A stretch of 64,000 bases of DNA from contig CAWBMV010000022.1 in the NCBI GenBank assembly GCA_963789955.1, positions 320,001-384,000 of the forward strand. The letters run 5' to 3'. The DNA is from an uncultured Candidatus Rokubacteria bacterium (lineage in GTDB: Bacteria; Methylomirabilota; Methylomirabilia; Rokubacteriales; CSP1-6). Numbering within the stretch: position 1 is the first letter of the stretch; every line of letters begins with the position of its first letter. Shown piece by piece: positions 1 to 64,000 of the stretch. A program made the translations under genes and the position numbers. The notes under the pieces were generated by a model. It was not told where the DNA came from. It worked only from the letters and a program-made list of their open reading frames with translations, and did no database searches.

Positions 1-323
1 TTGTGCTCTTGCAGAGACTGGAGGGCTAATCCGCCGTGGCTCCATGCCGCGCCGGCGGCCATGGCCATGGCCACGAATGTCGTCTCCGCGATCTCCGCGT
101 CGGAGGCGCCTGCCGTCGCCGCCTTCTTGGTGTGGGCGTCGATGCACCACGCACACTGCGTGATCTGTGCGATGCCGAGCGCGATCAGCTCCTTCGTTTT
201 GCCCGGGATCGCGCCGTCCTTGAACGCCTTCTGATCGAACTCGAGGAACGAGCGATAGGCCTCCGGCACCAGCTCCCGCATCTTCTTGAACTGAGTCCTC
301 ACGTCGACGCCGTGGAACTGCAT
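1..323 (-). CDS. Carboxymuconolactone decarboxylase / AhpD-like protein (3' end runs off the window)
   Basis: Manual translation from ATG 323 (SD AGGAGG upstream): MQFHGVDVRTQFKKMRELVPEAYRSFLEFDQKAFKDGAIPGKTKELIALGIAQITQCAWCIDAH...; KELIAL...CxxCIDAH is the AhpD/CMD signature. Missing from the ORF track because there is no stop in the window. Confidence 0.85.
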   Translation of the reverse strand, partial: MQFHGVDVRTQFKKMRELVPEAYRSFLEFDQKAFKDGAIPGKTKELIALGIAQITQCAWCIDAHTKKAATAGASDAEIAETTFVAMAMAAGAAWSHGGLALQSLQEH

Positions 324-355
324 GCCTGCCTCCTTTTATCGGCCGCTCGCTGCCA

Positions 356-1474
356 CTACTTCAGGCCGTAGAATCCCTTGGCGCCGCCGCCCAGGATCTG
401 GCGCTTCGTCTCCGCCGACAGCTCGGGCCGGTCGGCGATCAGCTTCGGCGCGCCGGGGAAGAAGCCGTCGGGATGCGGATAGTCGGTCGCCCAGAGGATC
501 TTGTGCGGGCCGATGTAGTCGGCGAGCACCGAGAGGCTGCCCTCGACGGGCTCAAACGAGATCCAGCAGTTGCGCTGGAAGAGCTCGCTCGGGCGCATCG
601 TCAGGCCAGAATCGTTGAAGCCCTGGTCGTCGAAGTGGCGGTTCATCCGGTCGAGCCACGGCGCGATCCAGCCACCGCCCGACTCCATGAAGCCGATGCG
701 CACCTTCGGGTAGCGGTCGCACACGCCTTCCCAGATCACGCTCATCGCCGCCAGCATCATCTCCATCGTGTGCGAGATGATGTGCCGCGCGCCGCGATTG
801 GCGAACCGGTCGACGCCGACCTGCGGCATGCCGCCGCTGGCGCCCTCGTGCAGGCCGATCGCGAAGTCGAGCTCCTCGACCTCCTTCCAGAACGGCGCGT
901 AGTCCGGGTGGTGGAGCATCCGGCCGTTGTACGGGTTCGGGCGCAGGAAGCCGCCGCGCATGCCGAGCTCCTTGCGGGCGAAGCGCATCTCCTCGATGGC
1001 GAATGGGATCGACTGCATCGGCAGCATGGCGACGCCGAAGAGCCGATCGGGGTAGGGCTTGCAGTAGTCGGCGAGCCAGCGGTTGTAGGCACGACACATC
1101 GCGGCGGCGAGCCCGGGGTCCTGAACCGCGCCGCTGAAGAGGCCGATGCTCGGATAGAGGAACGCGGCATCGATGCCGTCGAGGTCCATGTCCGGAATGC
1201 GCGCGTGCGGATCGAAGCCGCCCGGGCGGCCCTCGACGTACTTCATCGTCGCCTCGTTGATCTTGCCGTCGCGGGCGCCGATCCCGCCGATGGCGCCCAT
1301 GCCCTTAGGGCTCCCGAGGACCTTGCCCTCGACGAGCAGACGCTCCTTGCCGTCGGTGTCGATGATCATCTTCGGCGCGCGGTCGCGATACGCGGGATCG
1401 ATGTACTTGTCCCAGATGTCGACCGGTTCGAGGATGTGTCCGTCGGCGTCGATGACGTTGTACGTGCGCGCCAT
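356..1474 (-). CDS. Amidohydrolase family protein (Amidohydro_2)
   Basis: N-terminal IDADGH, central LHEG, ESGGGW and C-terminal WATDYPHPD motifs; SD AAGGGAGG. Confidence 0.9.
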   Translation of the reverse strand: MARTYNVIDADGHILEPVDIWDKYIDPAYRDRAPKMIIDTDGKERLLVEGKVLGSPKGMGAIGGIGARDGKINEATMKYVEGRPGGFDPHARIPDMDLDGIDAAFLYPSIGLFSGAVQDPGLAAAMCRAYNRWLADYCKPYPDRLFGVAMLPMQSIPFAIEEMRFARKELGMRGGFLRPNPYNGRMLHHPDYAPFWKEVEELDFAIGLHEGASGGMPQVGVDRFANRGARHIISHTMEMMLAAMSVIWEGVCDRYPKVRIGFMESGGGWIAPWLDRMNRHFDDQGFNDSGLTMRPSELFQRNCWISFEPVEGSLSVLADYIGPHKILWATDYPHPDGFFPGAPKLIADRPELSAETKRQILGGGAKGFYGLK

Positions 1475-1599
1475 GGTGGTCCTCCCTTGTCGGTCCCCAG
1501 AGGATTGCCCGCCGCCGCGGCGGAGTCAAGGGAGGTCCGGAAGGCTGCTACACTACCCCGCGTCAACGAGACCGCCGTCCCCTCAAACCGGAGGAGACC

Positions 1600-2008
1600 A
1601 TGCTGAGCGTGAAGCCCCTCGTCGTCACCACCGTGCTCCTCGGCCTCCTCGCCGCCGCGCGACCGGCCGCGGCGCAGACGACGCTCACGATGTCCTCGTG
1701 GGTCTCGCACCCGTCGGCGCCGCCGGGCACCTTCGACGCCGTCCGGGACGGTCTGGTCGACGGCCCGGGTCAGATGTTCACCAAGAAGCCGGTGGCGGGT
1801 ATCGGCGACGTGCAGGGACTGAAGATCCGCACCGGTGGCGGGGTCGCCGACGGCGTGTTCTGTCCGCTGGAGTCGATCATCTCCTTCAAGCTCGACACGA
1901 TCGCCTCCTGATCCTACTTGGGCGGCTTGTTCCAGTCTCGTGGTCCGGCTCGTGATCCTGGTCGCGTTCCCGTGGCTCTCGCTCTGGCTGCCGAGCATGA
2001 TGCGGTGA
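1600..2008 (+). pseudogene. Collapsed TRAP transporter operon relic (DctP fragments plus DctM C-terminus)
   Basis: 103-aa ORF with a signal peptide followed by abutting DctP-like blocks (TTLTMSSWVS / HPSAPPGTFDAVRDGLVD / GPGQMFTKKPV..GLKIRTGGGVA / DGVFCPLESIISFKLD); then VVRLVILVAFPWLSLWLPSMMR* (stop 2006-2008), a typical DctM C-terminus. Confidence 0.7.
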
Positions 2009-2039
2009 AGCGTCCCGGCCGGCCGAGGCGACCCTCTAG

Positions 2040-3563
2040 ATGAAGGAGACGATGATGCGAGTGCGTTCCGCCGTCGCGATGCTGATCGCCGTGCTCCCCA
2101 CCGCGGGTTGCGTCACCATCCCGCCGCGCCCCGCCGATCTCACGCAGCTCAGCCTCACCGACGCCGCGACCCTGATCCGCGAGGGCCTGGTGACGAGCGT
2201 CGAGCTGACCCAAGCGTACATCGCGCGCGCCGACGCGAATCCCGGACTCAACGCGTACATCGTCCTGGATCGCGCCGGCGCGATGGCCGCGGCGCGCCGT
2301 GCCGACGCCGATGTCGCGGCCCGCAAATCGCTCGGGACGCTCCACGGGGTGCCGCTGGTCGTGAAGGACAACACGCACGTGGCCGGTCTGCCGAACACGG
2401 CGGGCACGCCGGCCCTCCGCGGCTTCGTCCCGAAGGAGAACGCGCCGACCGTGCAGAAGCTCGTGGACGCCGGCGCGGTCATTCTCGGCAAGACGAACAT
2501 GCACGAGCTCGCCTTCGGGATCTCGGGCTACAACGAGGGATTCTTCACCGCCGAGCCGATCGGAACTCGCAATCCGTACGATCGGACACGCATCGCGGGC
2601 GGCAGCTCCAGCGGGACGGGCGCCGCGATCGGCGGACGACTGGCGCCGGGTGGTCTCGGCAGCGACACCGGCGGCTCGGTCCGGATCCCGGCGGCGCTGT
2701 CCGGCGGCGCCGGGCTGCGGCCGACCATCGGCCGCTACAGCCAGGACGGCGTCACGCCGATCTCGCACTCGCGTGACACGGTCGGCCCCATGGGGCAGAC
2801 GGTCGCGGATGTGGCGCTGCTCGATTCGGTCATCACCGGCGGCCGTCTGCCGGCGCCGGCGCCGGTGAGCGGCGTGAGGCTCGGCGTCTACCGAGGCTAT
2901 TTCTTCAAGGATCTCGACGTCGACACGCGCGCCGTGATGGAAGCGTCGTTCGAGAAGCTCCGGCGGGTCGGCATCACGATCGTCGACGTGGAGATGCCGG
3001 ATCTGCAGAAGGCGAACGACGCGGCCAGCTTCCCGGTCGCGCTCTACGAAGCGTACGACGACCTCAAGGCCTACCTCGCGAAGTACCGGACCGGCCTCAG
3101 CGTCGAGCAGGTCGCCGCCGCGATCGCGAGCAAGGATGTGAAGGCGACGTACGACGGCCTGGTCATACCGCGAAAGCTTCCCGCGCCGAACGGCGTCGTC
3201 GACGCGGCGCCGGCGTACGCGGCGGCGATGCGCGACGCGCGCCCGGCGCTCCTCAAGATCTACACGGACACGTTCCAGCGCTACGGCATCGACGCGCTGG
3301 TCGGCCCGACTACGCCGGCCGTCGCGGCGACGCAGGGCCCCGAGGCGAGCAGCCTGCCGACCTTCCTGCTGTTCATTCGAAACACGGATCCCGGCAGCAA
3401 CGCCGGGATTCCCGGGCTGACGATTCCCGCGGGGCTCGGGTCGTCGTCGGGCCTGCCGGTCGGTATCTCGCTCGACGGACCGCGCGGGAGCGATCAGCGT
3501 TTGCTCGCGATCGGCCTCGCGATCGAGCGCGTGCTCGGCCGGACGCCGCCGCCCGGCCGTTAG
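2040..3563 (+). CDS. Amidase-signature family enzyme (indoleacetamide/mandelamide hydrolase-like), predicted lipoprotein
   Basis: VKDN, GKTNMHELAFG, GGSSSG and GSDTGGSVRIPA (Lys-cisSer-Ser triad motifs); hydrophobic N-terminus ending in TAGC. Confidence 0.9.
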   Translation: MKETMMRVRSAVAMLIAVLPTAGCVTIPPRPADLTQLSLTDAATLIREGLVTSVELTQAYIARADANPGLNAYIVLDRAGAMAAARRADADVAARKSLGTLHGVPLVVKDNTHVAGLPNTAGTPALRGFVPKENAPTVQKLVDAGAVILGKTNMHELAFGISGYNEGFFTAEPIGTRNPYDRTRIAGGSSSGTGAAIGGRLAPGGLGSDTGGSVRIPAALSGGAGLRPTIGRYSQDGVTPISHSRDTVGPMGQTVADVALLDSVITGGRLPAPAPVSGVRLGVYRGYFFKDLDVDTRAVMEASFEKLRRVGITIVDVEMPDLQKANDAASFPVALYEAYDDLKAYLAKYRTGLSVEQVAAAIASKDVKATYDGLVIPRKLPAPNGVVDAAPAYAAAMRDARPALLKIYTDTFQRYGIDALVGPTTPAVAATQGPEASSLPTFLLFIRNTDPGSNAGIPGLTIPAGLGSSSGLPVGISLDGPRGSDQRLLAIGLAIERVLGRTPPPGR

Positions 3564-3580
3564 CGGGGAGGTGGACGACG

Positions 3581-4771
3581 ATGGCATCGCGCACGTCGGT
3601 CCCGGATCCGCAGGACTTCTCGCTCGTCCTCGGCGGCCCGCTCTTTCAGCTCTGGCGTCGGCTGTTCCTGTCCGGCCCGGCGCTGGAGCTTCTGGTGCGG
3701 CGGATGATCGGCGGTCCCACGGTCGCCTGGGTGCCGTTGCTCCTGCTGACCGCGTACCAGGGCCACGCCGTCGGGCATGCCGTCGCCGTTCCGTTCCTGT
3801 GGGACATCGAGGTTCATGCTCGATATCTCGTGGCCCTTCCCATCCTGTTGCTGGCCGAGCTCGCGGTGCATCAACGGATCCGGGTCATGGTCGGACAATT
3901 CGTGGAGACCGGCATCGTCACGCCCGACGTGCTTCCCCAGTTCCGGGCGGCGATCGTCAGGGCCATGCGCCTGCGAAATTCCATGATCGTCGAGATCGCG
4001 ATGGTGGTGTTCGTCTTCGGCTTCGGATGGACGTTCTGGCAAGGTGCGAGCTGGCTCACGCACTCGACCTGGTACGCGATCGTCGACGGTGACCACTATC
4101 GTCTGACGACCGCGGGCCGGTGGTACGTGTACGTGAGCGTCCCGATCTTTCAGTTTCTGCTCCTCCGGTGGTACTTCCGGATCGTCGTCTGGTTTGTCTT
4201 TCTCCGGAGCGTGGCGCGCCTGCCGCTGCGCCTCATCCCGACCCATCCCGACCGAGCGGGGGGGCTGGGGTTTCTGGGGTTGGCTGCTGCCACGTTCGTC
4301 CCGGTCATCGTGGCGCAGAGCGTGACGATCTCCGCCGTCCTCGGAACCCGCATCCTCTTTCACGGCAAGACCCTGGTCGATTTCCAGTACGAGCTGGCGG
4401 CGTTCTTCATCCTGCAGCTCCTCCTGGTTTTGGGGCCGCCGTGCGTGTTCATGGGGCCGCTGCTCGATCTCAAGCGCCGCGGGCGGCGCGAGTATGGGGT
4501 GCTGGCCGCTCGCTACACGTCCGAGTTCCACGCGAAGTGGATCGAGGGGGGCGCGCCGCCCGGCGAGCCGTTGCTGGGCAGCTCCGACATCCAGTCGCTC
4601 GCGGACCTCGCCAACAGCTACACCGTGCTGAGTGAGATGAAACCCGTGCCCTTCGGCCGGGACACGATTGTCATGGTGGTCGGCGGGGCGGCCATTCCGC
4701 TCCTGCCGCTGGTGCTCTCGATCGTGCCGGCGGACGCGATCCTCAAGAGCCTGCTCGGTCTGCTGCTGTAG
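3581..4771 (+). CDS. Hypothetical multi-pass membrane protein
   Basis: 396 aa with several hydrophobic segments, SD GGGGAGG, motif-like HPDRAGGLGFLG and DIQSLADL; follows the amidase by 17 nt. Confidence 0.75.
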   Translation: MASRTSVPDPQDFSLVLGGPLFQLWRRLFLSGPALELLVRRMIGGPTVAWVPLLLLTAYQGHAVGHAVAVPFLWDIEVHARYLVALPILLLAELAVHQRIRVMVGQFVETGIVTPDVLPQFRAAIVRAMRLRNSMIVEIAMVVFVFGFGWTFWQGASWLTHSTWYAIVDGDHYRLTTAGRWYVYVSVPIFQFLLLRWYFRIVVWFVFLRSVARLPLRLIPTHPDRAGGLGFLGLAAATFVPVIVAQSVTISAVLGTRILFHGKTLVDFQYELAAFFILQLLLVLGPPCVFMGPLLDLKRRGRREYGVLAARYTSEFHAKWIEGGAPPGEPLLGSSDIQSLADLANSYTVLSEMKPVPFGRDTIVMVVGGAAIPLLPLVLSIVPADAILKSLLGLLL

Positions 4772-4804
4772 CCGAGCGCCGCGCTTGCCGCAGCTCGGTG
4801 TGCC

Positions 4805-6184
4805 TCATCGAGCCTTGTGAAGCCGCGACGCGATGACGAACGCAGCCAGCGGCGCCGCGACGAAGCTTCCGAAGAGCCAGGACCCGGCGAGCGCCGCCGC
4901 CGGCGGTGACGCGCCCGCGGCCAGGCCGGCGGCGTTGGCGATGACGCCGGAGAGCGCCGCGCCGAGGGCGACGGCGAAGAGCTGGGTGCTCGGAATCATC
5001 GATGCGGTCAGCGCGCCTTCGTCGGGGCGCGCGGACGACAGGATGGCCGTGCCGATGTGGGCCCAGCACGTCCCGATGCCGACGCCGACCAGCATGAGCG
5101 ACCCCGCGATCGCGACGACCGGCCCCGAGGCGATCGTGAAGAAGAGGCCGGCGAATCCGGTCGCGGTCAGGACCGGGCCGAGCATGATCACCGTGTGCGC
5201 CCGCGCCGGCGAGACGCGCGCGCTCAGGAGTGTGCCCGCCGTCCACGACAGCGACTGGACCGCGTAGAGATAGCCCGCGCCCGCGGGTGTCACGTCGTGC
5301 AGCACCTGCACGAGGAGCGGCACGTACACGCCGCCGGGGGTCGTCGACATGCCGAGCAGGAAGACCAGGTAGAACGCCTTGCCGATCCTGGTCCGGAGCG
5401 ACAGCATGCCGGTGGGGAACAGACGGGTCGGCGTCCGGCCGTCGAGACGAAGCATCAGCGCCACGGACCCGACCGCGCCGGCGAACAGTGCGGCGCGCGC
5501 GGTGGTCGCGCGAGTGTTCGCGATCGAGCCGATGCAGAGCACGCTCAGGCAGATGAGCGCGAGCCGCCCGAAGGGCACTCGTGTGGCTCTGGTGTCGTGC
5601 TTCTCGGATCGCGGCAGGATGCGCCACGTGAACGCGCCGGCCACGAGCGCGATCGGCGCCATCACCCAGAACGCCGCGCGCCAGAGCCCGAGCCCGGCGA
5701 GGACACCGCCGACGACGGGTCCGCCGAGCGCGGGGATCGCCCACGCGCACGAGATCGCGGTGAGCATGCGCTGCCACAAGGTCTGGGGAAAGAGCTCGCG
5801 GACCAGGCTGTGCGCCGACGCGATCAGCACACCGCCGCCGAGCCCTTGCACGCCGCGACCCACGACGATCAACGGCATGCTCGGCGCCGTGGCGCAGACC
5901 GCCGCGCCGGCGACGAACACACCGACTGCCAGGAAGACGCCGCGCCGGGTGCCCACCTTGAGCGCGACGACCGAGCTGCCGGCGCTCCCGAGGATCGAGC
6001 CGACCGCGTAGGCGGTCGAGGCCCACGCGTAGATTGCGAGTCCGCCGATCTCGGCGATGGCCGAGGGCAGAATCGTCGCCGTGATGAACGCGCCGAACGC
6101 GGGCGCGAGGATGCTGGAGACGACGACCAGAGCCGAGAGGATGGGCGGCGGCCGATGCGGCGCCGCCTGGGAGCGGGCTTGCAC
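4805..6184 (-). CDS. MFS transporter (DHA2-like, about 14 TM)
   Basis: Many TM helices, GRGVQGLGGG motif and ALGGPVVGG motif-C-like segment. Confidence 0.85.
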   Translation of the reverse strand: MQARSQAAPHRPPPILSALVVVSSILAPAFGAFITATILPSAIAEIGGLAIYAWASTAYAVGSILGSAGSSVVALKVGTRRGVFLAVGVFVAGAAVCATAPSMPLIVVGRGVQGLGGGVLIASAHSLVRELFPQTLWQRMLTAISCAWAIPALGGPVVGGVLAGLGLWRAAFWVMAPIALVAGAFTWRILPRSEKHDTRATRVPFGRLALICLSVLCIGSIANTRATTARAALFAGAVGSVALMLRLDGRTPTRLFPTGMLSLRTRIGKAFYLVFLLGMSTTPGGVYVPLLVQVLHDVTPAGAGYLYAVQSLSWTAGTLLSARVSPARAHTVIMLGPVLTATGFAGLFFTIASGPVVAIAGSLMLVGVGIGTCWAHIGTAILSSARPDEGALTASMIPSTQLFAVALGAALSGVIANAAGLAAGASPPAAALAGSWLFGSFVAAPLAAFVIASRLHKAR

Positions 6185-6237
6185 GGCGGAGACATACCGC
6201 CGGTGTCGGCGGCTGTCAACGATCGCCAGTTAGCGTC

Positions 6238-8211
6238 TCAGCGCAAGAGCCCGCGAAACCAGCCCGCGACGTCGCGGATGACCGGAGCGTCGACCAGCGA
6301 TTCGCACTCCGCCGGCTCGCTGCCCTGACGGAACGCTTCGCTGATCGACTCTTCGCCGTTGCAGGCCCGAAGGCCCGTCGCCGAGTCCACCGGTGTCATG
6401 ACGATGCCGGGCGGCGGCGTGAACGGCGAGGGTGGCGTTGGCGGACCGCCTTCACCATGACGTCGGCCCAGATCGGCAGCGCGATGTCCGCGCCGGCGAG
6501 GCCGATCGCGGCGCGTCGTCGGCACCGACCCAGACGCCCACGACGAGGTCCGGCGTGTAACCGACGAACCACGCGTCGCGCAGGCCGTCCGTCGTGCCGG
6601 TTTTCCCGGCGGTGACTTCCTGCAGGCCCCAGCGCGCGCTCGAGCCGCCGGTACCGCGGCGCATGACGCCGCGCATGAGGTGCGTGACGATGAACGCTGA
6701 TTCGGGCGAGACGACCCGCACGGGTTCCGGCAGCGGCTTGAGCGCGACGGCACCGGCCGAGCCGAGCGTGGTCGGGCGACACTCTGAGCCCGCCGTTCGC
6801 GATCGTCGCGAACGCGGTGGTCATCTCGAGCAAGGTGACTTCCGACGTGCCGAGCGCCAGCGACGGCACCGGAGCCAGCGCGCTGGCGATGCCGGCCGCG
6901 TGGGCGACTTTGGTCACGTAGCCGAGGCCGACGCCCTGCGCGACGGAGCGCCGCCGGCACGTTCAGGGACTGTTCCAGCGCGCGGCGAATGGTGACCGGC
7001 CCGTGAAACTGTCCGTCGATGTTGTGCGGCGACCAGTCGCCCCCGCGCACCGGAATCACGACGGGCTCGTCGTCCACGACGGGTCGACGCGGTGATCTCT
7101 CGCGCGCGCGCCTCGAACGCCGCCAGGTACACGAACGGCTTGAAGAGCGAGCCGGGTTGGCGGCGCGCCCGCGTCGCGCGGTTGAACTCGCTCTGCGCGA
7201 AGCGCCGGCCGCCGACGAGCACGCGGATCTGCCCCGACGCGGGCTCGATCGCGACGACCGCGGCCTGCAGCGAGTTCGCCGGCTGACGCCGCGAGCGCTC
7301 GGCGTGGGCTAGGCGTTCGCGCACCGCCGTCTCGGCCGCGTCTTGCAACCGCCGGTCGAGGCTGGTGACCAGGGTCACGCCGCCCAGCGCCTCGCCGCCA
7401 CGACGCGCGACCTCGCCGCGCACGAGCTCCATGAACCACGGCGCGGCCGCCGCCGCCTTCTGCGCCGGTCGCGTCGGCCGCGTCATGGCGGCTTGCGCCT
7501 CGGTCTCGGTCGCCGCGCCGTCCTTGACCATCGCCTCGAGGACCCGATCGCGCCGGCTCCGGAGCAGCGCCGGCGATTCGACGAAGATGCGGTTCGGCGC
7601 CCGGATCGACGCGGCGAGCAGCGCGATCTCGTCGAGTCGGAGCGACTCGAGGCTCTTGCCGAACAGGTGGCGCGCGCCGGCGCCGACGCCCAGCACCGCG
7701 GCGCCGCGCTCCTGGCCGAGGTACACGGTGTTGAGGTACGTCTCGAGGATCTGGTGCTTCGAGTAGCGAAGCTCGAGCGACGAGCGCGATGGCGATCTCG
7801 CGTGCCTTGCGCCACCACGTCCGCTCTCGGCTCAGAAACAGCCCGCGTGCCAGCTGCTGTGTGATCGTGCTGGCCCCACGGACGACGGAGGCCTCACGGG
7901 CGTTGGTGAGGGCGGCCCGGGCGACCGCCAGCAGATCCACGCCGTGATGACGCATGAACCGGCGGTCCTCGGCGGCGATGACCGCGGCGGGAACGGCCGG
8001 CGGCATGTGCTCGAGCGGAATCCACACCTGGACGCGTCCGCGACTCGCTCTCGAACGCTGTGAGCTCGCGAGCGTCGATGTCCAGATACGTGATCGGCGG
8101 GGGCGCGCCCCTCGGCAGTGACAGCGCCCACCAGCCCCAGGCCAGCACGATCATGCAGACGATCGGCGTGGCCAACACCAGGAGCCCGAGTAGGGTCCGC
8201 GGTCGCCTCAC
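6238..8211 (-). CDS. Class A penicillin-binding protein (GT51 transglycosylase + transpeptidase), multiply frameshifted
   Basis: Fragments in several frames: TM anchor, EDRRFMRHHG, GASTITQQL, RKARE, KHQILETYLN (GT51); PGSLFKPF (SxxK), SLN and KTGTT (transpeptidase). At least five frame changes. Confidence 0.8.
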
Positions 8212-8218
8212 GAGGATC

Positions 8219-8680
8219 TCAGCGCTCGCGCTGCTTGACGACCGAACGTAGAATCGTCGTCGCCAGAGCCTGCGCCACCATCGCCGCCACCGCGACCGCG
8301 GTTCTCGACCCCAGGCCGCCCGTCGTCGGCGCCAGCCGGTCGGGATCTTGGGCGACGCGCTCGAACGCCTGCCCGAATCGGCGAGCCTTCTCCCGGAGCT
8401 CGGCGCCACGTCCGAGCAACGAGCTTCGGCGCCGCGCGCGGACCCGAGCCAATGCGACCGGCGCGGTGACGGCGACCGCGACGACCAGCACGCCGAGCGC
8501 GATCTCGCGCGCGTGCAGCCGGAGCTGGCGCCGCCAGTCGGTCATGTTGTGCCGCCGGCGGTCGAGCTCCATGACGAGCGCGTCGAGCCGCCGCCGGACG
8601 TCGGTAATCTCGTCGCCGAGCTGGCGCACGCGGCCGTTGACCGCGGCGTCGTCGACTACGCGAGTCGTTCCTTGGCCCAT
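8219..8680 (-). CDS. Hypothetical coiled-coil/TM protein (DUF3618-like partner of holin-family genes)
   Basis: From ATG 8680: MGQGTTR...EITDVRRRLDALVMELDRRRH plus one TM; overlaps the upstream holin-like gene end; SD-like AAGGAGG upstream. Confidence 0.65.
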   Translation of the reverse strand: MGQGTTRVVDDAAVNGRVRQLGDEITDVRRRLDALVMELDRRRHNMTDWRRQLRLHAREIALGVLVVAVAVTAPVALARVRARRRSSLLGRGAELREKARRFGQAFERVAQDPDRLAPTTGGLGSRTAVAVAAMVAQALATTILRSVVKQRER

Positions 8681-10101
8681 TGCACTTCCTCCTTCACGAT
8701 CCTTCTGGTAACGGCCAGCGGCGCGCTCACGCGGCGCTGCCATCCAACGAGCGCCAGGACGGCGCCGACCGCGAGCAACAGCCCGGCGACGGCGAGAGCG
8801 GCCAGCCAGCCCGGCATCCAGACGGTCAGCGCGAACACCGCCGAGACCAGGAGCATGTTGACGGCGAATACCGCCACGACGCCGGCGGTGATGAGCAGCG
8901 CCACCATGCTGAGCTCGGCTTTGATGTCGGCCCTGATCTCGGCCCGGGCGAGCTCGACCTCCTTGGTGACCAGCAGCGAGACCGTCTCGATCAGGCGCGT
9001 CAGGAGCTGGCGCGTCGAGAGCGACTGGGTCTCGGGATCGATGGGAGTGTGGAACGTCGTTGATGCCATCACATTCTCCTTCGGCAAGATCACCTCGAGA
9101 ATCTGTCGGTGGCCGCCCAGCGCACGGCCGAGCTGCAGCACCTGCCGATAGATCACCTGCCAGTCGTCGAACGACAGTGGTCGCCGCGCCATCTCGATCG
9201 CGATCTCGTCGAGGCGGACCAGGAGCGGCGACGCGTTCTCGTGCGCGGACGGATTGAGTCGATAGCCCGACCACACTCGCTGGACCTGCCGCTCGATCTC
9301 CTGCGCGTCGGACGACACGGTCTGGAACATGTCGGGGTGCCCGGTGAGGGCCTCGACCGCGAGCGCGTGAGCCTGCGCCGCGACGCCGCTCGGTCCTCGG
9401 AGCAGCAGTGCGTTCGGGTATAGCACAGCTTCGAGCGCGCCGCTTCGGAAGTAGGCCGACTGGTCGGCGACGTAGCCGGTGAACGCGCCCTGTCCGAGAC
9501 GCTGCAGGATCATCGACGGCATCGCGGCCCACCATGGAGGCTCAACCGCCACCATCTTGATGCCGTGGCGATCGAGGGTGTCGAGTACGACCTTGGCCGC
9601 AACCGGGTACGACTCAACGGTCGTCACCAGCGGGACGTACGTGTCGTGGCGTCCGCGCAGCATCGACACGACGCGGAGGGTCGGCACCGTGACCAGCATG
9701 ATCAGGAACGCGACAGAGAGCCCCGCGGTGATCGGCAATCCACGGAGAATGCTCTTGGCGATGCCCTCGCGACGTCCCGACGGAGCATGTACGCCGACCG
9801 TCAGGCCGACCGCGATCGGGACGAGCGCGGCGACGGCGAGCCAGATCTTGCGGACCAGGCCGGGCGGGACCGAGCTCGACAGCGGTACGAAGGCGAAGAC
9901 CCAGAGGGCGGCCTTCGGCGCCACGACGCCGAGCAGCAGGACCGGCCAGGCCGCGGCGGCGGCCATCATGCCCCACAGGAAGAGCTTGCGGTTGCCGGTC
10001 ACGCGGCCGAACAGGCTCACCACCGCCCAGTCGAGCAGCGCCGAGAGGATCCGCCCGACGGTTTGCGTGATGAGACTGACGATCGCCTGGATCAGCGCCA
10101 T
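8656..10101 (-). CDS. Membrane protein with C-terminal phage-holin-family (DUF1469/YqjE-like) domain
   Basis: N-terminal TM region and soluble domain; C-terminal STRQLLTRLIETVSLLVTKEVELARAEI followed by two TMs. Confidence 0.7.
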   Translation of the reverse strand: MALIQAIVSLITQTVGRILSALLDWAVVSLFGRVTGNRKLFLWGMMAAAAAWPVLLLGVVAPKAALWVFAFVPLSSSVPPGLVRKIWLAVAALVPIAVGLTVGVHAPSGRREGIAKSILRGLPITAGLSVAFLIMLVTVPTLRVVSMLRGRHDTYVPLVTTVESYPVAAKVVLDTLDRHGIKMVAVEPPWWAAMPSMILQRLGQGAFTGYVADQSAYFRSGALEAVLYPNALLLRGPSGVAAQAHALAVEALTGHPDMFQTVSSDAQEIERQVQRVWSGYRLNPSAHENASPLLVRLDEIAIEMARRPLSFDDWQVIYRQVLQLGRALGGHRQILEVILPKENVMASTTFHTPIDPETQSLSTRQLLTRLIETVSLLVTKEVELARAEIRADIKAELSMVALLITAGVVAVFAVNMLLVSAVFALTVWMPGWLAALAVAGLLLAVGAVLALVGWQRRVSAPLAVTRRIVKEEVQWAKERLA

Positions 10102-10110
10102 CCACGTTGC

Positions 10111-10713
10111 TCATCGGACTCGACGCCGGCGCGAGCCGCCGGCCGTGCGCCGGCGGGTCTGCAGGGTCTTCAGCTCCGGGAGAATCTCGTGCTCGTAGAA
10201 CTCGAAGAAGCCCTTCTGGTCCCGGCCGACCTGATGGATGCAGATGTGGTCGTAGCCCGCGGCGGCGTACTTGCGGATGGCGGCCAGATGCTTGGCGGGA
10301 TCCGGACCGCACGTGACCGACTCCGCGACCTCGTCCTCGCTGACGAGCTTGGCGACCGCCTCGAAGTGCGTCGGGAGCGGCAGCTCCCAGGACAGACTGC
10401 TTTCCATACCCGACGTCGGCCACTGCTCGCGGGCGGTGCGGCGCGCCGTCGCTTCGTCCTTGGCCCAGCACACGGTGAGCTCGGCGTACCGAGGCTTGCC
10501 GGAACCGCCCGCCTTGTCGAAGGCGGCGAGGAGCGCGCGCTCGGGCTCCGTGCCGATCATGCCGTCGCCGAGGCGTGCGGCCTGCTCCGCGCCGCGCTTG
10601 CCGCCGACCGCCACCAAGAGCGGCGGCAGGGAATCGGGCAAGGTGTCGTGACGAACCAGATCGGCGGGGGACTGCTCCTCACTCGAGAGCTTGTAGCCGA
10701 GTGACACTGTCAT
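10111..10713 (-). pseudogene. F420-dependent LLM-class oxidoreductase (TIGR03557-like) with a large in-frame internal deletion
   Basis: MTVSLGYKLSSEEQSPADLVRH joins directly to DTLPDSLPPLLVAVGG..AARLGDG and ends with GYDHICIHQVG; only 200 aa and lacks the SDHFHPW segment expected after the N-terminus. Confidence 0.7.
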
Positions 10714-10723
10714 GAAGCCTCCC

Positions 10724-12541
10724 TCACTGGTCGCCGCGAGATACCCGCGCCGCGGCGTACCACTGGAAACCGATTTGTCGTCCGCCGCGAGCGCCCGCTC
10801 CGGCCTCGGCGTCAAGCGGAGTAGATCGCTCCGCGCCTGGCCCAGGCTGGTCACCACGTCGTCGGCGCCGGCCGCGCAGAGATCGGCGCGAAGCTGGGCC
10901 GAGCTGCTGCGGCCCCCAGCACCCGACGATGATCGTGGTCTCGGGACAGACGGCGCGCAGGCGCTTCACGAGATGGCGGGCGCGGCCGCTCTCTTCCAGC
11001 GAGCTCACGAAGATCGACGCGGGATTCATCGCCACGACCGCCGCGATCGTTTCCGAGATGAGCGCGCCGGCCGGCGCGATCTGCACCGCGTAGCCGTCCG
11101 CTTCGAGGAGCCGGTTCAGGGTCGTGAGCACCACGCAGTCGGCTTCGTCGCGAACCGGGCAGCCGGCGACGATCACCCGCTCGGGGGCCTCCTGGGTCGA
11201 GGTGTCTCGCACAGGCGGCGGCCCGTCGGTGATGGCGCGGTCGAGCACTGCGCGCGTCGTCTCGATCACGTGCGTGTACTCGGCGTCCGGTAGTTGCCCC
11301 ACCTCGTGGTCGTGACGGGCGCGGGCGAGCGCGGGGACCAGGATCCGGTCATAGGCGGCGAGGTCCGAGCCGGTCTTCGCCGCCTCGTGCACGAGCTCGG
11401 CCGCTTCCTGGTCGTCACCGGCCAGGACGCGCTGATAGAAGATGACGTGCTGGTCGAGACCGGGATCGTCTTCGACGAGGATTCCGATGAACTCGAGACC
11501 TTTGACCGTGTGCGAGAACACGACCAGCCACACGGTGAGCGGGATCGCGAGAGCCAGTCCGATCGGTCCCCAGAGCCACGACCAGAACGCGACCGAGATC
11601 AGGAGGGCGATCGACGCGACGCCCGCGCTCTTCGCGAAGAACAAGGGCTCGAGGACGAACGCGATGATGCTCTCCGAGACGGCGAAGAGCCCGACGATCA
11701 GCAGCGGCTTCACCCAGCCGTCGAAGACCGCCAGGCTCACCAGAATCGGTAGCCCGGCGGCCACCCACGCGCCCACGTATGGAATGAAGCGCAGCAATGC
11801 GGCCAGGGCGCCCCACGTCAGCGCGAACGGAAGCTCCAGCGTGAAGAGGCCGATCGCGATCGTGACGCCGAAGCTCGCGTTGAGCGCCGTCTGGGTGAGC
11901 AGATAGCGGCTGATGCGCTCTCCCGCCTCGTCGAGGGCGCGGGTGGTCTCGGCCAGCCGGTCGGAGCCGAAGAGCCGGACGATCCGCGCGCGCAGCTCGC
12001 GCTGTTGGATGAGCATGAAGGCCATCAGCACGAAGACGAAGACGGCGCCGCCGACCGGCTCGAGGATCTTCGCAATCTGCCAGAGCGAATTGGGCGAGGA
12101 CACGATCACCGGCAGCGGCTTCGTGGCCTGTGGATTCGTTCGCTCGATCTGCGCCATCACGTCGTGCGCCGTTTCCTCCACTTTCCGGAGCGCGCTGCCC
12201 CGGCCCATCCGCTGGACGTCGTTGATCTTGCGCGCGATGGTGGCCCGGTATTGCGGCAGGTCATCGGCCAGCACGGTGACCTGGCTGAAGAGCGCCCAGC
12301 CGAGCCCGACGGCCAGGAGGACCGTCAAGGCGAGGACGACGACGACGGCCGGAACCCGATGCAGTCCGGTTCGACGCAGGAGCGCGACCAACGGGCTCAA
12401 GAGGAATGTCAACAGAATGGCCAGCGCGATCGGAATGAACACGACGCGCGCCCAGTACAGACAGGCGATGGCGACGATCACGGCGCCGAGAACGACGAGG
12501 CGCGATGTCCGGGATGCGTCGACCGGCTTGAAGGGGCTCAC
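10724..12541 (-). CDS. AI-2E family transporter with a C-terminal B12-binding/receiver-like domain (frameshift near 10915)
   Basis: PIALAILLTFLLSPLV, LLRFIPYVGAW, WLWGPIGLALAIPLT; C-terminal FYQRVLAGD...IIVGCWG continues as AAGADDVVTSL in another frame. Confidence 0.85.
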   Translation of the reverse strand: MSPFKPVDASRTSRLVVLGAVIVAIACLYWARVVFIPIALAILLTFLLSPLVALLRRTGLHRVPAVVVVLALTVLLAVGLGWALFSQVTVLADDLPQYRATIARKINDVQRMGRGSALRKVEETAHDVMAQIERTNPQATKPLPVIVSSPNSLWQIAKILEPVGGAVFVFVLMAFMLIQQRELRARIVRLFGSDRLAETTRALDEAGERISRYLLTQTALNASFGVTIAIGLFTLELPFALTWGALAALLRFIPYVGAWVAAGLPILVSLAVFDGWVKPLLIVGLFAVSESIIAFVLEPLFFAKSAGVASIALLISVAFWSWLWGPIGLALAIPLTVWLVVFSHTVKGLEFIGILVEDDPGLDQHVIFYQRVLAGDDQEAAELVHEAAKTGSDLAAYDRILVPALARARHDHEVGQLPDAEYTHVIETTRAVLDRAITDGPPPVRDTSTQEAPERVIVAGCPVRDEADCVVLTTLNRLLEADGYAVQIAPAGALISETIAAVVAMNPASIFVSSLEESGRARHLVKRLRAVCPETTIIVGCWGPQQLGPASRRSLRGRRRRRGDQPGPGAERSTPLDAEAGAGARGGRQIGFQWYAAARVSRGDQ

Positions 12542-12563
12542 TCGCGACCGGGCCGCGGGTCCG

Positions 12564-12908
12564 TCACTGCACGCGAACCGCGAGGTTGTTCACGACGCCG
12601 GCGACATGCTTCACGCTGCGGGCGATCTGCTCCGCGCGGGTGCGCATCTCGGCGTCCTCGACCGTGCCCGTGAGATAGACGGTGCGCCGGTCGGTATCGA
12701 CGCCGATCTTCGTCAGAGTGGACATCTTCTCCGCCGCGAGCTTGGCCTTGACCTCACTGGTGATCGTGGCGTCGTCGACGTTTTCACCCGCGGTCTTGCC
12801 GGTCGTCGACGTACAGGCCGTGAGGACGACCGCGAGGAGGGCCACGAGCGTCATCGTGATCGTTGGCGTGAAGACATTCGTTGGCGTGAAGACATTGAGT
12901 CGGCGCAT
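12564..12908 (-). CDS. BON-domain (OsmY-like) lipoprotein
   Basis: LTAC lipobox, DDATITSEVKAKL, VYLTGTV, VAGVVNNL. Confidence 0.9.
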   Translation of the reverse strand: MRRLNVFTPTNVFTPTITMTLVALLAVVLTACTSTTGKTAGENVDDATITSEVKAKLAAEKMSTLTKIGVDTDRRTVYLTGTVEDAEMRTRAEQIARSVKHVAGVVNNLAVRVQ

Positions 12909-12971
12909 CTCTTCCGTTCTCCTTGGTCCGTGAATGCACGGGCCAGCGACAGCCCGATGACAGGTGAAGGG

Positions 12972-12986
12972 GCAATCCGTGTGCCA
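12972..12986 (-). promoter_or_regulatory. sigma54 (-24/-12) promoter for the BON operon
   Basis: Minus strand TGGCAC-ACGGA-TTGC, consensus GG-N10-GC. Confidence 0.8.
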
Positions 12987-13079
12987 GCACTGACACACGC
13001 TCGAAGTGGCGTCACCACGCGGAAACAATGCGAAAACGATGAAGGCTCGGTTGGGGAGTCTCGAACGGACCGCCGAGGC

Positions 13080-13106
13080 GCGCAAACCTACCAGGTAATT
13101 CTTACG
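13080..13106. promoter_or_regulatory. Tandem putative activator sites (GGTAA-N3-TTACC-like)
   Basis: GCGCAAACCTACC (13080) and GGTAATTCTTACG (13094), 14-bp period, about 100 bp upstream of the sigma54 site. Confidence 0.5.
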
Positions 13107-13170
13107 AGGCGGGGGCCGGGCGACCGCGGCGGCTTCCGGGAGCTGCCGCCGCGTGGTCGCCGGCACGAGA

Positions 13171-13341
13171 TCAGCGACCCTTCGCGTGGCCCTTGGCTTT
13201 GTGCTGCTTCATCACGGTGCGCGCCGCGACTTCCTTGGCGCGCCGGCCGTAGCGGCCGGACTTCTGGGCGGACTCCTTGATGTGCTCGTACTGGCGCCGC
13301 TCCTTCGAGCCGACGCCCTGCAAACGTCTCCCTCGCGGCAT
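13171..13341 (-). CDS. Small basic protein, 56 aa (RQYEHIKES...AARTV family)
   Basis: MPRGRRLQGVGSKERRQYEHIKESAQKSGRYGRRAKEVAARTVMKQHKAKGHAKGR*; strong SD GAGGAGG; below the ORF-track size cutoff. Confidence 0.75.
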   Translation of the reverse strand: MPRGRRLQGVGSKERRQYEHIKESAQKSGRYGRRAKEVAARTVMKQHKAKGHAKGR

Positions 13342-13380
13342 GTGCCCTCCTCTCGATGAAGCTGGATTGAAGCCGGTTGA

Positions 13381-13611
13381 TCAGTGCGTCGACGACTGGC
13401 GGATCGCGTCCTGCCCCGACTTGGACGCGGCGTTGACCTGGTCCTTCGTCGCGTCCAGCGCGTCCTCCGCCTTCTTGCCGACCGTGCGAATCATGTTGAC
13501 CGCGCTTCGGCGAACGCCCTTGGTCCGGCTTTCAGCGTATTCGCGGATCTCCTCGCCCCAGTACCAGACGGCGAAACCGCCGACGAGCGCTCCGAAAATG
13601 AATCGAAACAT
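13381..13611 (-). CDS. YtxH-like small membrane-anchored protein
   Basis: FIFGALVGGFAVWYW followed by an amphipathic helical tail; SD AAAGGAGG. Confidence 0.7.
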   Translation of the reverse strand: MFRFIFGALVGGFAVWYWGEEIREYAESRTKGVRRSAVNMIRTVGKKAEDALDATKDQVNAASKSGQDAIRQSSTH

Positions 13612-13671
13612 CGCCGTCCTCCTTTCGTGGTGTGAGGCCTCGTCGACCGAGGCGCCACGTCTGTGCGACCA

Positions 13672-13686
13672 GCAAGAGAAGTGCCA
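13672..13686 (-). promoter_or_regulatory. sigma54 promoter
   Basis: Minus strand TGGCAC-TTCTC-TTGC(T), perfect consensus. Confidence 0.85.
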
Positions 13687-13758
13687 CGGGTGACGCGTAT
13701 CGACGAGACGGAAATCCTGGGCGTGAACGGGCCTGCCTGAGCGCGCCCGGCCGCGAGC

Positions 13759-13785
13759 GTCGATTCTTACTCGGTAACTCTTACC
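13759..13785. promoter_or_regulatory. Tandem putative activator sites
   Basis: GTCGATTCTTACT (13759) and GGTAACTCTTACC (13773, perfect dyad), 14-bp period. Confidence 0.55.
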
Positions 13786-13792
13786 GTCCCGG

Positions 13793-15433
13793 TCATTTCT
13801 CCGCGTGCGGTTCCCCGCGGGCGGCGCGCGCCGCTTCGAGGTCGAACCCGGGCAGGATCGCCTTGAAGAAGGCGTTCTGAACCAGCCGAACGATCGCGGC
13901 CACGGTACCGACCTTGGGGTTGTCGATCCGGCCGAGCACCTCGGCCTTGGTGGCGACCTCCTCGCGCGGGCGATTCTTGAGGAGCTTCGCGACGCCGCCC
14001 ACGAGGCGCTCGTACATCTTGCGCGCCATCGTCTTGGACTGGTCCTGCCTCTTGTCGTAGACCTTCAGATCCTTGAACAAGCGGCTTGAGGTAGCCGGTG
14101 ATGACCCCGTCCTTCGCGTCGAGCTCGGAATAGAGAAAGAAGCGCCCCGCGGAGGTGTCGAAGCGGCCGTAGGCGCGGAAGAGGTCGTTCAAGGTGGTGA
14201 CGTCGACCTCCTCGACGCGCACCCCGATGCCGAAGCTCGGGCCGGCCCTGTCGGTTCTGAAGGTCGCGTCCGCCGTCGCGGCTCCGGAGCCCATGAAGGC
14301 GCCCTTGAGCTTGGCGACGGCGGTACCCTCGCTCTGCTGATTGCTGAGATTCGTCAACGTGCCGTCGGTGTCGGCGAGGAAGACGCGGTAGGACGGCGAC
14401 ACCGCTTTGTTGACGAAGCCGACCGTGCTGCGCGTGAGCCTGAGCTCGCCGATCTGCACGAGGAGGTCCGGCGCGTTGCTCGCCTGCTTGGCGGCGTCGG
14501 CGGCCTTGCCGCGCACCGCCTTCTCCGCGCCCGCGGTCGGCGCTGTGTGCACGTAGTCCACGTGGATCCCGTCGATCGCGGCGCGCGTCAGCCGTACCGT
14601 CTTGGTCTCCTGGGCGTATTCGACGTGTCCGTTCGCGGAGAGCACGCCTTTGTCCACCCAAAGGTTGTAGCGGTTCGTGATCGGCTTGAAGTAGTCGAGC
14701 TGAATGTCCGCGATGTCGATGTCGCCGCGAAACGTCGGATTCGGCTCCGCCAAGAAGTTGACCTGGCCGTCGGCTGACACGCGACCGGATTCGAACACAA
14801 CCGCCGAGAACCGCACGTCAGACGGGTAGGGACGCTTCACCGGGCGGTTGCGGATGTTGGTGGCGATCAGCTCGAGATCGCGAATGCGCAGCGGCTTGAA
14901 GGGGCCCTCGTCGACGTACGTCACGTCGCCCGCCGCGAATCTCGAAGTGGTTGATCCTGAGCGGGTAGATCGCCTGCAGCGCGTCTTGCCAGCCGCGCTC
15001 CTTCACCGGGGTCGGATCGGCGATCTCCTTGCGCGCCTGCGGCAGGTTCAGATAGACGGTCGGCTTGATCAGCTCCACGTCCCCGACGAGCTTTCCCGAG
15101 AGCAGCGCCCGCCAGTGGACGCTCGCGCTCAGACGCTCGATCCGCATGATCGCCGGGTCTGGGTGGGCGTCCTGGGTGACCACGACCTCGTAGAGATCGA
15201 GCGCGAACCCGAGCGGATGGAAATCGAGCTGGCCGATCCGTGCGGTGTACCCCTTGAGCGAGTGGTTCATCTTCGCTTCGGTGTACCGGCGCAGCGGCTC
15301 GTCGATCAGAGACGCGATCGTGTAGGCGAGGACCAGCAGGATCGCGATCGGGCACCCCGATTGCGATCCAGTGCCGGCGCGCGCCTCGAAGTCCGGCGCT
15401 CGTGATCGTCGAGAGCCTCGATTCCCTGTACAT
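13793..15433 (-). CDS. DUF748 (AsmA-like) domain protein, frameshifted
   Basis: TM anchor, YTARIGQLDFHPLG, SVHWRALLSG, GYLKPL|FKDLKVYD and LVQNAFFKAILPGF across frames; shifts near 15350, 14925 and 14080; ATG 15433. Confidence 0.75.
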
Positions 15434-15459
15434 GGCTTCCTGCCTCGCCGAGCAATTGA

Positions 15460-15474
15460 GCAAGAGATGTGCCC
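15460..15474 (-). promoter_or_regulatory. sigma54 promoter for the DUF748 gene
   Basis: Minus strand GGGCAC-ATCTC-TTGC(T). Confidence 0.7.
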
Positions 15475-15517
15475 GGCGCGAGCCATGGAAAAAGCGCGAG
15501 GCGAGAAGAACCGGTCC

Positions 15518-15530
15518 GGTAGAAATTACC
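15518..15530. promoter_or_regulatory. Putative activator site between divergent sigma54 promoters
   Basis: GGTAGAAATTACC. Confidence 0.45.
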
Positions 15531-15631
15531 TGCCCCGCCGTCGAGCCTGACCTCGAGCACACGGCGCCAAGATTTCGCAACTCCGTGTCGCGTCGCAAGT
15601 TTGTCACCGCGCCGGCGGTCTCGACGCGCCT

Positions 15632-15646
15632 CGGCACGCGCTTTGC
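15632..15646 (+). promoter_or_regulatory. sigma54 promoter pointing toward the DUF3185-like gene
   Basis: CGGCAC-GCGCT-TTGC. Confidence 0.65.
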
Positions 15647-15969
15647 CTGAGCACAAGACCGTGTGTATGGTCCGGCCCTCGCGAAGCACCGCACGCGAGA
15701 TGATTCGGCCGGAGGAGAGGCCCCACGGTGAAGGGCGGCGAGCAGAAGGACCGGATAGAGGACCGCGAGGACGCGAATCGTCACTGGCGTCAGCAGTCGC
15801 GTCACTGAGTTTCTCCCAACCAGCCGGAAAAACACAGCGTCCGGACGTCGCGACTCCGGGCGCATTGCATAGCGAGCTGGAGACCCCGACCCATGGCCGG
15901 GGTCTCCAGCTCGACGTTCGAAACCACCGTTCCAGCGAGACCAGCAAGGGGGGTGGAGACGTGCAAGCG

Positions 15970-16179
15970 ATGAAGATTCTCGCGATCGTCCTGATCATCG
16001 TCGGTGTGGTCGCGCTCGCCTACGAGGGGATTACCTACACGAAACGCGAAAAGGTGCTCGAGGTCGGACCCATCACGGCCACCAAGGAAACCAAGCAGAC
16101 CATTCCGCTGCCGCCGGTTCTCGGTGGGGCGGCGCTCGTCTGTGGCGTTGTCTTACTGATCGCCGCGGCGCGCCCGTAG
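15970..16179 (+). CDS. Small two-TM protein (DUF3185-like)
   Basis: MKILAIVLIIVGVVALAYEGITYTKREKVLEVGPITAT...IPLPPVLGGAALVCGVVLL. Confidence 0.75.
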   Translation: MKILAIVLIIVGVVALAYEGITYTKREKVLEVGPITATKETKQTIPLPPVLGGAALVCGVVLLIAAARP

Positions 16180-16190
16180 GGCGCGAAGCG

Positions 16191-16234
16191 ACCCGTCGAG
16201 AGCCGGCGGGACACCCGTCGAGAGCCGGCGGGAC
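16191..16234. repeat. Perfect 22-bp tandem duplication between convergent genes
   Basis: ACCCGTCGAGAGCCGGCGGGAC x2. Confidence 0.9.
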
Positions 16235-16287
16235 AAACGGCGGCGCGCGGCGCGCGCCGCCGTTTCTCATCCGCGTCCAGTCGAGGC

Positions 16288-16767
16288 TCAGGCGATCCGA
16301 CGTTGCGAGCTGGACCTGGTCTGGCGGGACGATTCCTTCGGCGGGTTCACGCCCATGCCGTGCACGAACACCAGCTCACCGCCGAACCAACCCGCCACAC
16401 CGAGCGCCGCCAGGCCGACAATCGACAAGCCGACCGGCAGAACGCCGATCGTGTCGATCCATCTCAGCCAGAAGCTCAGGCCGAAGATCGTGAGGGCGAT
16501 GAGATTGGCGACCATGTGGGTGACTCCGACCTGCCGCGCGCGCGCGTCCGTGATCGACAGGAAGTCGATGAACCCGGGAATCGCCGCGAGTAGCGCGCCG
16601 ACGATTCCGCCCCCGAGGGTGTAGAAGGCGACGTCCTTCCAGATCGCCCTGCCCCATCCGAGCTGAAAGATGAGGTCCGCGACGACGGAGAACACCCACA
16701 GACCGATGGGAAGGGCGACGAGCATGGGATGTACCGGATGCCGGCCAACACTGGCTGGGGTCGACAT
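16288..16767 (-). CDS. DUF2231 family membrane protein
   Basis: HPVHPMLVALPIGLW, AAIPGFIDF, HMVANL, GWFGGELVFVHG; SD AAAGGAG. Confidence 0.85.
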   Translation of the reverse strand: MSTPASVGRHPVHPMLVALPIGLWVFSVVADLIFQLGWGRAIWKDVAFYTLGGGIVGALLAAIPGFIDFLSITDARARQVGVTHMVANLIALTIFGLSFWLRWIDTIGVLPVGLSIVGLAALGVAGWFGGELVFVHGMGVNPPKESSRQTRSSSQRRIA

Positions 16768-16806
16768 GGAGGACTCCTTTCTCGAACGAGCTTGACCACC
16801 GCGAGT

Positions 16807-16822
16807 TGCAAAGCCGTTGCCG
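16807..16822 (-). promoter_or_regulatory. sigma54 promoter for the DUF2231 gene
   Basis: Minus strand CGGCAA-CGGCT-TTGCA; tandem motif AGTCGTTTTTACC (16864) / GGTAAGAACGGGG (16878) upstream. Confidence 0.65.
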
Positions 16823-16903
16823 AGTGGGATTGCCGGGAATAACCGACTGAAAACCTCGCGCCGAGTCGTTTTTACCGGGTAAGAACGGGGGGACTCGCAC
16901 CGG

Positions 16904-19900
16904 TCAGCCGAGCCAGACCCGTACCTGATGCGTGGCGCCGTCGTCGACCAGGGGCAGGGCGGCTTGCCCCGCGGCGGCCGGGACGCCGTCGATCTCCACG
17001 CGTGACACCCCACGGGTGACGCCGTGCGGGTTCTCGACCTGAACCTGGTAGCGCGAGGCGTGGTAGCGGAACGTGATCGAAAAGCCGCTCCACGTCCGCG
17101 GGATGCACGGGTCGATGAAGAGCGACGCGCCGCGGATCCGAAAGCCCAGGAGCCACTCGATTCCCGCGCGATACATCCAGCCGGCCGAGCCGGTGTACCA
17201 GGTCCAGCCGCCGCGTCCCGAATGCGGCGCCTCGGCGTAGACGTCACCCGCGACGACGTACGGCTCGACGCGATAGCGGTAGAGCCCGGCGCGCGTGCTC
17301 GTGTGGTTGATCGGGTTCAACAGCGCGAAGAGCTCGCCGGCGCGATCGCCGTCGCCGAGCGCGGCGAAGGCCATGATCGCCCAGATCGCCCCGTGCGTGT
17401 ACTGACCGCCGTTCTCCCTGATGCCCGGCGGATAGCCCTTGATGTAGCCGGGATCCCGGGAGCCGCGCACGAACGGTGGCGTGAAGAGCAGGACGATCGC
17501 CTGCTCGCGGTGGACCAGGTACTCCTCGACCGCGTTCATCGCGCGGGCGGCGCGGTGAGGGTCGGCGGCCTTCGAGAGCACGGCCCATGATTGGGCGATC
17601 GAGTCGATGCGGCACTCCGCGTTCTCGGCCGAGCCCAGCGGCGCGCCGTCGTCGAAGTATGCGCGGCGGTACCAGTCGCCGTCCCAGCCGGCGGCCTCGA
17701 GCGCGCGGCCGAGCGCCTGCAGGTGCTCGCGCCACACGCGTGCCCGTTGCGCCTCGCCCCGCGCTTCGGCGATCGGCGCCCACTCGGCGAGCGTGGCGTG
17801 AAGGAACCAGCCGAGCCAGACGCTCTCGCCGCGGCCCTTCGCGCCCACTCGATTCATGCCGTCGTTCCAGTCGCCCGTGCCCATGAGCGGCAGGCCGTGG
17901 CTCCCGACCGCCAGGCTCCGGTCGATCGCGCGCGCGCAGTGCTCGAAGAGCGACGCGTGCTGCGTCGACACGGTGGGCTCGAAGTAGGCCTCGAGGCTGT
18001 CGTCGGCCAGCACCGGACCTTCGATGAACGGGATCTGCTCGTCGAGGACCGTCGTGTCCCCGGTGACCGTCAGGTAGTGCGCCGTCGCAAAGGCGAGCCA
18101 GACCCGATCGTCGGAGATGCGTGTGCGCACGCCGCGCCCCGAGGGCGGATGCCACCAGTGCTGCACGTCGCCCTCGGGAAACTGGCGCGCCGCCGCGCGG
18201 CACAGGTGCGCGCGAGTGACGTCACGGGCCGCGGCGGTCAGGGCCATGACGTCCTGGAGCTGATCGCGAAAGCCGTACGCGCCGCTCGCCTGATAGAAGC
18301 CCGCGCGCGCCCACACCCGGCAGGCGAGGGCCTGATAGAGCAGCCAGCGATTGAGCATCAGATCGAACGATCGGTCGGGGGTCTTCACCAGGACCGCCGC
18401 CAGCAGGTCGTCCCATCGGGTCATGACGGTCCGGAGCACCGCATCGAGGTCGGCGGATCGATATCGCTGGACCATCGCGCGCGCCTCGTCGGCCGACGCC
18501 GTCTGCCCGAGGAAGACATCGACCTCCGCGCTGGCGCCCGCGGTGAGCATGACCGTGACCTGCATGGTGCCGCACGGATCCAGGCCCCCGCCGAGCCGGC
18601 CCGAGAGCCGCTCGCCGCGCTCGAGCGCATCCGGATGGTCGAGCGAGCCATTGCGGCCGAGGACCTCGGCGCGATCGCCGGTCCACGCGGTCTGGCTCCC
18701 CGAAAGATCGAGGAACGCGATGCGACCGGCGAAGTCGACGGTCCACGCGTTTCGCGCGAAGAGCGCGCCGGTCGCCTCGTCCAGCTCGGTCACGATATGG
18801 GGCGCGGTGGTCGCGCGCGCGGCGCCCAGCACCCATTCGACGTACGCGGTGACGGTGAGCCGCCGCGAGCGTCGCGAATGGTTGGTGATCTTCAGGCGCG
18901 AGATCTTCACCGGATCGTCGAGCGGCACGTACTGGGTGAGCTCCAGGGCGATGCCGTGTGAATCGTGGGCGAAGCGGCTGTAGCCGTGCCCGTGATGACA
19001 CTGGTACGACCACGCATCCTCGCGGATCGGCAGCAGGGTGGGCGTCCAGAGGCGGCCGCTTTCCTCGTCGCGCACGTACAGCACTTCGCCCGGCGGGTCG
19101 CTGACCGGGTCGTTCGACCACGGCGTGAGCTGATTCTCGCGGCTGTTGAGCGCCCACGTGTACCCGGCGCCCGACTCCGACACCTGGAAGCCGAGCTGCT
19201 CGTTCGCGATCACGTTGATCCACGGCGACGGCGTCCAGTGCCCTTCGTCGAGCACGATCGAGTACTCGCGGCCGTCCTCGACGAAGCCGCCGAGCTCGTT
19301 GTCGAACTCGCGGCGCGGCCGCGGCATCGGCGGCTCGGAGGCCGCCTCCCGGTCGGGGGACGGGCGCCGCTCGCGGCGCCTCGGCGCCGCCGCCGCGCGC
19401 TCGGCCCGGCCGACCTGCTCGGCCAGGGTGCCCAGGCGACTCAACAAGATTACGCGGGCCGCCGCCGCCAGACAGTCGCGCTCGCCGGCCGACAGGAGAT
19501 CGCCGCGCAGAACCACGATCGAGCCCTCCGGCGTCGCGCCGAGGGTCGGTCGCCCGGCGCGCACGAGCCCCTCGAGTGCGGCCTGCAGGTCTTGCAGATA
19601 GGACGGCGGCTTCTCGTTCAGGATCACGAGATCGACCGCGAGCCCCTTCATGCGCCAGTACTCGTGCGCGCGCAGGAGCTGCCGGACGATCTCGCGGTCC
19701 TCGATCTCGTCGATCCGGACCAGCACGATCGGCAGATCTCCCGAGATTCGATGCGCCCACAGGGCCGCGGGCCCGAGGGTGTTGCGCGCGAGGACCGCCG
19801 CCGGTGCGCGCAGCCGCGAATCGGTGTAGAGGATCCGGTTGGCGATCTGCTGGAAGAGGTGGGCTTCTTCCGGCGTGATGCTCAGGTGATGGAGCTGGAC

Positions 19901-22900
19901 CTGTGCCTGGGTCCACGACAGGGTCGTGATGCGCTCGAACCTCGCCGGATCGCGATACTTGTCGGCCATGCCGAGCACGGCGGCTCGTGTGTCGGCGAGC
20001 ATCGTGGAGAATACGACGCGGCCGCTCTGCCCGGGCGCGAGCCGCAGCCGGCGCCTCAGGCTGAAGATCGGGTCGAGCACAAAGCCCGTCGTGTTGGAGA
20101 GTGGCCGGCCTTCGATCATCGACATCGGCGTGCGGATGCCGCGGCCGCGTCCCAGGAAGCGCCCGCGCTCCGTCTCGTACTGCGAGCCGCCGGTGCTGGT
20201 GCCCTCGACGGAGACGACGTGGGCGGCCCAGACGCGCGGCTCGTCCGGTGAGCGGGGCCGACGGGTGGCCAGGAGCGTATCGAGCTCGGCGACGGCCTCG
20301 GTCTGAACGAAGAGATTGGAGAACGCGGGATGGGCCGCGTCGTCGCGCGGCGGCGCCAGCACGATCTCGGCGTACGAAGTCACCTCGATCTCGCGCGCCT
20401 CGCTGCCGAGATTCGTCAGGGTCACGCGCCGGATCTCGGCGTCGTCCTCCGGCGAGACCAGCACCTCGAGCCGCGTCAGCAGATGGTCGTCGCGCCGCTG
20501 GATCTCGGCGCGGTCCTCCAGGAAGGTCACCTCGTAGCTGTCGGGCTCGACCCCCGAGGGCTGGAGGCCGGCCGACCAGACGGCGCCGCTTCGCGTGTCG
20601 CGCAGGAAGATGAACGTCCCCCAGGCGTCGCGCGTCGTGTCCTCGCGCCAGCGAGTCACCGCGAGGCCGCCGCAGTGACTGTAGCCGCCGCCCGCCGTGG
20701 TCATCATCACGAAGTAGCGGCCGTTGGAGAGCAAGTGCGTGTGCGGCACCGGATCGGACACGGACGTGAACCGCCGCGAGGTCGGCGCCTCGAGCGCGCG
20801 CGTGACCTCGTGCGCGGGCGCTTCCTTCGCGCGCGGGCGCATCACCGGCACGTCGCGCGGCGCGCGCTCCTGCAAGATCAGCTCGGTGGCCTGCACCATC
20901 GGCTGAGCGTGGAATCGCTCGCGCATGCGGCCGTCGAGCAGGACGTTGGCGAGGGCCACGACCGTCATGCCCTGGTGGTGAGCCATGTAGGTGTGGATCA
21001 CGGCGACGTCCGCGCCCTCGGGCAGGCGCTCGCGCGTGTAGTCGAGCGCCTCGTAGAAGCCGTACGGCCCGAGACCGCCGGCGCGCGCGATCTCGCCGAA
21101 GTTGCGGGCCGCCGCCGAGGGATAGACCATCGCGGCCAGCGCCGTCGCGTAGGGCGCGATGACCAGATCGTCCCCGAGCCCGCGCTCGAGCCCGAGCCCG
21201 GGCACGCCGAAGCTCGAGTACTGGTAGGTGAGGTCGAGGTCGCGCACGTTGTACGCGGATTCCGAGATGCCCCAGGGCACGCCGCGAGCCTTCGCGTAGG
21301 AGATCTGGCGCTGAACGGCCAGGCGGGACGTCTGCTCGAGCAGGCTGCCGTCGGGCTCCCGCATGACGAGCCCGGGCATCAAATACTCGAACATCGAGCC
21401 CGACCACGAGACCAGCGCGATGCCCGACTCGACCGGGGTCATCGGCCGCGCGAGCCGGAACCAGTGGACGGCCGACACGTCACCCCGGGCGATCGCGACG
21501 AAGCTCGTCAGCCGGGCCTCAGATGCCAGAAGATCGTAGCGACTCTCGTCGAGTGATCCGTCGGTGACGCGATAGCCGATCGCGAAGAGCTGGCGGGGTT
21601 CGTCGAACAGGAACGTGAAGTCCATCGCATCGAAGAGCTCGCCGGCCGTGTGCGCCGCGTTCTCCAGGCTCTTCATGAGCGCTTCGGCCGCACGCGCCGA
21701 GTCCTCGAGCGAGGCGATCACGGCCGTCGCGCGAGTCCGATCGAGCGAGCCGCCCGCCTTGTCGTCCGAGCTCTCCACCCATTCGGCGAGCTCGCGCGCC
21801 GCCGCTCGGGCCAGCTCCGGCAGATGGCCGAGCAGCGGCGGCCCGTCGAGCAGACGCGCGACGACGGTCCCGTTCTGGCGCTCGGGCGGGAGAGAGCGGC
21901 GGAGATCGTCGAGCCCTTCGATCCACGGCACGATCGCGTCGAGATCGCGCCGGTGGGAGGCGATCGTCGCCTGAGCGACGTCCGCCCACACGACGGCCTC
22001 GGCGCCCGTGTCCTCGGGAAGCGCCTTCGCGCGCTCGCCGAGCCCCCGGACGGCAGTCGCCATCTCGACGAGGCGGTTCGGCCACGCGTGCGAGCGTCGG
22101 AGGCTCCTGTCCCAGCGCGGCGCGGATCTCATCGACGGAGGTGCGAGCGTCGGCCGGAAGCGCGTCACGCAGCAGGACAAGCGCCGCGTCGATGCCACGC
22201 TGGACCTCGGCTCCGACGATCGGACGCTGGACGCGCTCGCGCGCGGCGACCGCGAGGACGCTGAGATGCCCGGCGAGATTGCCGCTGTCGACCGAGGACA
22301 CGTACCGCGGCTCGAGGGGCTTGAGGTTCTTCGTGTCGTACCAGTTGTACAGGTGGCCGCGATAGCGCTCGAGATCGCCGATCGTCGCCAGGGTGGCCCC
22401 GATCCGATCGATCGCGTCGAGCGTGCCGATGAAACCGAGGTCCCGCGCCGCCACCGCCGAGAGGAGATAGACGCCCATGTTGGTCGGCGAGGTGCGGTGG
22501 GCGACGACCGGCCGCGGATCGTCCTGAAAATTATCCGGCGGCAGCCAGTTGTCTTCGGCGGTCACGAACGTCTCGAAGAAGCGCCAGCTCCGTCGCGCCG
22601 CCGTCAGGATGATCTGCCGCTCGTCGGCGGTCAGCTGCTCGGGGGGCCGCGTGACCATCGGACGGCTGATCAAGCGGGCCACCGCGGGCGAGAGGGCCCA
22701 GAGGACGGCGAACGCCGCGGCGACCGCGCGCGCGTCTCCCGAGCTCGACGCGGCGATCACCACCGCGACGAGCGCCAGCACGAGGGCGCCCCACATCTTC
22801 GCGTACGTCCGGGCGAGATCGAGCCGGGCGCTCGACTTCACCTGCGCGGCGGTGACCCATTCGAGCATCCGCCGGCGCGTGACGACGAGCCGGAGCAAGG

Positions 22901-25557
22901 TGCGCCCGACCGCATCGGCCATGAGCCAGGCCTGGTGCGCGAGCAAGGTGAGCGCGAGCGCGATCTGCGCCGCGGCGAGCGCCACGGTCGTGCCGATGCC
23001 GCGCAGGTAGGCGCGCTTGGATCCGCCGGGCCGTCGCGGGATGAGATCGGTCGACACCGGGACCAGTGCCGGCACCGCGAGACAGAGCAGCACCAGCTTG
23101 GTCCACACCATCGGCGCGCCGGCCGGCAGGGTCCAGCCGAGCACGAGCGTGAGATAGGCGCCGGGAGCCGACAGCGTGCGCCTCAGATTGTCGAGCATCT
23201 TCCAGCGGCCGATCGTGGGAATCCGCGCCCGCGAGGCGCCGATCCCGGCCGCGCCGCGAATCAGCCACGGCAGCAGCTGCCAGTCGCCGCGGGCCCACCG
23301 ATGCTGGCGCGCCGCCGCGACCTCGTAGCGCGCCGGGAAATCCTCGAAGAGCTCGATGTCGGTGACCAGCGCCGCCCGCGCGAAGAGGCTCTCGAAGAGA
23401 TCGTGGCTGAGGAGCGTGTTCTCCGGCACCCGCCCCTCGAGCGCGCGCTCGAACGCGTCGACGTCGTAGATGCCTTTGCCGGTGTACGAGCCCTCGGCGA
23501 AGAGATCCTGGTACACGTCCGACACCGCGGCGGCGTACGGATCGACGCCGGCCGGACCCGAGAACACTTGCCGAAAGAACGAGGCTTCTCGCTCGGTGGG
23601 CAAGGTGGGCGCGATGCGCGGCTGCAGGATCCCGTACCCCTCGACGACACGCCCTTCGCGCGGCTCGAGCCGAGGCCGGTTCAGCGGATGCGCGAGCGTG
23701 CCGATCAGGCGCGAGGCCGCGCCGCGGGGCAGCTGCGTGTCGGCGTCGAGCGTGATCACGAAGCGAATCGCCGCCGGCACCTCGAGCGCGTCGCCGACGA
23801 ACGAGGTGTCGGTCGCGCCGCGCAGCAGGCGGTTGAGCTCGTGGAGCTTGCCGCGCTTGCGCTCCCAGCCCATCCAGCGGCCCTCGCTCTCGCTCCAGAG
23901 GCGCCGGCGGTGGAACAGATAGAAGCGTGCTTCACCGCCGGTGGCAGGACCGTGACGCCGGTTGAGCTCGGCGATGCCGGCCCGTGCGGCGGCCAGCAGC
24001 GGCGCGTCGTCGGGCGCGTGCTCCTGGGCCGAATCCGTCCAGTCCGACAGGAGCGCAAAGCGCAGCTCGCCGTCGTCGTTGGCGAGATAGTGGACGCCCA
24101 GCCGCGCGATCTGCTCGGCGATCTGCGCCGGCCCGGTGAGGAGCGTCGGCACGACCACGAGCGTCTTCAGCTCGAGCGGCACGCCGTCGGCCAGCTCGAG
24201 CCGCGGCAGGGCGCGGGGCGGCAGCAGCTCGACGATCGCGCGATTGACGAGCGCCGTCGCCGCGTCCGAGGCGGGCAGCGCCGCGAGCGCGGCGAGGACG
24301 ATCAGGAAGAGCAGGCTCACGCCGAGGGCATGGGTGAACAAGACCGGCAAACAGAGCAGAAAGCCGGTGACGATCGCGATCGAGCCGAGATAGCTCCACG
24401 TCGCCGAGGCCATGTAGGCGCGCGTGAGCCGCTGACGCAGCGACACCCGGTAGCCGAGCGCGTGCTCGAGGTTGGGACGCCCCTTCGAGATCAAGAAGTA
24501 GCCGAGATCCTCGGTGCGCCGCTCGCGGCTGCCCGCCAGATTCAAGGTCTGACGGGCCACGTCGAGCTCCGCGCGGTCCGACCCGCGGGCCAGATCCTCG
24601 ACGGCGTGGCGATAGCGGTCGCGGGTGGCGAAGTCCATCGCGCCGAACTCGCTCTCGGCGCGGAAGAGCCGATCGACCAGGCTGACCTTCTCGACGAAGT
24701 CGCGCCAGTCGAAGGTGGTCATGATGCGGAGGCTCGTGATCACGTTGCGCACGGTCACGTTCGCGGCCGCCTGCCGCTGGTGCTCCGCGCGGACGAGGTC
24801 GTGCGCGGACGTGCCGCGGGCGGCGAGGCGCTCGTCGAGCCAGCGCGTCGCCGGCGTGGTGACCGGGTCCTGATCGCGCAGGCGCTGGGAGAGCCGCACG
24901 GCGAACGTCGTGTTCAACGCCGCGTCGTCGATCGCGCGAAACGCCTGCGGATCGGCCGGGACATCCGTCTGACCCAGCAGGAGATTCGCGAGCTGGTCGG
25001 CCTCGAGCCGCGCCTCGCGGCGTTCCACGATCTCCACGGCCAGCCGTCGCAGGTTCTCGATCAGCGCGAGCCGGAGCGCGATCGGCACCGCCCAGAGCTC
25101 GCTGATGCGCAGCGCGTCCGTGCGCTGGAAGGCGAGCACGAAGCGCTGGAGCGTGACAGCGTCGAAGCGACTGTCCGTGTGGGCGACGTACGTCCACGCG
25201 AGCTCGAGCACGCGCGGCGCGCCCGGCGAGCGGCCCTTCGTCGAGGGTCGGCAGCTGGCGATAGAAGCCCCGCGGCAAGTCGGTGCGGATCTCGTTGAGC
25301 ACTTCCTCGACGATGTGGAAGTTGTCGACCAGCCACTCGGCGGCCGGGGTCGTCGCTCGCTCGTCGTCGATGACGGCGGCCAGGGTTTGGTAGCAGCGGA
25401 GCAGGACGCGTCCGCTTTCTCGCGTGCGCGACAGCAAGCCCAGCTCCGGGCGGCGGCCGGGTGAGACCCGGTGCCGTGCGATCGTCTCGGCTAGCTCCTC
25501 GAGCCGCTCGACGCTGAGGATCTCATCGCGAATAGGCTCTGCCCCCGAGAGCGTCAT
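16904..25557 (-). CDS. ndvB: Cyclic beta-1,2-glucan synthase (Cgs/NdvB/ChvB; GT84 + cyclisation domain + GH94), two frameshifts (~25225, ~22090)
   Basis: About 2880 codons in total; AEWLVDNFH, GWERKRGKL, LDADT, SHDLFE, RQHRWARGDWQ, PPDNFQ, YDLLASEARL, SWSGSMFEYLMP, GTGDWNDGM, ENGGQYTH, WTWYTGSAGW. Confidence 0.92.
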
Positions 25558-25613
25558 ATAGATGTGCGCCTATATGTGCGCCGGGGTCCGCCTGTTGCGA
25601 GCTCGACACATGC

Positions 25614-25742
25614 TGTAAGATTTGCTTGGTAGAGATTGCTCGATCGTCCCGGCCGGCTACCCGCGCGAAGGGTCACGGACGTCGACATTTCGCGTACATC
25701 GACATGAACAGCTTGCGCACGACACCTTGGCATTTCAATTGC
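25614..25742 (+). promoter_or_regulatory. sigma54 promoter (25728-25742) with tandem upstream motif (25614, 25628)
   Basis: TGGCAT-TTCAA-TTGC; TGTAAGATTTGCT and GGTAGAGATTGCT at 14-bp period. Confidence 0.7.
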
Positions 25743-25769
25743 GATGTCGTGGTCGTGGAGGATTGGCGG

Positions 25770-26016
25770 ATGAGAGTCGCAATCGGTCTGATCGGGCTCA
25801 GCCTCATCGGCGGGGTGGTACCGACCGGGTTTGCTGGGTATCACGCACGCAGCGCAGGTCCTGGCGGGTACCGCCGGGGCGCTGCTCGCGCTGTTGCTCT
25901 TCTGCCTGGGCGGTGCCGCCGCCGCTCGGCGAGCCGCTCCCACCGTCGTGCGGGTCACGCCGCGACGGCCGCACGGCTCCATCGCGTCGTCCCAATCCGT
26001 TCCTCGCAGTATTTGA
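25770..26016 (+). CDS. Small hypothetical membrane protein (probably one frameshift near 25830)
   Basis: SD GGAGGA, ATG 25770; MRVAIGLIGLSLIGGVVPTG|LLGITHAAQVLAGTAGALLALLLFCLGG...; directly downstream of a sigma54 site. The uncorrected frame ends at 26093. Confidence 0.45.
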
Positions 26017-26051
26017 AGGTCCACGTCTCGACCCGCGCCGCGGCCAAAAAT

Positions 26052-26175
26052 TGCAACGCCCATGCCGTGCCCGCGCGGGAAGCTCCCCGCTGAATTCGGA
26101 ACTTTGACGCCCCGCCTGCATCAAGAACTGTCATCCGACGAGCGACTCTGTAACAACTACCGTGTAAGACCGTCT
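26052..26175 (-). promoter_or_regulatory. sigma54 promoter (26052-26067) with tandem upstream motif (26149, 26163)
   Basis: Minus strand CGGCAT-GGGCG-TTGCA; TGTAACAACTACC and TGTAAGACCGTCT at 14-bp period. Confidence 0.6.
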
Positions 26176-26210
26176 TGACACCTTGCAAGCCGGCTGCTAG
26201 ACGTGGCGTC

Positions 26211-26526
26211 ATGACGACCACGGCGAGACCGCTCGACGGCGTGCGAGTGCTCGAGCTGGCCCGGTTCCAGGCCGGACCACGCGGCGGGATGATCCTATCC
26301 GACCTCGGCGCCGAGGTCATCAAGATCGAGCCGCCGGGCGGTGAGGAGACCCGCACGCATCCACCGACGGCACACGGCGAGATCATCGCCGTCCTCGGTG
26401 TACGACCGCGGCACGACGATCGTGTGCCTCAACCTTCGCGACGGGCGCGGCCAGGAGGTATTCGCCGCGCGGTCAAGAAGTCGGACATCGTCTCGAGAAC
26501 TTCCGCCGGGGGTGATCGCGACGATG
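26211..26526 (+). pseudogene. CaiB/BaiF CoA-transferase N-terminal relic
   Basis: PLDGVRVLELARFQAGPRGGMILSDLGAEVIKIEPPGG, then frameshifted SVYDRG..VCLNLRD..VKKSDIV..ENFR; truncated at about 105 codons; TTGACA at 26175 upstream. Confidence 0.8.
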
Positions 26527-26838
26527 CTGTCCCGACCCTTGCGCCTCATCGCACTGCTCGCCAGATCTGATCGACGTCGTCTCGGGGCCGGCTTTCTCGT
26601 GTCGCTCCTCGTCGGGCTCTCGTTCGGCTGCGGCTACGTCGAGGCGCTCACCGTCGGCGTCACGGACGTGCTCACACCGCTCGAGCAGCCGCCGGTCGCC
26701 ACGATCGATCACGGCGCGGTCTCCCTGACGGCGCCGCAACCGACGGGCACCGGGATCGTCGTCACGCGAATCTTCGATGTCGAAGTCGAGCCGCTCCGTC
26801 CTGTTCAAGACCGCGCTCCTCCCTCTCTCGCCTCCTAG
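26524..26838 (+). CDS. Putative RAPP-motif leader / arrest peptide with an N-terminal hydrophobic segment
   Basis: 104 aa: basic N-terminus, hydrophobic GFLVSLLVGLSFGCG, ends QDRAPPSLAS*. Confidence 0.5.
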   Translation: MLSRPLRLIALLARSDRRRLGAGFLVSLLVGLSFGCGYVEALTVGVTDVLTPLEQPPVATIDHGAVSLTAPQPTGTGIVVTRIFDVEVEPLRPVQDRAPPSLAS

Positions 26839-26980
26839 CTAGCTCGGCGCGCCCCCGGCTCCTCCCACCGCGAGTGGACTCGTGCGTGGCTGCCCAGGGG
26901 TGCGTCTGCGTTGTTCACGGTCGGCCGAGGAGTGGTCTACGTCTCCGCCGATCGATCTCACACAGAGGGGAGGTGAAGAC

Positions 26981-27247
26981 ATGCTCCGGATCATGTTCGT
27001 GCTGTTCACGCTCGTTTCGCTGCTGTGGATGTCGGCCGCGGCGATGGCACAGCAGGCGTCGATGATGAGCGATTGCGACAAGTGGATCGCCACGATCAAC
27101 GCCGAGGCCGGCGCTCGAGTCGACGAGGCCAGCTACACGGCCAAGCAGAAGATCGACGACATCGCCAAGATGTGCAAGGAAGGGAAGATGGCCGAGGCGC
27201 AGAAGACGTCCATGGATGCGATGACCCTGCTCGGGATCAAGCAGTAA
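26981..27247 (+). CDS. Small secreted Met-rich protein with two Cys
   Basis: SD GGGGAGG; Sec signal ending AMA|QQ; mature part of 65 aa has 6 Met and 2 Cys. Confidence 0.8.
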   Translation: MLRIMFVLFTLVSLLWMSAAAMAQQASMMSDCDKWIATINAEAGARVDEASYTAKQKIDDIAKMCKEGKMAEAQKTSMDAMTLLGIKQ

Positions 27248-27249
27248 CG

Positions 27250-27430
27250 GGTGCACGCACCGTGGTGGTGGCTCGGCGCGGCTGGGCCACCACCGCGCGC
27301 ACCGCCGCAATCTATCGGCACGCCTCGGCCAGCGTGGCCCGTTCGTATCGCTCGCCTCGGGTCTGGGGGCCCCAGCCCCCGGCCGGCCCTGCGGCTCGCA
27401 CAGCGGCCCCGCGACGGCCGGCGGCGCGCA
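27250..27430. repeat. GC-rich palindromic intergenic element (hairpin plus REP-like)
   Basis: GGTGGTGGC(27264)/GCCACCACC(27286) stem with outer extension; GGGGGC-CCCA-GCCCCC hairpin further on. Confidence 0.45.
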
Positions 27431-27506
27431 CTACCTCCTGATAGACTACGACCCGCCCGCGACGGGCCCGGTGCCGCCCGACGAGGCGTGATCGAAAGGA
27501 CAGGCG

Positions 27507-28365
27507 ATGAAATTCGGACTGCACTCCGTCAACTTGCACACCTGCGGCTATCCCGACGCGGCCGCGCGCCTCGGCCGAGCGGCCGAGGCCGCCGGCTTCG
27601 AATCGCTCTGGGTCGCCGATCACGTGGTGCTGCCCGACCCGCCGGTGGCGGGGCGGCCGATGGCGCCGGACCAGCGGCTGCTCGATCCGATCGTGGCGCT
27701 GACGTTTCTGGCGGCGCACACCCAGCGCATTCGCCTCGGCGACCGGCGTGATCATCCTGCCGCAGCGCCAGGCGCTGGTGCTCGCCAAGCAGCTCGCCTC
27801 GCTCGACGTGCTCTCGAACGGCCGGCTCATCTTCGGGCTCGGCGTCGGCTGGTGCGAGCCCGAGATGCGCTCGGTCGGCGCGCCCTTCGCCGAGCGCGGC
27901 CGCGTGGCCGACGACTATCTGGCGGCGATGCGCGCGGTGTGGACGCAGCCCAAGCCGTCGTATCGCGGCCCGTACGTGGCGTTCGACGGCGTGCAGGCGA
28001 TGCCGCGCCCGGTGCAGACGCCCGTGCCCATCGTGGTCGGCGGGCGCACGGCGCCGGCCTACCGGCGCGCGGTGACCCAGGGCCACGGCTGGTACGGCTT
28101 CGGGATCAACGTCGAGGACACGCAGAAGATCGTCGCCACCTTGCGCGACACCGCCAAGAAGCACTCGCGGCCGGCCGAGCTCGGACGGCTCGAGATCAGC
28201 GTGACGCCGCCGGGCTTCGACGTTCCGGACAAGGCGACGCTCGACGCCTACGCGGCGGCCGGCGTCGATCGGCTGATCCTGCGACCGCGCCCGGAGATGG
28301 ACGCCGCGGCGCTCGAGCGCTTCGCCGCCGAGACCGGACGCGCGCTCGGCCTGCGGGCGGCGTGA
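27507..28365 (+). CDS. LLM-class (F420-dependent, Rv2161c-like) oxidoreductase, frameshift near 27740
   Basis: AEAAGFESLWVADHVVLP, DPIVALTFLAAHTQRIRLG|TGVIILPQR..LAKQLASLDVLSNGRLIFGLGVGW. Confidence 0.85.
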
Positions 28366-28372
28366 GGCGGCC

Positions 28373-29611
28373 ATGAAGATCGCGAGAGTCGAAGCGCTCC
28401 ATTGCGACGGCGGCTGGCGGCCGTGGACGTTCGTGCGCATCGAGACCGATACCGGCTTGATCGGCTGGGGTGAGTGCAGCGACAACCGGAGCCCGCACGG
28501 CATCGCCGGCTCGGTGCGCGACATGGCGGATCTGTTGATCGGCCAGGATCCGCGGCCGGTCGAGCGGCTCTACTGGGACATGCTGCGACGGATGCGCCAG
28601 AACAGCGGCGGCGTGTCGCACAAGGCGATGGCCGGCATCGAGCTGGCCCTGTGGGACATCAAGGCCAAGGCGCTCGGCGTGCCGGTCTACGAGCTCTTCG
28701 GCGGCCCGATGCGCGATCGCATGCGCCTCTACTGGTCGCACTGCGGGACGACGCGGGCGCGCATGGGGCAGTTCCTGGGCACACCGCCGCTGAAGACCTA
28801 CGACGACATCGCGGCACTCGGGCGCGAGGTGGTGAAGCGGGGATTCACCGCGCTCAAGACCAACATGGTGATCCCGGGCGATCCGGCCACCGTGTACTTC
28901 CCCGGGTTCGCCAGCGGCATCAACACCACCGACGGGGCGCCGACGGTCGAGATCCTGGACGCGATCGATCGCCTGATCGGCACCTTCCGCGAAGCCGTCG
29001 GCCCGAAGGTGGGCCTCTGCCTCGACCTGAACTACAACTTCCGCACGGAGGGCGTGCTGCGGATCGCCAAGCTGCTCGAGAAGTACGACATGCAGTGGGT
29101 CGAGTACGACAACTGGGATCCGGACGCGCTCCTGCAGATCAAGCAGTCGACGTCCACGCGGCTGGCCTCGTGCGAGAGCCTGGTGAGCTTGCGGCAGTAC
29201 CGGCCGTTTCTCGAGAAGCACGCGGTCGACGTGGCGATCATCGACGTGCCGTGGAACGGCTTCTCGCAATCCGTGCAGATCGGGCGACTGGCCGAAGCGT
29301 GCGAGATCAACATCGCCCCGCACAACTACTACAGCCACCTGGCCGACCTGCACTCGTTGCACCTCTGCGCGGTGCTCCCGAACGTGCGCATCATGGAGAT
29401 CGACATCGACGACGTGCCGTGGAAGGGCCCGCTCGTCACGCGCCCGCCGGTGATCCGCGACGGCCACATCTGGCTGACGGACGCGCCGGGCTGGGGCGCC
29501 GACGTCGACGAGCGCGTGCTGCGCGAGCATCCCTGGCCGCGGCCGGGGGACGGCGGGCCGCAGCTCTTCTACGGGATGGATCCGGGGCAGATGGCGGCGC
29601 GGCCGCGGTAA
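28373..29611 (+). CDS. Mandelate racemase / muconate lactonising enzyme family protein
   Basis: ETDTGLIGWGE, GIELALWDIKAKALGVPVYELFGG, KxN motif (ALKTN), metal ligands in LDLN / WVE / CES, APH. Confidence 0.9.
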   Translation: MKIARVEALHCDGGWRPWTFVRIETDTGLIGWGECSDNRSPHGIAGSVRDMADLLIGQDPRPVERLYWDMLRRMRQNSGGVSHKAMAGIELALWDIKAKALGVPVYELFGGPMRDRMRLYWSHCGTTRARMGQFLGTPPLKTYDDIAALGREVVKRGFTALKTNMVIPGDPATVYFPGFASGINTTDGAPTVEILDAIDRLIGTFREAVGPKVGLCLDLNYNFRTEGVLRIAKLLEKYDMQWVEYDNWDPDALLQIKQSTSTRLASCESLVSLRQYRPFLEKHAVDVAIIDVPWNGFSQSVQIGRLAEACEINIAPHNYYSHLADLHSLHLCAVLPNVRIMEIDIDDVPWKGPLVTRPPVIRDGHIWLTDAPGWGADVDERVLREHPWPRPGDGGPQLFYGMDPGQMAARPR

Positions 29612-29739
29612 GAACGAAGCGCGCTTCGCGTCTCGCCTCCAGGGCACTCTGCCCAGGACGTTGGGCAATACGCGGCGGGACGCCTGAGATGACCCGGGCG
29701 AATCGCGCTCGCAGTCAGCATCATCGACGAATCATCGGG

Positions 29740-29755
29740 TGGCATCGTCGCTGCA
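29740..29755 (+). promoter_or_regulatory. sigma54-type promoter for the secreted-protein operon
   Basis: TGGCAT-CGTCG-CTGCA (GG-N10-GC), 13 nt before ATG 29768. Confidence 0.55.
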
Positions 29756-29767
29756 CCTTGCTCGCGC

Positions 29768-32105
29768 ATGCCCAACATCGCGAGCTCACCCGTCAGAACG
29801 GCAGCACGACTGTCCCGGCCCGCGCGTCTCGTGGGCCTGAGTCTCCTGGTGTTCTTGCCGGCCGCGACAGCAGGTGCCAAGTGTCGCCGGCATCTCGCCG
29901 GCGGCTCTGGCACCGGTGAGCGTCTGGGCGAGCGGTTTTCTCCAGCCGCGTGGTGTCGTGGCGGACTCTGCAGGCGCGGTCTACGTGAGCGACCGCGCGG
30001 CCGGCACCATCACACGCATCGCTACGGATCAGTCCACGACCGTGCTGATGCGTGGACTGGAGCGACCGGTCGGCCTCGCCTTCGATCTCGAAGGCCGTCT
30101 GCTCGTCGCTGAGGAGCGAGCCGGCCGGATCACGCGACGCGAGGCCGACGGCTCGCGCACCACCTTGGTGTCCGGAGTCAAGCAGCCCCGGTGGCTCGAC
30201 GTCGGCGAGGACGCGACCGTCTTCGTCGCGGCTCGTCGGCTCACGAGGGGCACCGACCCCGAGCCCGACGACGAGTCGGTCGAGCCCGAGGTGATTCTGG
30301 CGCTCACGTCGACCGGCGCACTGACGGTCTTCGCTGACGGCTTCCGAGCCGTTCGGGGCATCGTGGCCGGCGACGGGATCCTCTACGCAGCGACGGACGG
30401 CCGTCGTGGGGAAGCGAGACCGGATGGTGTCGTCTTCCGGATTCCGATCCTGCCGGGCGCTCGCGCCGGTGTTGCCACTGCACTCGGCCCCACCGGCGCC
30501 TTCGTGAAACCGACGGCGCTGGCGCAAGACCGGTTGGGCGCGCTATTCGTGACGACCCAGGAGCTCAGCGTGGATGGCCAGCGCTTCAGACGTGCGCTCG
30601 CGAAGCTGCAGCCTGATGGCCCGGTCAGCCTGTTCGCGGGAGAGCTGGATCGCCCGCAAGGCCTGGCCTTCGACCCCGCGGGCCACCTGTATGTCGCCGA
30701 CGGAGCTTCGGGTCGAATCCTTCGCTTCCTCTCGCCACCCGCGCCCGAGCTCGATCCACTGGCCACGATCACGAACGCGCCCGCCGTCTCCGTGCGCGGC
30801 GCCGCGCTTCGAGAGTCACGAGTCGATGGTCGCCTCGACGGCGGAAGCGGTCGGTTCACGATCCAGAGTGGAACGGACGGCAGGTTCGCTGCTGACGATT
30901 CCGTTGACGTTGAATGCCGAGAACACGATCGAGGTATTCGTGACTGCCCATCGTGGTCTCGGCCTGACCGGCGCGCCCGCCGAGGTGACCGTCCGCCACG
31001 ACGACGTACCGCCCGAGACGACCTTGATCAGCGGACCGGTCAGCCCCAGCGACGGGACCACGGCCGCATTCACGTTCACGGGCACCGACGACGTCACCGC
31101 GAGCGGACGAGTTGCGGTTCGCGTGGCGCCTCGACGGCCGACCTTTCGGCGAGCTCTCCGGCGCGCGGTCGGTCACACTCACGGATCTCCCGGACGGCGT
31201 CCACACGTTCGATGTCGTGGCACAAGATAGCGCGGGGAACGTCGATCCCACCCCGGCGACCAGGACCTTCACGGTCAGTCGGTCTCGGATCGCGCTGGTC
31301 GAGCCCGAGCCCGGAGCCACCTTGCCTGCCGGTTCCCGCCTCGTTCGAGGCACGGTCGTGACCGGAGGGCAGGAAGTCGCGGTGACCATCAATGGGATCG
31401 CGGCCGCGGTCTACGGAGGCACGTTCGCCGCGCTCGTTCCGCTGAGCCCGGGCACGAATCGTCTCCAGATCGTCGCCACGACGGCCGCCGGCGTCGTCGC
31501 GAGCCAGGACGTGCCCGTCACCGTGATGGCCGCGCCGGACGCGCCGTTCCTGCTCGTCAGCAGTCCCGCGGGCGGCGTGAGTCCGCTGACGGTGTCCTTC
31601 ACGTTGCTCGGCGTGCCGGATTCGGCGACGATCCAGGCCGACTTCGATGGCAACGGTACGATCGACTTCACGGGCCAGCGCCTGGCCGAGCAGGCCTTCA
31701 CGTATCGTGCAACCCGGTCTCTTCGTCCCCATCGTGACGGTCACCGATGCCCAGGGGCAGCGAACCACGGTCCCCGGCGTCGTTCAGGTCTTCGATCGGG
31801 CGAGCCTCGACGCGCTGCTGCAGGCCAAGTGGGCCTCCATGCGTGACTCGTTGCGCCGCGGCGATATCGCCCAGGCCCTGACGCAGATCTCCGAGCGCTC
31901 GCGGAATCGCTACCAGCAGGCGTTCACCGCGCTCCTTCCTGATCTGCCGGCCGTCGACACGATTCTCACCGATGTCCGATTCGTTCGGGCTCGCGGTCTG
32001 GAAGCGCTCTTCGAGATGAGCCGCACGGATGCCGGTATGCTCAAGTCCTTCGAGGTGCGATTCAATGTCGACGCCGACGGATTCTGGCGCGTGCGGTCGT
32101 TCTGA
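29768..32105 (+). CDS. Secreted NHL/beta-propeller + Ig-like + PKD protein with a C-terminal alpha/beta domain (four frameshifts)
   Basis: Signal peptide; repeats PRGVVADSAGAVYVSD, PVGLAFDLEGRLLVAE, PQGLAFDPAGHLYVAD; Ig-like DGVHTFDVVAQDSAGNVDPTPA; PKD-like DFDGNG..FTY|QPGLFVPIVTVTD; tail LQAKWASMRDSLRRGD...DADGFWRVRSF. About 780 codons. Confidence 0.75.
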
Positions 32106-32115
32106 GATCTCGCTG

Positions 32116-32709
32116 ATGCGCTCCGTTCTGATCGCGCTGATGTTCCTGATCTCGCTCCTGATGCCTCGATGGACCGAGGCGGCCGGGCCCTGGCAGGCGC
32201 AGGTGGTCAGCGCCGATTCAAAGCAGCCACTCGAGGGCGTGGTGGTGCTGGCCTGGTGGACGCGACACGTTCGCAGCCTCGGAGGTCCGAGCGAGGAGTA
32301 CCGCGATTCGCAGGAAGTCCTGACCGACAAGGACGGCCGCTTCACGATCGAGTCGCGCTGGTTCTTCAGCCTCAATCCGCTGGTGTTCTTCCGCGGGCCG
32401 TTCATCGCGATGTTCAAGTCGGGGTACGGGGATTACGGATGGCCCGGCTACACGGGATCGGAGACGTGGCCCAACGAGAAGCGCAAGGCGCTTCAGACAG
32501 AAGCTCAGCTGCTGCAGCTCGATGGGATCGTGCTGGAGATGCCGGTCTTGCCCAACACCGAACAGAGAGCGAAGTACCTCGACGCATCTCGAGGCCCGTA
32601 TTTCGGGCGTTCCTCACGACAGACGCCCGCTGATGCAAGAGGCGATCGATGGAAGAACGGAAGGCGCTGGAATCCCGTGGCCGGATTCAGCGGTAGGGAG
32701 GTCTCGTGA
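32116..32709 (+). CDS. Small exported protein with a carboxypeptidase-regulatory-like beta-sandwich (C-terminus probably frameshifted, true stop near 32696)
   Basis: Signal peptide, then WQAQVVSADSKQPLEGVVVLAWW...EVLTDKDGRFTI...FKSGY. Confidence 0.7.
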   Translation: MRSVLIALMFLISLLMPRWTEAAGPWQAQVVSADSKQPLEGVVVLAWWTRHVRSLGGPSEEYRDSQEVLTDKDGRFTIESRWFFSLNPLVFFRGPFIAMFKSGYGDYGWPGYTGSETWPNEKRKALQTEAQLLQLDGIVLEMPVLPNTEQRAKYLDASRGPYFGRSSRQTPADARGDRWKNGRRWNPVAGFSGREVS

Positions 32710-35089
32710 TCCAACCGGAGAAACTCGTCGCGACCGTGTGTGCAGCCGGAGTGCTGGGCGCTGTTCGGGACGGCGGACGTTGCGCTGTCGTACGCGCCCG
32801 CCACCCACGCCGAGATCGGCAGGATCGCCGTCGTCCGCTCGGATCTGGACGCGATCTTGAAGGCTCAGTATCGCGTCGACCGCGGTGCGACGTTCGTCGT
32901 CAACGGAGAGACTGTTCAGACCTGGATCGCGATCGGCGCGACGCGCGAGGATTTCCCGGCGACCCGGTCTCTCAATCACTTTCACAGTCCGCTGAAGCCA
33001 TGGGCGAGCGCCGGCGGACTTCTCGGCCAGTCGTCCGTCTACTGGCAGCAGAACCCGGATCAAGGCCTCGGCGGCACATGGTCATGGCCTGTCGCTCGTC
33101 AGCGATTGTTCGAGTTTCTGACCCTGCCGACGCCGGCGGCGCGGGAAGGAGCGCTTGCGGACACCGCTCGGGCTCTCGGGCAGGTCATGCACATGGTTCA
33201 GGATGCGGCGTCACCGGCCCACACGCGCGAGGATCCGCACCTGCTCCACGACGGATACGAAGCTCGTATCGAGGAGCTCCGAGCGAGTCGCGATGCGACG
33301 CTCCGGTCCCGCTTCCAGGCGTTCCTGGATGCTTCATCGACGTTGCCGTCGACCTCGATCTTCACGCCGACGGGGGATCCGCGGGCGCCGGTTCCGGTCG
33401 CGAGGCTCGTCGACAGCGACCGGTACGCGGGCACCGTGCCATCGTATTCGGTCGGGGCCGACGCTGGCCTGGCCGAGTACACCAGCGGTGGCTACGTGAG
33501 CGACGACACGATCTTCCTGGGGTTCGCGCTTCCGCGCCGCGAGAGCCTGGGCCCGGCGGTCTTCGATCCGCCGGCCGACACTCCGGGTGCGCGGCGCTAT
33601 TTCCCGAAGACGACCGATGGCGACACGGTCAGTCACTTCGTCGCCGAGGGAGCGTTGTACGAACGTCTCCTGTTTCGCGGGCAGCTGGTCGGCGGGTTCA
33701 TGCTCGACGACAAGGTCTACGAGGACTACGCGGCTCGATTGATCCCTCGCGCGGTGGGCTATTCGGCCGGCCTCCTGAACTACTTCTTCCGAAGCAGCTT
33801 CGACTTCACCGTAGACGTGATCGGCAACGATGCGAGCGCGCGGCTCCTGACGATCAGCATCCCGCCCGAGCTCACCGCGGAGACGATGGACGGGACCTTC
33901 ACCCTGTACGCCGAGGACAAGAACGGTCTGCGGAGCGCCGTCGCCGGAGCGTCGATCACGACCACGCTATTCCGGGGAGCGTCTACCCAGGCGATCTTCA
34001 CGCCCGTCTCCGGCGTGCGTGCATACGTGCTCGTGTTTCGAGGCACGCTGGGCGCCGAGTCCGACGCGGTGACCGGCAAGGTCAAGCCGATGGGCCCGTT
34101 CGTGGCCGCGTTGCAAACGACGGCCGAGTTCACCGGCGAAGCGACGCGCGCGACCGTGACGGAGGTCGACAACGCGTCGACGCTCATCGTCATGGAGACG
34201 CTGTCGAAGGACGCGCGGCAGCAGCGCGCCAAGGGATCGTTCTTTTCGTCCACGAACGATCCCGGGCAGCATCTCAAGCGCGTATCGCTGGAGTTCGATC
34301 CCAGAATCGTCGGCGCGGCGCCGGTCCGACTGCTTCTGGACGACATCGATGTCGGCGTCGCATGGAGCCGAGAGGGCACGCCCCTCGAGAATCCCAGCCG
34401 ATGGGAGGTCCGAATCGACCTGCCGGTGTTCTTCGGCGGCGGGGGGATCCTCGTGCCGAACGTCCCGCGGTTCTTGGCCGTCGAGACCCTGGAGGGGACC
34501 ACGATCAGGACCCCGCTCGTCTGGTGGCGCAGCGTGTCCTCGGTCAACGAGGCCCGAGGAGGCCGGCGAATCCGTGACCGGGTGTCCGCTGGAGCTCCAG
34601 TGCGAACAGGTGGTCAGCAACAGTACCGTGCTGCACGGACTCGTCTTCTTCGGCGACGGGAACGGCGAGGGGCGTGACACCACCTCCTCCGGCCAGCGCC
34701 AGCCCATGACCGCGCCGCACACGGCGGTCGGCTTCATCCCGACGGGCGTGGTCGCGGGGTACAGCGTGGGAACCGACGAGCAGACCGGAAGCCTCAACTG
34801 CTTTGCCGGGTGTGTGCCCGCCGCTTCGTGCACGGCCAGCACCGTCAGGGTCTTCGCCGAGTCGCGAGCGGAGGGGCGTGTGTGGATAAAGGACGAATTT
34901 TCGATCAGCTCCAGTACTCTGAGTGGCGTGCATACGGTCGCGAACGCCTGTGCCCGGCCGGCCGCGGGTCAGCCCGTCGCCCCTGATCTGCCGGAGCTGA
35001 GATTCCGGCGTGACTACTTACCGGCGGAGCAGAGCCGATTTCAGGAGTTCGGGGTGACACCGCCCGAGCACGAGATCACGCTCCGATGA
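32706..35089 (+). CDS. Secreted zinc-dependent phospholipase C / S1-P1 nuclease-fold protein with C-terminal beta-rich domains (frameshifts ~32760, ~34560)
   Basis: SD GGGAGG; signal ALS|YAPATH; GATRED, NHF, HMVQDAASPAH (H-x3-D-x5-H), HDGYE (H-x3-E). Confidence 0.75.
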
Positions 35090-35658
35090 ACGCTGCGTCT
35101 ACATGGACGGCGCGGGGCCGACTGCACCAGGCGCTGCTGGTCTGCGTCGTTCTGGTCGGTGCGGCCGGCTGCCTCTATCCCGGCGCCGACGTTCCCTACG
35201 TCCAGACTCCGACCGACGTCGTCACCGAGATGCTGCGGCTCGCCACCGTCGGCCCGAACGACGTCGTCTACGACCTGGGCTCGGGCGACGGGCGCCTGGT
35301 GATCGCGGCCGCGCGTGATTTCGGCGCGCGCGGTGTCGGCATCGAGATCGATCCCTCGTTGATTGCGCTGAGCACGGACGCGGCGCGGCGGGCTGGCGTC
35401 GGCGACCGCGTGACGTTTCGCGCGGACGATCTCTTCGAGACCGATCTCTCGGACGCCACCGTCGTGACGCTCTATCTCTCGCGCTCGATCAATCAGCGAT
35501 TGCGCCCCAAGCTCCTGCGCGAGCTGCGGCCGGGCGCGCGCATCGTCTCGCACAATTTCGACATGGGCGACGACTGGATGCCGAGCCAGACCAAGCAAGT
35601 CTCGTCGCGCGATCGTCTGGTGACGGTGTTTCTCTGGGTGATTCCGCCGAAATCGTAA
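35086..35658 (+). CDS. Class I SAM-dependent methyltransferase with a lipoprotein-like signal
   Basis: DVPYVQTP, VVYDLGSGDGR, GVGIEID, ATVVTLYL, GARIVSHNF; ATGA overlap with the upstream gene; GAAGC. Confidence 0.85.
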   Translation: MNAASTWTARGRLHQALLVCVVLVGAAGCLYPGADVPYVQTPTDVVTEMLRLATVGPNDVVYDLGSGDGRLVIAAARDFGARGVGIEIDPSLIALSTDAARRAGVGDRVTFRADDLFETDLSDATVVTLYLSRSINQRLRPKLLRELRPGARIVSHNFDMGDDWMPSQTKQVSSRDRLVTVFLWVIPPKS

Positions 35659-35882
35659 TCGCTCGCGCCTGAAACGAGCGTCGTGTTGTTGCGAGCGCGT
35701 GACGTTGGTGTTCCACGCAGCGGAACTTTCTGTCTCACTCGTGAGAACGCGCGTTCAGGTATTTCACTCATTGACTTCGAGCGACCGCATCGAGGATTCT
35801 CCTGGCGCTAAATCGAGAGATCCACTGGTTCCGTCCTGCAGAACGGTCCGCGCGTGACGCGGACAGACGCAAGGAGGTTCTC

Positions 35883-36930
35883 ATGCGGTTCTCGCCACAG
35901 GCTCTTCGAGCGATCGAGCGGCGCAAGTTCTTGAAGCTCATGGGAGGCGCGGCGAGCGGCGTCATGGCGCTCGGCAGCGGCGGCTCGTTCGTGCGCGCGC
36001 GCCGCGCGGAAGCGCAGGTGGCCCTCACGCCCTTCGTCGACGCGCTGCCGATTCCCGACGGCATCAGGCCCAGCGGCACGTTCGACGGCGATCCGCTCTT
36101 TCAGGTGACGATGCAGGTGTTCAGGCAGAAGCTCCATCGCGACCTGCCGCCGACGACGCTCTGGGGCTACAACGCCCAGTACCCCGGCCCCACCTTCGAG
36201 GCGCGCCGAGGCCGGCCCATCGCCGTGCGCTGGATGAACAATCTGCCGAACCGCCACATGTTCCCGATCGACAACACCTTGCACGGCGACGAGGCGGGAC
36301 AGCCGGCGGTGCGGACGGTCGTGCACCTGCACGGACACAAGGTGTTGCCGGAGAGCGACGGCTATCCGGAGGCGTGGTTCACGAACGGCTTCGGGCAGAC
36401 CGGGCCGTTCTTCGAGCAGCGGATCTACCGGTATCCGAACGACCAGGCGGCGACGCAGCTCTGGTACCACGACCACGCGCTCGGCGCCACGCGGATCAAC
36501 AACTACGCCGGGCTCTCAGGCGTCTACCTGTTGCGTGACCAGGTCGAGGGCAATCTAAATCTGCCCGACGGGGCGTTCGAGATTCCCCTGATCATCCAGG
36601 ATCGGTTCTTCAACGCCGATGGCTCGCTGCTGTATCCGGTCGAGGACGACGGTGGTGACCCGGATCCGCGCGTGCCGCCCGTCTGGATCCCCGAGTTCTT
36701 CGGCGATACCGTGCTGGTCAACGGCTGATGTTCAAGGTCGGCAAGCGCCACAGCGGCCGCGACGACAGCGAGATTCCCCGATCGCGGGCGCAGGTGCCGC
36801 TGCTCGATCCGCGGGCCTCGGTGAAGCCCCGCGATCTGGTGCTGAGCGAGCTCGACTCGGCCGATCCGTTCGAGAACCCGATCATCGCGCTCATCAACGC
36901 GCCGTGGTCCGATCCGGTGACCGAGACGCC
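35883..36930 (+). pseudogene. Tat-exported multicopper oxidase (CotA/bilirubin-oxidase-like), internally deleted and truncated
   Basis: RRKFLK Tat motif, VVHLHG and WYHDH (first two Cu motifs), PEFFGDTVLVNG; then jumps to MFKVG..DDSEIP..WSDPVTETP; the C-terminal HPxHxH and HCH motifs are absent. Confidence 0.8.
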
Positions 36931-38227
36931 GAGCCTGGTCGTGCTCCTGCTGGCGACCGGCGCCGAGCTGCTCGCGCGAACCCAGGCGATGAGCGGTGCG
37001 GCGCTCGCCGCGAGCGTCGCCGCCGTCCCGAGCGTCGTGACGCAGACCCACCTGGGCCAGATCCTCGCAGCGCGGCTGGTGGCGGTCGTAGTCGCCCTGC
37101 TGCTGGCGTTCGAGGCGGGCCGCGCGTTTCGCGCCTTCGTCCTTCTCGTCGCGCTGGCCATCGCGCTGTCGATGAGCCTCACCGGACACGCGGCCGACTG
37201 GGGCGACGTGACGCTCAGCGTCGGCGTCGACTGGGTTCACGCCGTGGCGGCGTCCGCGTGGACGGGCGGTCTCATCGCGCTGGCGTTCGCGGCCGGGCGC
37301 CGCGGGGCTGGGTGGTCACGTGAGTCGCTCGCCACCGTCGCGCCGCGCTTCTCGCGGCTGGCCGGGCTCTGCCTGCTCGCGATCGTCGTGACCGGAGGCT
37401 ACAACGCGTGGGCCCAGCTGGGCGGCCTCTCGCGGCTGTGGAGCACCGCGTACGGTCGGGTCCTGATCGTGAAGCTTCTGATCGTCGCGGTGCTGGTGTG
37501 GCTGGGGGCCGTCAACCGCTACGCGCACTTGCCACGGCTCGCGCCGGCGCAGGCCGTCCGCGGCGTCGGCGCGCGGGCGTTCCAGCATGTCACGCCTCGC
37601 CCTCTTCGGTCCCAGCCGAGGCACGCCGTCAGTGCCGGCGGAGTCGCAGCTTGTCGCGTACGTCACGATCGAAGCGCTCGTCGGCCTCGCCGTGTTCGCG
37701 TGCACGGCCGTCCTGGGCGAAGTCACGCCGGGGCGCCACGTCCAGTTCGAGCGCAGGCCGACGACGCACGTCGCACCGGTCGCGCGACCCGGTGGGGGCG
37801 GACCGCGGTCGGGCACCGTGACGCCGCCGCGCGGGGACGCCGCACACGGACGAGCGGTCTTCGGCAGGCTCGAGTGCGCGACGTGTCACGCGATCCCCGA
37901 CACGCAGTTCTCGGCGCCGATCCGACCGGGGCCTGACCTGGCCGGGATCGGCGGACGCCACCCGGGCGAGATCGTCGAGTCGATCATGAACCCGAACGCG
38001 CAGATGCTCGACGGGCCGGGCTACACCAATGAGCAGGGGCTGTCGACGATGCCGGACTATCGAGACCAGCTGACGGTAGGGGAGCTGATCGACCTGGTCG
38101 AATACCTGAGAGGCTTCGAAGCGCCCGCAGCACCCGCGCCGCCTGCGACGCCCGGACGCCGATGCCGGCGCCCCGCCGCGCCGCCCCGGCGCCGGCCACG
38201 CCCGAGCAACCGACGCCCACGCGGTGA
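36931..38227 (+). CDS. CopD-family membrane protein fused to a C-terminal monoheme cytochrome c (N-terminus lost; frameshifts ~37585, ~38155)
   Basis: SLTGHAADWG, WVHAVAASAWTGGL, RFSRLA, TAYGRVLIVKL (CopD); GDAAHGRAVF..CATCH..GPDL..ESIMNPN..MP (cytochrome c). Confidence 0.75.
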
Positions 38228-38246
38228 GCCGAGCTACGCGCGAGCG

Positions 38247-39377
38247 TCAGGCGTAGACGCGCTCGATCCGGCTCCCGACGCGACAGACGATCTCCCACGG
38301 GATCGAGCCGATCGTGTTCGCCATCTCGCGCGCGTCGATCGTGTCGCCGTCCTGGCTCCCGATGAAGACCACCTCGTCGCCGGGTGAGGCGTCGAGCCCG
38401 GTCACGTCGATCATGATCATGTCCATGCAGACCGAGCCGATGATCGGTGCCCGCCGGCCCCGGATCAGGACCGAGCCGCGGCCGGCCAGCCGCAGATCGA
38501 GCCCGTCGGCGTAGCCCGCGGGCACGATCGCGATCGTCGTCGGCTTCTTCGCGGTGAAGCGCGCCCCGTAGCCGGTGACCTCGCCGGCGCGCATGCCCTT
38601 GACCGCGGTGATGCGGCTCGCCAGGGTCATCACGGGCGCCAGCGGGATCGTGGACGTCAGCGGCGGCGGCACGATGCCGTAGAGCAAGAGGCCCGGCCGC
38701 ACGCGATCGAACCACACGCGCGGGTCGCGCACCACCGCGGCACTGTTGGCGGCGTGCCGGAAGCGCGGCCGCGCGCCCAGCGCCTGGAGATCGGCGAGGA
38801 CCCGATCGAAGCGCTGGCGCTGCTCGTCGAAGAGCGACGATGCGGGGTCGTCCGCGGTCGCGAAGTGGGTGAAGACGGCGTCGAGATCGAGATTCTCGCT
38901 GCGGAGCAGATCGGGGAGGGTGCGGCGCAGGTTGTCGAAGCGAAACCCGAGCCGGTTCATGCCCGTGTCGATCTTCAGGTGATAGCGTACGCGCTGCTTG
39001 TACCGCGCGGCCGCGGCCTGCACGGCGCGCGCCGCCCCCGGCGACGAGATCGTCGGCGTCAGCCGGCAGTCGAACAGGCCGTCGAGGTCACTGACGCTGA
39101 GCGCGCCGAAGATGAGGATGTCGGCGCGCACGCCGGCCGCCCTCAGGGTGGCGCCTTCCTCTATATCCGCGCAGGCCAGCAGGTCGGCGCCGGCATCCTC
39201 GAGCGCCCGCCCAACCTGTGCCGCGCCGTGACCGTACGCGTTCGCCTTGACGACGCTGATGACACCCGGCGGCGAGGCCGGCCGCTCGCGCTTCAGATGC
39301 TCGCCGATCGCCCGATAGTTCGCCTTGAGCACCTCGAGATCGACGCGCGCGACCGTCGGCCGAACCCGCTCACCCAT
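38247..39377 (-). CDS. alr: Alanine racemase
   Basis: VVKANAYGHG (PLP Lys), HLKIDTGMNRLG, HAANS, RPGLLLYG, GYADG, CMD. Confidence 0.95.
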   Translation of the reverse strand: MGERVRPTVARVDLEVLKANYRAIGEHLKRERPASPPGVISVVKANAYGHGAAQVGRALEDAGADLLACADIEEGATLRAAGVRADILIFGALSVSDLDGLFDCRLTPTISSPGAARAVQAAAARYKQRVRYHLKIDTGMNRLGFRFDNLRRTLPDLLRSENLDLDAVFTHFATADDPASSLFDEQRQRFDRVLADLQALGARPRFRHAANSAAVVRDPRVWFDRVRPGLLLYGIVPPPLTSTIPLAPVMTLASRITAVKGMRAGEVTGYGARFTAKKPTTIAIVPAGYADGLDLRLAGRGSVLIRGRRAPIIGSVCMDMIMIDVTGLDASPGDEVVFIGSQDGDTIDAREMANTIGSIPWEIVCRVGSRIERVYA

Positions 39378-39427
39378 GCGATGCCGCCCCTGGCTCCGTA
39401 TTCGTCATCTCGTCCATGTTACTGCGA

Positions 39428-39476
39428 GGGCGGCGCCCGCCCGTCCAGGTCTGTGGGGGCCCGGAGCTTGCTCCGG
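39428..39476. repeat. Paired short hairpins (REP-like)
   Basis: GGGCGG-CGC-CCGCCC and CCGGAGC-TT-GCTCCGG. Confidence 0.45.
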
Positions 39477-39488
39477 CGTGTCGATAGG

Positions 39489-40682
39489 CTAGGTCGATCC
39501 GTCAGCCGCCAGCGCGTCGATCTGCGCCGGCGTGTACCCCAGCTCTTTCAGAATCTCCTGGCGATGCTGGCCGAGCAGGGGAGCCGCCGAGATCTTCGTC
39601 GGCGAAGCGGAGAGCTTGATCGGATTGCCGGCGGTGATGTAGCTCCCGCGCACCGGGTGCGAGACCTCGACGATCATGTCGCGCGCGTGCAGGTGAGGAT
39701 CGGCCATCACCTCGCCGGTGTCGAGGCACGCGCCGCACGGGATGCCGGCGCCGGCCAGGGTCTTCATGACGTCGTGCTTGGGGCGCTTGGACGTCCAGTC
39801 CTCGACCAGCGCGTCGACCTCGCTCTTGTGCTGCCAGCGGGCCGCGGCCGTCTCGTACCGGGCATCGCCGATGAGGTCGGTCCGGCCGATCGTCTTCAGG
39901 AGCGTATGCCAGAACTGCTGCGGCACGAACAGAAACACGTAGTCGTTCTGGCCGCCGGGGTGGCAGCGATACGTCGTGCCCGGCGCGCTGACGCCCAGCT
40001 GGTTGCCGGTACGCTGACCGGGTTTCCCGGTGCGCTGATGGTCGCGCAGGCTGACGCGGATCAGATTGACCACGGCGTCCTGCATCGAGACCTCGACCCG
40101 TTGCCCTTCGCCCGTGGTGTGCCGCTGCATCAGCGCCGCGAGAATGCCGACGACGCAGTGCATGCCGGTGCCGGAATCGCCGATCGACGGCCACACGTAG
40201 GTCGGCGGATTGTCGGCAAAGCCGGTGACGCTCATCGCGCCGCCCATCGCCTGCGCGATCGGCTCGTAGCTCTTGTAGTCGGCGTACGGCCCGTACGAGC
40301 CGAAGCCCTTGATGCTCGCGTAGACCAGCCGCGGGTTGAGCTGCTTGACCGCCTCGTATCCGAAGCCCAGGCGCTCGAGCACACCCGGACCGAAATTCTC
40401 GAGCAGCACGTCACCGGTCTTCAGGAGGGCGCGGAACACGTCCTTCGCGCCGGCATTCTTCAGATTGAGCGGGAGGCTGCGCTTGTTGGCGTTGAAAGAC
40501 AGATAGAAGAGGCTGTCCGCGTCGGGCCGATCCGCGTGCATCTGCCGGGCCGGGTCGCCCTTGCCGGGCTCCTCCACCTTGATCACGTCCGCGCCGAACC
40601 ACGCCAGCAACTGCCCGCACGAGGGGCCCGCCTGATTGTTCGTGATGTCGATGACTCGAATGCCTGCCAGCGCTCCGCTCAT
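39489..40682 (-). CDS. Family III CoA-transferase, formyl-CoA transferase-like
   Basis: AGPSCGQLLAWFGADVIKVEEPG, DADSLFYLSFNANKRS, SIGDSGTGMH (catalytic Asp). Confidence 0.9.
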   Translation of the reverse strand: MSGALAGIRVIDITNNQAGPSCGQLLAWFGADVIKVEEPGKGDPARQMHADRPDADSLFYLSFNANKRSLPLNLKNAGAKDVFRALLKTGDVLLENFGPGVLERLGFGYEAVKQLNPRLVYASIKGFGSYGPYADYKSYEPIAQAMGGAMSVTGFADNPPTYVWPSIGDSGTGMHCVVGILAALMQRHTTGEGQRVEVSMQDAVVNLIRVSLRDHQRTGKPGQRTGNQLGVSAPGTTYRCHPGGQNDYVFLFVPQQFWHTLLKTIGRTDLIGDARYETAAARWQHKSEVDALVEDWTSKRPKHDVMKTLAGAGIPCGACLDTGEVMADPHLHARDMIVEVSHPVRGSYITAGNPIKLSASPTKISAAPLLGQHRQEILKELGYTPAQIDALAADGST

Positions 40683-41671
40683 AGGGCAAACACCTTTTTG
40701 AGAAATGTTTTCACGTCCTCGGGCGACTTCTTGCGCCCTTCGCTGTCGCCGCCGACCATGACGCCCCGTTCCTGGCAGCCGCGCTCGTAGCTCGCCGCCG
40801 AGCGCGTGATGTCCTCGCCGCTCGCTCGGACCGTGACGGCGAACCGGTCCAGGTCGAACAGCATGTTGCAGTTGCGGCCGGTGACGACGTTCTTGGCGCG
40901 AACTGGCGGCCGGATCGAGTCGAAGTCGTGATAGGCGTTCCCGTAAACGACGGTCGTGACGTCGACGCCCTTCGATTTGAACCACTGTCCGTACTCGCGG
41001 CACGGCGCGGCCGGCGTGCAGTCGTCGCGCCCACCGAGCAGCATCAGGATCGGACCGCGCGTCAGGCGCTCGGTCACCTGCCAGCCGTTGCACGCCGGGT
41101 AGAGCGGCACGTGCGCCGCGAACTTCGTCTGGTCCTCGATGACGGCGGCTCGATACGACTCGAACTCGGTCCAGAGCGCGACCTGGCCGCCCTTCGAGAA
41201 GCCGATGACCCCGATGCGCTGGCGATCGATCTTCGGGTGCGTCGCGAGCAGCTTGAGGGCCGTAAACGCGTCGGCCACGTTGGCGGCGGTCGAGAGCTGC
41301 GTCTGATCGGTCGCCGTGTCACGGATGTTTCGCGGCGTGAAGCTATCGACGATGAAGGCGGCCACCCCGATGTCGTTGAGATGGTCGGCCCACCAGGACT
41401 CGCGGTCTGCGACACCGGCGCTACCATGCGCGATCACCATGGCCGGAACCGGGCCGGTCGCCTTCTTGGGTACCTGCAGGGTGCCGAAGATCACGGTCTT
41501 CTGCGTCGCCTGGCGCTTCGCCAGCTGGAAGAAGCCCGTCGGCGTCAGGCTCTCGAAGTAGATCTTGCCGGTGCGCCCGTCGGCGAGATCCTGGACCGGA
41601 GGGTCCGCCGCCGTCGCTGTCCCGGCGACGAGCAGGATCAGCAGGCTCAACCGTATGGTGATGGCCCTCAC
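40679..41671 (-). CDS. Dienelactone hydrolase family protein (exported)
   Basis: GTG start overlapping the upstream stop; signal peptide; HGSAG, GFSKGG nucleophile elbow, RDD, AYHDFD. Confidence 0.85.
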   Translation of the reverse strand: MRAITIRLSLLILLVAGTATAADPPVQDLADGRTGKIYFESLTPTGFFQLAKRQATQKTVIFGTLQVPKKATGPVPAMVIAHGSAGVADRESWWADHLNDIGVAAFIVDSFTPRNIRDTATDQTQLSTAANVADAFTALKLLATHPKIDRQRIGVIGFSKGGQVALWTEFESYRAAVIEDQTKFAAHVPLYPACNGWQVTERLTRGPILMLLGGRDDCTPAAPCREYGQWFKSKGVDVTTVVYGNAYHDFDSIRPPVRAKNVVTGRNCNMLFDLDRFAVTVRASGEDITRSAASYERGCQERGVMVGGDSEGRKKSPEDVKTFLKKVFAL

Positions 41672-42558
41672 GCCACGGCCGGCGGCGGGGCCACGACGTC
41701 TTCGTAGCGATGGCGCTTGGTGATCAGCCCCGAATGCTGGAACACGTCGAGCGCGACCTCGAAGGCCGGACGCGTGATCTCGACGTGGGGCGACCAGCAG
41801 CCGAGCTTCTGATAGTAGGCGATAGTCGAGGTGAGGACCGCGCGGTCGATCTCCGGGAAGAAGGCCGACTCGGCCTCGGCGACCTTGGTGGCGGGTGTCA
41901 TGATGAGCCAGGCGCGCGACTTCCGGTACGCGCGCATGAACCGGCGGGCCATATCGGTGCCGAGCCATTCGCGCGTGGCCGCCAGGCTCGAGAACGCGCA
42001 CGGGCCGATCGCCTCGCCGACCGAGGCGACGACGTGGCCGGCGCCGTCGTGCTCGAGCTGCTGCGGGGCCGGACCCTGCTGGTGGATGTAGTCGCCCTGA
42101 CCCTTGCGGAACGCGCCGTCCATCTGGGCGCTCGGCACGTCGACCGCGTTGATCGCCTTGTAGTCGAGGCCGCGCTTGTGGCACGCGTACTTGAACATCG
42201 CGAGCGGCTGGCCGCCGTGGTCGACCAGCACCTGCTTGCCCTTGAGCTTGTCCCAGCTGAACTCGGGATCGGCGGCGCGGCCGGTCAGGAAGAAGCCGTC
42301 CTTCTCGTTGATCTGGGCGAAGTGGACCGCCGGCGGCGTCTGACCCTTTTCGAGCGGCCCGAAGCCCTGCGACGGGGCCGACTGGCAGACGTGCACGGTC
42401 CCGGCCACGACCCCGTCGATGGCCGACTTGCCGACCGGCGCATTGGAGTGCTTGGGCTGCAGGCCTTCTTCCTTCAAGAACCCGCCGGCGATCGTGGCGA
42501 TCAGCGGCGAGTAGAACGCCGAGAAGCGCGTGAACTGGATGTGGATCTCTTCGCTCAA
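41668..42558 (-). CDS. NMT1/THI5-like substrate-binding protein (no signal peptide evident)
   Basis: FSAFYSPL, DGFFLTGR, FSWDKLKGK; no cognate permease nearby. Confidence 0.7.
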   Translation of the reverse strand: MSEEIHIQFTRFSAFYSPLIATIAGGFLKEEGLQPKHSNAPVGKSAIDGVVAGTVHVCQSAPSQGFGPLEKGQTPPAVHFAQINEKDGFFLTGRAADPEFSWDKLKGKQVLVDHGGQPLAMFKYACHKRGLDYKAINAVDVPSAQMDGAFRKGQGDYIHQQGPAPQQLEHDGAGHVVASVGEAIGPCAFSSLAATREWLGTDMARRFMRAYRKSRAWLIMTPATKVAEAESAFFPEIDRAVLTSTIAYYQKLGCWSPHVEITRPAFEVALDVFQHSGLITKRHRYEDVVAPPPAVA

Positions 42559-42588
42559 CGAACCCTCCTCAGGGGCGGCTGGTGAGAC

Positions 42589-42653
42589 ACAATCGCGCTC
42601 CGCGGCGGCGGAGTCAAGCGGGCTTGACCCGCGCTTCGTCCGCCCCGTAGAAT
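42589..42653. promoter_or_regulatory. Back-to-back sigma70-type promoters
   Basis: + strand TTGACC(42624)-N18-TAGAAT(42648); - strand TTGACT-N17-GATTGT; the -35 boxes form the dyad GTCAAG-CGGG-CTTGAC. Confidence 0.6.
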
Positions 42654-42668
42654 TCCGCTACTCGACTC

Positions 42669-43877
42669 GTGAAGCCCGAAGATCTGCCGCTGGCCGGCGT
42701 CACCATCCTGGATCTGACCCGCGTCCTGGCCGGACCCTACTGCACGCGCTTGCTCTGCGATCTGGGCGCCCGCGTCATCAAGATCGAGCGCCAGGGCGAG
42801 GGCGACGACATGCGGCGCAACTATCTGCAGCTCGAGCCCGGCCGGGCCGATCAGAGCAGCTACTTCACCCGGGTGAACGCCGGCAAGGAGAGCGTCAGCG
42901 TCGACCTCGCGCGGCCCGAGGGCCAGGCGATCGTGCAGGACCTGGCGACGAAGGCCGACGTGGTCGTGGAGAACTTCATGCCCGGGGTCGTGGCGCGCTT
43001 GCGGTGCGACTACGCGACGCTGCGCGCCCTGAAGCCCGACCTCATCTATTGCTCGATCTCGGGCTTCGGGCAGACCGGCCCGTGGCGCGCGCGCCCGGCC
43101 TTCGCCCACATCATCAACGCGGTCTCGGGCCTGATGCATCTCGAGCAGGGCGACGAGCCCGCGCCGCGCACGTCGAATCTCCAGGCGGCCGACGTCCTGG
43201 CCGGCACGCACGCCGCGGTCGCCATCCTGGGCGCGATCACGCGCAAGGCGCGCACCGGCCAGGGCGCGCACCTCGACGTCTCGATGCTCGAGGCCCTCGT
43301 CGCGGCCGACAGCGTGACGTACGCCGCCGTCCTCAACGGCGGCCAGGAGTTCGGCAACCCGCGGCCGGGCATGATCGTGGCGCCGATCGGCGATCGCTAT
43401 CTCGCGATGCAGTTCACCGGGTCGGGCGAGCTCTGGCCGCGTTTGCTCTCGGTGATGGGCCGCCCCGAGCTCGGGCGCGACCCGCGCTTCGACACCGCCG
43501 AGAAGCGGCGCACGAACTGGCGCGAGCTGCGCCCGATCGTCGAGTCGTGGCTCGGCACCTTCGCCTCGGTCGAGGACGCGCGCAAGACCTTGTCGGAGGC
43601 GCGCATCCCGTGCGCGCCCGTCCTGAGGCCGGCCGAGGTGATCGCCGAGCCGCACATGGCCGAGCGGAAGTTCTTCCCCGAATTGCCGCATCCCGGCCGC
43701 GGCACGGTGCGGGTGACGGCCAGCCCGTACCACATCGACGGCGAGCCGGTGCATCCGCGGGGCCCGGCCGCCTATCGCGTCGGCGAGCACACTCGCGCGG
43801 TGCTCGGCGATCTCCTCGGCTACCCGCCCGCGCGCATCGCCGAGCTCGCGCGCAACGGCGTCATCGACGCTCCCTGA
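42669..43877 (+). CDS. CaiB/BaiF family III CoA-transferase
   Basis: LDLTRVLAGPYCTRLLCDLGARVIKIE, NAGKES, ENFMPG, SISGFGQTGP, AADVLAG. Confidence 0.9.
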   Translation: MKPEDLPLAGVTILDLTRVLAGPYCTRLLCDLGARVIKIERQGEGDDMRRNYLQLEPGRADQSSYFTRVNAGKESVSVDLARPEGQAIVQDLATKADVVVENFMPGVVARLRCDYATLRALKPDLIYCSISGFGQTGPWRARPAFAHIINAVSGLMHLEQGDEPAPRTSNLQAADVLAGTHAAVAILGAITRKARTGQGAHLDVSMLEALVAADSVTYAAVLNGGQEFGNPRPGMIVAPIGDRYLAMQFTGSGELWPRLLSVMGRPELGRDPRFDTAEKRRTNWRELRPIVESWLGTFASVEDARKTLSEARIPCAPVLRPAEVIAEPHMAERKFFPELPHPGRGTVRVTASPYHIDGEPVHPRGPAAYRVGEHTRAVLGDLLGYPPARIAELARNGVIDAP

Positions 43878-44000
43878 GGCGACTCGCTGGCTCGACTCGT
43901 GCCCGTGGTACGCCAGCCCAAGTAGAGCGCGCCGAGTAGACGGCGGCGTGTATCGCTGGTACCACTGAAAATATGCGAGTGAACGCGAGCTCGCCGGGAG
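43870..44000. repeat. Nested inverted-repeat element (structured RNA or MITE/REP-like)
   Basis: Nested stems CTCCC/GGGAG, GGCGA/TCGCC, CTCGC/GCGAG, ACTCGT/GCGAGT, GTGGTAC/GTACCAC and an inner GCCG/CGGC hairpin. Confidence 0.55.
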
Positions 44001-44030
44001 GCGGCGCGCTCGCGGTGAAGGAGAGACGCG

Positions 44031-44183
44031 ATGATTCGCAAGCTCAGCTCCGGAGGATATCGACTCTATTCGCGCAAGCGGAATCCGAAGACGGGCAAAC
44101 GCCGCAACCTGGGTACGTTCCGGACGCGACGCGCGGCGGAAGCGCACGAGCGCGCGGTCCAGTACTTCAAATCCCGCGGCTGA
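44031..44183 (+). CDS. Small basic hypothetical protein, 50 aa
   Basis: SD AAGGAG; MIRKLSSGGYRLYSRKRNPKTGKRRNLGTFRTRRAAEAHERAVQYFKSRG*. Confidence 0.8.
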   Translation: MIRKLSSGGYRLYSRKRNPKTGKRRNLGTFRTRRAAEAHERAVQYFKSRG

Positions 44184-44240
44184 GCCTGGCGGCCGGCGCC
44201 CTGCACGCGCCCCACTCGCGCTCGACATACGATCGGGGCG

Positions 44241-45122
44241 ATGAGGCTTCGTGAGCTCGCGACTGCGCTCGCGCTGTGCGTCGCCGTGGCGGGCTGCGCC
44301 TCGACGCTCTCCGGACCGTCGATGGCGACCAGCACACCCAACGGCACCTCGGAGCAGATCCCGATCGAGCTCGTGAAACCCGACGGCGCGGGACCGTTTC
44401 CGGCCGTCGTGATCATGCACGACTGCAGCGGCCTCGGTTCGCGCTCGAGCGGCGCTCCCGGTCGCTGGGCGAAGGAGCTGGTGGGACGGGGCTACGTGGT
44501 GCTCATGCCCGACAGCTTCTCCACGCGTGGCCATCCCGACGGCGTGTGCACCGACTCGTCACGGAGCCGGGACGACGTGAGCCCCGGGCGTCGCGCGCGC
44601 GACGCCTACGCGGCGCTCGCCTATCTGAGGGCCCTGTCCTACGTCGACGGGGCGCACGTCGGGCTCATGGGCGGGTCGCACGGGGGATCCACGACCTTGA
44701 CGTCGATGATCGCCCCGGACAGCGACGCGGATCTCCTCGCGCGGGAGAAGCGTGCGGGCTTTGCCGCCGCGGTCGCGCTGTATCCGGGGTGCGTGGCGTC
44801 GCGCCGAACCTGGACCAACACCGGTGTGTACCGGCCGGTCGCGCCGCTGCTGATCTTGATCGGCGACAAGGATGACTGGACGCCGTCGGAGCCGTGCCGG
44901 AAGTTGACCGACGCCGCGCAGCAGGCGGGCTACCCGGTGACGATCAAGATCTACCCGGGCGCGTACCACTCGTTCGACAGCTACAGCCCCGTGCGCTACG
45001 TGGCCGCCCGCGTCAACCTCAATGCGCCGGGTGGCCGCGGTGCGACGACGGGCGGCGACCCCGCGGCCTGGGCCGACAGCATCCGCGAAGTCGTCGCCTT
45101 CTTCGGCCGCTATCTGCGGTAG
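44241..45122 (+). CDS. Dienelactone hydrolase family lipoprotein
   Basis: VAGC lipobox, GPFPAVVIMHDCSG, GGSHGG, DDWTP, YPGAYHSFD. Confidence 0.85.
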   Translation: MRLRELATALALCVAVAGCASTLSGPSMATSTPNGTSEQIPIELVKPDGAGPFPAVVIMHDCSGLGSRSSGAPGRWAKELVGRGYVVLMPDSFSTRGHPDGVCTDSSRSRDDVSPGRRARDAYAALAYLRALSYVDGAHVGLMGGSHGGSTTLTSMIAPDSDADLLAREKRAGFAAAVALYPGCVASRRTWTNTGVYRPVAPLLILIGDKDDWTPSEPCRKLTDAAQQAGYPVTIKIYPGAYHSFDSYSPVRYVAARVNLNAPGGRGATTGGDPAAWADSIREVVAFFGRYLR

Positions 45123-45160
45123 CGCGTCACCGCCGGCGCGTCCGCGCTCGCCGTCGCACG

Positions 45161-46489
45161 TCAGCGCGCCATCCGACGCATGATCGGCGAGGTGCTGCCG
45201 GCGTTCGGCTCGGCGGACACCGTCACGGCCTCTCGCAGTCTTGCCGCCGCGGTCTCGGCCTCGGTGGTCGAGCGCGCGTGAACGATCGCGATCGGTCGAT
45301 CGCGGTCGACTGAGTCTCCCACGCCGCGCACGTCGGCCAGCCCCACCGCCGGATCGATCGTGTCCTCGACGTGCCGGCGGCCGCCGCCGAGCTCGACCAC
45401 GATCAACCCGAGCGATCGAGCGTCCACTCGCTCCACGAACCCGGCGGCGTCCGGCGTCACGGCCACTTCGACCGGCGCCCGCGAGAGATGGCGCTCAGGG
45501 CGCTCGACGAGATCGCGCGGGCCGCCGAGTGCTGCGATCATGCGCGCGAAGCGCTCGGCCGCCGCGCCCGAGCTCAGGGCTTTGTCCACCGCAGCCGAGG
45601 CGGTGGCGAGATCGCGAGCCAACCCGCCCAGCACCAGGAGCTCGCTCGCCAGGGTGGTCGTCACGGTATAGAGCCGATCGTCGCGTCGTCGTCCCGTGAG
45701 CACGCCGATCGCCTCGTGCACCTCGAGGGCGTTGCCGACGTCATGACCGAGCACCTGGCTCATGTCGGTCAGCAGCGCCGAGGTGCGCAGGCCCGCGCCC
45801 TCGGCCACCGCGAGCAGGCTCTCGGTGAGGTCGATCGCCGCCTCGATCGAGGTCGCGAATGCGCCCGAGCCGACCTTGACGTCGATGACCAGCGCGTCGA
45901 GCCCGGCCGCCAGCTTCTTCGAGAGGATCGACGCGGTGATCAGCGGAATGGAGTCGACGGTGGCGGTCACGTCGCGAATCGCGTAGAGCCGCCGGTCGGC
46001 CGGAGCGAGATCGGCCGTCTGGCCGACGATCGCGCAGCCGGCTTCGCGCACGGCGGCGCGGAAGCGGGTGAGGTCGGGCGCGACGTCGTAGCCGGGGACG
46101 CTGCTCAGCTTGTCGAGCGTGCCGCCCGTGTGACCGAGGCCGCGACCCGAGACCATCGGGACCACCCCGCCGCACGCCGCCACGACCGGCGCCAGGATCA
46201 GGCTCACCTTGTCGCCGACGCCGCCGGTGGAGTGCTTGTCGAGAATCGGACCATTCCTGTCCGACCACGCGAGGACCGAGCCCGAGCGCGTCATCGCCCG
46301 CGTCAGCGATGCGCACTCCGCGCGCGTCATACCGCGGAAGTAGACGGCCATCGCGAAGGCGGCGATCTGGGCGTCACTGACCGAGCCGTCGACGATGCCG
46401 GCGACCAGGGTGGAGATCGCCTCGTCGCTGAGGGGTGCGCCGTCTCGCTTGCGGCGGATCAGCTCCGCCGCAATCCCACGAGCCGTCAC
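45161..46489 (-). CDS. deoA: Thymidine / pyrimidine-nucleoside phosphorylase
   Basis: DKHSTGGVGDK, SGRGLGHTGGTLDKL, RDVTATV, SILSKKLAAG; GTG 46489 overlaps the upstream stop. Confidence 0.92.
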   Translation of the reverse strand: MTARGIAAELIRRKRDGAPLSDEAISTLVAGIVDGSVSDAQIAAFAMAVYFRGMTRAECASLTRAMTRSGSVLAWSDRNGPILDKHSTGGVGDKVSLILAPVVAACGGVVPMVSGRGLGHTGGTLDKLSSVPGYDVAPDLTRFRAAVREAGCAIVGQTADLAPADRRLYAIRDVTATVDSIPLITASILSKKLAAGLDALVIDVKVGSGAFATSIEAAIDLTESLLAVAEGAGLRTSALLTDMSQVLGHDVGNALEVHEAIGVLTGRRRDDRLYTVTTTLASELLVLGGLARDLATASAAVDKALSSGAAAERFARMIAALGGPRDLVERPERHLSRAPVEVAVTPDAAGFVERVDARSLGLIVVELGGGRRHVEDTIDPAVGLADVRGVGDSVDRDRPIAIVHARSTTEAETAAARLREAVTVSAEPNAGSTSPIMRRMAR

Positions 46490-47553
46490 AGACCCTCGAA
46501 CACGTCGGACCACTCCTCCAGCATCTCCGGGTAGCCGTGCCGGACGGTGAGGCCGACGTGGTCGAATCCGGCCCGGCCGAGCTCGCGGATCCGCTCGCGC
46601 AGCTCGGCCTTGCGCGCGGTGAAGGTGGTCGCGCGAATCAGCTCGGCCGTGCAGATCGCCTGCTCCTCGGGGCGCAGGAACATCAGGTGCCCGCGATGAT
46701 TGCTCAGGTACCGCGCGTCTTCGGGCTCGTAGCCGAGGTAGATCTTGCGGTACTGCTCGAGCAGCGGCGCGAGGCTCGGCGGCAGCGGCCGTCCCAGATC
46801 GCCGAACTGATCGCGCTCGACCAGGTTGTGGAGCGCGATCGTCGCGGTCGGCCCGGCGTGCGCCTTGGCCCGCGGGCTGTCGCTCGCCTCACCGTCGGCG
46901 AGCACACACCCGGCGATCGCAGCGGTCGCGACGAGCCGGGCCGGGTCGCGGCCGGCGTCGCGCCAGGCGGTCTGCATGTCGCCGATGGCCGAGGCGGCAT
47001 GGTTCACGTTGGAGGTCGCGTGGATGAATCCAGCCCCGAGCTTGGCCGTGAGCCGTCGCGCGCGCGGCCCCATCGCCGAGACGTGAACGGGAATCGGATC
47101 CTCGATGTTGATGGCCCCGATCTCGGGATTCAGAAAGCGGATCTTGCGGCGCTTGTCCTCGAAGGTCCACTCGAGCGTCTGGCCCGCGAGCAGGCCGGAC
47201 ACGACGCGCACGTACTCTTCCATGTCGGCGAGCTTGACCGGCCGGAGCCCGAGGGTCCGCCGGGCGGTGAAGCCGGTCGAGATGCCGAAATCGATCCGGC
47301 CGGGCGCGAGCGCGTTGAGCGTGGCCAGCCCGCTGGCGGCGACGGGCGCGATGCGGTTCGACGGGATCAGCACGCCGGTGCCGAGACGGATCTTCGTCGT
47401 CTGCATGGCCGCGGCCGCCATCGAGGCGAAGAGCTCCGAGTTGAGGAGCTGCGTGTCGTAGAACCAGGCGCGGCGAAAGCCGAGCGCCTCGGCGCGCTTC
47501 ACGACCTTCCACGAGTCGGCGGCGGGCGCCAGGAAGATGTCGAATTCCATCAC
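46486..47553 (-). CDS. LLM-class flavin-dependent oxidoreductase
   Basis: AEALGFRRAWFYD, TTKIRLGTGV, ATLNALAPGRIDFGISTG. Confidence 0.88.
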   Translation of the reverse strand: MMEFDIFLAPAADSWKVVKRAEALGFRRAWFYDTQLLNSELFASMAAAAMQTTKIRLGTGVLIPSNRIAPVAASGLATLNALAPGRIDFGISTGFTARRTLGLRPVKLADMEEYVRVVSGLLAGQTLEWTFEDKRRKIRFLNPEIGAINIEDPIPVHVSAMGPRARRLTAKLGAGFIHATSNVNHAASAIGDMQTAWRDAGRDPARLVATAAIAGCVLADGEASDSPRAKAHAGPTATIALHNLVERDQFGDLGRPLPPSLAPLLEQYRKIYLGYEPEDARYLSNHRGHLMFLRPEEQAICTAELIRATTFTARKAELRERIRELGRAGFDHVGLTVRHGYPEMLEEWSDVFEGL

Positions 47554-47580
47554 GGCTCTCCAGGGATCATTCGCACGGTC

Positions 47581-47994
47581 TCACGTCGGACGGTTCAAGG
47601 TATTGGGTCCAAAGGCCATCGGCAACAGCTCGCCCAGGGTCGCGGTGAGCCGGACACCGTCGGGCCCACACAGGTGAACGCGCGTCGTCGCGCTCGCGAA
47701 CTCGGCGAGCTGCTGGCGGCAGCGCCCGCACGGCGGACACGGCTCCATGCCCTCGGTCACGATGACGACCTCGACAACCTGGCGCTCGCCCGCGGCGACC
47801 ATGGCGCCGATGGCGGTGGCCTCGGCACACTGCGTGACCGGATACGACGCGTTCTCGACGTTGCAGCCTGCGTAGAGCTGCCCGCTGCTGGTGCGAATGC
47901 AGGCGCCGATCCGAAAGCGCGAGTACGGCGCATGGGCGTTGGCGAGCGCCTGGCGCGCGAGGTCGAGCATGGGTTCGAGGGGCTCGGAGCTCAT
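47581..47994 (-). CDS. cdd: Cytidine deaminase (homotetrameric type)
   Basis: APYSRFRIGA, GCNVENASY, CAE, PCGRCRQ. Confidence 0.93.
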   Translation of the reverse strand: MSSEPLEPMLDLARQALANAHAPYSRFRIGACIRTSSGQLYAGCNVENASYPVTQCAEATAIGAMVAAGERQVVEVVIVTEGMEPCPPCGRCRQQLAEFASATTRVHLCGPDGVRLTATLGELLPMAFGPNTLNRPT

Positions 47995-48965
47995 CGTTCC
48001 TTCACGTAGGGCACCCCGATCGCGCGCGGCGCCACGGCGCGTCCGACGAAGCCGGCCAGCAGCAGGACCGTCAGGACGTAGGGGATGGCCTGGATGAGCT
48101 GCACCGGCACGACGCCCACCAACGGCAACGGCGTACCTTGCAAACGCGCCTGCACGACGTCGGCGAAGGCGAAGAGCAGACAGGCGCCGAGCGTCGGCAC
48201 GGGGCGCCACTGTCCGAAGATCAGCGCGGCCAGCGCGAGGTAGCCCTTGCCGGCCGACATGTCGCGGATGAACGACGCGTTGTGCGCGATCGAGAGATAC
48301 GCGCCCGACAGTCCGCAGAGCACGCCGCTCGCCGCCAGCGCCCGATAGCGTACGCCGGACACCGAGATGCCGGCGGTGTCGACCGCGCCTGGACTCTCGC
48401 CGACGGCGCGCAGGCGCAGGCCGAAGCGGGTCCGGTAGACGATCCAGGCGACGGCGGGGACGGCCACGGCGGCAATGTACACGAGGAGGTTGTGGCCGCT
48501 CAGGACTTCGCGATAGATCAGGCCGAGGCCCGGAATCGCCCCGAGCGCCGCGACGCCCGGAAGCTCGATCGGCGCGAAGCGCGCGCCGGGACCGAGCAGG
48601 GGAGTCTGCCCGCCTTCATGGAACCACGCGTAGCCGAGCACGACGGTCAGTCCGGAGATCGTGATGTTGAGCGCCATGCCGGAGACGACCTGGTTGCCGT
48701 GGTGCGTGATGCAGGCGAATCCGTGCACGAGCCCCACGAGCACCGCCGCGGCGATTCCGGCGGCCAGCCCCGCCCACGCCGAGCCGGTGACCGCCGCCGT
48801 CGCGGCCGCCGCGAACGCCGAGGCGAGCATCTTGCCCTCGAGCCCGATGTCGACGATGCCCGAGCGCTCGGCGAAGAGCCCCCCGAGCGCCGCCAGCACC
48901 AGCGGCACGGCGCCGCGCGCCGTCGCCGCCGCGAGCAGCGCGATCAGCAGCACGCTGTCGCTCAC
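47991..48965 (-). CDS. Nucleoside/sugar ABC transporter permease II
   Basis: ERSGIVDIGLEG, FGLRLRAVGE, GYLALAALIFGQWRP, PYVLTV. Confidence 0.9.
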   Translation of the reverse strand: MSDSVLLIALLAAATARGAVPLVLAALGGLFAERSGIVDIGLEGKMLASAFAAAATAAVTGSAWAGLAAGIAAAVLVGLVHGFACITHHGNQVVSGMALNITISGLTVVLGYAWFHEGGQTPLLGPGARFAPIELPGVAALGAIPGLGLIYREVLSGHNLLVYIAAVAVPAVAWIVYRTRFGLRLRAVGESPGAVDTAGISVSGVRYRALAASGVLCGLSGAYLSIAHNASFIRDMSAGKGYLALAALIFGQWRPVPTLGACLLFAFADVVQARLQGTPLPLVGVVPVQLIQAIPYVLTVLLLAGFVGRAVAPRAIGVPYVKER

Positions 48966-48975
48966 GCGCTGGTCG

Positions 48976-50095
48976 TCATGGCCGGGCGCTCGCGCGCGCC
49001 GGCCGGCGCAGGAGTGTGTCGAGCGGGGTGCGCAGCGCGTGCTCGAGGGCGCCGCAGACGAGGATGATCAGCCCCTGGATGACCACCACCATGTCGCGCG
49101 TGAGCTTCGGCATGTCGAACGAGAGCTCCGAGCCGCCCTGATAGAGCGCGCCGAACAGGACCGCGGCGATCACGATGCCGACGGGATGGTTGCGGCCCAT
49201 CAGGGCCACCGCGATCCCGACGTAGCCGGCGCCGCCGGGGAAGTTCAGGAGCAGCCGATGCTGTACGCCCATGACCTCGTTCAGGCTCATGAGGCCGGCC
49301 AGCGCGCCCGAGATCGACATGGCCACGATCACCGTGCGCGCGGGCTGGATGCCTCCGTAGATCGCGGCCGTCTCGTTGTGGCCCAGCGCGCGCAGCTCGT
49401 AACCCCAGCGCGTATGCCAGAGGTAGAGCCAGACGAGACCGCCGACCGCCAGCGCCAGGAGCAGCGAGAGATTGACCGGCGAGCGGCCGATCTCCCAGCC
49501 GATCGATCGAGCCAGGTCGTGGAGCTGCGGCATCCACGCGCTCGGGGCGAACTCGCGCGTCTCGGGCGATTGCTGGCCGGGCTTGATCAGGACGTTGACG
49601 AGGAGGTGCGTCATCACCGCCGAGGCGATGAAATTGAACATGATCGTGGTGATCACGACGTGGCTGCCGCGCTTGGCCTGCAGCCACGCGGGCACGAACG
49701 CCCACGCGGCGCCGCCGGCCGCCGCCACGACGACGGCGGCGAGAATGACCAGTATGGTCGGCCAGCCGCCGGCGCCGAGGCACAGCAGCGCCACGCCGAG
49801 GCCGCCGATGTAGGCCTGGCCCTCGGCTCCGATGTTGAAGAGGCCGCCGTGGAACGCGACGGCGACGGCGAGGCCGGTGAAGATGAAGTTGGTCGCGTAG
49901 TAGAGGGTGTAGCCGATCGCCTCGGCGTTCCCGAACGCGCCGCTCACCAGCAGGCGCAGCGCTCGCGTCGGACTCTCGCCGATCAGGAGCACCACCACCG
50001 CGGACAGGACCAGCGCGAGCGCGAGGTTGATGGCCGGCAGCAGCACCGGAACGACCCAGCCGAGCCGCGCGCGTTCCGAGAGTCGCCGCTGTCAT
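48976..50095 (-). CDS. Nucleoside/sugar ABC transporter permease I (apparent frameshift near 50060)
   Basis: GLFNIGAEGQ, VITTIMFNFIA, GYELRALG, GIAVALMGRNHPVG; ATG 50095. Confidence 0.88.
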
Positions 50096-50157
50096 CCCGG
50101 GATTATCGCGCACGCCCCGCGCCGAAGTCGACGCCGATGGCCGCGCGCCGCTCGCGA

Positions 50158-51357
50158 CTAATCGTCGAACCCGCGGATTCGGCGGAGCTCGGGGAACAGA
50201 ACGATCCAGAGAACCGCGACGGCGATCGTGCCGATGCCGCCCAGGAGCACCGCGGGCACCGTCCCGACGAGGGCCGCGACGAGGCCGGACTCGAACGCGC
50301 CCAGCTGGTTGGACGTGCCGGTGAAGAGCGAATGCACCGCGCTCACCCGGCCGAGCATCGTGATGGGCGTCCGGATCTGGACGAGCGACGAGCGAATGAC
50401 GACGCTCACGACGTCGGCGGCGCCCAGGACGCCGAGCGCCAGGAAGGAGAGCGCGAAGTTGGACGAGATGCCGAACGCCACCGTCGCCGCACCGAACACG
50501 AAGACGGCGCGAAACAAGGTTCGCCCGATGCGCCACTGAAGCGGACGGTACGCGAGGAAGAGCGAGGTCAGGAGCGCGCCCACCGCCGGCGCCGAGCGGA
50601 GCAGACCGAGTCCGCCAGGGCCCGCGCCGAGAATGTCCCGGGCATAGATCGGCAGCAGGGCCGTGGCACCGCCGCCGAGCAGCACGGCGAACATGTCGAG
50701 CGACATCGTGCCGAGCAACACGCGCTGACCGCGGATGAACACGATCCCCGAGAGCACGCTCTCGAGCACGACCGGCTCCGAGGTCCGTGCCGTCTGCCCG
50801 GTCCGGATGAGCGCGGTGCAGACGCCCGAGGCGACGAACAGTGCACCGGCCGTCAGATAGGTCGTGCCGGGGCCGATCACATAGAGAAAGCCGCCGAGCG
50901 CCGGCCCGACGATCCGTGCCGTCTGCGTCGCCGACACGAGCCAGGCCATCGCGCGCGCGACGAGCGGCTTGCCGACGACGTCGGACACGAGCGCCGTCGT
51001 GGTGGGGTTCTCGAACGCCCGCGCGGCGCCGACGAGCGCCACCGTCGCGAAGATGCTCGTGCTGGAGAGCCACCCGTGGACGCTGCCGGCCACGAGCACG
51101 GCGGCGGCCCCGGCCTCGACGAGCTGACAGATCGAGGCGATCAGGCGGCGATCGTAGCGGTCGGCGACCTGTCCGACGATCAACGTCAGCACCACGATCG
51201 GCGCGAACTGGGCGAGGCCGACCAGCCCGAGGTCCAGCGCGCTGCCGGTCAGCGCGTAGAGCTGCCAGCCGACGGCGACGCCCAGCATGTTGAACGCGAG
51301 GTTCGAGAGAATGCGCGAGCACCAGAGCAGGGTGAAGGCGGGGCGGGCGAGCAGCAC
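50158..51357 (-). CDS. MFS transporter (MFS_3/EntS-like)
   Basis: WQLYALTGSALDLGLVGL, GQVADRYDRR, LGRVSAV; likely GTG start at 51357. Confidence 0.88.
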   Translation of the reverse strand: MLLARPAFTLLWCSRILSNLAFNMLGVAVGWQLYALTGSALDLGLVGLAQFAPIVVLTLIVGQVADRYDRRLIASICQLVEAGAAAVLVAGSVHGWLSSTSIFATVALVGAARAFENPTTTALVSDVVGKPLVARAMAWLVSATQTARIVGPALGGFLYVIGPGTTYLTAGALFVASGVCTALIRTGQTARTSEPVVLESVLSGIVFIRGQRVLLGTMSLDMFAVLLGGGATALLPIYARDILGAGPGGLGLLRSAPAVGALLTSLFLAYRPLQWRIGRTLFRAVFVFGAATVAFGISSNFALSFLALGVLGAADVVSVVIRSSLVQIRTPITMLGRVSAVHSLFTGTSNQLGAFESGLVAALVGTVPAVLLGGIGTIAVAVLWIVLFPELRRIRGFDD

Positions 51358-51440
51358 CGCGGAATCGTAGCAGAACGGCGCCGGCGTACGCGGCACGACG
51401 CCGGGCTCGCGTGATACTGTCTGGCCGACGGAGGGCGCCG

Positions 51441-52653
51441 ATGAGACAGGGCTTTCGAGTGATCGACTCGGACACTCACGTGAATCCGTCCCTCGACGTG
51501 CTGCTGCGCTACGCGGACAAGGACCTCCAGCAGCGGATCGACGATCTTCAGCCGTATCGGCGGACGGTCAAGACGGTTCCCGGCCGGGGCGACGCCGAGG
51601 ATGTCGGCAGCGCCACGATCCTGTCGGTCAAGCCGGTCCGCTTGCAGCGCGTGGCCGGGGAAAAAGCCAAGCCGGCCGCCGGCGCGGACGGCGATCGCGG
51701 ATTCCTCTCGGGGCGCACGCAGATGGTCACGCGCCAGCCGATCACCGCCGCGCGTCGCCGAAGACAACGGGCGCGGCCGCCTGCGCGACATGGATCTCGA
51801 GGGCCGCGACATCGACTTCATCATCCCCGGGCCGTGGGCCTATGGCGCTCCGGCGCTGGCGCCGCACCTCGCGCAGGGGCTCTATCGCGCCTACCACCGC
51901 TACATGGCCGACTACTGCTCGGCGGACTCGCGCCGTCTCAAGAGCATGGTCCTGGCGCTCGCCAGCGATCCGAGCTGGAGCGCGCAGACGATCAAGGAGC
52001 ACGCCCGCGAGGATTGGGTGGCCGCGGTATGGCCGCTGCTCCCCGAGGGCATGCCGATCGACGATCCGGACCTGGAGCCGATCTGGGCCGCCGCCGACGA
52101 AGCCGATCTGCCGATCATGTACCACGCGTTTACGATCGAGACGCCGTACTTCCCGGGCTATCGCGACATCTGGGACAACCCCGCGATGGGGCGCTGCGCC
52201 GGCCAGACCTGGGGCGGCCAGCGGTTTCTCTCGTTCATGCTGATGGGCGGCATGCTCGATCGCTATCCGCGCCTGCGGATCGGCGCCCTCGAGAGCGGCC
52301 ACGGCTGGCTGCCGCACTGGCTCGTGCGGCTGTCGCGGCAGATCGACTACGTGCGCGGCTCCGTCTCTCCCGCGCTCAAGCACACGCCGCTCGAATACGC
52401 GCAGATGGGGCGTGTCTTCCTGAGCATCGACCTATCGGAAGGAGTGGCGCTGACGAAGGCCGCGATCGACCTGCTCGGCGATCACGTGCTGATGTTCGCC
52501 TCGGACTATCCGCACCCGGAGACGATCTTTCCCGACCACGCGGATTCGGTCATCGGGTGGCGGCAGGTGCTCGGCGAGGAAGCGACGCGCAAGCTCATGT
52601 GGGAGAACGCGAGCCGCTTCTTCCGTCTGACGTCGACGCCGTGGGCTACTTAG
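51441..52653 (+). CDS. Amidohydrolase family protein (frameshift near 51750)
   Basis: VIDSDTH, RLRDMDLEGRD, YH, ESGHGWLP, FASDYPHPE. Confidence 0.85.
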
Positions 52654-53761
52654 CGGCCGACGATGTCCACGGGATCGTTCGCTTCTTCAGCTCGGTCTCG
52701 TCGAGCTCGAGTCCGAGGCCCGGCGCGTCGGAGAGCGCGAACTTGCCCTTGACCGGCCGCACGGGCGTGCGGAACACGACGTCCTGCACCTGATAGGGTC
52801 CGTTGTACTCGGCCGGATGGTGCGAGTGCGTCAGCGACGCCACGAAGTGCAGGTTGGCGGTGTGGCCGATCGACGGCTGTGTCTGGTGCGGCACGAAGTC
52901 GACGCCGTAGGCGCGGGCCAGCGCGGCCATGTCGGCCAGGCCCGTGAAGCCGCCCGTCTTCACGATGTCGGGCTGGACGATGTCCACGCCCGCCTCGATC
53001 AGCCGCTTGATGCCTTGCAGGGTGTACTCCTGCTCGCCGGCCGAGACGGCGATGTCGAGCGCCGCGGCGACCTTGGCGAAGCTCTCGACGTGATAGTGCT
53101 GCACCGGCTCCTCGAACCACACGTAGCCGAGCTCTTCCAGCGCGCGGCCGACCCGGATCGCACCCTGCACGGAATAGCCGTTGTTCGCGTCGAACGCGAG
53201 CGGGAACCCGTCGCCGACCAGGGTCCGCACGGCCCGCGCCTTCGCGATATCGCCGGCGAGATCGACGTCGCGCGCCGTCTTGTCGGCGTCGAACCGGATC
53301 TTCACCTGCGCGGGTCCGAGCTCGAGCCACGTCTCGACCACGCGGCACACCTCGTCCACGGTGCGCTGGCCGTTGCCGCCGATCGAGGCATAGAAGGGCA
53401 GCTCGCGCCGCCACGCTCCGCCGAGCAGCTTCCACACGGGCTGACCGAGGACCTTGCCCCGCAGATCCCCGAGCGCGATGTCGATCGCGGCGAGCGCGCC
53501 GGCGTAGGCGCCTTCCGGGCCGACCTTGATGTGCTCGTGGAAGAGGCGGTCCTGGATCACGCGCGGCTCCAGGGGATCGGCGCCGAGCAGCATCGGCGTG
53601 AACGCGCTCGCGATGATCTCGAGCGACGCGTTGCCGTGCACCATCGGGCTCGCCTCGCCGAGGCCGAACACGCCGGTGTCGGTCCAGACGCGCACCCAGG
53701 CGCTGCGGTTTCGGCCGGCGCCCCACTCGACGTGAAATGGCTCGACGCGCGCGATCTTCAC
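52646..53761 (-). CDS. Mandelate racemase / muconate lactonising enzyme family protein
   Basis: TDTGVFGLGE, AAIDIAL, KIR, FDANNG, WFEEP, AGEQ, QPD, VPH. Confidence 0.9.
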   Translation of the reverse strand: MKIARVEPFHVEWGAGRNRSAWVRVWTDTGVFGLGEASPMVHGNASLEIIASAFTPMLLGADPLEPRVIQDRLFHEHIKVGPEGAYAGALAAIDIALGDLRGKVLGQPVWKLLGGAWRRELPFYASIGGNGQRTVDEVCRVVETWLELGPAQVKIRFDADKTARDVDLAGDIAKARAVRTLVGDGFPLAFDANNGYSVQGAIRVGRALEELGYVWFEEPVQHYHVESFAKVAAALDIAVSAGEQEYTLQGIKRLIEAGVDIVQPDIVKTGGFTGLADMAALARAYGVDFVPHQTQPSIGHTANLHFVASLTHSHHPAEYNGPYQVQDVVFRTPVRPVKGKFALSDAPGLGLELDETELKKRTIPWTSSAAK

Positions 53762-53838
53762 TGGATCCTCCTGAGCTCCCGCGGGCAGCGCTCTGCGCCG
53801 CCGGGGCCGACAGCATAGCGCCGAGTCCTTGGATCTCG

Positions 53839-54513
53839 CTAGCCGGCCTTCCGGAACGTGAGGTTGATCCGATGACGGCCGGTGAGCGGGTGCTCACCGT
53901 CGGTCAGCGGCGCGACACCGTGGAAGGCGAGGCGAGCCGGGCCGCCCCACACGACGACGTCACCGCTCTCCAGTCGGACCCGGCGCGCGCGATCCTGACG
54001 GCGCGCGCCGCCGAACAGAAACACCGCGGGAAGCCCGAGTGAGACCGAGACGATCGGCGCGCTGAAGTCGCGCTCGTTCCGATCCTGGTGCAGCGAGAGC
54101 CGCGTGCCGGGCTCGTAGCGGTTGACCAGGCATGCGTCGGGCTCGAAGCTCGGGAATCCGGCCGCCGCCGCCGCGCTCGTGGCGACGTCGCGAAAGACCG
54201 TGGGCAACGGGGGCCAGGGGCGTCGTGTCGATGGATCGGTCGTCGTGTAGCGATAGCCGCTGCGGTCGGTCACCCAGCCCAGGCGACCACAGTTGGTCAT
54301 TTCGATCGACATCGTGTAGCCGCCCGGCGTGACCATGTGACGAAACGGCGCCGCGGCGACGAGACTCGCGACGGTTTCGACCAGCGCGGGTGCCTGCGGC
54401 TCGACGAATCGCCTGAGGATCGTGGCGCCCTCGGCGAGCGCTTCCGCTCCCGCGCCGGCCTGCGACTCGGCGCCGAACAGATCTGGAGTGGCCGCGGAGC
54501 GGCGCCGGCTCAT
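53839..54513 (-). CDS. alkB: Alpha-ketoglutarate-dependent dioxygenase AlkB
   Basis: PFRHMVTPGG, MTNCG..GW, CLVNRY, LHQD, SVSLG, FHGV, RINLTFR. Confidence 0.93.
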   Translation of the reverse strand: MSRRRSAATPDLFGAESQAGAGAEALAEGATILRRFVEPQAPALVETVASLVAAAPFRHMVTPGGYTMSIEMTNCGRLGWVTDRSGYRYTTTDPSTRRPWPPLPTVFRDVATSAAAAAGFPSFEPDACLVNRYEPGTRLSLHQDRNERDFSAPIVSVSLGLPAVFLFGGARRQDRARRVRLESGDVVVWGGPARLAFHGVAPLTDGEHPLTGRHRINLTFRKAG

Positions 54514-55239
54514 CGCGCGTCGTGAAAGATGACGCCGAGCGTGTGGCGGCTGGCCCGAGCGAAGCCGGCTCACGCCGTGACGCATGGTGACCCGGTAGCT
54601 GCCGCGTGAGCCCCGAACCGGCCGATGACGCACGGGAAAGATGACGCAGTCACCCTGCTCGAGCGGGACGACCTCGGCGCGGGACTGCATGCGCGGCCGC
54701 TGCTCGGTCAGCACGAACTCGCCGCCCGTGAAATCTCGCCCCGGCACGGCGAGGAGCACGGTGGCCTGGATCGGAAACAGGTGCTCGCCGTACACGTCCT
54801 GGTGCAAGCAGTTGTAGTCGCCCTCGCCGTAGCGCAGGACGAGCGGCGTCGGCTTGGTCTGCCCGGCGCGGTGACAGCGATCGAGAAACTCCGCGAGCGT
54901 GCTCGGGTAACGCACGCCGATCCCCATCGCCTCGTTCCAGGGGTTCGCGATGTCGGCCAGCGCCGGGTACAGGGCGGCGCGGAGCTCGCTGACGACCGGC
55001 GGAAGCGGATAGGCGAAGTACTTGTACTCGCCCCGCCCGAATCCGTGCTGGGCCATCACGATGCGGGAGCGGAACGCGTCCTCATCGTCGTAGCCCTTGG
55101 CCAGCGCGTCGCAGGTCTCGGGCGCGACGAGGCCGTTCACGACCGCACAGCCGTGAAGGTCGAGCGCGGCAGCGATCGCGCGCCAGTCGAGCGCCGCGAT
55201 GCGCTCGGTCATGGTCGTCGACGTGTCGGTCTTGCTCAC
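54510..55239 (-). CDS. 2OG-Fe(II) oxygenase (DUF2086 family), one extra base near 54550
   Basis: FRSRIVMAQHGFGRGEYKYF, YNCLHQD, EQRPRMQSR, RHGVS; the true end HTLGVIFHDAR* overlaps the alkB ATG; SD GGAGG before GTG 55239. Confidence 0.85.
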
Positions 55240-55379
55240 AGGCGCCTCCACGGCTATGATCCCACTCTTCAACTGGTTATACGCGCCGCGGCGGCGAAAG
55301 GGTGGGGAGCGCGACGTGATAAGTTCAGGGCTGAACGCGGGCAGGGTGTCGACACCCCGTTCCCCAAGGGAGATGAGCC

Positions 55380-56246
55380 ATGGCGAAGAGGCGAGTCGTG
55401 ATCACCGGCGCGGCCGGCTACGTCGGCCAGCGCATGTTCAAGGAGCTTTCCGAGCGCTGGGACCTGGTGCCGATCGACGTCATCGCCGCGACCAGGAGCG
55501 GCGAGAAGGTGCCCGGCCTCGTGGTCACCGATCTGACCAATCCGGACCGTAACCAGTATCGCCAGCACTTCCGCGGCGCCGACGCGGTGATTCACCTGGG
55601 CTACGTGCGCGCGCCCGGGATGGACGCCACGACGTGGCAGGAGAACAACGACGCGAAATTCTGGGCCGAGCACCAGAACGTCGCGCTCGCCTACAACGTC
55701 TACCGCGTGGCCCTCGAGGAGGGCGTGCGCCGCGTGGTGGTCGCCAGCTCCAACCACGCCGCGGACTACTACGAGCGCCTGGTGTGGGACGGGCGGGTCG
55801 ACATGGTCACGCCCGAGATGCCGCCGCGCTCCGACAACTGGTACGGATGGGCCAAGGCGGCCTATGAGCTGCTCGGCTTCGTGTTCGCCACCGGCAAGGT
55901 CGACGGCAAGAAGCTCGAGGTCGTGCAGTGGCGCATCGGCGGCCCGCGCGACGACGATATCGAGCACGTGAAGCCCGGGGACATCAAGGTGATGCACCGG
56001 GCGCTCGGCGCCTACCTCTCGCGGCGGGATCAGGTGCAGCAGGCGATTCGCATGGTCGAGACGCCGGACATCAGGGACGAGCACGGCGTGCCGTTCCTGA
56101 TCGTGTACGGGATCAGCGGCAACACGCATCGGTTCTGGAGCCTGGCCAGCGCCAAGACGAAGATCGGCTACGAGCCTCAGGACGACAGCCAGGTGAATTT
56201 CGCCGACGCCATCGCCGCGATCGCGCGCAAAGCCCCGAAGGCGTGA
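55380..56246 (+). CDS. NAD(P)-dependent epimerase/dehydrogenase (uronate-dehydrogenase-like extended SDR)
   Basis: ITGAAGYVG, ASSNHA, YGWAK. Confidence 0.85.
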   Translation: MAKRRVVITGAAGYVGQRMFKELSERWDLVPIDVIAATRSGEKVPGLVVTDLTNPDRNQYRQHFRGADAVIHLGYVRAPGMDATTWQENNDAKFWAEHQNVALAYNVYRVALEEGVRRVVVASSNHAADYYERLVWDGRVDMVTPEMPPRSDNWYGWAKAAYELLGFVFATGKVDGKKLEVVQWRIGGPRDDDIEHVKPGDIKVMHRALGAYLSRRDQVQQAIRMVETPDIRDEHGVPFLIVYGISGNTHRFWSLASAKTKIGYEPQDDSQVNFADAIAAIARKAPKA

Positions 56247-56268
56247 CGCACCGGCGGGGCCGAATCGC

Positions 56269-57266
56269 GTGAGGCGACGGCCGGCGCGAGTTCATCGGCT
56301 TCGCGATCCTGGGCGCGCTGGCCGCGCCGTCGTGCGGCCGGGGCGCAGACGCGCAAGGTATCGCGGATCGGTGTGCTCTCGCCGTTCACTCCAATCCGAC
56401 GGTCCCGCGCCGTCGTTTCACGTGTTCCGCGACACCTTGCGTGAGCTCGGCCACGTCGAGGGCGCCAACGTCTCGTTCGAGTACCGCTGGGCCGGCGGCA
56501 AGTACGACCGCCTGCCGGCGCTCGCGACCGAGCTCGCACAGAGCAAGGTCGACCTCATCCTCTCGGCGTGGAGCACGCCGAGTGCCCTGGCGGCCAAGCA
56601 CGCCACGACGAGCATTCCCATCGTCTTCGTCGGGGTCGGCGACGCGGTCGGGGTCGAGCTGGTCGCGAGCCTCGCGCGGCCCGGCGGCAACGTCACGGGC
56701 TCCACGTTTCTGTCCGAGGAGACCGTCGGCAAGCTGCTCCAGCTCCTGAAGGAGGTCGTTCCGCGCGCGTCGCGCGTCGCGATCGTGTCCAACCCGGCGA
56801 ATCCCGTCTACGTGTCGCTGCTGAAGGACGTCGAGGCGATGGGACGCCAGCTGAACATCTACGTCGTGCGCCTCGGGATCCAGGGGCCCGGGGACGTCGA
56901 CGCGATGTTCGACTCCGCCAGGCGGGAGCGACTCGACGGCCTGGTCGTCATGCGCGATTTCGTCTTGATCACGTATCGAGAGCGCCTCGTCGAGCTGGCC
57001 GCGAAAGCTCGGATGCCGGTCATGTACGGCATGCGGGAATTCGTCGACGCCGGCGGTCTCATGTCGTTCGAGCCGAGTCTCTGACCGAGCTCTACCGGCG
57101 CGCCGCCGGCCTCGTGCACAAGATCCTCGCGGGGGCCAAGCCGGCGGACCTGCCGGTCGAGCAGTCGAGCCGGTTCGAGCTGGTCGTCAACCTCAAGACG
57201 GCCAGGACGCTCGGCCTGACGATCCCCGCGCCCGTGCTGTTGCGCGCCGACCAGGTGATCGAGTGA
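56269..57266 (+). CDS. Orphan ABC substrate-binding protein (ABC_sub_bind / PF04392-like), frameshifted
   Basis: RREFI leader, [55 protein letters not shown]. Confidence 0.85.
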
Positions 57267-57326
57267 AACGGGGGATCTTGCTATCCTAGGGGCGCCGATC
57301 CGACGGGCCCGTGAAAGGATGACGCG

Positions 57327-58154
57327 ATGAAGCTCACCTCGGCGCAGCTCGAGCAGTTCGACCGCGACGGCTACCTGTTCTTCCCGAGCATCTTCTCGCC
57401 CGAGGAGATCAGGACCCTGACCGACGAGGTGCCCAGGCTCTACGCGCAGCACCGGCCCGAGAACGTCCGCGAGAAGGGCAGCGACGCCGTGCGCACGAAC
57501 TTCGCCGCGCACATGTACAGCGCGCCCTTCGCGAGGCTCGCGCGCCACCCGCGGATGGTCGAGCCGGTCGTCCAGGTCTTCGGCGAGCCGGTCTACATGC
57601 ACCAGTTCAAGATCAACGGCAAGATGGCCTTCGACGGCGACGTGTGGCAATGGCACCAGGACTTCGGGACCTGGTTCAACGACGACCAGATGCCCGAAGC
57701 GCGCGCCATGAACGTCGCGATCTTTCTCGACGCGGTGAACGAGTTCAACGGGCCGCTGATGTTCATCCCGGGCAGCCACAAGCTGGGGGTGCTCGATGCC
57801 GGGCACGACACCACGACGACGAGCTATCCCCTGTGGACCATCGACAAGGCGACGATCACCAAGCTGATCAAGCGCGGCGGTCTGGTGGCGCCCAAGGGGC
57901 CGGAAGGCTCGATGATCATGTTCCACTCGTGCCTCGTCCACGCCTCGACGTCGAACCTCTCGCCGTGGAACCGGGTGAGCGTCTACCTGAGCCTCTGCGC
58001 GGTCTCCAACCACATCCGGAGATTCAAGCGGCCGGAGTACATCGCCCACCGCGACTTCACGCCGATCGAGTGCCTGCCGGACGACTGTCTGCGGCGCCCG
58101 TACGACGTGGCGCTGCCGTGGAAAGACGGCACGCCGGAGGCGGCGCTCAGGTAG
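57327..58154 (+). CDS. Phytanoyl-CoA dioxygenase family (EctD-like) 2OG-Fe(II) enzyme
   Basis: FDRDGY, KINGK..WQWHQD, NGPLMFIPGSH, LVHAS..N.SP..R. Confidence 0.88.
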   Translation: MKLTSAQLEQFDRDGYLFFPSIFSPEEIRTLTDEVPRLYAQHRPENVREKGSDAVRTNFAAHMYSAPFARLARHPRMVEPVVQVFGEPVYMHQFKINGKMAFDGDVWQWHQDFGTWFNDDQMPEARAMNVAIFLDAVNEFNGPLMFIPGSHKLGVLDAGHDTTTTSYPLWTIDKATITKLIKRGGLVAPKGPEGSMIMFHSCLVHASTSNLSPWNRVSVYLSLCAVSNHIRRFKRPEYIAHRDFTPIECLPDDCLRRPYDVALPWKDGTPEAALR

Positions 58155-59220
58155 TCCGTCGCGGTTTCAGCTTCAGCAAGCGCGCCGCGTTGAGCCCGAG
58201 AATCTTCGCGCGGTCGCCGTCCTTCAAGAACGTACAGCCGTCGACGAATCCCCGCGGGTCGTACCAGCCCATGTCGTAGGGATAGTCCGTGCCGACGACG
58301 AGATGGTCGGCGCCCCAGAGGTTCACCAGGTGGCGCAGCTGCTCGCGGTCGAAGACGATCGTGTCGAAGTAGAGCTTGGCGAGCGACTGGCGCGGCTTTT
58401 TCTTGAGCACCGTGCGCGGATCGACCCGCGCGCCCCACGCGTGATCCATGCGCGCCGGATAGTGCGAGACGTAGCCGCCGCCGTGCGCCGCGACGATCTT
58501 CAGCTTGGGGTAGCGCTCGAGGATCCCGTCGAACACCAGGTGCGCGATGGCCACGGTCGAGTCGAGCGGGTTGCCGATGATGTTGATGAAGTAGTGGTCC
58601 GACAGCCGCTCGCCGCCGGTGAACCCGTTCGGGTGCATGAAGACCATCGCGTCGAGCTCCTGCGCCTTCGCCCAGAAGGCGTCGCGGCCCCGCGAGATCT
58701 CCTGGCCGTTGACGTTCGTGCCGATCTCGACCCCGCGGAAGCCGAGCCGCTTCACGCAGTAGTCGAGCTCCTCGGCCGCGAGGTCCGGCGCCTGGAGCGG
58801 GACGTCGGCCAGCGCGACGAAGCGATCGGGGTGCTTCTGGACGATGGCCGCGAGGTTCTCGTTGATGGCCCGCGCGGTTTTGCGGCCGTGCTCGGGATCG
58901 AGCGAGTACATGAACTGGAACGGCGAGCACGAGATCGCCTGCACGTCGACACCCATCTTGTCCATGTCACGCAGGCGCTGCTCGACGGACGTGAGGCAGG
59001 TCAGCACGTTCTGCGCCTGCTTCTGGTTGGTCGCGCGCGACAGCTCGTTGGTGAACCGCATCGCCGGCTCGCTGTCGCGCCGGAACACGTCCTTCACCAT
59101 GTCGTCGGCGGGCGGGTAGTGGACGTGGCAGTGAACGTCGACGCAGAGGTGCCGGCGGCGACCCTTGATGGCGCGGGACGCGCCACCGCGTGCTACGGGA
59201 CCGGGACATGTGAAGAGCAC
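58147..59220 (-). CDS. Amidohydrolase family protein (ACMSD/decarboxylase-like)
   Basis: VDVHCH, VFMHP, AHGGG, GTDYPYDMG. Confidence 0.88.
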   Translation of the reverse strand: MLFTCPGPVARGGASRAIKGRRRHLCVDVHCHVHYPPADDMVKDVFRRDSEPAMRFTNELSRATNQKQAQNVLTCLTSVEQRLRDMDKMGVDVQAISCSPFQFMYSLDPEHGRKTARAINENLAAIVQKHPDRFVALADVPLQAPDLAAEELDYCVKRLGFRGVEIGTNVNGQEISRGRDAFWAKAQELDAMVFMHPNGFTGGERLSDHYFINIIGNPLDSTVAIAHLVFDGILERYPKLKIVAAHGGGYVSHYPARMDHAWGARVDPRTVLKKKPRQSLAKLYFDTIVFDREQLRHLVNLWGADHLVVGTDYPYDMGWYDPRGFVDGCTFLKDGDRAKILGLNAARLLKLKPRRTT

Positions 59221-59231
59221 GTGCAGTCTCC

Positions 59232-60710
59232 TTATGTAGTGGTGGCCGCCACGCCCGCCATCATCAGGCCGAGCGTCCGCTCGGTGGCGTCGGCGCGCGC
59301 CACGTCGCCCACGACGCGCCCGTCGTGCATCACGAGAATGCGGTCGGCCAGCGCGAGGATCTCGTCGAGCTCGACCGAGACCAGCAACAGCGCCTTGCCG
59401 GCGTCGCGCAGCGCGACCAGCCGGCGGTGGATGAACTCGATCGCGCCGATGTCGACCCCGCGGGTCGGCTGGCCGATCAGCAGCAGCTCGGGGTGCCGAT
59501 CGAGCTCGCGGGCCAGCACGATCTTCTGCTGGTTGCCGCCGGAGAACGCCGACGTGGGGAGCACACCGTTGGCCGGCCGGATGTCGTAGTCGGCCGCCTG
59601 GCGGTCGAAGCTCGCGGCCACGGCCGAACGGTGGAGTCGAATCGGCCCGTTGTAGGTCGACTCGTCGTGGTAGCCGAGGATCGCGCTTTCTCGCGCGACG
59701 AACGGGATGACCAGGCCCATGCGGTGGCGATCCTCGGGCACGTGGGCCAGGCCGAGCCGTCGCAGCCGCCGCGGCGAGCGCGACCTCGGGTCGGCCAGCG
59801 GCGTCGCCTTCAAGCGGATCTGTCCCGACTTCACCGGCCGGATGCCGGCGAGCGCCTCGAGCAATTCCGACTGCCCGTTGCCGGCGACGCCGGCGATGCC
59901 GACGATCTCGCCCCGGCGCACCGTGAAGCTCACGCCCTTGACGCGCTCGACGCCGAGGCCGTCTTCCACCACGAGGTCCGTCACTTCGAGCACGGGCTCA
60001 CCCGGACGCGCGGGTGTCTTGTCGATTCGCAAGGTTACCTTGCGCCCGACCATCAGCTCGGCGAGCTGGTCCGCGGTCGTCTCGGCGGTGGGCACGGTCG
60101 CCACCACCTCGCCTTGACGCATCACGGTGACGACGTCGGTGGCTTCGCGGATTTCCCGGAGCTTGTGCGTGATGAGGACGACCGTCTTGCCCTCGTCTCG
60201 GAGCGACGCGAGGATGCGGAAGAGATGGTCGGCCTCCTGCGGTGTCAGGACGGCGGTCGGCTCGTCGAGGATGAGAACGTCCGCGCCGCGGTAGAGCGCC
60301 TTCAAGATCTCGACGCGCTGGCGGTGTCCCACGCCGAGATCCGCGATGTGCGCGTCCGGGTCGACCTCGAGGTGATAGTCGCGGCCCAGGCGCGCGAGCT
60401 CGGCGCGCGCTCGGCTCATCCCGGCGCCGAGCCGGAAGCCGCCCTCCACGCCGAGCACCACGTTCTCGAGCACCGTGAACGGCTCCACCAGCATGAAGTG
60501 CTGGTGGACCATGCCGATGCCGGCGGCCAGGGCGTCCTGGGGACTGCGAATGACCGCCGGCCGTCCGCGCACCAGGATCTCGCCGCGGTCCGGCTGGTAG
60601 TAGCCGTAGAGAATGCCCATCAGGGTCGACTTGCCGGCACCGTTCTCGCCGACGATGCCGTGAATCGATCCCGCCCGCACGACGAGCGAAATGTCGCGGT
60701 TGGCGTGCAC
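59232..60710 (-). CDS. Nucleoside/sugar ABC transporter ATP-binding protein (tandem ABC domains)
   Basis: GENGAGKST, GMVHQHF, LDEPT, SGGNQQK, PTRGVD; the coding frame extends upstream to about 60750 (IELRGIDKWFG), so the true start is uncertain. Confidence 0.92.
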   Translation of the reverse strand: MHANRDISLVVRAGSIHGIVGENGAGKSTLMGILYGYYQPDRGEILVRGRPAVIRSPQDALAAGIGMVHQHFMLVEPFTVLENVVLGVEGGFRLGAGMSRARAELARLGRDYHLEVDPDAHIADLGVGHRQRVEILKALYRGADVLILDEPTAVLTPQEADHLFRILASLRDEGKTVVLITHKLREIREATDVVTVMRQGEVVATVPTAETTADQLAELMVGRKVTLRIDKTPARPGEPVLEVTDLVVEDGLGVERVKGVSFTVRRGEIVGIAGVAGNGQSELLEALAGIRPVKSGQIRLKATPLADPRSRSPRRLRRLGLAHVPEDRHRMGLVIPFVARESAILGYHDESTYNGPIRLHRSAVAASFDRQAADYDIRPANGVLPTSAFSGGNQQKIVLARELDRHPELLLIGQPTRGVDIGAIEFIHRRLVALRDAGKALLLVSVELDEILALADRILVMHDGRVVGDVARADATERTLGLMMAGVAATTT

Positions 60711-60800
60711 CGCGCCGAACCACTTATCGATGCCCCGCAGCTCGATCGCCGGAGAATCCGCGTTAGGCGCTACGTCTCGCTCCGCTATACGTCACTCCGA

Positions 60801-60898
60801 GCGGCGGCTTTGCCGCCGCAATCGATCCTGGGGGAGGCAGGGCGCAAGGGGCCTCAGGCCCGCTACGCCGTCGGAAGGGGGGCAAGGCCCCCCTCCGA
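60801..60898. repeat. Triple-hairpin REP-like intergenic element
   Basis: GCGGCGGC-TTT-GCCGCCGC; GGGCC-TCA-GGCCC; TCGGAAGGGGGGC-AAG-GCCCCCCTCCGA. Confidence 0.65.
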
Positions 60899-60899
60899 G

Positions 60900-61892
60900 C
60901 TACTTCGCCATATAGTCGGTGACCTTGATCTTGCCGGCGATGATGTCGGCACGCGCCTGCTGCAGGCGCCTCTCCATGTCCGCGGTCATGAGCAATCGGT
61001 TGTACTGGTCGACGGAGTAGCCGACGCCGCCCTCGGCCACGCCCAGTGAGCGGACACCCGGCTGCCAGAGGCCTTCTCTCACTCTCTTGAACGTCTCGTA
61101 CACCGCGAGATCGACGCGCTTGATCATCGAGGTCAGGATCGTGCCGGGATGGATGTGGTCCTGGTTCGAATCGACCCCGATCGCCAGTCGCCCCTTGTCC
61201 TTGGCGGCCTGGAGCACGCCCAGCCCGGTGGCGCCCGCCGCGGCGAAGACGACGTCGGCGCCCCGATCGAACTGGCTCCGCGCGAGCTCGCCCCCGCGCG
61301 TCGGGTCGTTCCAGGCGGCCGGCGTCGTGCCGGTCATGTTCTGGAAGACTTCGATCTTCGGGTTGACGTACTTCGCGCCTTCTTCGTAGCCGAGCGCGAA
61401 GCGGCGGATCAGCGGGATGTCCATGCCGCCGACGAAGCCGACCTTGCCCGTCTTCGACGCCATCGCCGCGGCCATGCCGACCAGGAACGATCCCTCGTGC
61501 TCCTTGAAGACGATCGACGACACGTTGGGCAGGTCGACGACAGCGTCCACGATCGCGAACTTCAGATTCGGGAACTCCTTGGCGACCTTCTCCATGCCGC
61601 TCGCCTGGGAGAAGCCGATGCCCACGATGATCGTGGAGCCCCGGCGCGCCATGTTCCGGAGCGCTTGCTCGCGCTGGGCCTCGGCCGTCACCTCGAACTC
61701 GCGATACGCGATCCCGGTTTCTTTCTTGAAGCGCTCCGCGCCGTTGTACGCCGCCTCGTTGAACGACTTGTCGAACTTGCCGCCCATGTCGAACACCACG
61801 GCGGGCGCGAACTCCTGGGCCGTGACGGGGCCGGTCAGGGTCATCGCGATGAGGACGGCCACAGCGGCGCTCAGCGATTTCGCACGTGTCAT
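60900..61892 (-). CDS. BMP (PnrA/TmpC-like) nucleoside-binding protein
   Basis: GGKFDKSFNE, FKEHEGSFLVG, GFVGGM, AIGVDSNQ, TSMIKRVD; Sec signal without a lipobox. Confidence 0.92.
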   Translation of the reverse strand: MTRAKSLSAAVAVLIAMTLTGPVTAQEFAPAVVFDMGGKFDKSFNEAAYNGAERFKKETGIAYREFEVTAEAQREQALRNMARRGSTIIVGIGFSQASGMEKVAKEFPNLKFAIVDAVVDLPNVSSIVFKEHEGSFLVGMAAAMASKTGKVGFVGGMDIPLIRRFALGYEEGAKYVNPKIEVFQNMTGTTPAAWNDPTRGGELARSQFDRGADVVFAAAGATGLGVLQAAKDKGRLAIGVDSNQDHIHPGTILTSMIKRVDLAVYETFKRVREGLWQPGVRSLGVAEGGVGYSVDQYNRLLMTADMERRLQQARADIIAGKIKVTDYMAK

Positions 61893-62105
61893 GTTCGCGC
61901 TCCTGATTGTCGGCGCACCCCGACCGGCGGGACCGGATCCCGCGACGGTCTTCGGCGCGCCATAAGCGTCCGGGCCCCTTGGCGCTCGATTCGATCGCGC
62001 CCGGGCGCGCCCCGATGATATACGATCTCGCGCCGGGTGCCGGCACCGCCCGCGCGTCGGGCTCGACTCGCGCTCACCTCACGCGCTGCGCTATTCTCGT
62101 GCGGC

Positions 62106-62606
62106 ATGGCGACCGCGCCGAGCATCTACATGGCCAGTCCGCTGGGCTTCTCGGAGGCCGGGCGGCACTTCTACAACTCCGTGCTCGTCCCGTTCGTGAA
62201 GCGCCTGGGCTACGAGGTTCTCGATCCCTGGGCGCTGGGCGATCGGGCCAGGATCGAGGCCGTGCAGCGACTGCCGTACGGTACCGAGAAGCGCGAGGCG
62301 TGGCGAACGTTGAACCGTGAGATCGGGGCCACCAACCGGGCGGCGATCGACCGAGCCCATGGCGTCATCGCGGTGCTCGACGGGGTCGACGTCGACAGCG
62401 GGACCGCGGCCGAGATCGGCTACGCGTTCGCGCGCGGCAAGCTGATCGTCGGCTATCGCGGCGACTTCCGGCTGAGCGCGGACAACGAGGGCTCGACGGT
62501 CAACCTGCAGGTCGAGTTCTTCATCCGCGAGAGCGGCGGTGCTATCGTGAGTCGTTACGAAGATCTCGAAGCGCATCTGCGCCCTTTGCGCGCGACCCCG
62601 CGCTGA
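62106..62606 (+). CDS. Nucleoside 2-deoxyribosyltransferase / N-glycosidase family protein
   Basis: IYMASP, DSGTAAEIGYAFA, C-terminal VNL. Confidence 0.85.
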   Translation: MATAPSIYMASPLGFSEAGRHFYNSVLVPFVKRLGYEVLDPWALGDRARIEAVQRLPYGTEKREAWRTLNREIGATNRAAIDRAHGVIAVLDGVDVDSGTAAEIGYAFARGKLIVGYRGDFRLSADNEGSTVNLQVEFFIRESGGAIVSRYEDLEAHLRPLRATPR

Positions 62607-62619
62607 CAGGAGGCATGGC

Positions 62620-63517
62620 ATGATCGCCGCGATCCGCAGTCACTCCCAGCGCGTGGGGCTGGTCGCGCTCATTCTGATCGTGGCGCTGGGATGTGCCACC
62701 CAACAGCCTCCCGTGTCGGCTCCGGTGGCGGCTCAGGCTCCCGCGCCACCCGCCAGCGATCTCCTCAACGCCGTCCTGTGGATGCAGCGGTCGGTCGAGT
62801 ACAAGGCCAGCGCGCTGACGGCCTTCGCGCTCGCTCGGATCCGGCTCGACCAGGCGCTGGCCGACCAAGGACTGGACGGCGGCGCCCAAGGAGCAGACCG
62901 GCGCCTATCAGGCGCTTCCGCCGGCCATCGTCCTGGACGTCGACGAGTCGATCCTCGACAACTCGGGCTATCAGGCGTGGATGACCCTGAAGGGCACCAC
63001 GTTCGATTCGAAGACGTGGAACGCGTACGTCAACACCGTGACCTCGCAGGCGATCCCGGGCGCCGTCGAATTCGCCCGCTACGCCGACTCGAAGGGGGTC
63101 AAGGTGTTCTACGTGTCCAACCGCACGGCCGACGAGGAGCCGGCGACGCGCAAGAACCTCGAGAAATTCGGGTTCCCGATGGGCGGCAATGTCGACACCA
63201 TGCTCATGACGCGCAAGCAGCCCGACTGGGGCTCCGCCAAGGGGACGCGCCGCGCGTTCATCGCCAAGAGCTATCGCATCCTGATCAACGTCGGGGACAA
63301 CTTCGGCGACTTCGTCGATGACTACCGCGGCGGCGAGGCCGAGCGCCTGAAGGTCATGGAGGACAACAAGGCGCGCTGGGGACGCGAGTGGATCATGATC
63401 GCGAATCCGAGCTACGGCTCGTTCGAGTCGGCGCCGTACCGGCACGACTTCAAGCTGTCCGATGCCGAGAAGCGCACCTTGAAGCGGGGCGTCCTCGACG
63501 CCTGGCCTGGTCCATGA
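62620..63517 (+). CDS. Class C acid phosphatase / 5'-nucleotidase lipoprotein e(P4) family (frameshift near 62870)
   Basis: ALGC lipobox, AVLWMQRSVEY, LDVDESILDN, YVSNR, GDNFGDF, NPSYG. Confidence 0.88.
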
Positions 63518-63534
63518 GGGAGACTCCCACCGCG

Positions 63535-64000
63535 ATGACGAACGCCAGCCCCACCGCATTGCTGCTCAACGTCGGCCATGCCCTCGATCATCTCTTCCTG
63601 CTCATCTTCGCCACCGCCGTCGCGGCCATCGCGGCGGAGTGGGGAATGATCTGGCAGGACCTGATGCCCTATACGGTCGGCGCGTTCGTCCTGTTCGGTC
63701 TCGGCTCGCTGCCGGCGGGGCGCCTGGGAGATCTGTGGGGCCGGCGCGCGATGATGATCGTGTTCTTTCTCGGTATGGGTCTCTCGGCTCTGGCCATCGC
63801 GACCGTGCCCGGCGTCAAATCGCTGGCCGTCGCGCTGACCGTGATGGGCGCGTTCTCGTCGATCTACCATCCGGTCGGCATTCCCATGCTCGTCCAGAGC
63901 GTGAAGAATCCGGGCTTCACGATCGGCCTCAACGGGCTCGCCGGCAATCTCGGTATCGCCGTGGCCGCCGTACTCACGGGCTTTCTGGTGAAGTACGCCG
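63535..64000 (+). CDS. MFS transporter (partial, runs off the window)
   Basis: LNVGHALDHLF, GRLGDLWGRR motif A, SIYHPVG. Confidence 0.85.
   Translation, partial: MTNASPTALLLNVGHALDHLFLLIFATAVAAIAAEWGMIWQDLMPYTVGAFVLFGLGSLPAGRLGDLWGRRAMMIVFFLGMGLSALAIATVPGVKSLAVALTVMGAFSSIYHPVGIPMLVQSVKNPGFTIGLNGLAGNLGIAVAAVLTGFLVKYA

Follow-up and report, generated by a model that had tools for sequence, protein, structure and literature searches.

The window analysed here, a stretch of 64,000 nucleotides from an uncultured Candidatus Rokubacteria bacterium, carries four genes (A, B, C and D) that raise the question of whether they encode a weapon with its antidote or an enzyme that serves the cell producing it. 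As the first-pass annotation had described, the genes lie on the same strand and are tightly packed, with an ATGA overlap joining C and D; its impression that they are less GC3-biased than the flanks was also borne out (0.78–0.86 for A–D versus 0.90–0.97 for five flanking genes read in frame). Export signals of the encoded proteins were assigned by eye from the sequence. Eight single-base breaks interrupt A, B and C in the window (at about 29870, 30890, 31102, 31705, 32583, 32649, 32759 and 34567). None of the eight appeared in the run X1 contigs, and seven, the exception being 32583, were also absent from X15, X19 or X3 contigs; close relatives carry intact orthologs of A (773–777 aa), B (about 196–199 aa) and C (about 793–799 aa). 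Because the frameshifts flagged earlier vanish in contigs of independent runs and the genes are intact in relatives, we attribute the breaks to sequencing errors, and real pseudogenes are ruled out for all three genes. The X15 contigs gave no cover at about 32460–33090, a region spanning the variable block described below; this gap is uninformative by itself. Contigs from the RNA runs may contain DNA and so are no proof of transcription.

Comparison across genomes reduced the proposed four-gene system to a conserved unit of A, B and C. Of the 102 loci with room for it, 97 had B no more than 2.6 kb upstream of C, and A, recognized by its tail, lay upstream of C in 81 of 85 loci, a co-occurrence that holds across phyla, whereas D (35086..35658, forward strand) was downstream in 14 of 78 loci, all within the window's clade, which rules it out as a core member and marks it as a clade-specific passenger. 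Its earlier identification as a methyltransferase stands: D matches class I methyltransferases, has a lipoprotein-like N-terminus (by eye), and its ortholog at locus L005 scored 134 bits against NF041081 (archaeal-type protein-lysine methyltransferase; cut-off 200). Homologs of C formed 3,129 clusters at 50% identity, with Methylomirabilota, sulfate-reducer-like and Nitrospirota records, and a sample of 201 genomes from the window's phylum included 79 with the cassette. As only 1 of 51 Nitrospinota genomes had it, that record may be mis-binned, and a single Flavobacteriales record may be too. No paralogs of A or C were found in the window's own genome by tblastn. Carriage by mobile elements was rejected, as plasmids, phages and viral contigs yielded no match; among PADLOC anti-phage profiles, B and C had no match, A a weak repeat match and D generic methyltransferase matches only.

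C (32706..35089, forward strand; two breaks in the window) begins with a signal peptide (32706–32790, by eye), followed by a PLC/P1-fold domain assigned from the predicted fold and ligand motifs (32791 to about 33790), an Ig-like domain (to about 34090) and a lineage-specific tail. No family model passed its cut-off for C: PF00882 (Zn_dep_PLPC) gave 15.6 bits for the window's C against a gathering cut-off of 26.8, and weak matches, all below the cut-off, in 19 of 36 C members (best E about 0.0036); none of the 36 had a Het-C Pfam match. A sequence search of solved structures gave no match, and an Atlas search only unnamed clusters. The all-helical model (pLDDT 93.6) agreed with the PLC/P1 fold suggested in the first-pass annotation, as its top six structural matches all have this fold (Z 12.7–17.2; next row 8.4). 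Phospholipases C (Z 15.7–17.2), among them the zinc enzymes of B. cereus (1ah7; Z 17.2, rmsd 3.7, 215 aligned) and Listeria (8cqm; Z 17.0, rmsd 3.0, 211 aligned), scored above S1/P1 nucleases (Z 12.7–13.4). With the zinc PLCs, including clostridial alpha-toxin (1olp), C shares the metal-ligand order and a following beta-sandwich; it differs in its low identity to them (13–17%), a residue 1 that is usually Tyr, Leu or Phe instead of Trp, some 90 additional residues, the variability of its tails and its fixed association with partner genes.

His14 is one of the ligands in the zinc PLC set. The set also comprises Trp1, Asp55, His69, His118, Asp122, His128, His142 and Glu146, as given in the accessible part of PMC10420013. 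Matched by sequence order alone, this ligand order is kept in C, and with the exception of residue 1 the positions are 96–100% conserved: over 305 aligned C stretches, H8 was found in 272/272, D56 in 284/284, H65 in 286/286, H140 in 294/294, D144 in 295/295, H150 in 294/295, H156 in 292/295 and E163 in 280/293. The corresponding ligands in the window's mature protein are Y1, H6, D54, H63, H134, D138, H144, H150 and E157, and the final His-Glu spacing is 7 in C versus 4 in the known zinc PLC. When representatives of 61 of the 71 C-tail clusters were scanned, 53 had no Pfam match and 8 had repeat or binding domains, one of the latter also matching TcdB_toxin_midN; an enzymatic toxin domain was found in none of the 61, which leaves toxic C-terminal tails unsupported.

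B (32116..32696, forward strand; two breaks) is an exported CarboxypepD_reg-like beta-sandwich protein with variable C-terminal helices, and the beta-sandwich noted earlier is supported by CarboxypepD_reg matches in 12 of 34 homologs. The window's B had no family model at or above cut-off and no match in a sequence search of solved structures. B is a candidate immunity protein or inhibitor. A (29768..32105, forward strand; four breaks) consists of a signal peptide, an NHL propeller, Ig-like domains, a PKD-like domain and a conserved C-terminal NTF2-like domain (about 31790–32105, forward strand). The propeller, the Ig-like domains and the distinct C-terminal domain of the architecture first proposed for A were all recovered, the first two above the Pfam cut-off, but PKD was weak (E 0.005–0.03, under the cut-off, in two of three intact orthologs). 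No family model reached its cut-off for the A-tail region, which had no usable match in the Atlas, and the A-tail and B profiles are unrelated.

A hypervariable block (32520..32965, forward strand) comprises the 3′ end of B, the C signal peptide and the first 60 residues of mature C. Among 11 orthologous loci, the B end and C residues 3–60 were the fastest-evolving parts (pN 0.29 and 0.26 versus 0.06–0.20 elsewhere) and co-varied (Mantel 0.60, p 0.0005), which linkage alone could explain since the two parts adjoin on the DNA; B 1–60 also tracked C 181–240 (0.56). As pN/pS was below 1 in every segment (highest 0.43 and 0.38), these values are no demonstration of positive selection. Trees of 15 sequences showed the two flanks, left and right, coming close to accepting each other's topology (delta lnL 7 and 15), whereas the tree of the block was rejected by both (196 and 229) and the flank trees by the block (90 and 83); the B-end and C-start trees rejected each other's topology, and both accepted a joint tree. 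The trees indicate that the stretch from the B end to the C start has its own history. Between P0447 and P0429, the tails are 96% identical and the first 100 residues 28%; between P0459 and P0458, the tail is 100% identical, the remaining head 98% and the first 100 residues 68%. Allele exchange, the mark of a conflict system, is located at the catalytic N-terminus of C and the C-terminus of B. The C-tail polymorphism that the first-pass annotation asked about does exist, as wide differences between lineages, but the tails are not the exchange site, being near-identical while heads swap.

Among 126 distinct loci, 6 had orphan C-start fragments upstream of an intact C, and in five cases the fragment came with a B of its own. 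The question of whether B is arrayed, raised earlier, was answered by loci such as L112, where four diverged [B + C-start] units stand in tandem with B copies 64–76% identical; the orphan arrays were seen in metagenome assemblies only. At least two B genes were present at 17 loci listed, mostly from one clade with a stable second paralog (32–41% identical), and these loci are therefore not independent. Several genomes carry B-like genes without A or C, and the window's own genome has one distant lone B-like gene (G000:C36); because the fold is common, such genes may belong to other families.

We favour, as the probable reading, that the cassette is an inverted, Sec-exported polymorphic toxin-immunity system, for which we infer the toxicity and substrate of C and the role of A. 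It is fairly unlikely, though worth weighing, that C instead acts as a phosphodiesterase, secreted or at the surface, that scavenges nutrients or remodels the envelope, with B as a chaperone for its folding or as a safety cap and with variation arising from escape from phages or predators or from relaxed constraint. Such an enzyme would suit the variable parts of A and C, which are binding-type modules (propellers, Ig, CARDB, beta-helix), the stability of the locus within the window's clade, the pN/pS values below 1 and the occasional absence of B: at L010, L027 and L142, A adjoins C with intact motifs and no B, and none was found elsewhere in the two of these genomes that could be searched (G203 and G248), whose incomplete assemblies could let a distant B escape detection. 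However, it leaves unpredicted the tandem [B + C-start] cassettes, the replacement of whole heads on identical tails and the retention of B after loss of C, as at L172.

If the cassette is a toxin-immunity system, C would be exported via Sec, and signal cleavage would free residue 1 and complete the three-zinc site; we propose that C would thereby be armed in the producer's own periplasm. B, exported and encoded just upstream, would bind and block the catalytic head of C. A predicted complex of the C head, the A-tail and B scored 0.46, against 0.00 for the best control and 0.00 with C replaced; the runs had at least 55% of contacts in common and a partner pLDDT of at least 73, and one of three scored 0.00. 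Of 157 solved pairs, 116 reached the mark for this score, as did 2 of 215 mismatched ones; those reaching it at 0.60 or below were 18 solved pairs and both mismatched ones, and the tool grades 0.46 as weak. The binding of B to C envisaged in the first-pass annotation is thus predicted, but the models suggest it only weakly. C would then leave the periplasm, probably by the T2SS. Outside the operon the genome has matches to a T2SS secretin and to T6SS VipB; in the L030/L125 lineage the cassette directly follows a T2SS operon, and no T6SS genes were seen by eye among the 25 neighbourhoods listed, with 15 neighbours scanned against Pfam. The phosphodiester that C would hydrolyse on neighbouring cells would most likely be membrane phospholipid, and the variable tail would act as a binding arm. 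New specificities would arise as recombination replaces the block of B end and C start or the whole head, and displaced [B + C-start] pairs would collect upstream and preserve old immunities. A may serve to carry or tether C, its NTF2-like end docking onto the conserved part of the enzyme; this is the weakest step of the proposal.

Immunity proteins typically occur in arrays. B resembles them in being small, exported and arrayed, and the strictly conserved catalytic site of C suggests hydrolysis as the output; both points make it improbable that matched B and C alleles form a surface lock and key for non-lethal self-recognition or adhesion, in which the enzyme frees or alters a molecule at the surface, although the allele-exchange evidence would be identical, A and the C tails are adhesin-like, and the related Het-C fold acts in fungal non-self recognition according to the accessible part of PMC3482391. 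Still less probable is that C, in place of a lipase, is a toxic S1/P1-type nuclease or nucleotide phosphodiesterase, or that its targets are eukaryotic grazers: S1/P1 nucleases match the fold too, and a helical enzyme with a beta-sandwich recalls clostridial alpha-toxin, but phospholipases C match better, the exported B points to a target accessible outside the cytoplasm and a eukaryote-only target would require no diversifying partner.

T6SS Tle/Tli pairs combine a membrane-attacking lipase with arrays of exported immunity genes. The toxin-immunity reading gives the cassette a likeness to them in its arrayed exported partner genes and its putatively membrane-attacking enzyme; unlike them, C has a different enzyme fold and a Sec-type signal peptide. 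What defines polymorphic toxin systems, in the portion of PMC3482391 (Zhang et al. 2012) available, is a conserved N-terminus joined to toxin domains that are diverse and C-terminal. With the Sec-exported MafAB-type systems described there, the cassette shares putative signal-peptide export, an upstream partner gene, an adjacent small partner and recombinational diversification with standalone cassettes, which are inverted here; unlike in those systems, the enzyme sits at the N-terminus, both the partner and the orphans are found upstream, and the units swapped are alleles of one enzyme family (PMC3482391, same portion). The PLC/P1-fold toxin domain Tox-HET-C has a motif order similar to that of C; the same part of that source gives no immunity protein for it and an example exported by a PVC system. 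Because searches for polymorphic toxins are built around C-terminal variability and immunity genes located downstream, they would overlook a system in reverse order. We found no description of the cassette in the full-text literature covered (main texts, with few subscription papers; Additional File 1 of PMC3482391 could list the architecture), in line with the earlier statement that no named system fits. It is an even call, in our judgement, that the cassette represents an undescribed three-part class of bacterial conflict system with reversed polarity. In such a system a zinc phospholipase warhead would sit at the N-terminus, an exported immunity protein encoded upstream would take the place of the known PLC propeptide, orphan [immunity + warhead-start] cassettes would likewise lie upstream, and the carrier would be NTF2-tipped; Rokubacteria, like other uncultured lineages of soil and sediment, would have in it one of their main weapons, and its natural specificity pairs would number in the thousands. 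If true, this would supply abundant but uncultured soil bacteria with a mechanism of antagonism and would add a large new branch to the zinc phospholipases, and B might be a natural protein inhibitor of the zinc phospholipase fold.

Sigma-70 promoter and terminator signals in the window were not clearly above chance (5 found versus 2.7 expected). A sigma-54 (−24/−12) promoter-like site, already noted in the first-pass annotation, lies at 29740..29755 (forward strand); it was called with the sigma-54 consensus and is conserved in orthologs. The pattern had 2 matches in the window versus 0.45 expected, and occurred in 16 of 37 upstream regions, two of these inside coding sequence and discounted, with about 1 expected by chance. 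Upstream of this site, the palindrome TGCCCA-N6-TGGGCA (29650..29667, no strand assigned), with a GGGCAC half-site beside it (29642–29647), may serve as the enhancer at which a sigma-54 activator binds. A search for a regulon combining the palindrome with a sigma-54 site gave 6 imperfect candidates among 730 matches with 1–2 mismatches, none convincing. The palindrome is largely conserved across 10 aligned ortholog upstream regions, two of them the same sequence, and is the sole perfect copy in the 6.8 Mb genome; sigma-54 control with such a dedicated palindrome would also suit a scavenging or envelope-remodelling enzyme. The genome encodes RpoN, and the ATG of A lies only 12 nt past the sigma-54 site, suggesting a leaderless mRNA.

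The four same-strand genes of the first-pass annotation were confirmed at their positions: A (29768-32105), an exported NHL-propeller/Ig-like protein; B (32116-32696), a small exported beta-sandwich; C (32706-35089), a putative PLC/P1-fold enzyme; and D (35086-35658), a methyltransferase. The suggested co-occurrence of the A tail, B and C in other genomes was also borne out: among 126 distinct loci, a non-independent sample, B lay upstream of C in 97 of the 102 that had 800 nt or more of preceding sequence, and the A tail in 81 of the 85 that had 1,400 nt or more; three loci carried A and an intact-looking C with no B. A-B-C is a real, widespread three-gene system, apparently undescribed in the literature, and D drops out of the proposed four-gene system, since it follows in 14 of 78 cases, solely in the window's clade. 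Within the window's own phylum, 79 of 201 genomes had C and 70 had B; these two counts include three unpublished genomes (G029, G058 and G101) on which no other result rests. In the phylum to which a Desulfobulbaceae record belongs, C turned up in 20 of 301 genomes. Further carriers, by record name, were Nitrospirota, Syntrophaceae, Smithellaceae, Desulfosarcina and Deferrimicrobiaceae, and Myxococcota were most frequent among the matching Atlas clusters. Cassette neighbourhoods varied, one instance lying directly behind a T2SS operon.

None of the reading-frame breaks in the window (four in A, two in B, two in C) appeared in Illumina-type contigs from near-identical strains, and unbroken orthologs occur, those of C reaching 97% identity. 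The neighbours at 21519-25557 (-) and 27507-28376 (+) are likewise frame-split, consistent with sequencing errors across the window. GC3 was lower in the operon than in its flanks, as had been judged by eye, and the operon shared 79% DNA identity with the ortholog L002, versus 86-92% for flanking genes save two stretches at ~80-82%. Downstream of D, multicopper oxidase, CopD-like and cytochrome c genes occupy 35883-38387; the oxidase frame stops at ~36700, at the onset of the CopD-like sequence, and the D-to-oxidase spacer differs in one relative's contig. At 26980-27247 (+), a small exported protein that looks highly conserved and contains two cysteines had no Pfam match.

The sigma-54 -24/-12 site (29740-29755) was kept in each of the eight distinct close orthologs whose upstream DNA was long enough, as well as in six loci from other lineages, and was absent from most other lineages. 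A leaderless transcript is suggested by the distance of 12-17 nt from this site to the start codon of A. Some 70 nt upstream of the site is a conserved palindrome that occurs in perfect form only once in the genome; RpoN is encoded there too. A second sigma-54-type site (13671-13686, -) precedes a small ORF labelled BON-domain-like by eye (12564-13166).

Residues 1-432 of C were predicted with high confidence to form a helical domain and an Ig-like sandwich; the best structural matches were the B. cereus, clostridial and Listeria phospholipases C, followed by S1/P1 nucleases, and the eight predicted zinc ligands were 96-100% conserved. Known PLCs use a propeptide. C seems to lack one, judging from the residue preceding mature residue 1, mostly Ala, Ser or Gly, which resembles a signal peptidase site. 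The profile of C, which contains some tail columns, retrieved 3,129 clusters at an E-value of 1e-30 or lower. The C tails fell into 71 clusters from 322 sequences, some of them truncations; most had no Pfam match, and a few were propellers, Ig or beta-helix domains. The N-terminal part of A was also variable (11 clusters in 50 sequences). The domain at the C-terminus of A has an NTF2-like fold (Z 10.7, rmsd 2.7, 97 aligned), which is uninformative on function because many structural matches nearly tie.

Polymorphism of the C tails and of B, and arrays of B, had been suggested as points to check; the arrays were found, and the fastest amino-acid change lay in the last part of B and residues 1-60 of C, which co-varied across 11 orthologous loci, a set that excludes the window, L001, L002 and L012 for broken or short segments. 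DNA distance peaked at 32550-32850, and the tree of the hypervariable block (32520-32965: B 3' end, C signal peptide and first 60 mature residues) conflicted strongly with both flanks, which nearly agreed with each other (15 of 17 aligned sequences). Near-identical C tails can carry first 100 residues just 28-69% identical. DNA linkage alone can explain the co-variation; the B-end and C-start trees agreed incompletely, and pN/pS never exceeded 0.43 in any segment. Several assemblies carry additional units of B plus C-start, which precede the intact pair or form a row of four (loci L064, L112, L113, L137/L149 and L138).

On balance, the mode of action most plausibly resembles that of a polymorphic toxin-immunity system. 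Counting against this reading are the three loci without B, the low pN/pS, the linkage, the imperfect agreement of the B-end and C-start trees and the uncertain kinship of lone B-like genes. PMC3482391 describes for polymorphic toxins a cassette logic that the upstream units share, with the orientation reversed here. A-B-C is not filed under the polymorphic toxins, which are defined by a C-terminal toxin domain, because the enzyme domain of C is N-terminal. Three-chain complex prediction scored B on C at 0.46, against 0.00 in all controls including one with C replaced, which weakly supports the proposed B-C contact, with B perhaps sitting on C.

B-like genes also occur elsewhere. The window's own genome has a distant, lone exported copy with no A or C nearby (G000:C36:9050-9790, L163:6048-6791; E 3e-9), and in genome G053 four B-like domains on three tandem genes adjoin toxin-antitoxin genes (L164:6516-9063, contig C39), C not being found in that genome; lone B-like genes may be unrelated families. 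B is joined directly to a C-type tail, the enzyme head being absent, at L168:782-2305 and fused to NHL repeats at L165:5571-7364, and a remnant (L172:5890-6470) retains B and a scrap of A without C. One clade (L033, L041-L043, L074, L075, L088, L109 and L123) retains a stable additional paralog of B that shares 32-41% identity with the C-adjacent B. At L029:6945-8212 and L048:1650-2231 the interval from A to B holds one or two additional small exported proteins of a different type; the two scanned had no Pfam match. The NTF2-like A tail also recurs between A and B as short, exported copies (L115:8618-9025, L179:732-1136, L180:3-398, L046:1408-2346 and L126:10964-11782); the tail may act on its own, perhaps as an additional inhibitor or adaptor.
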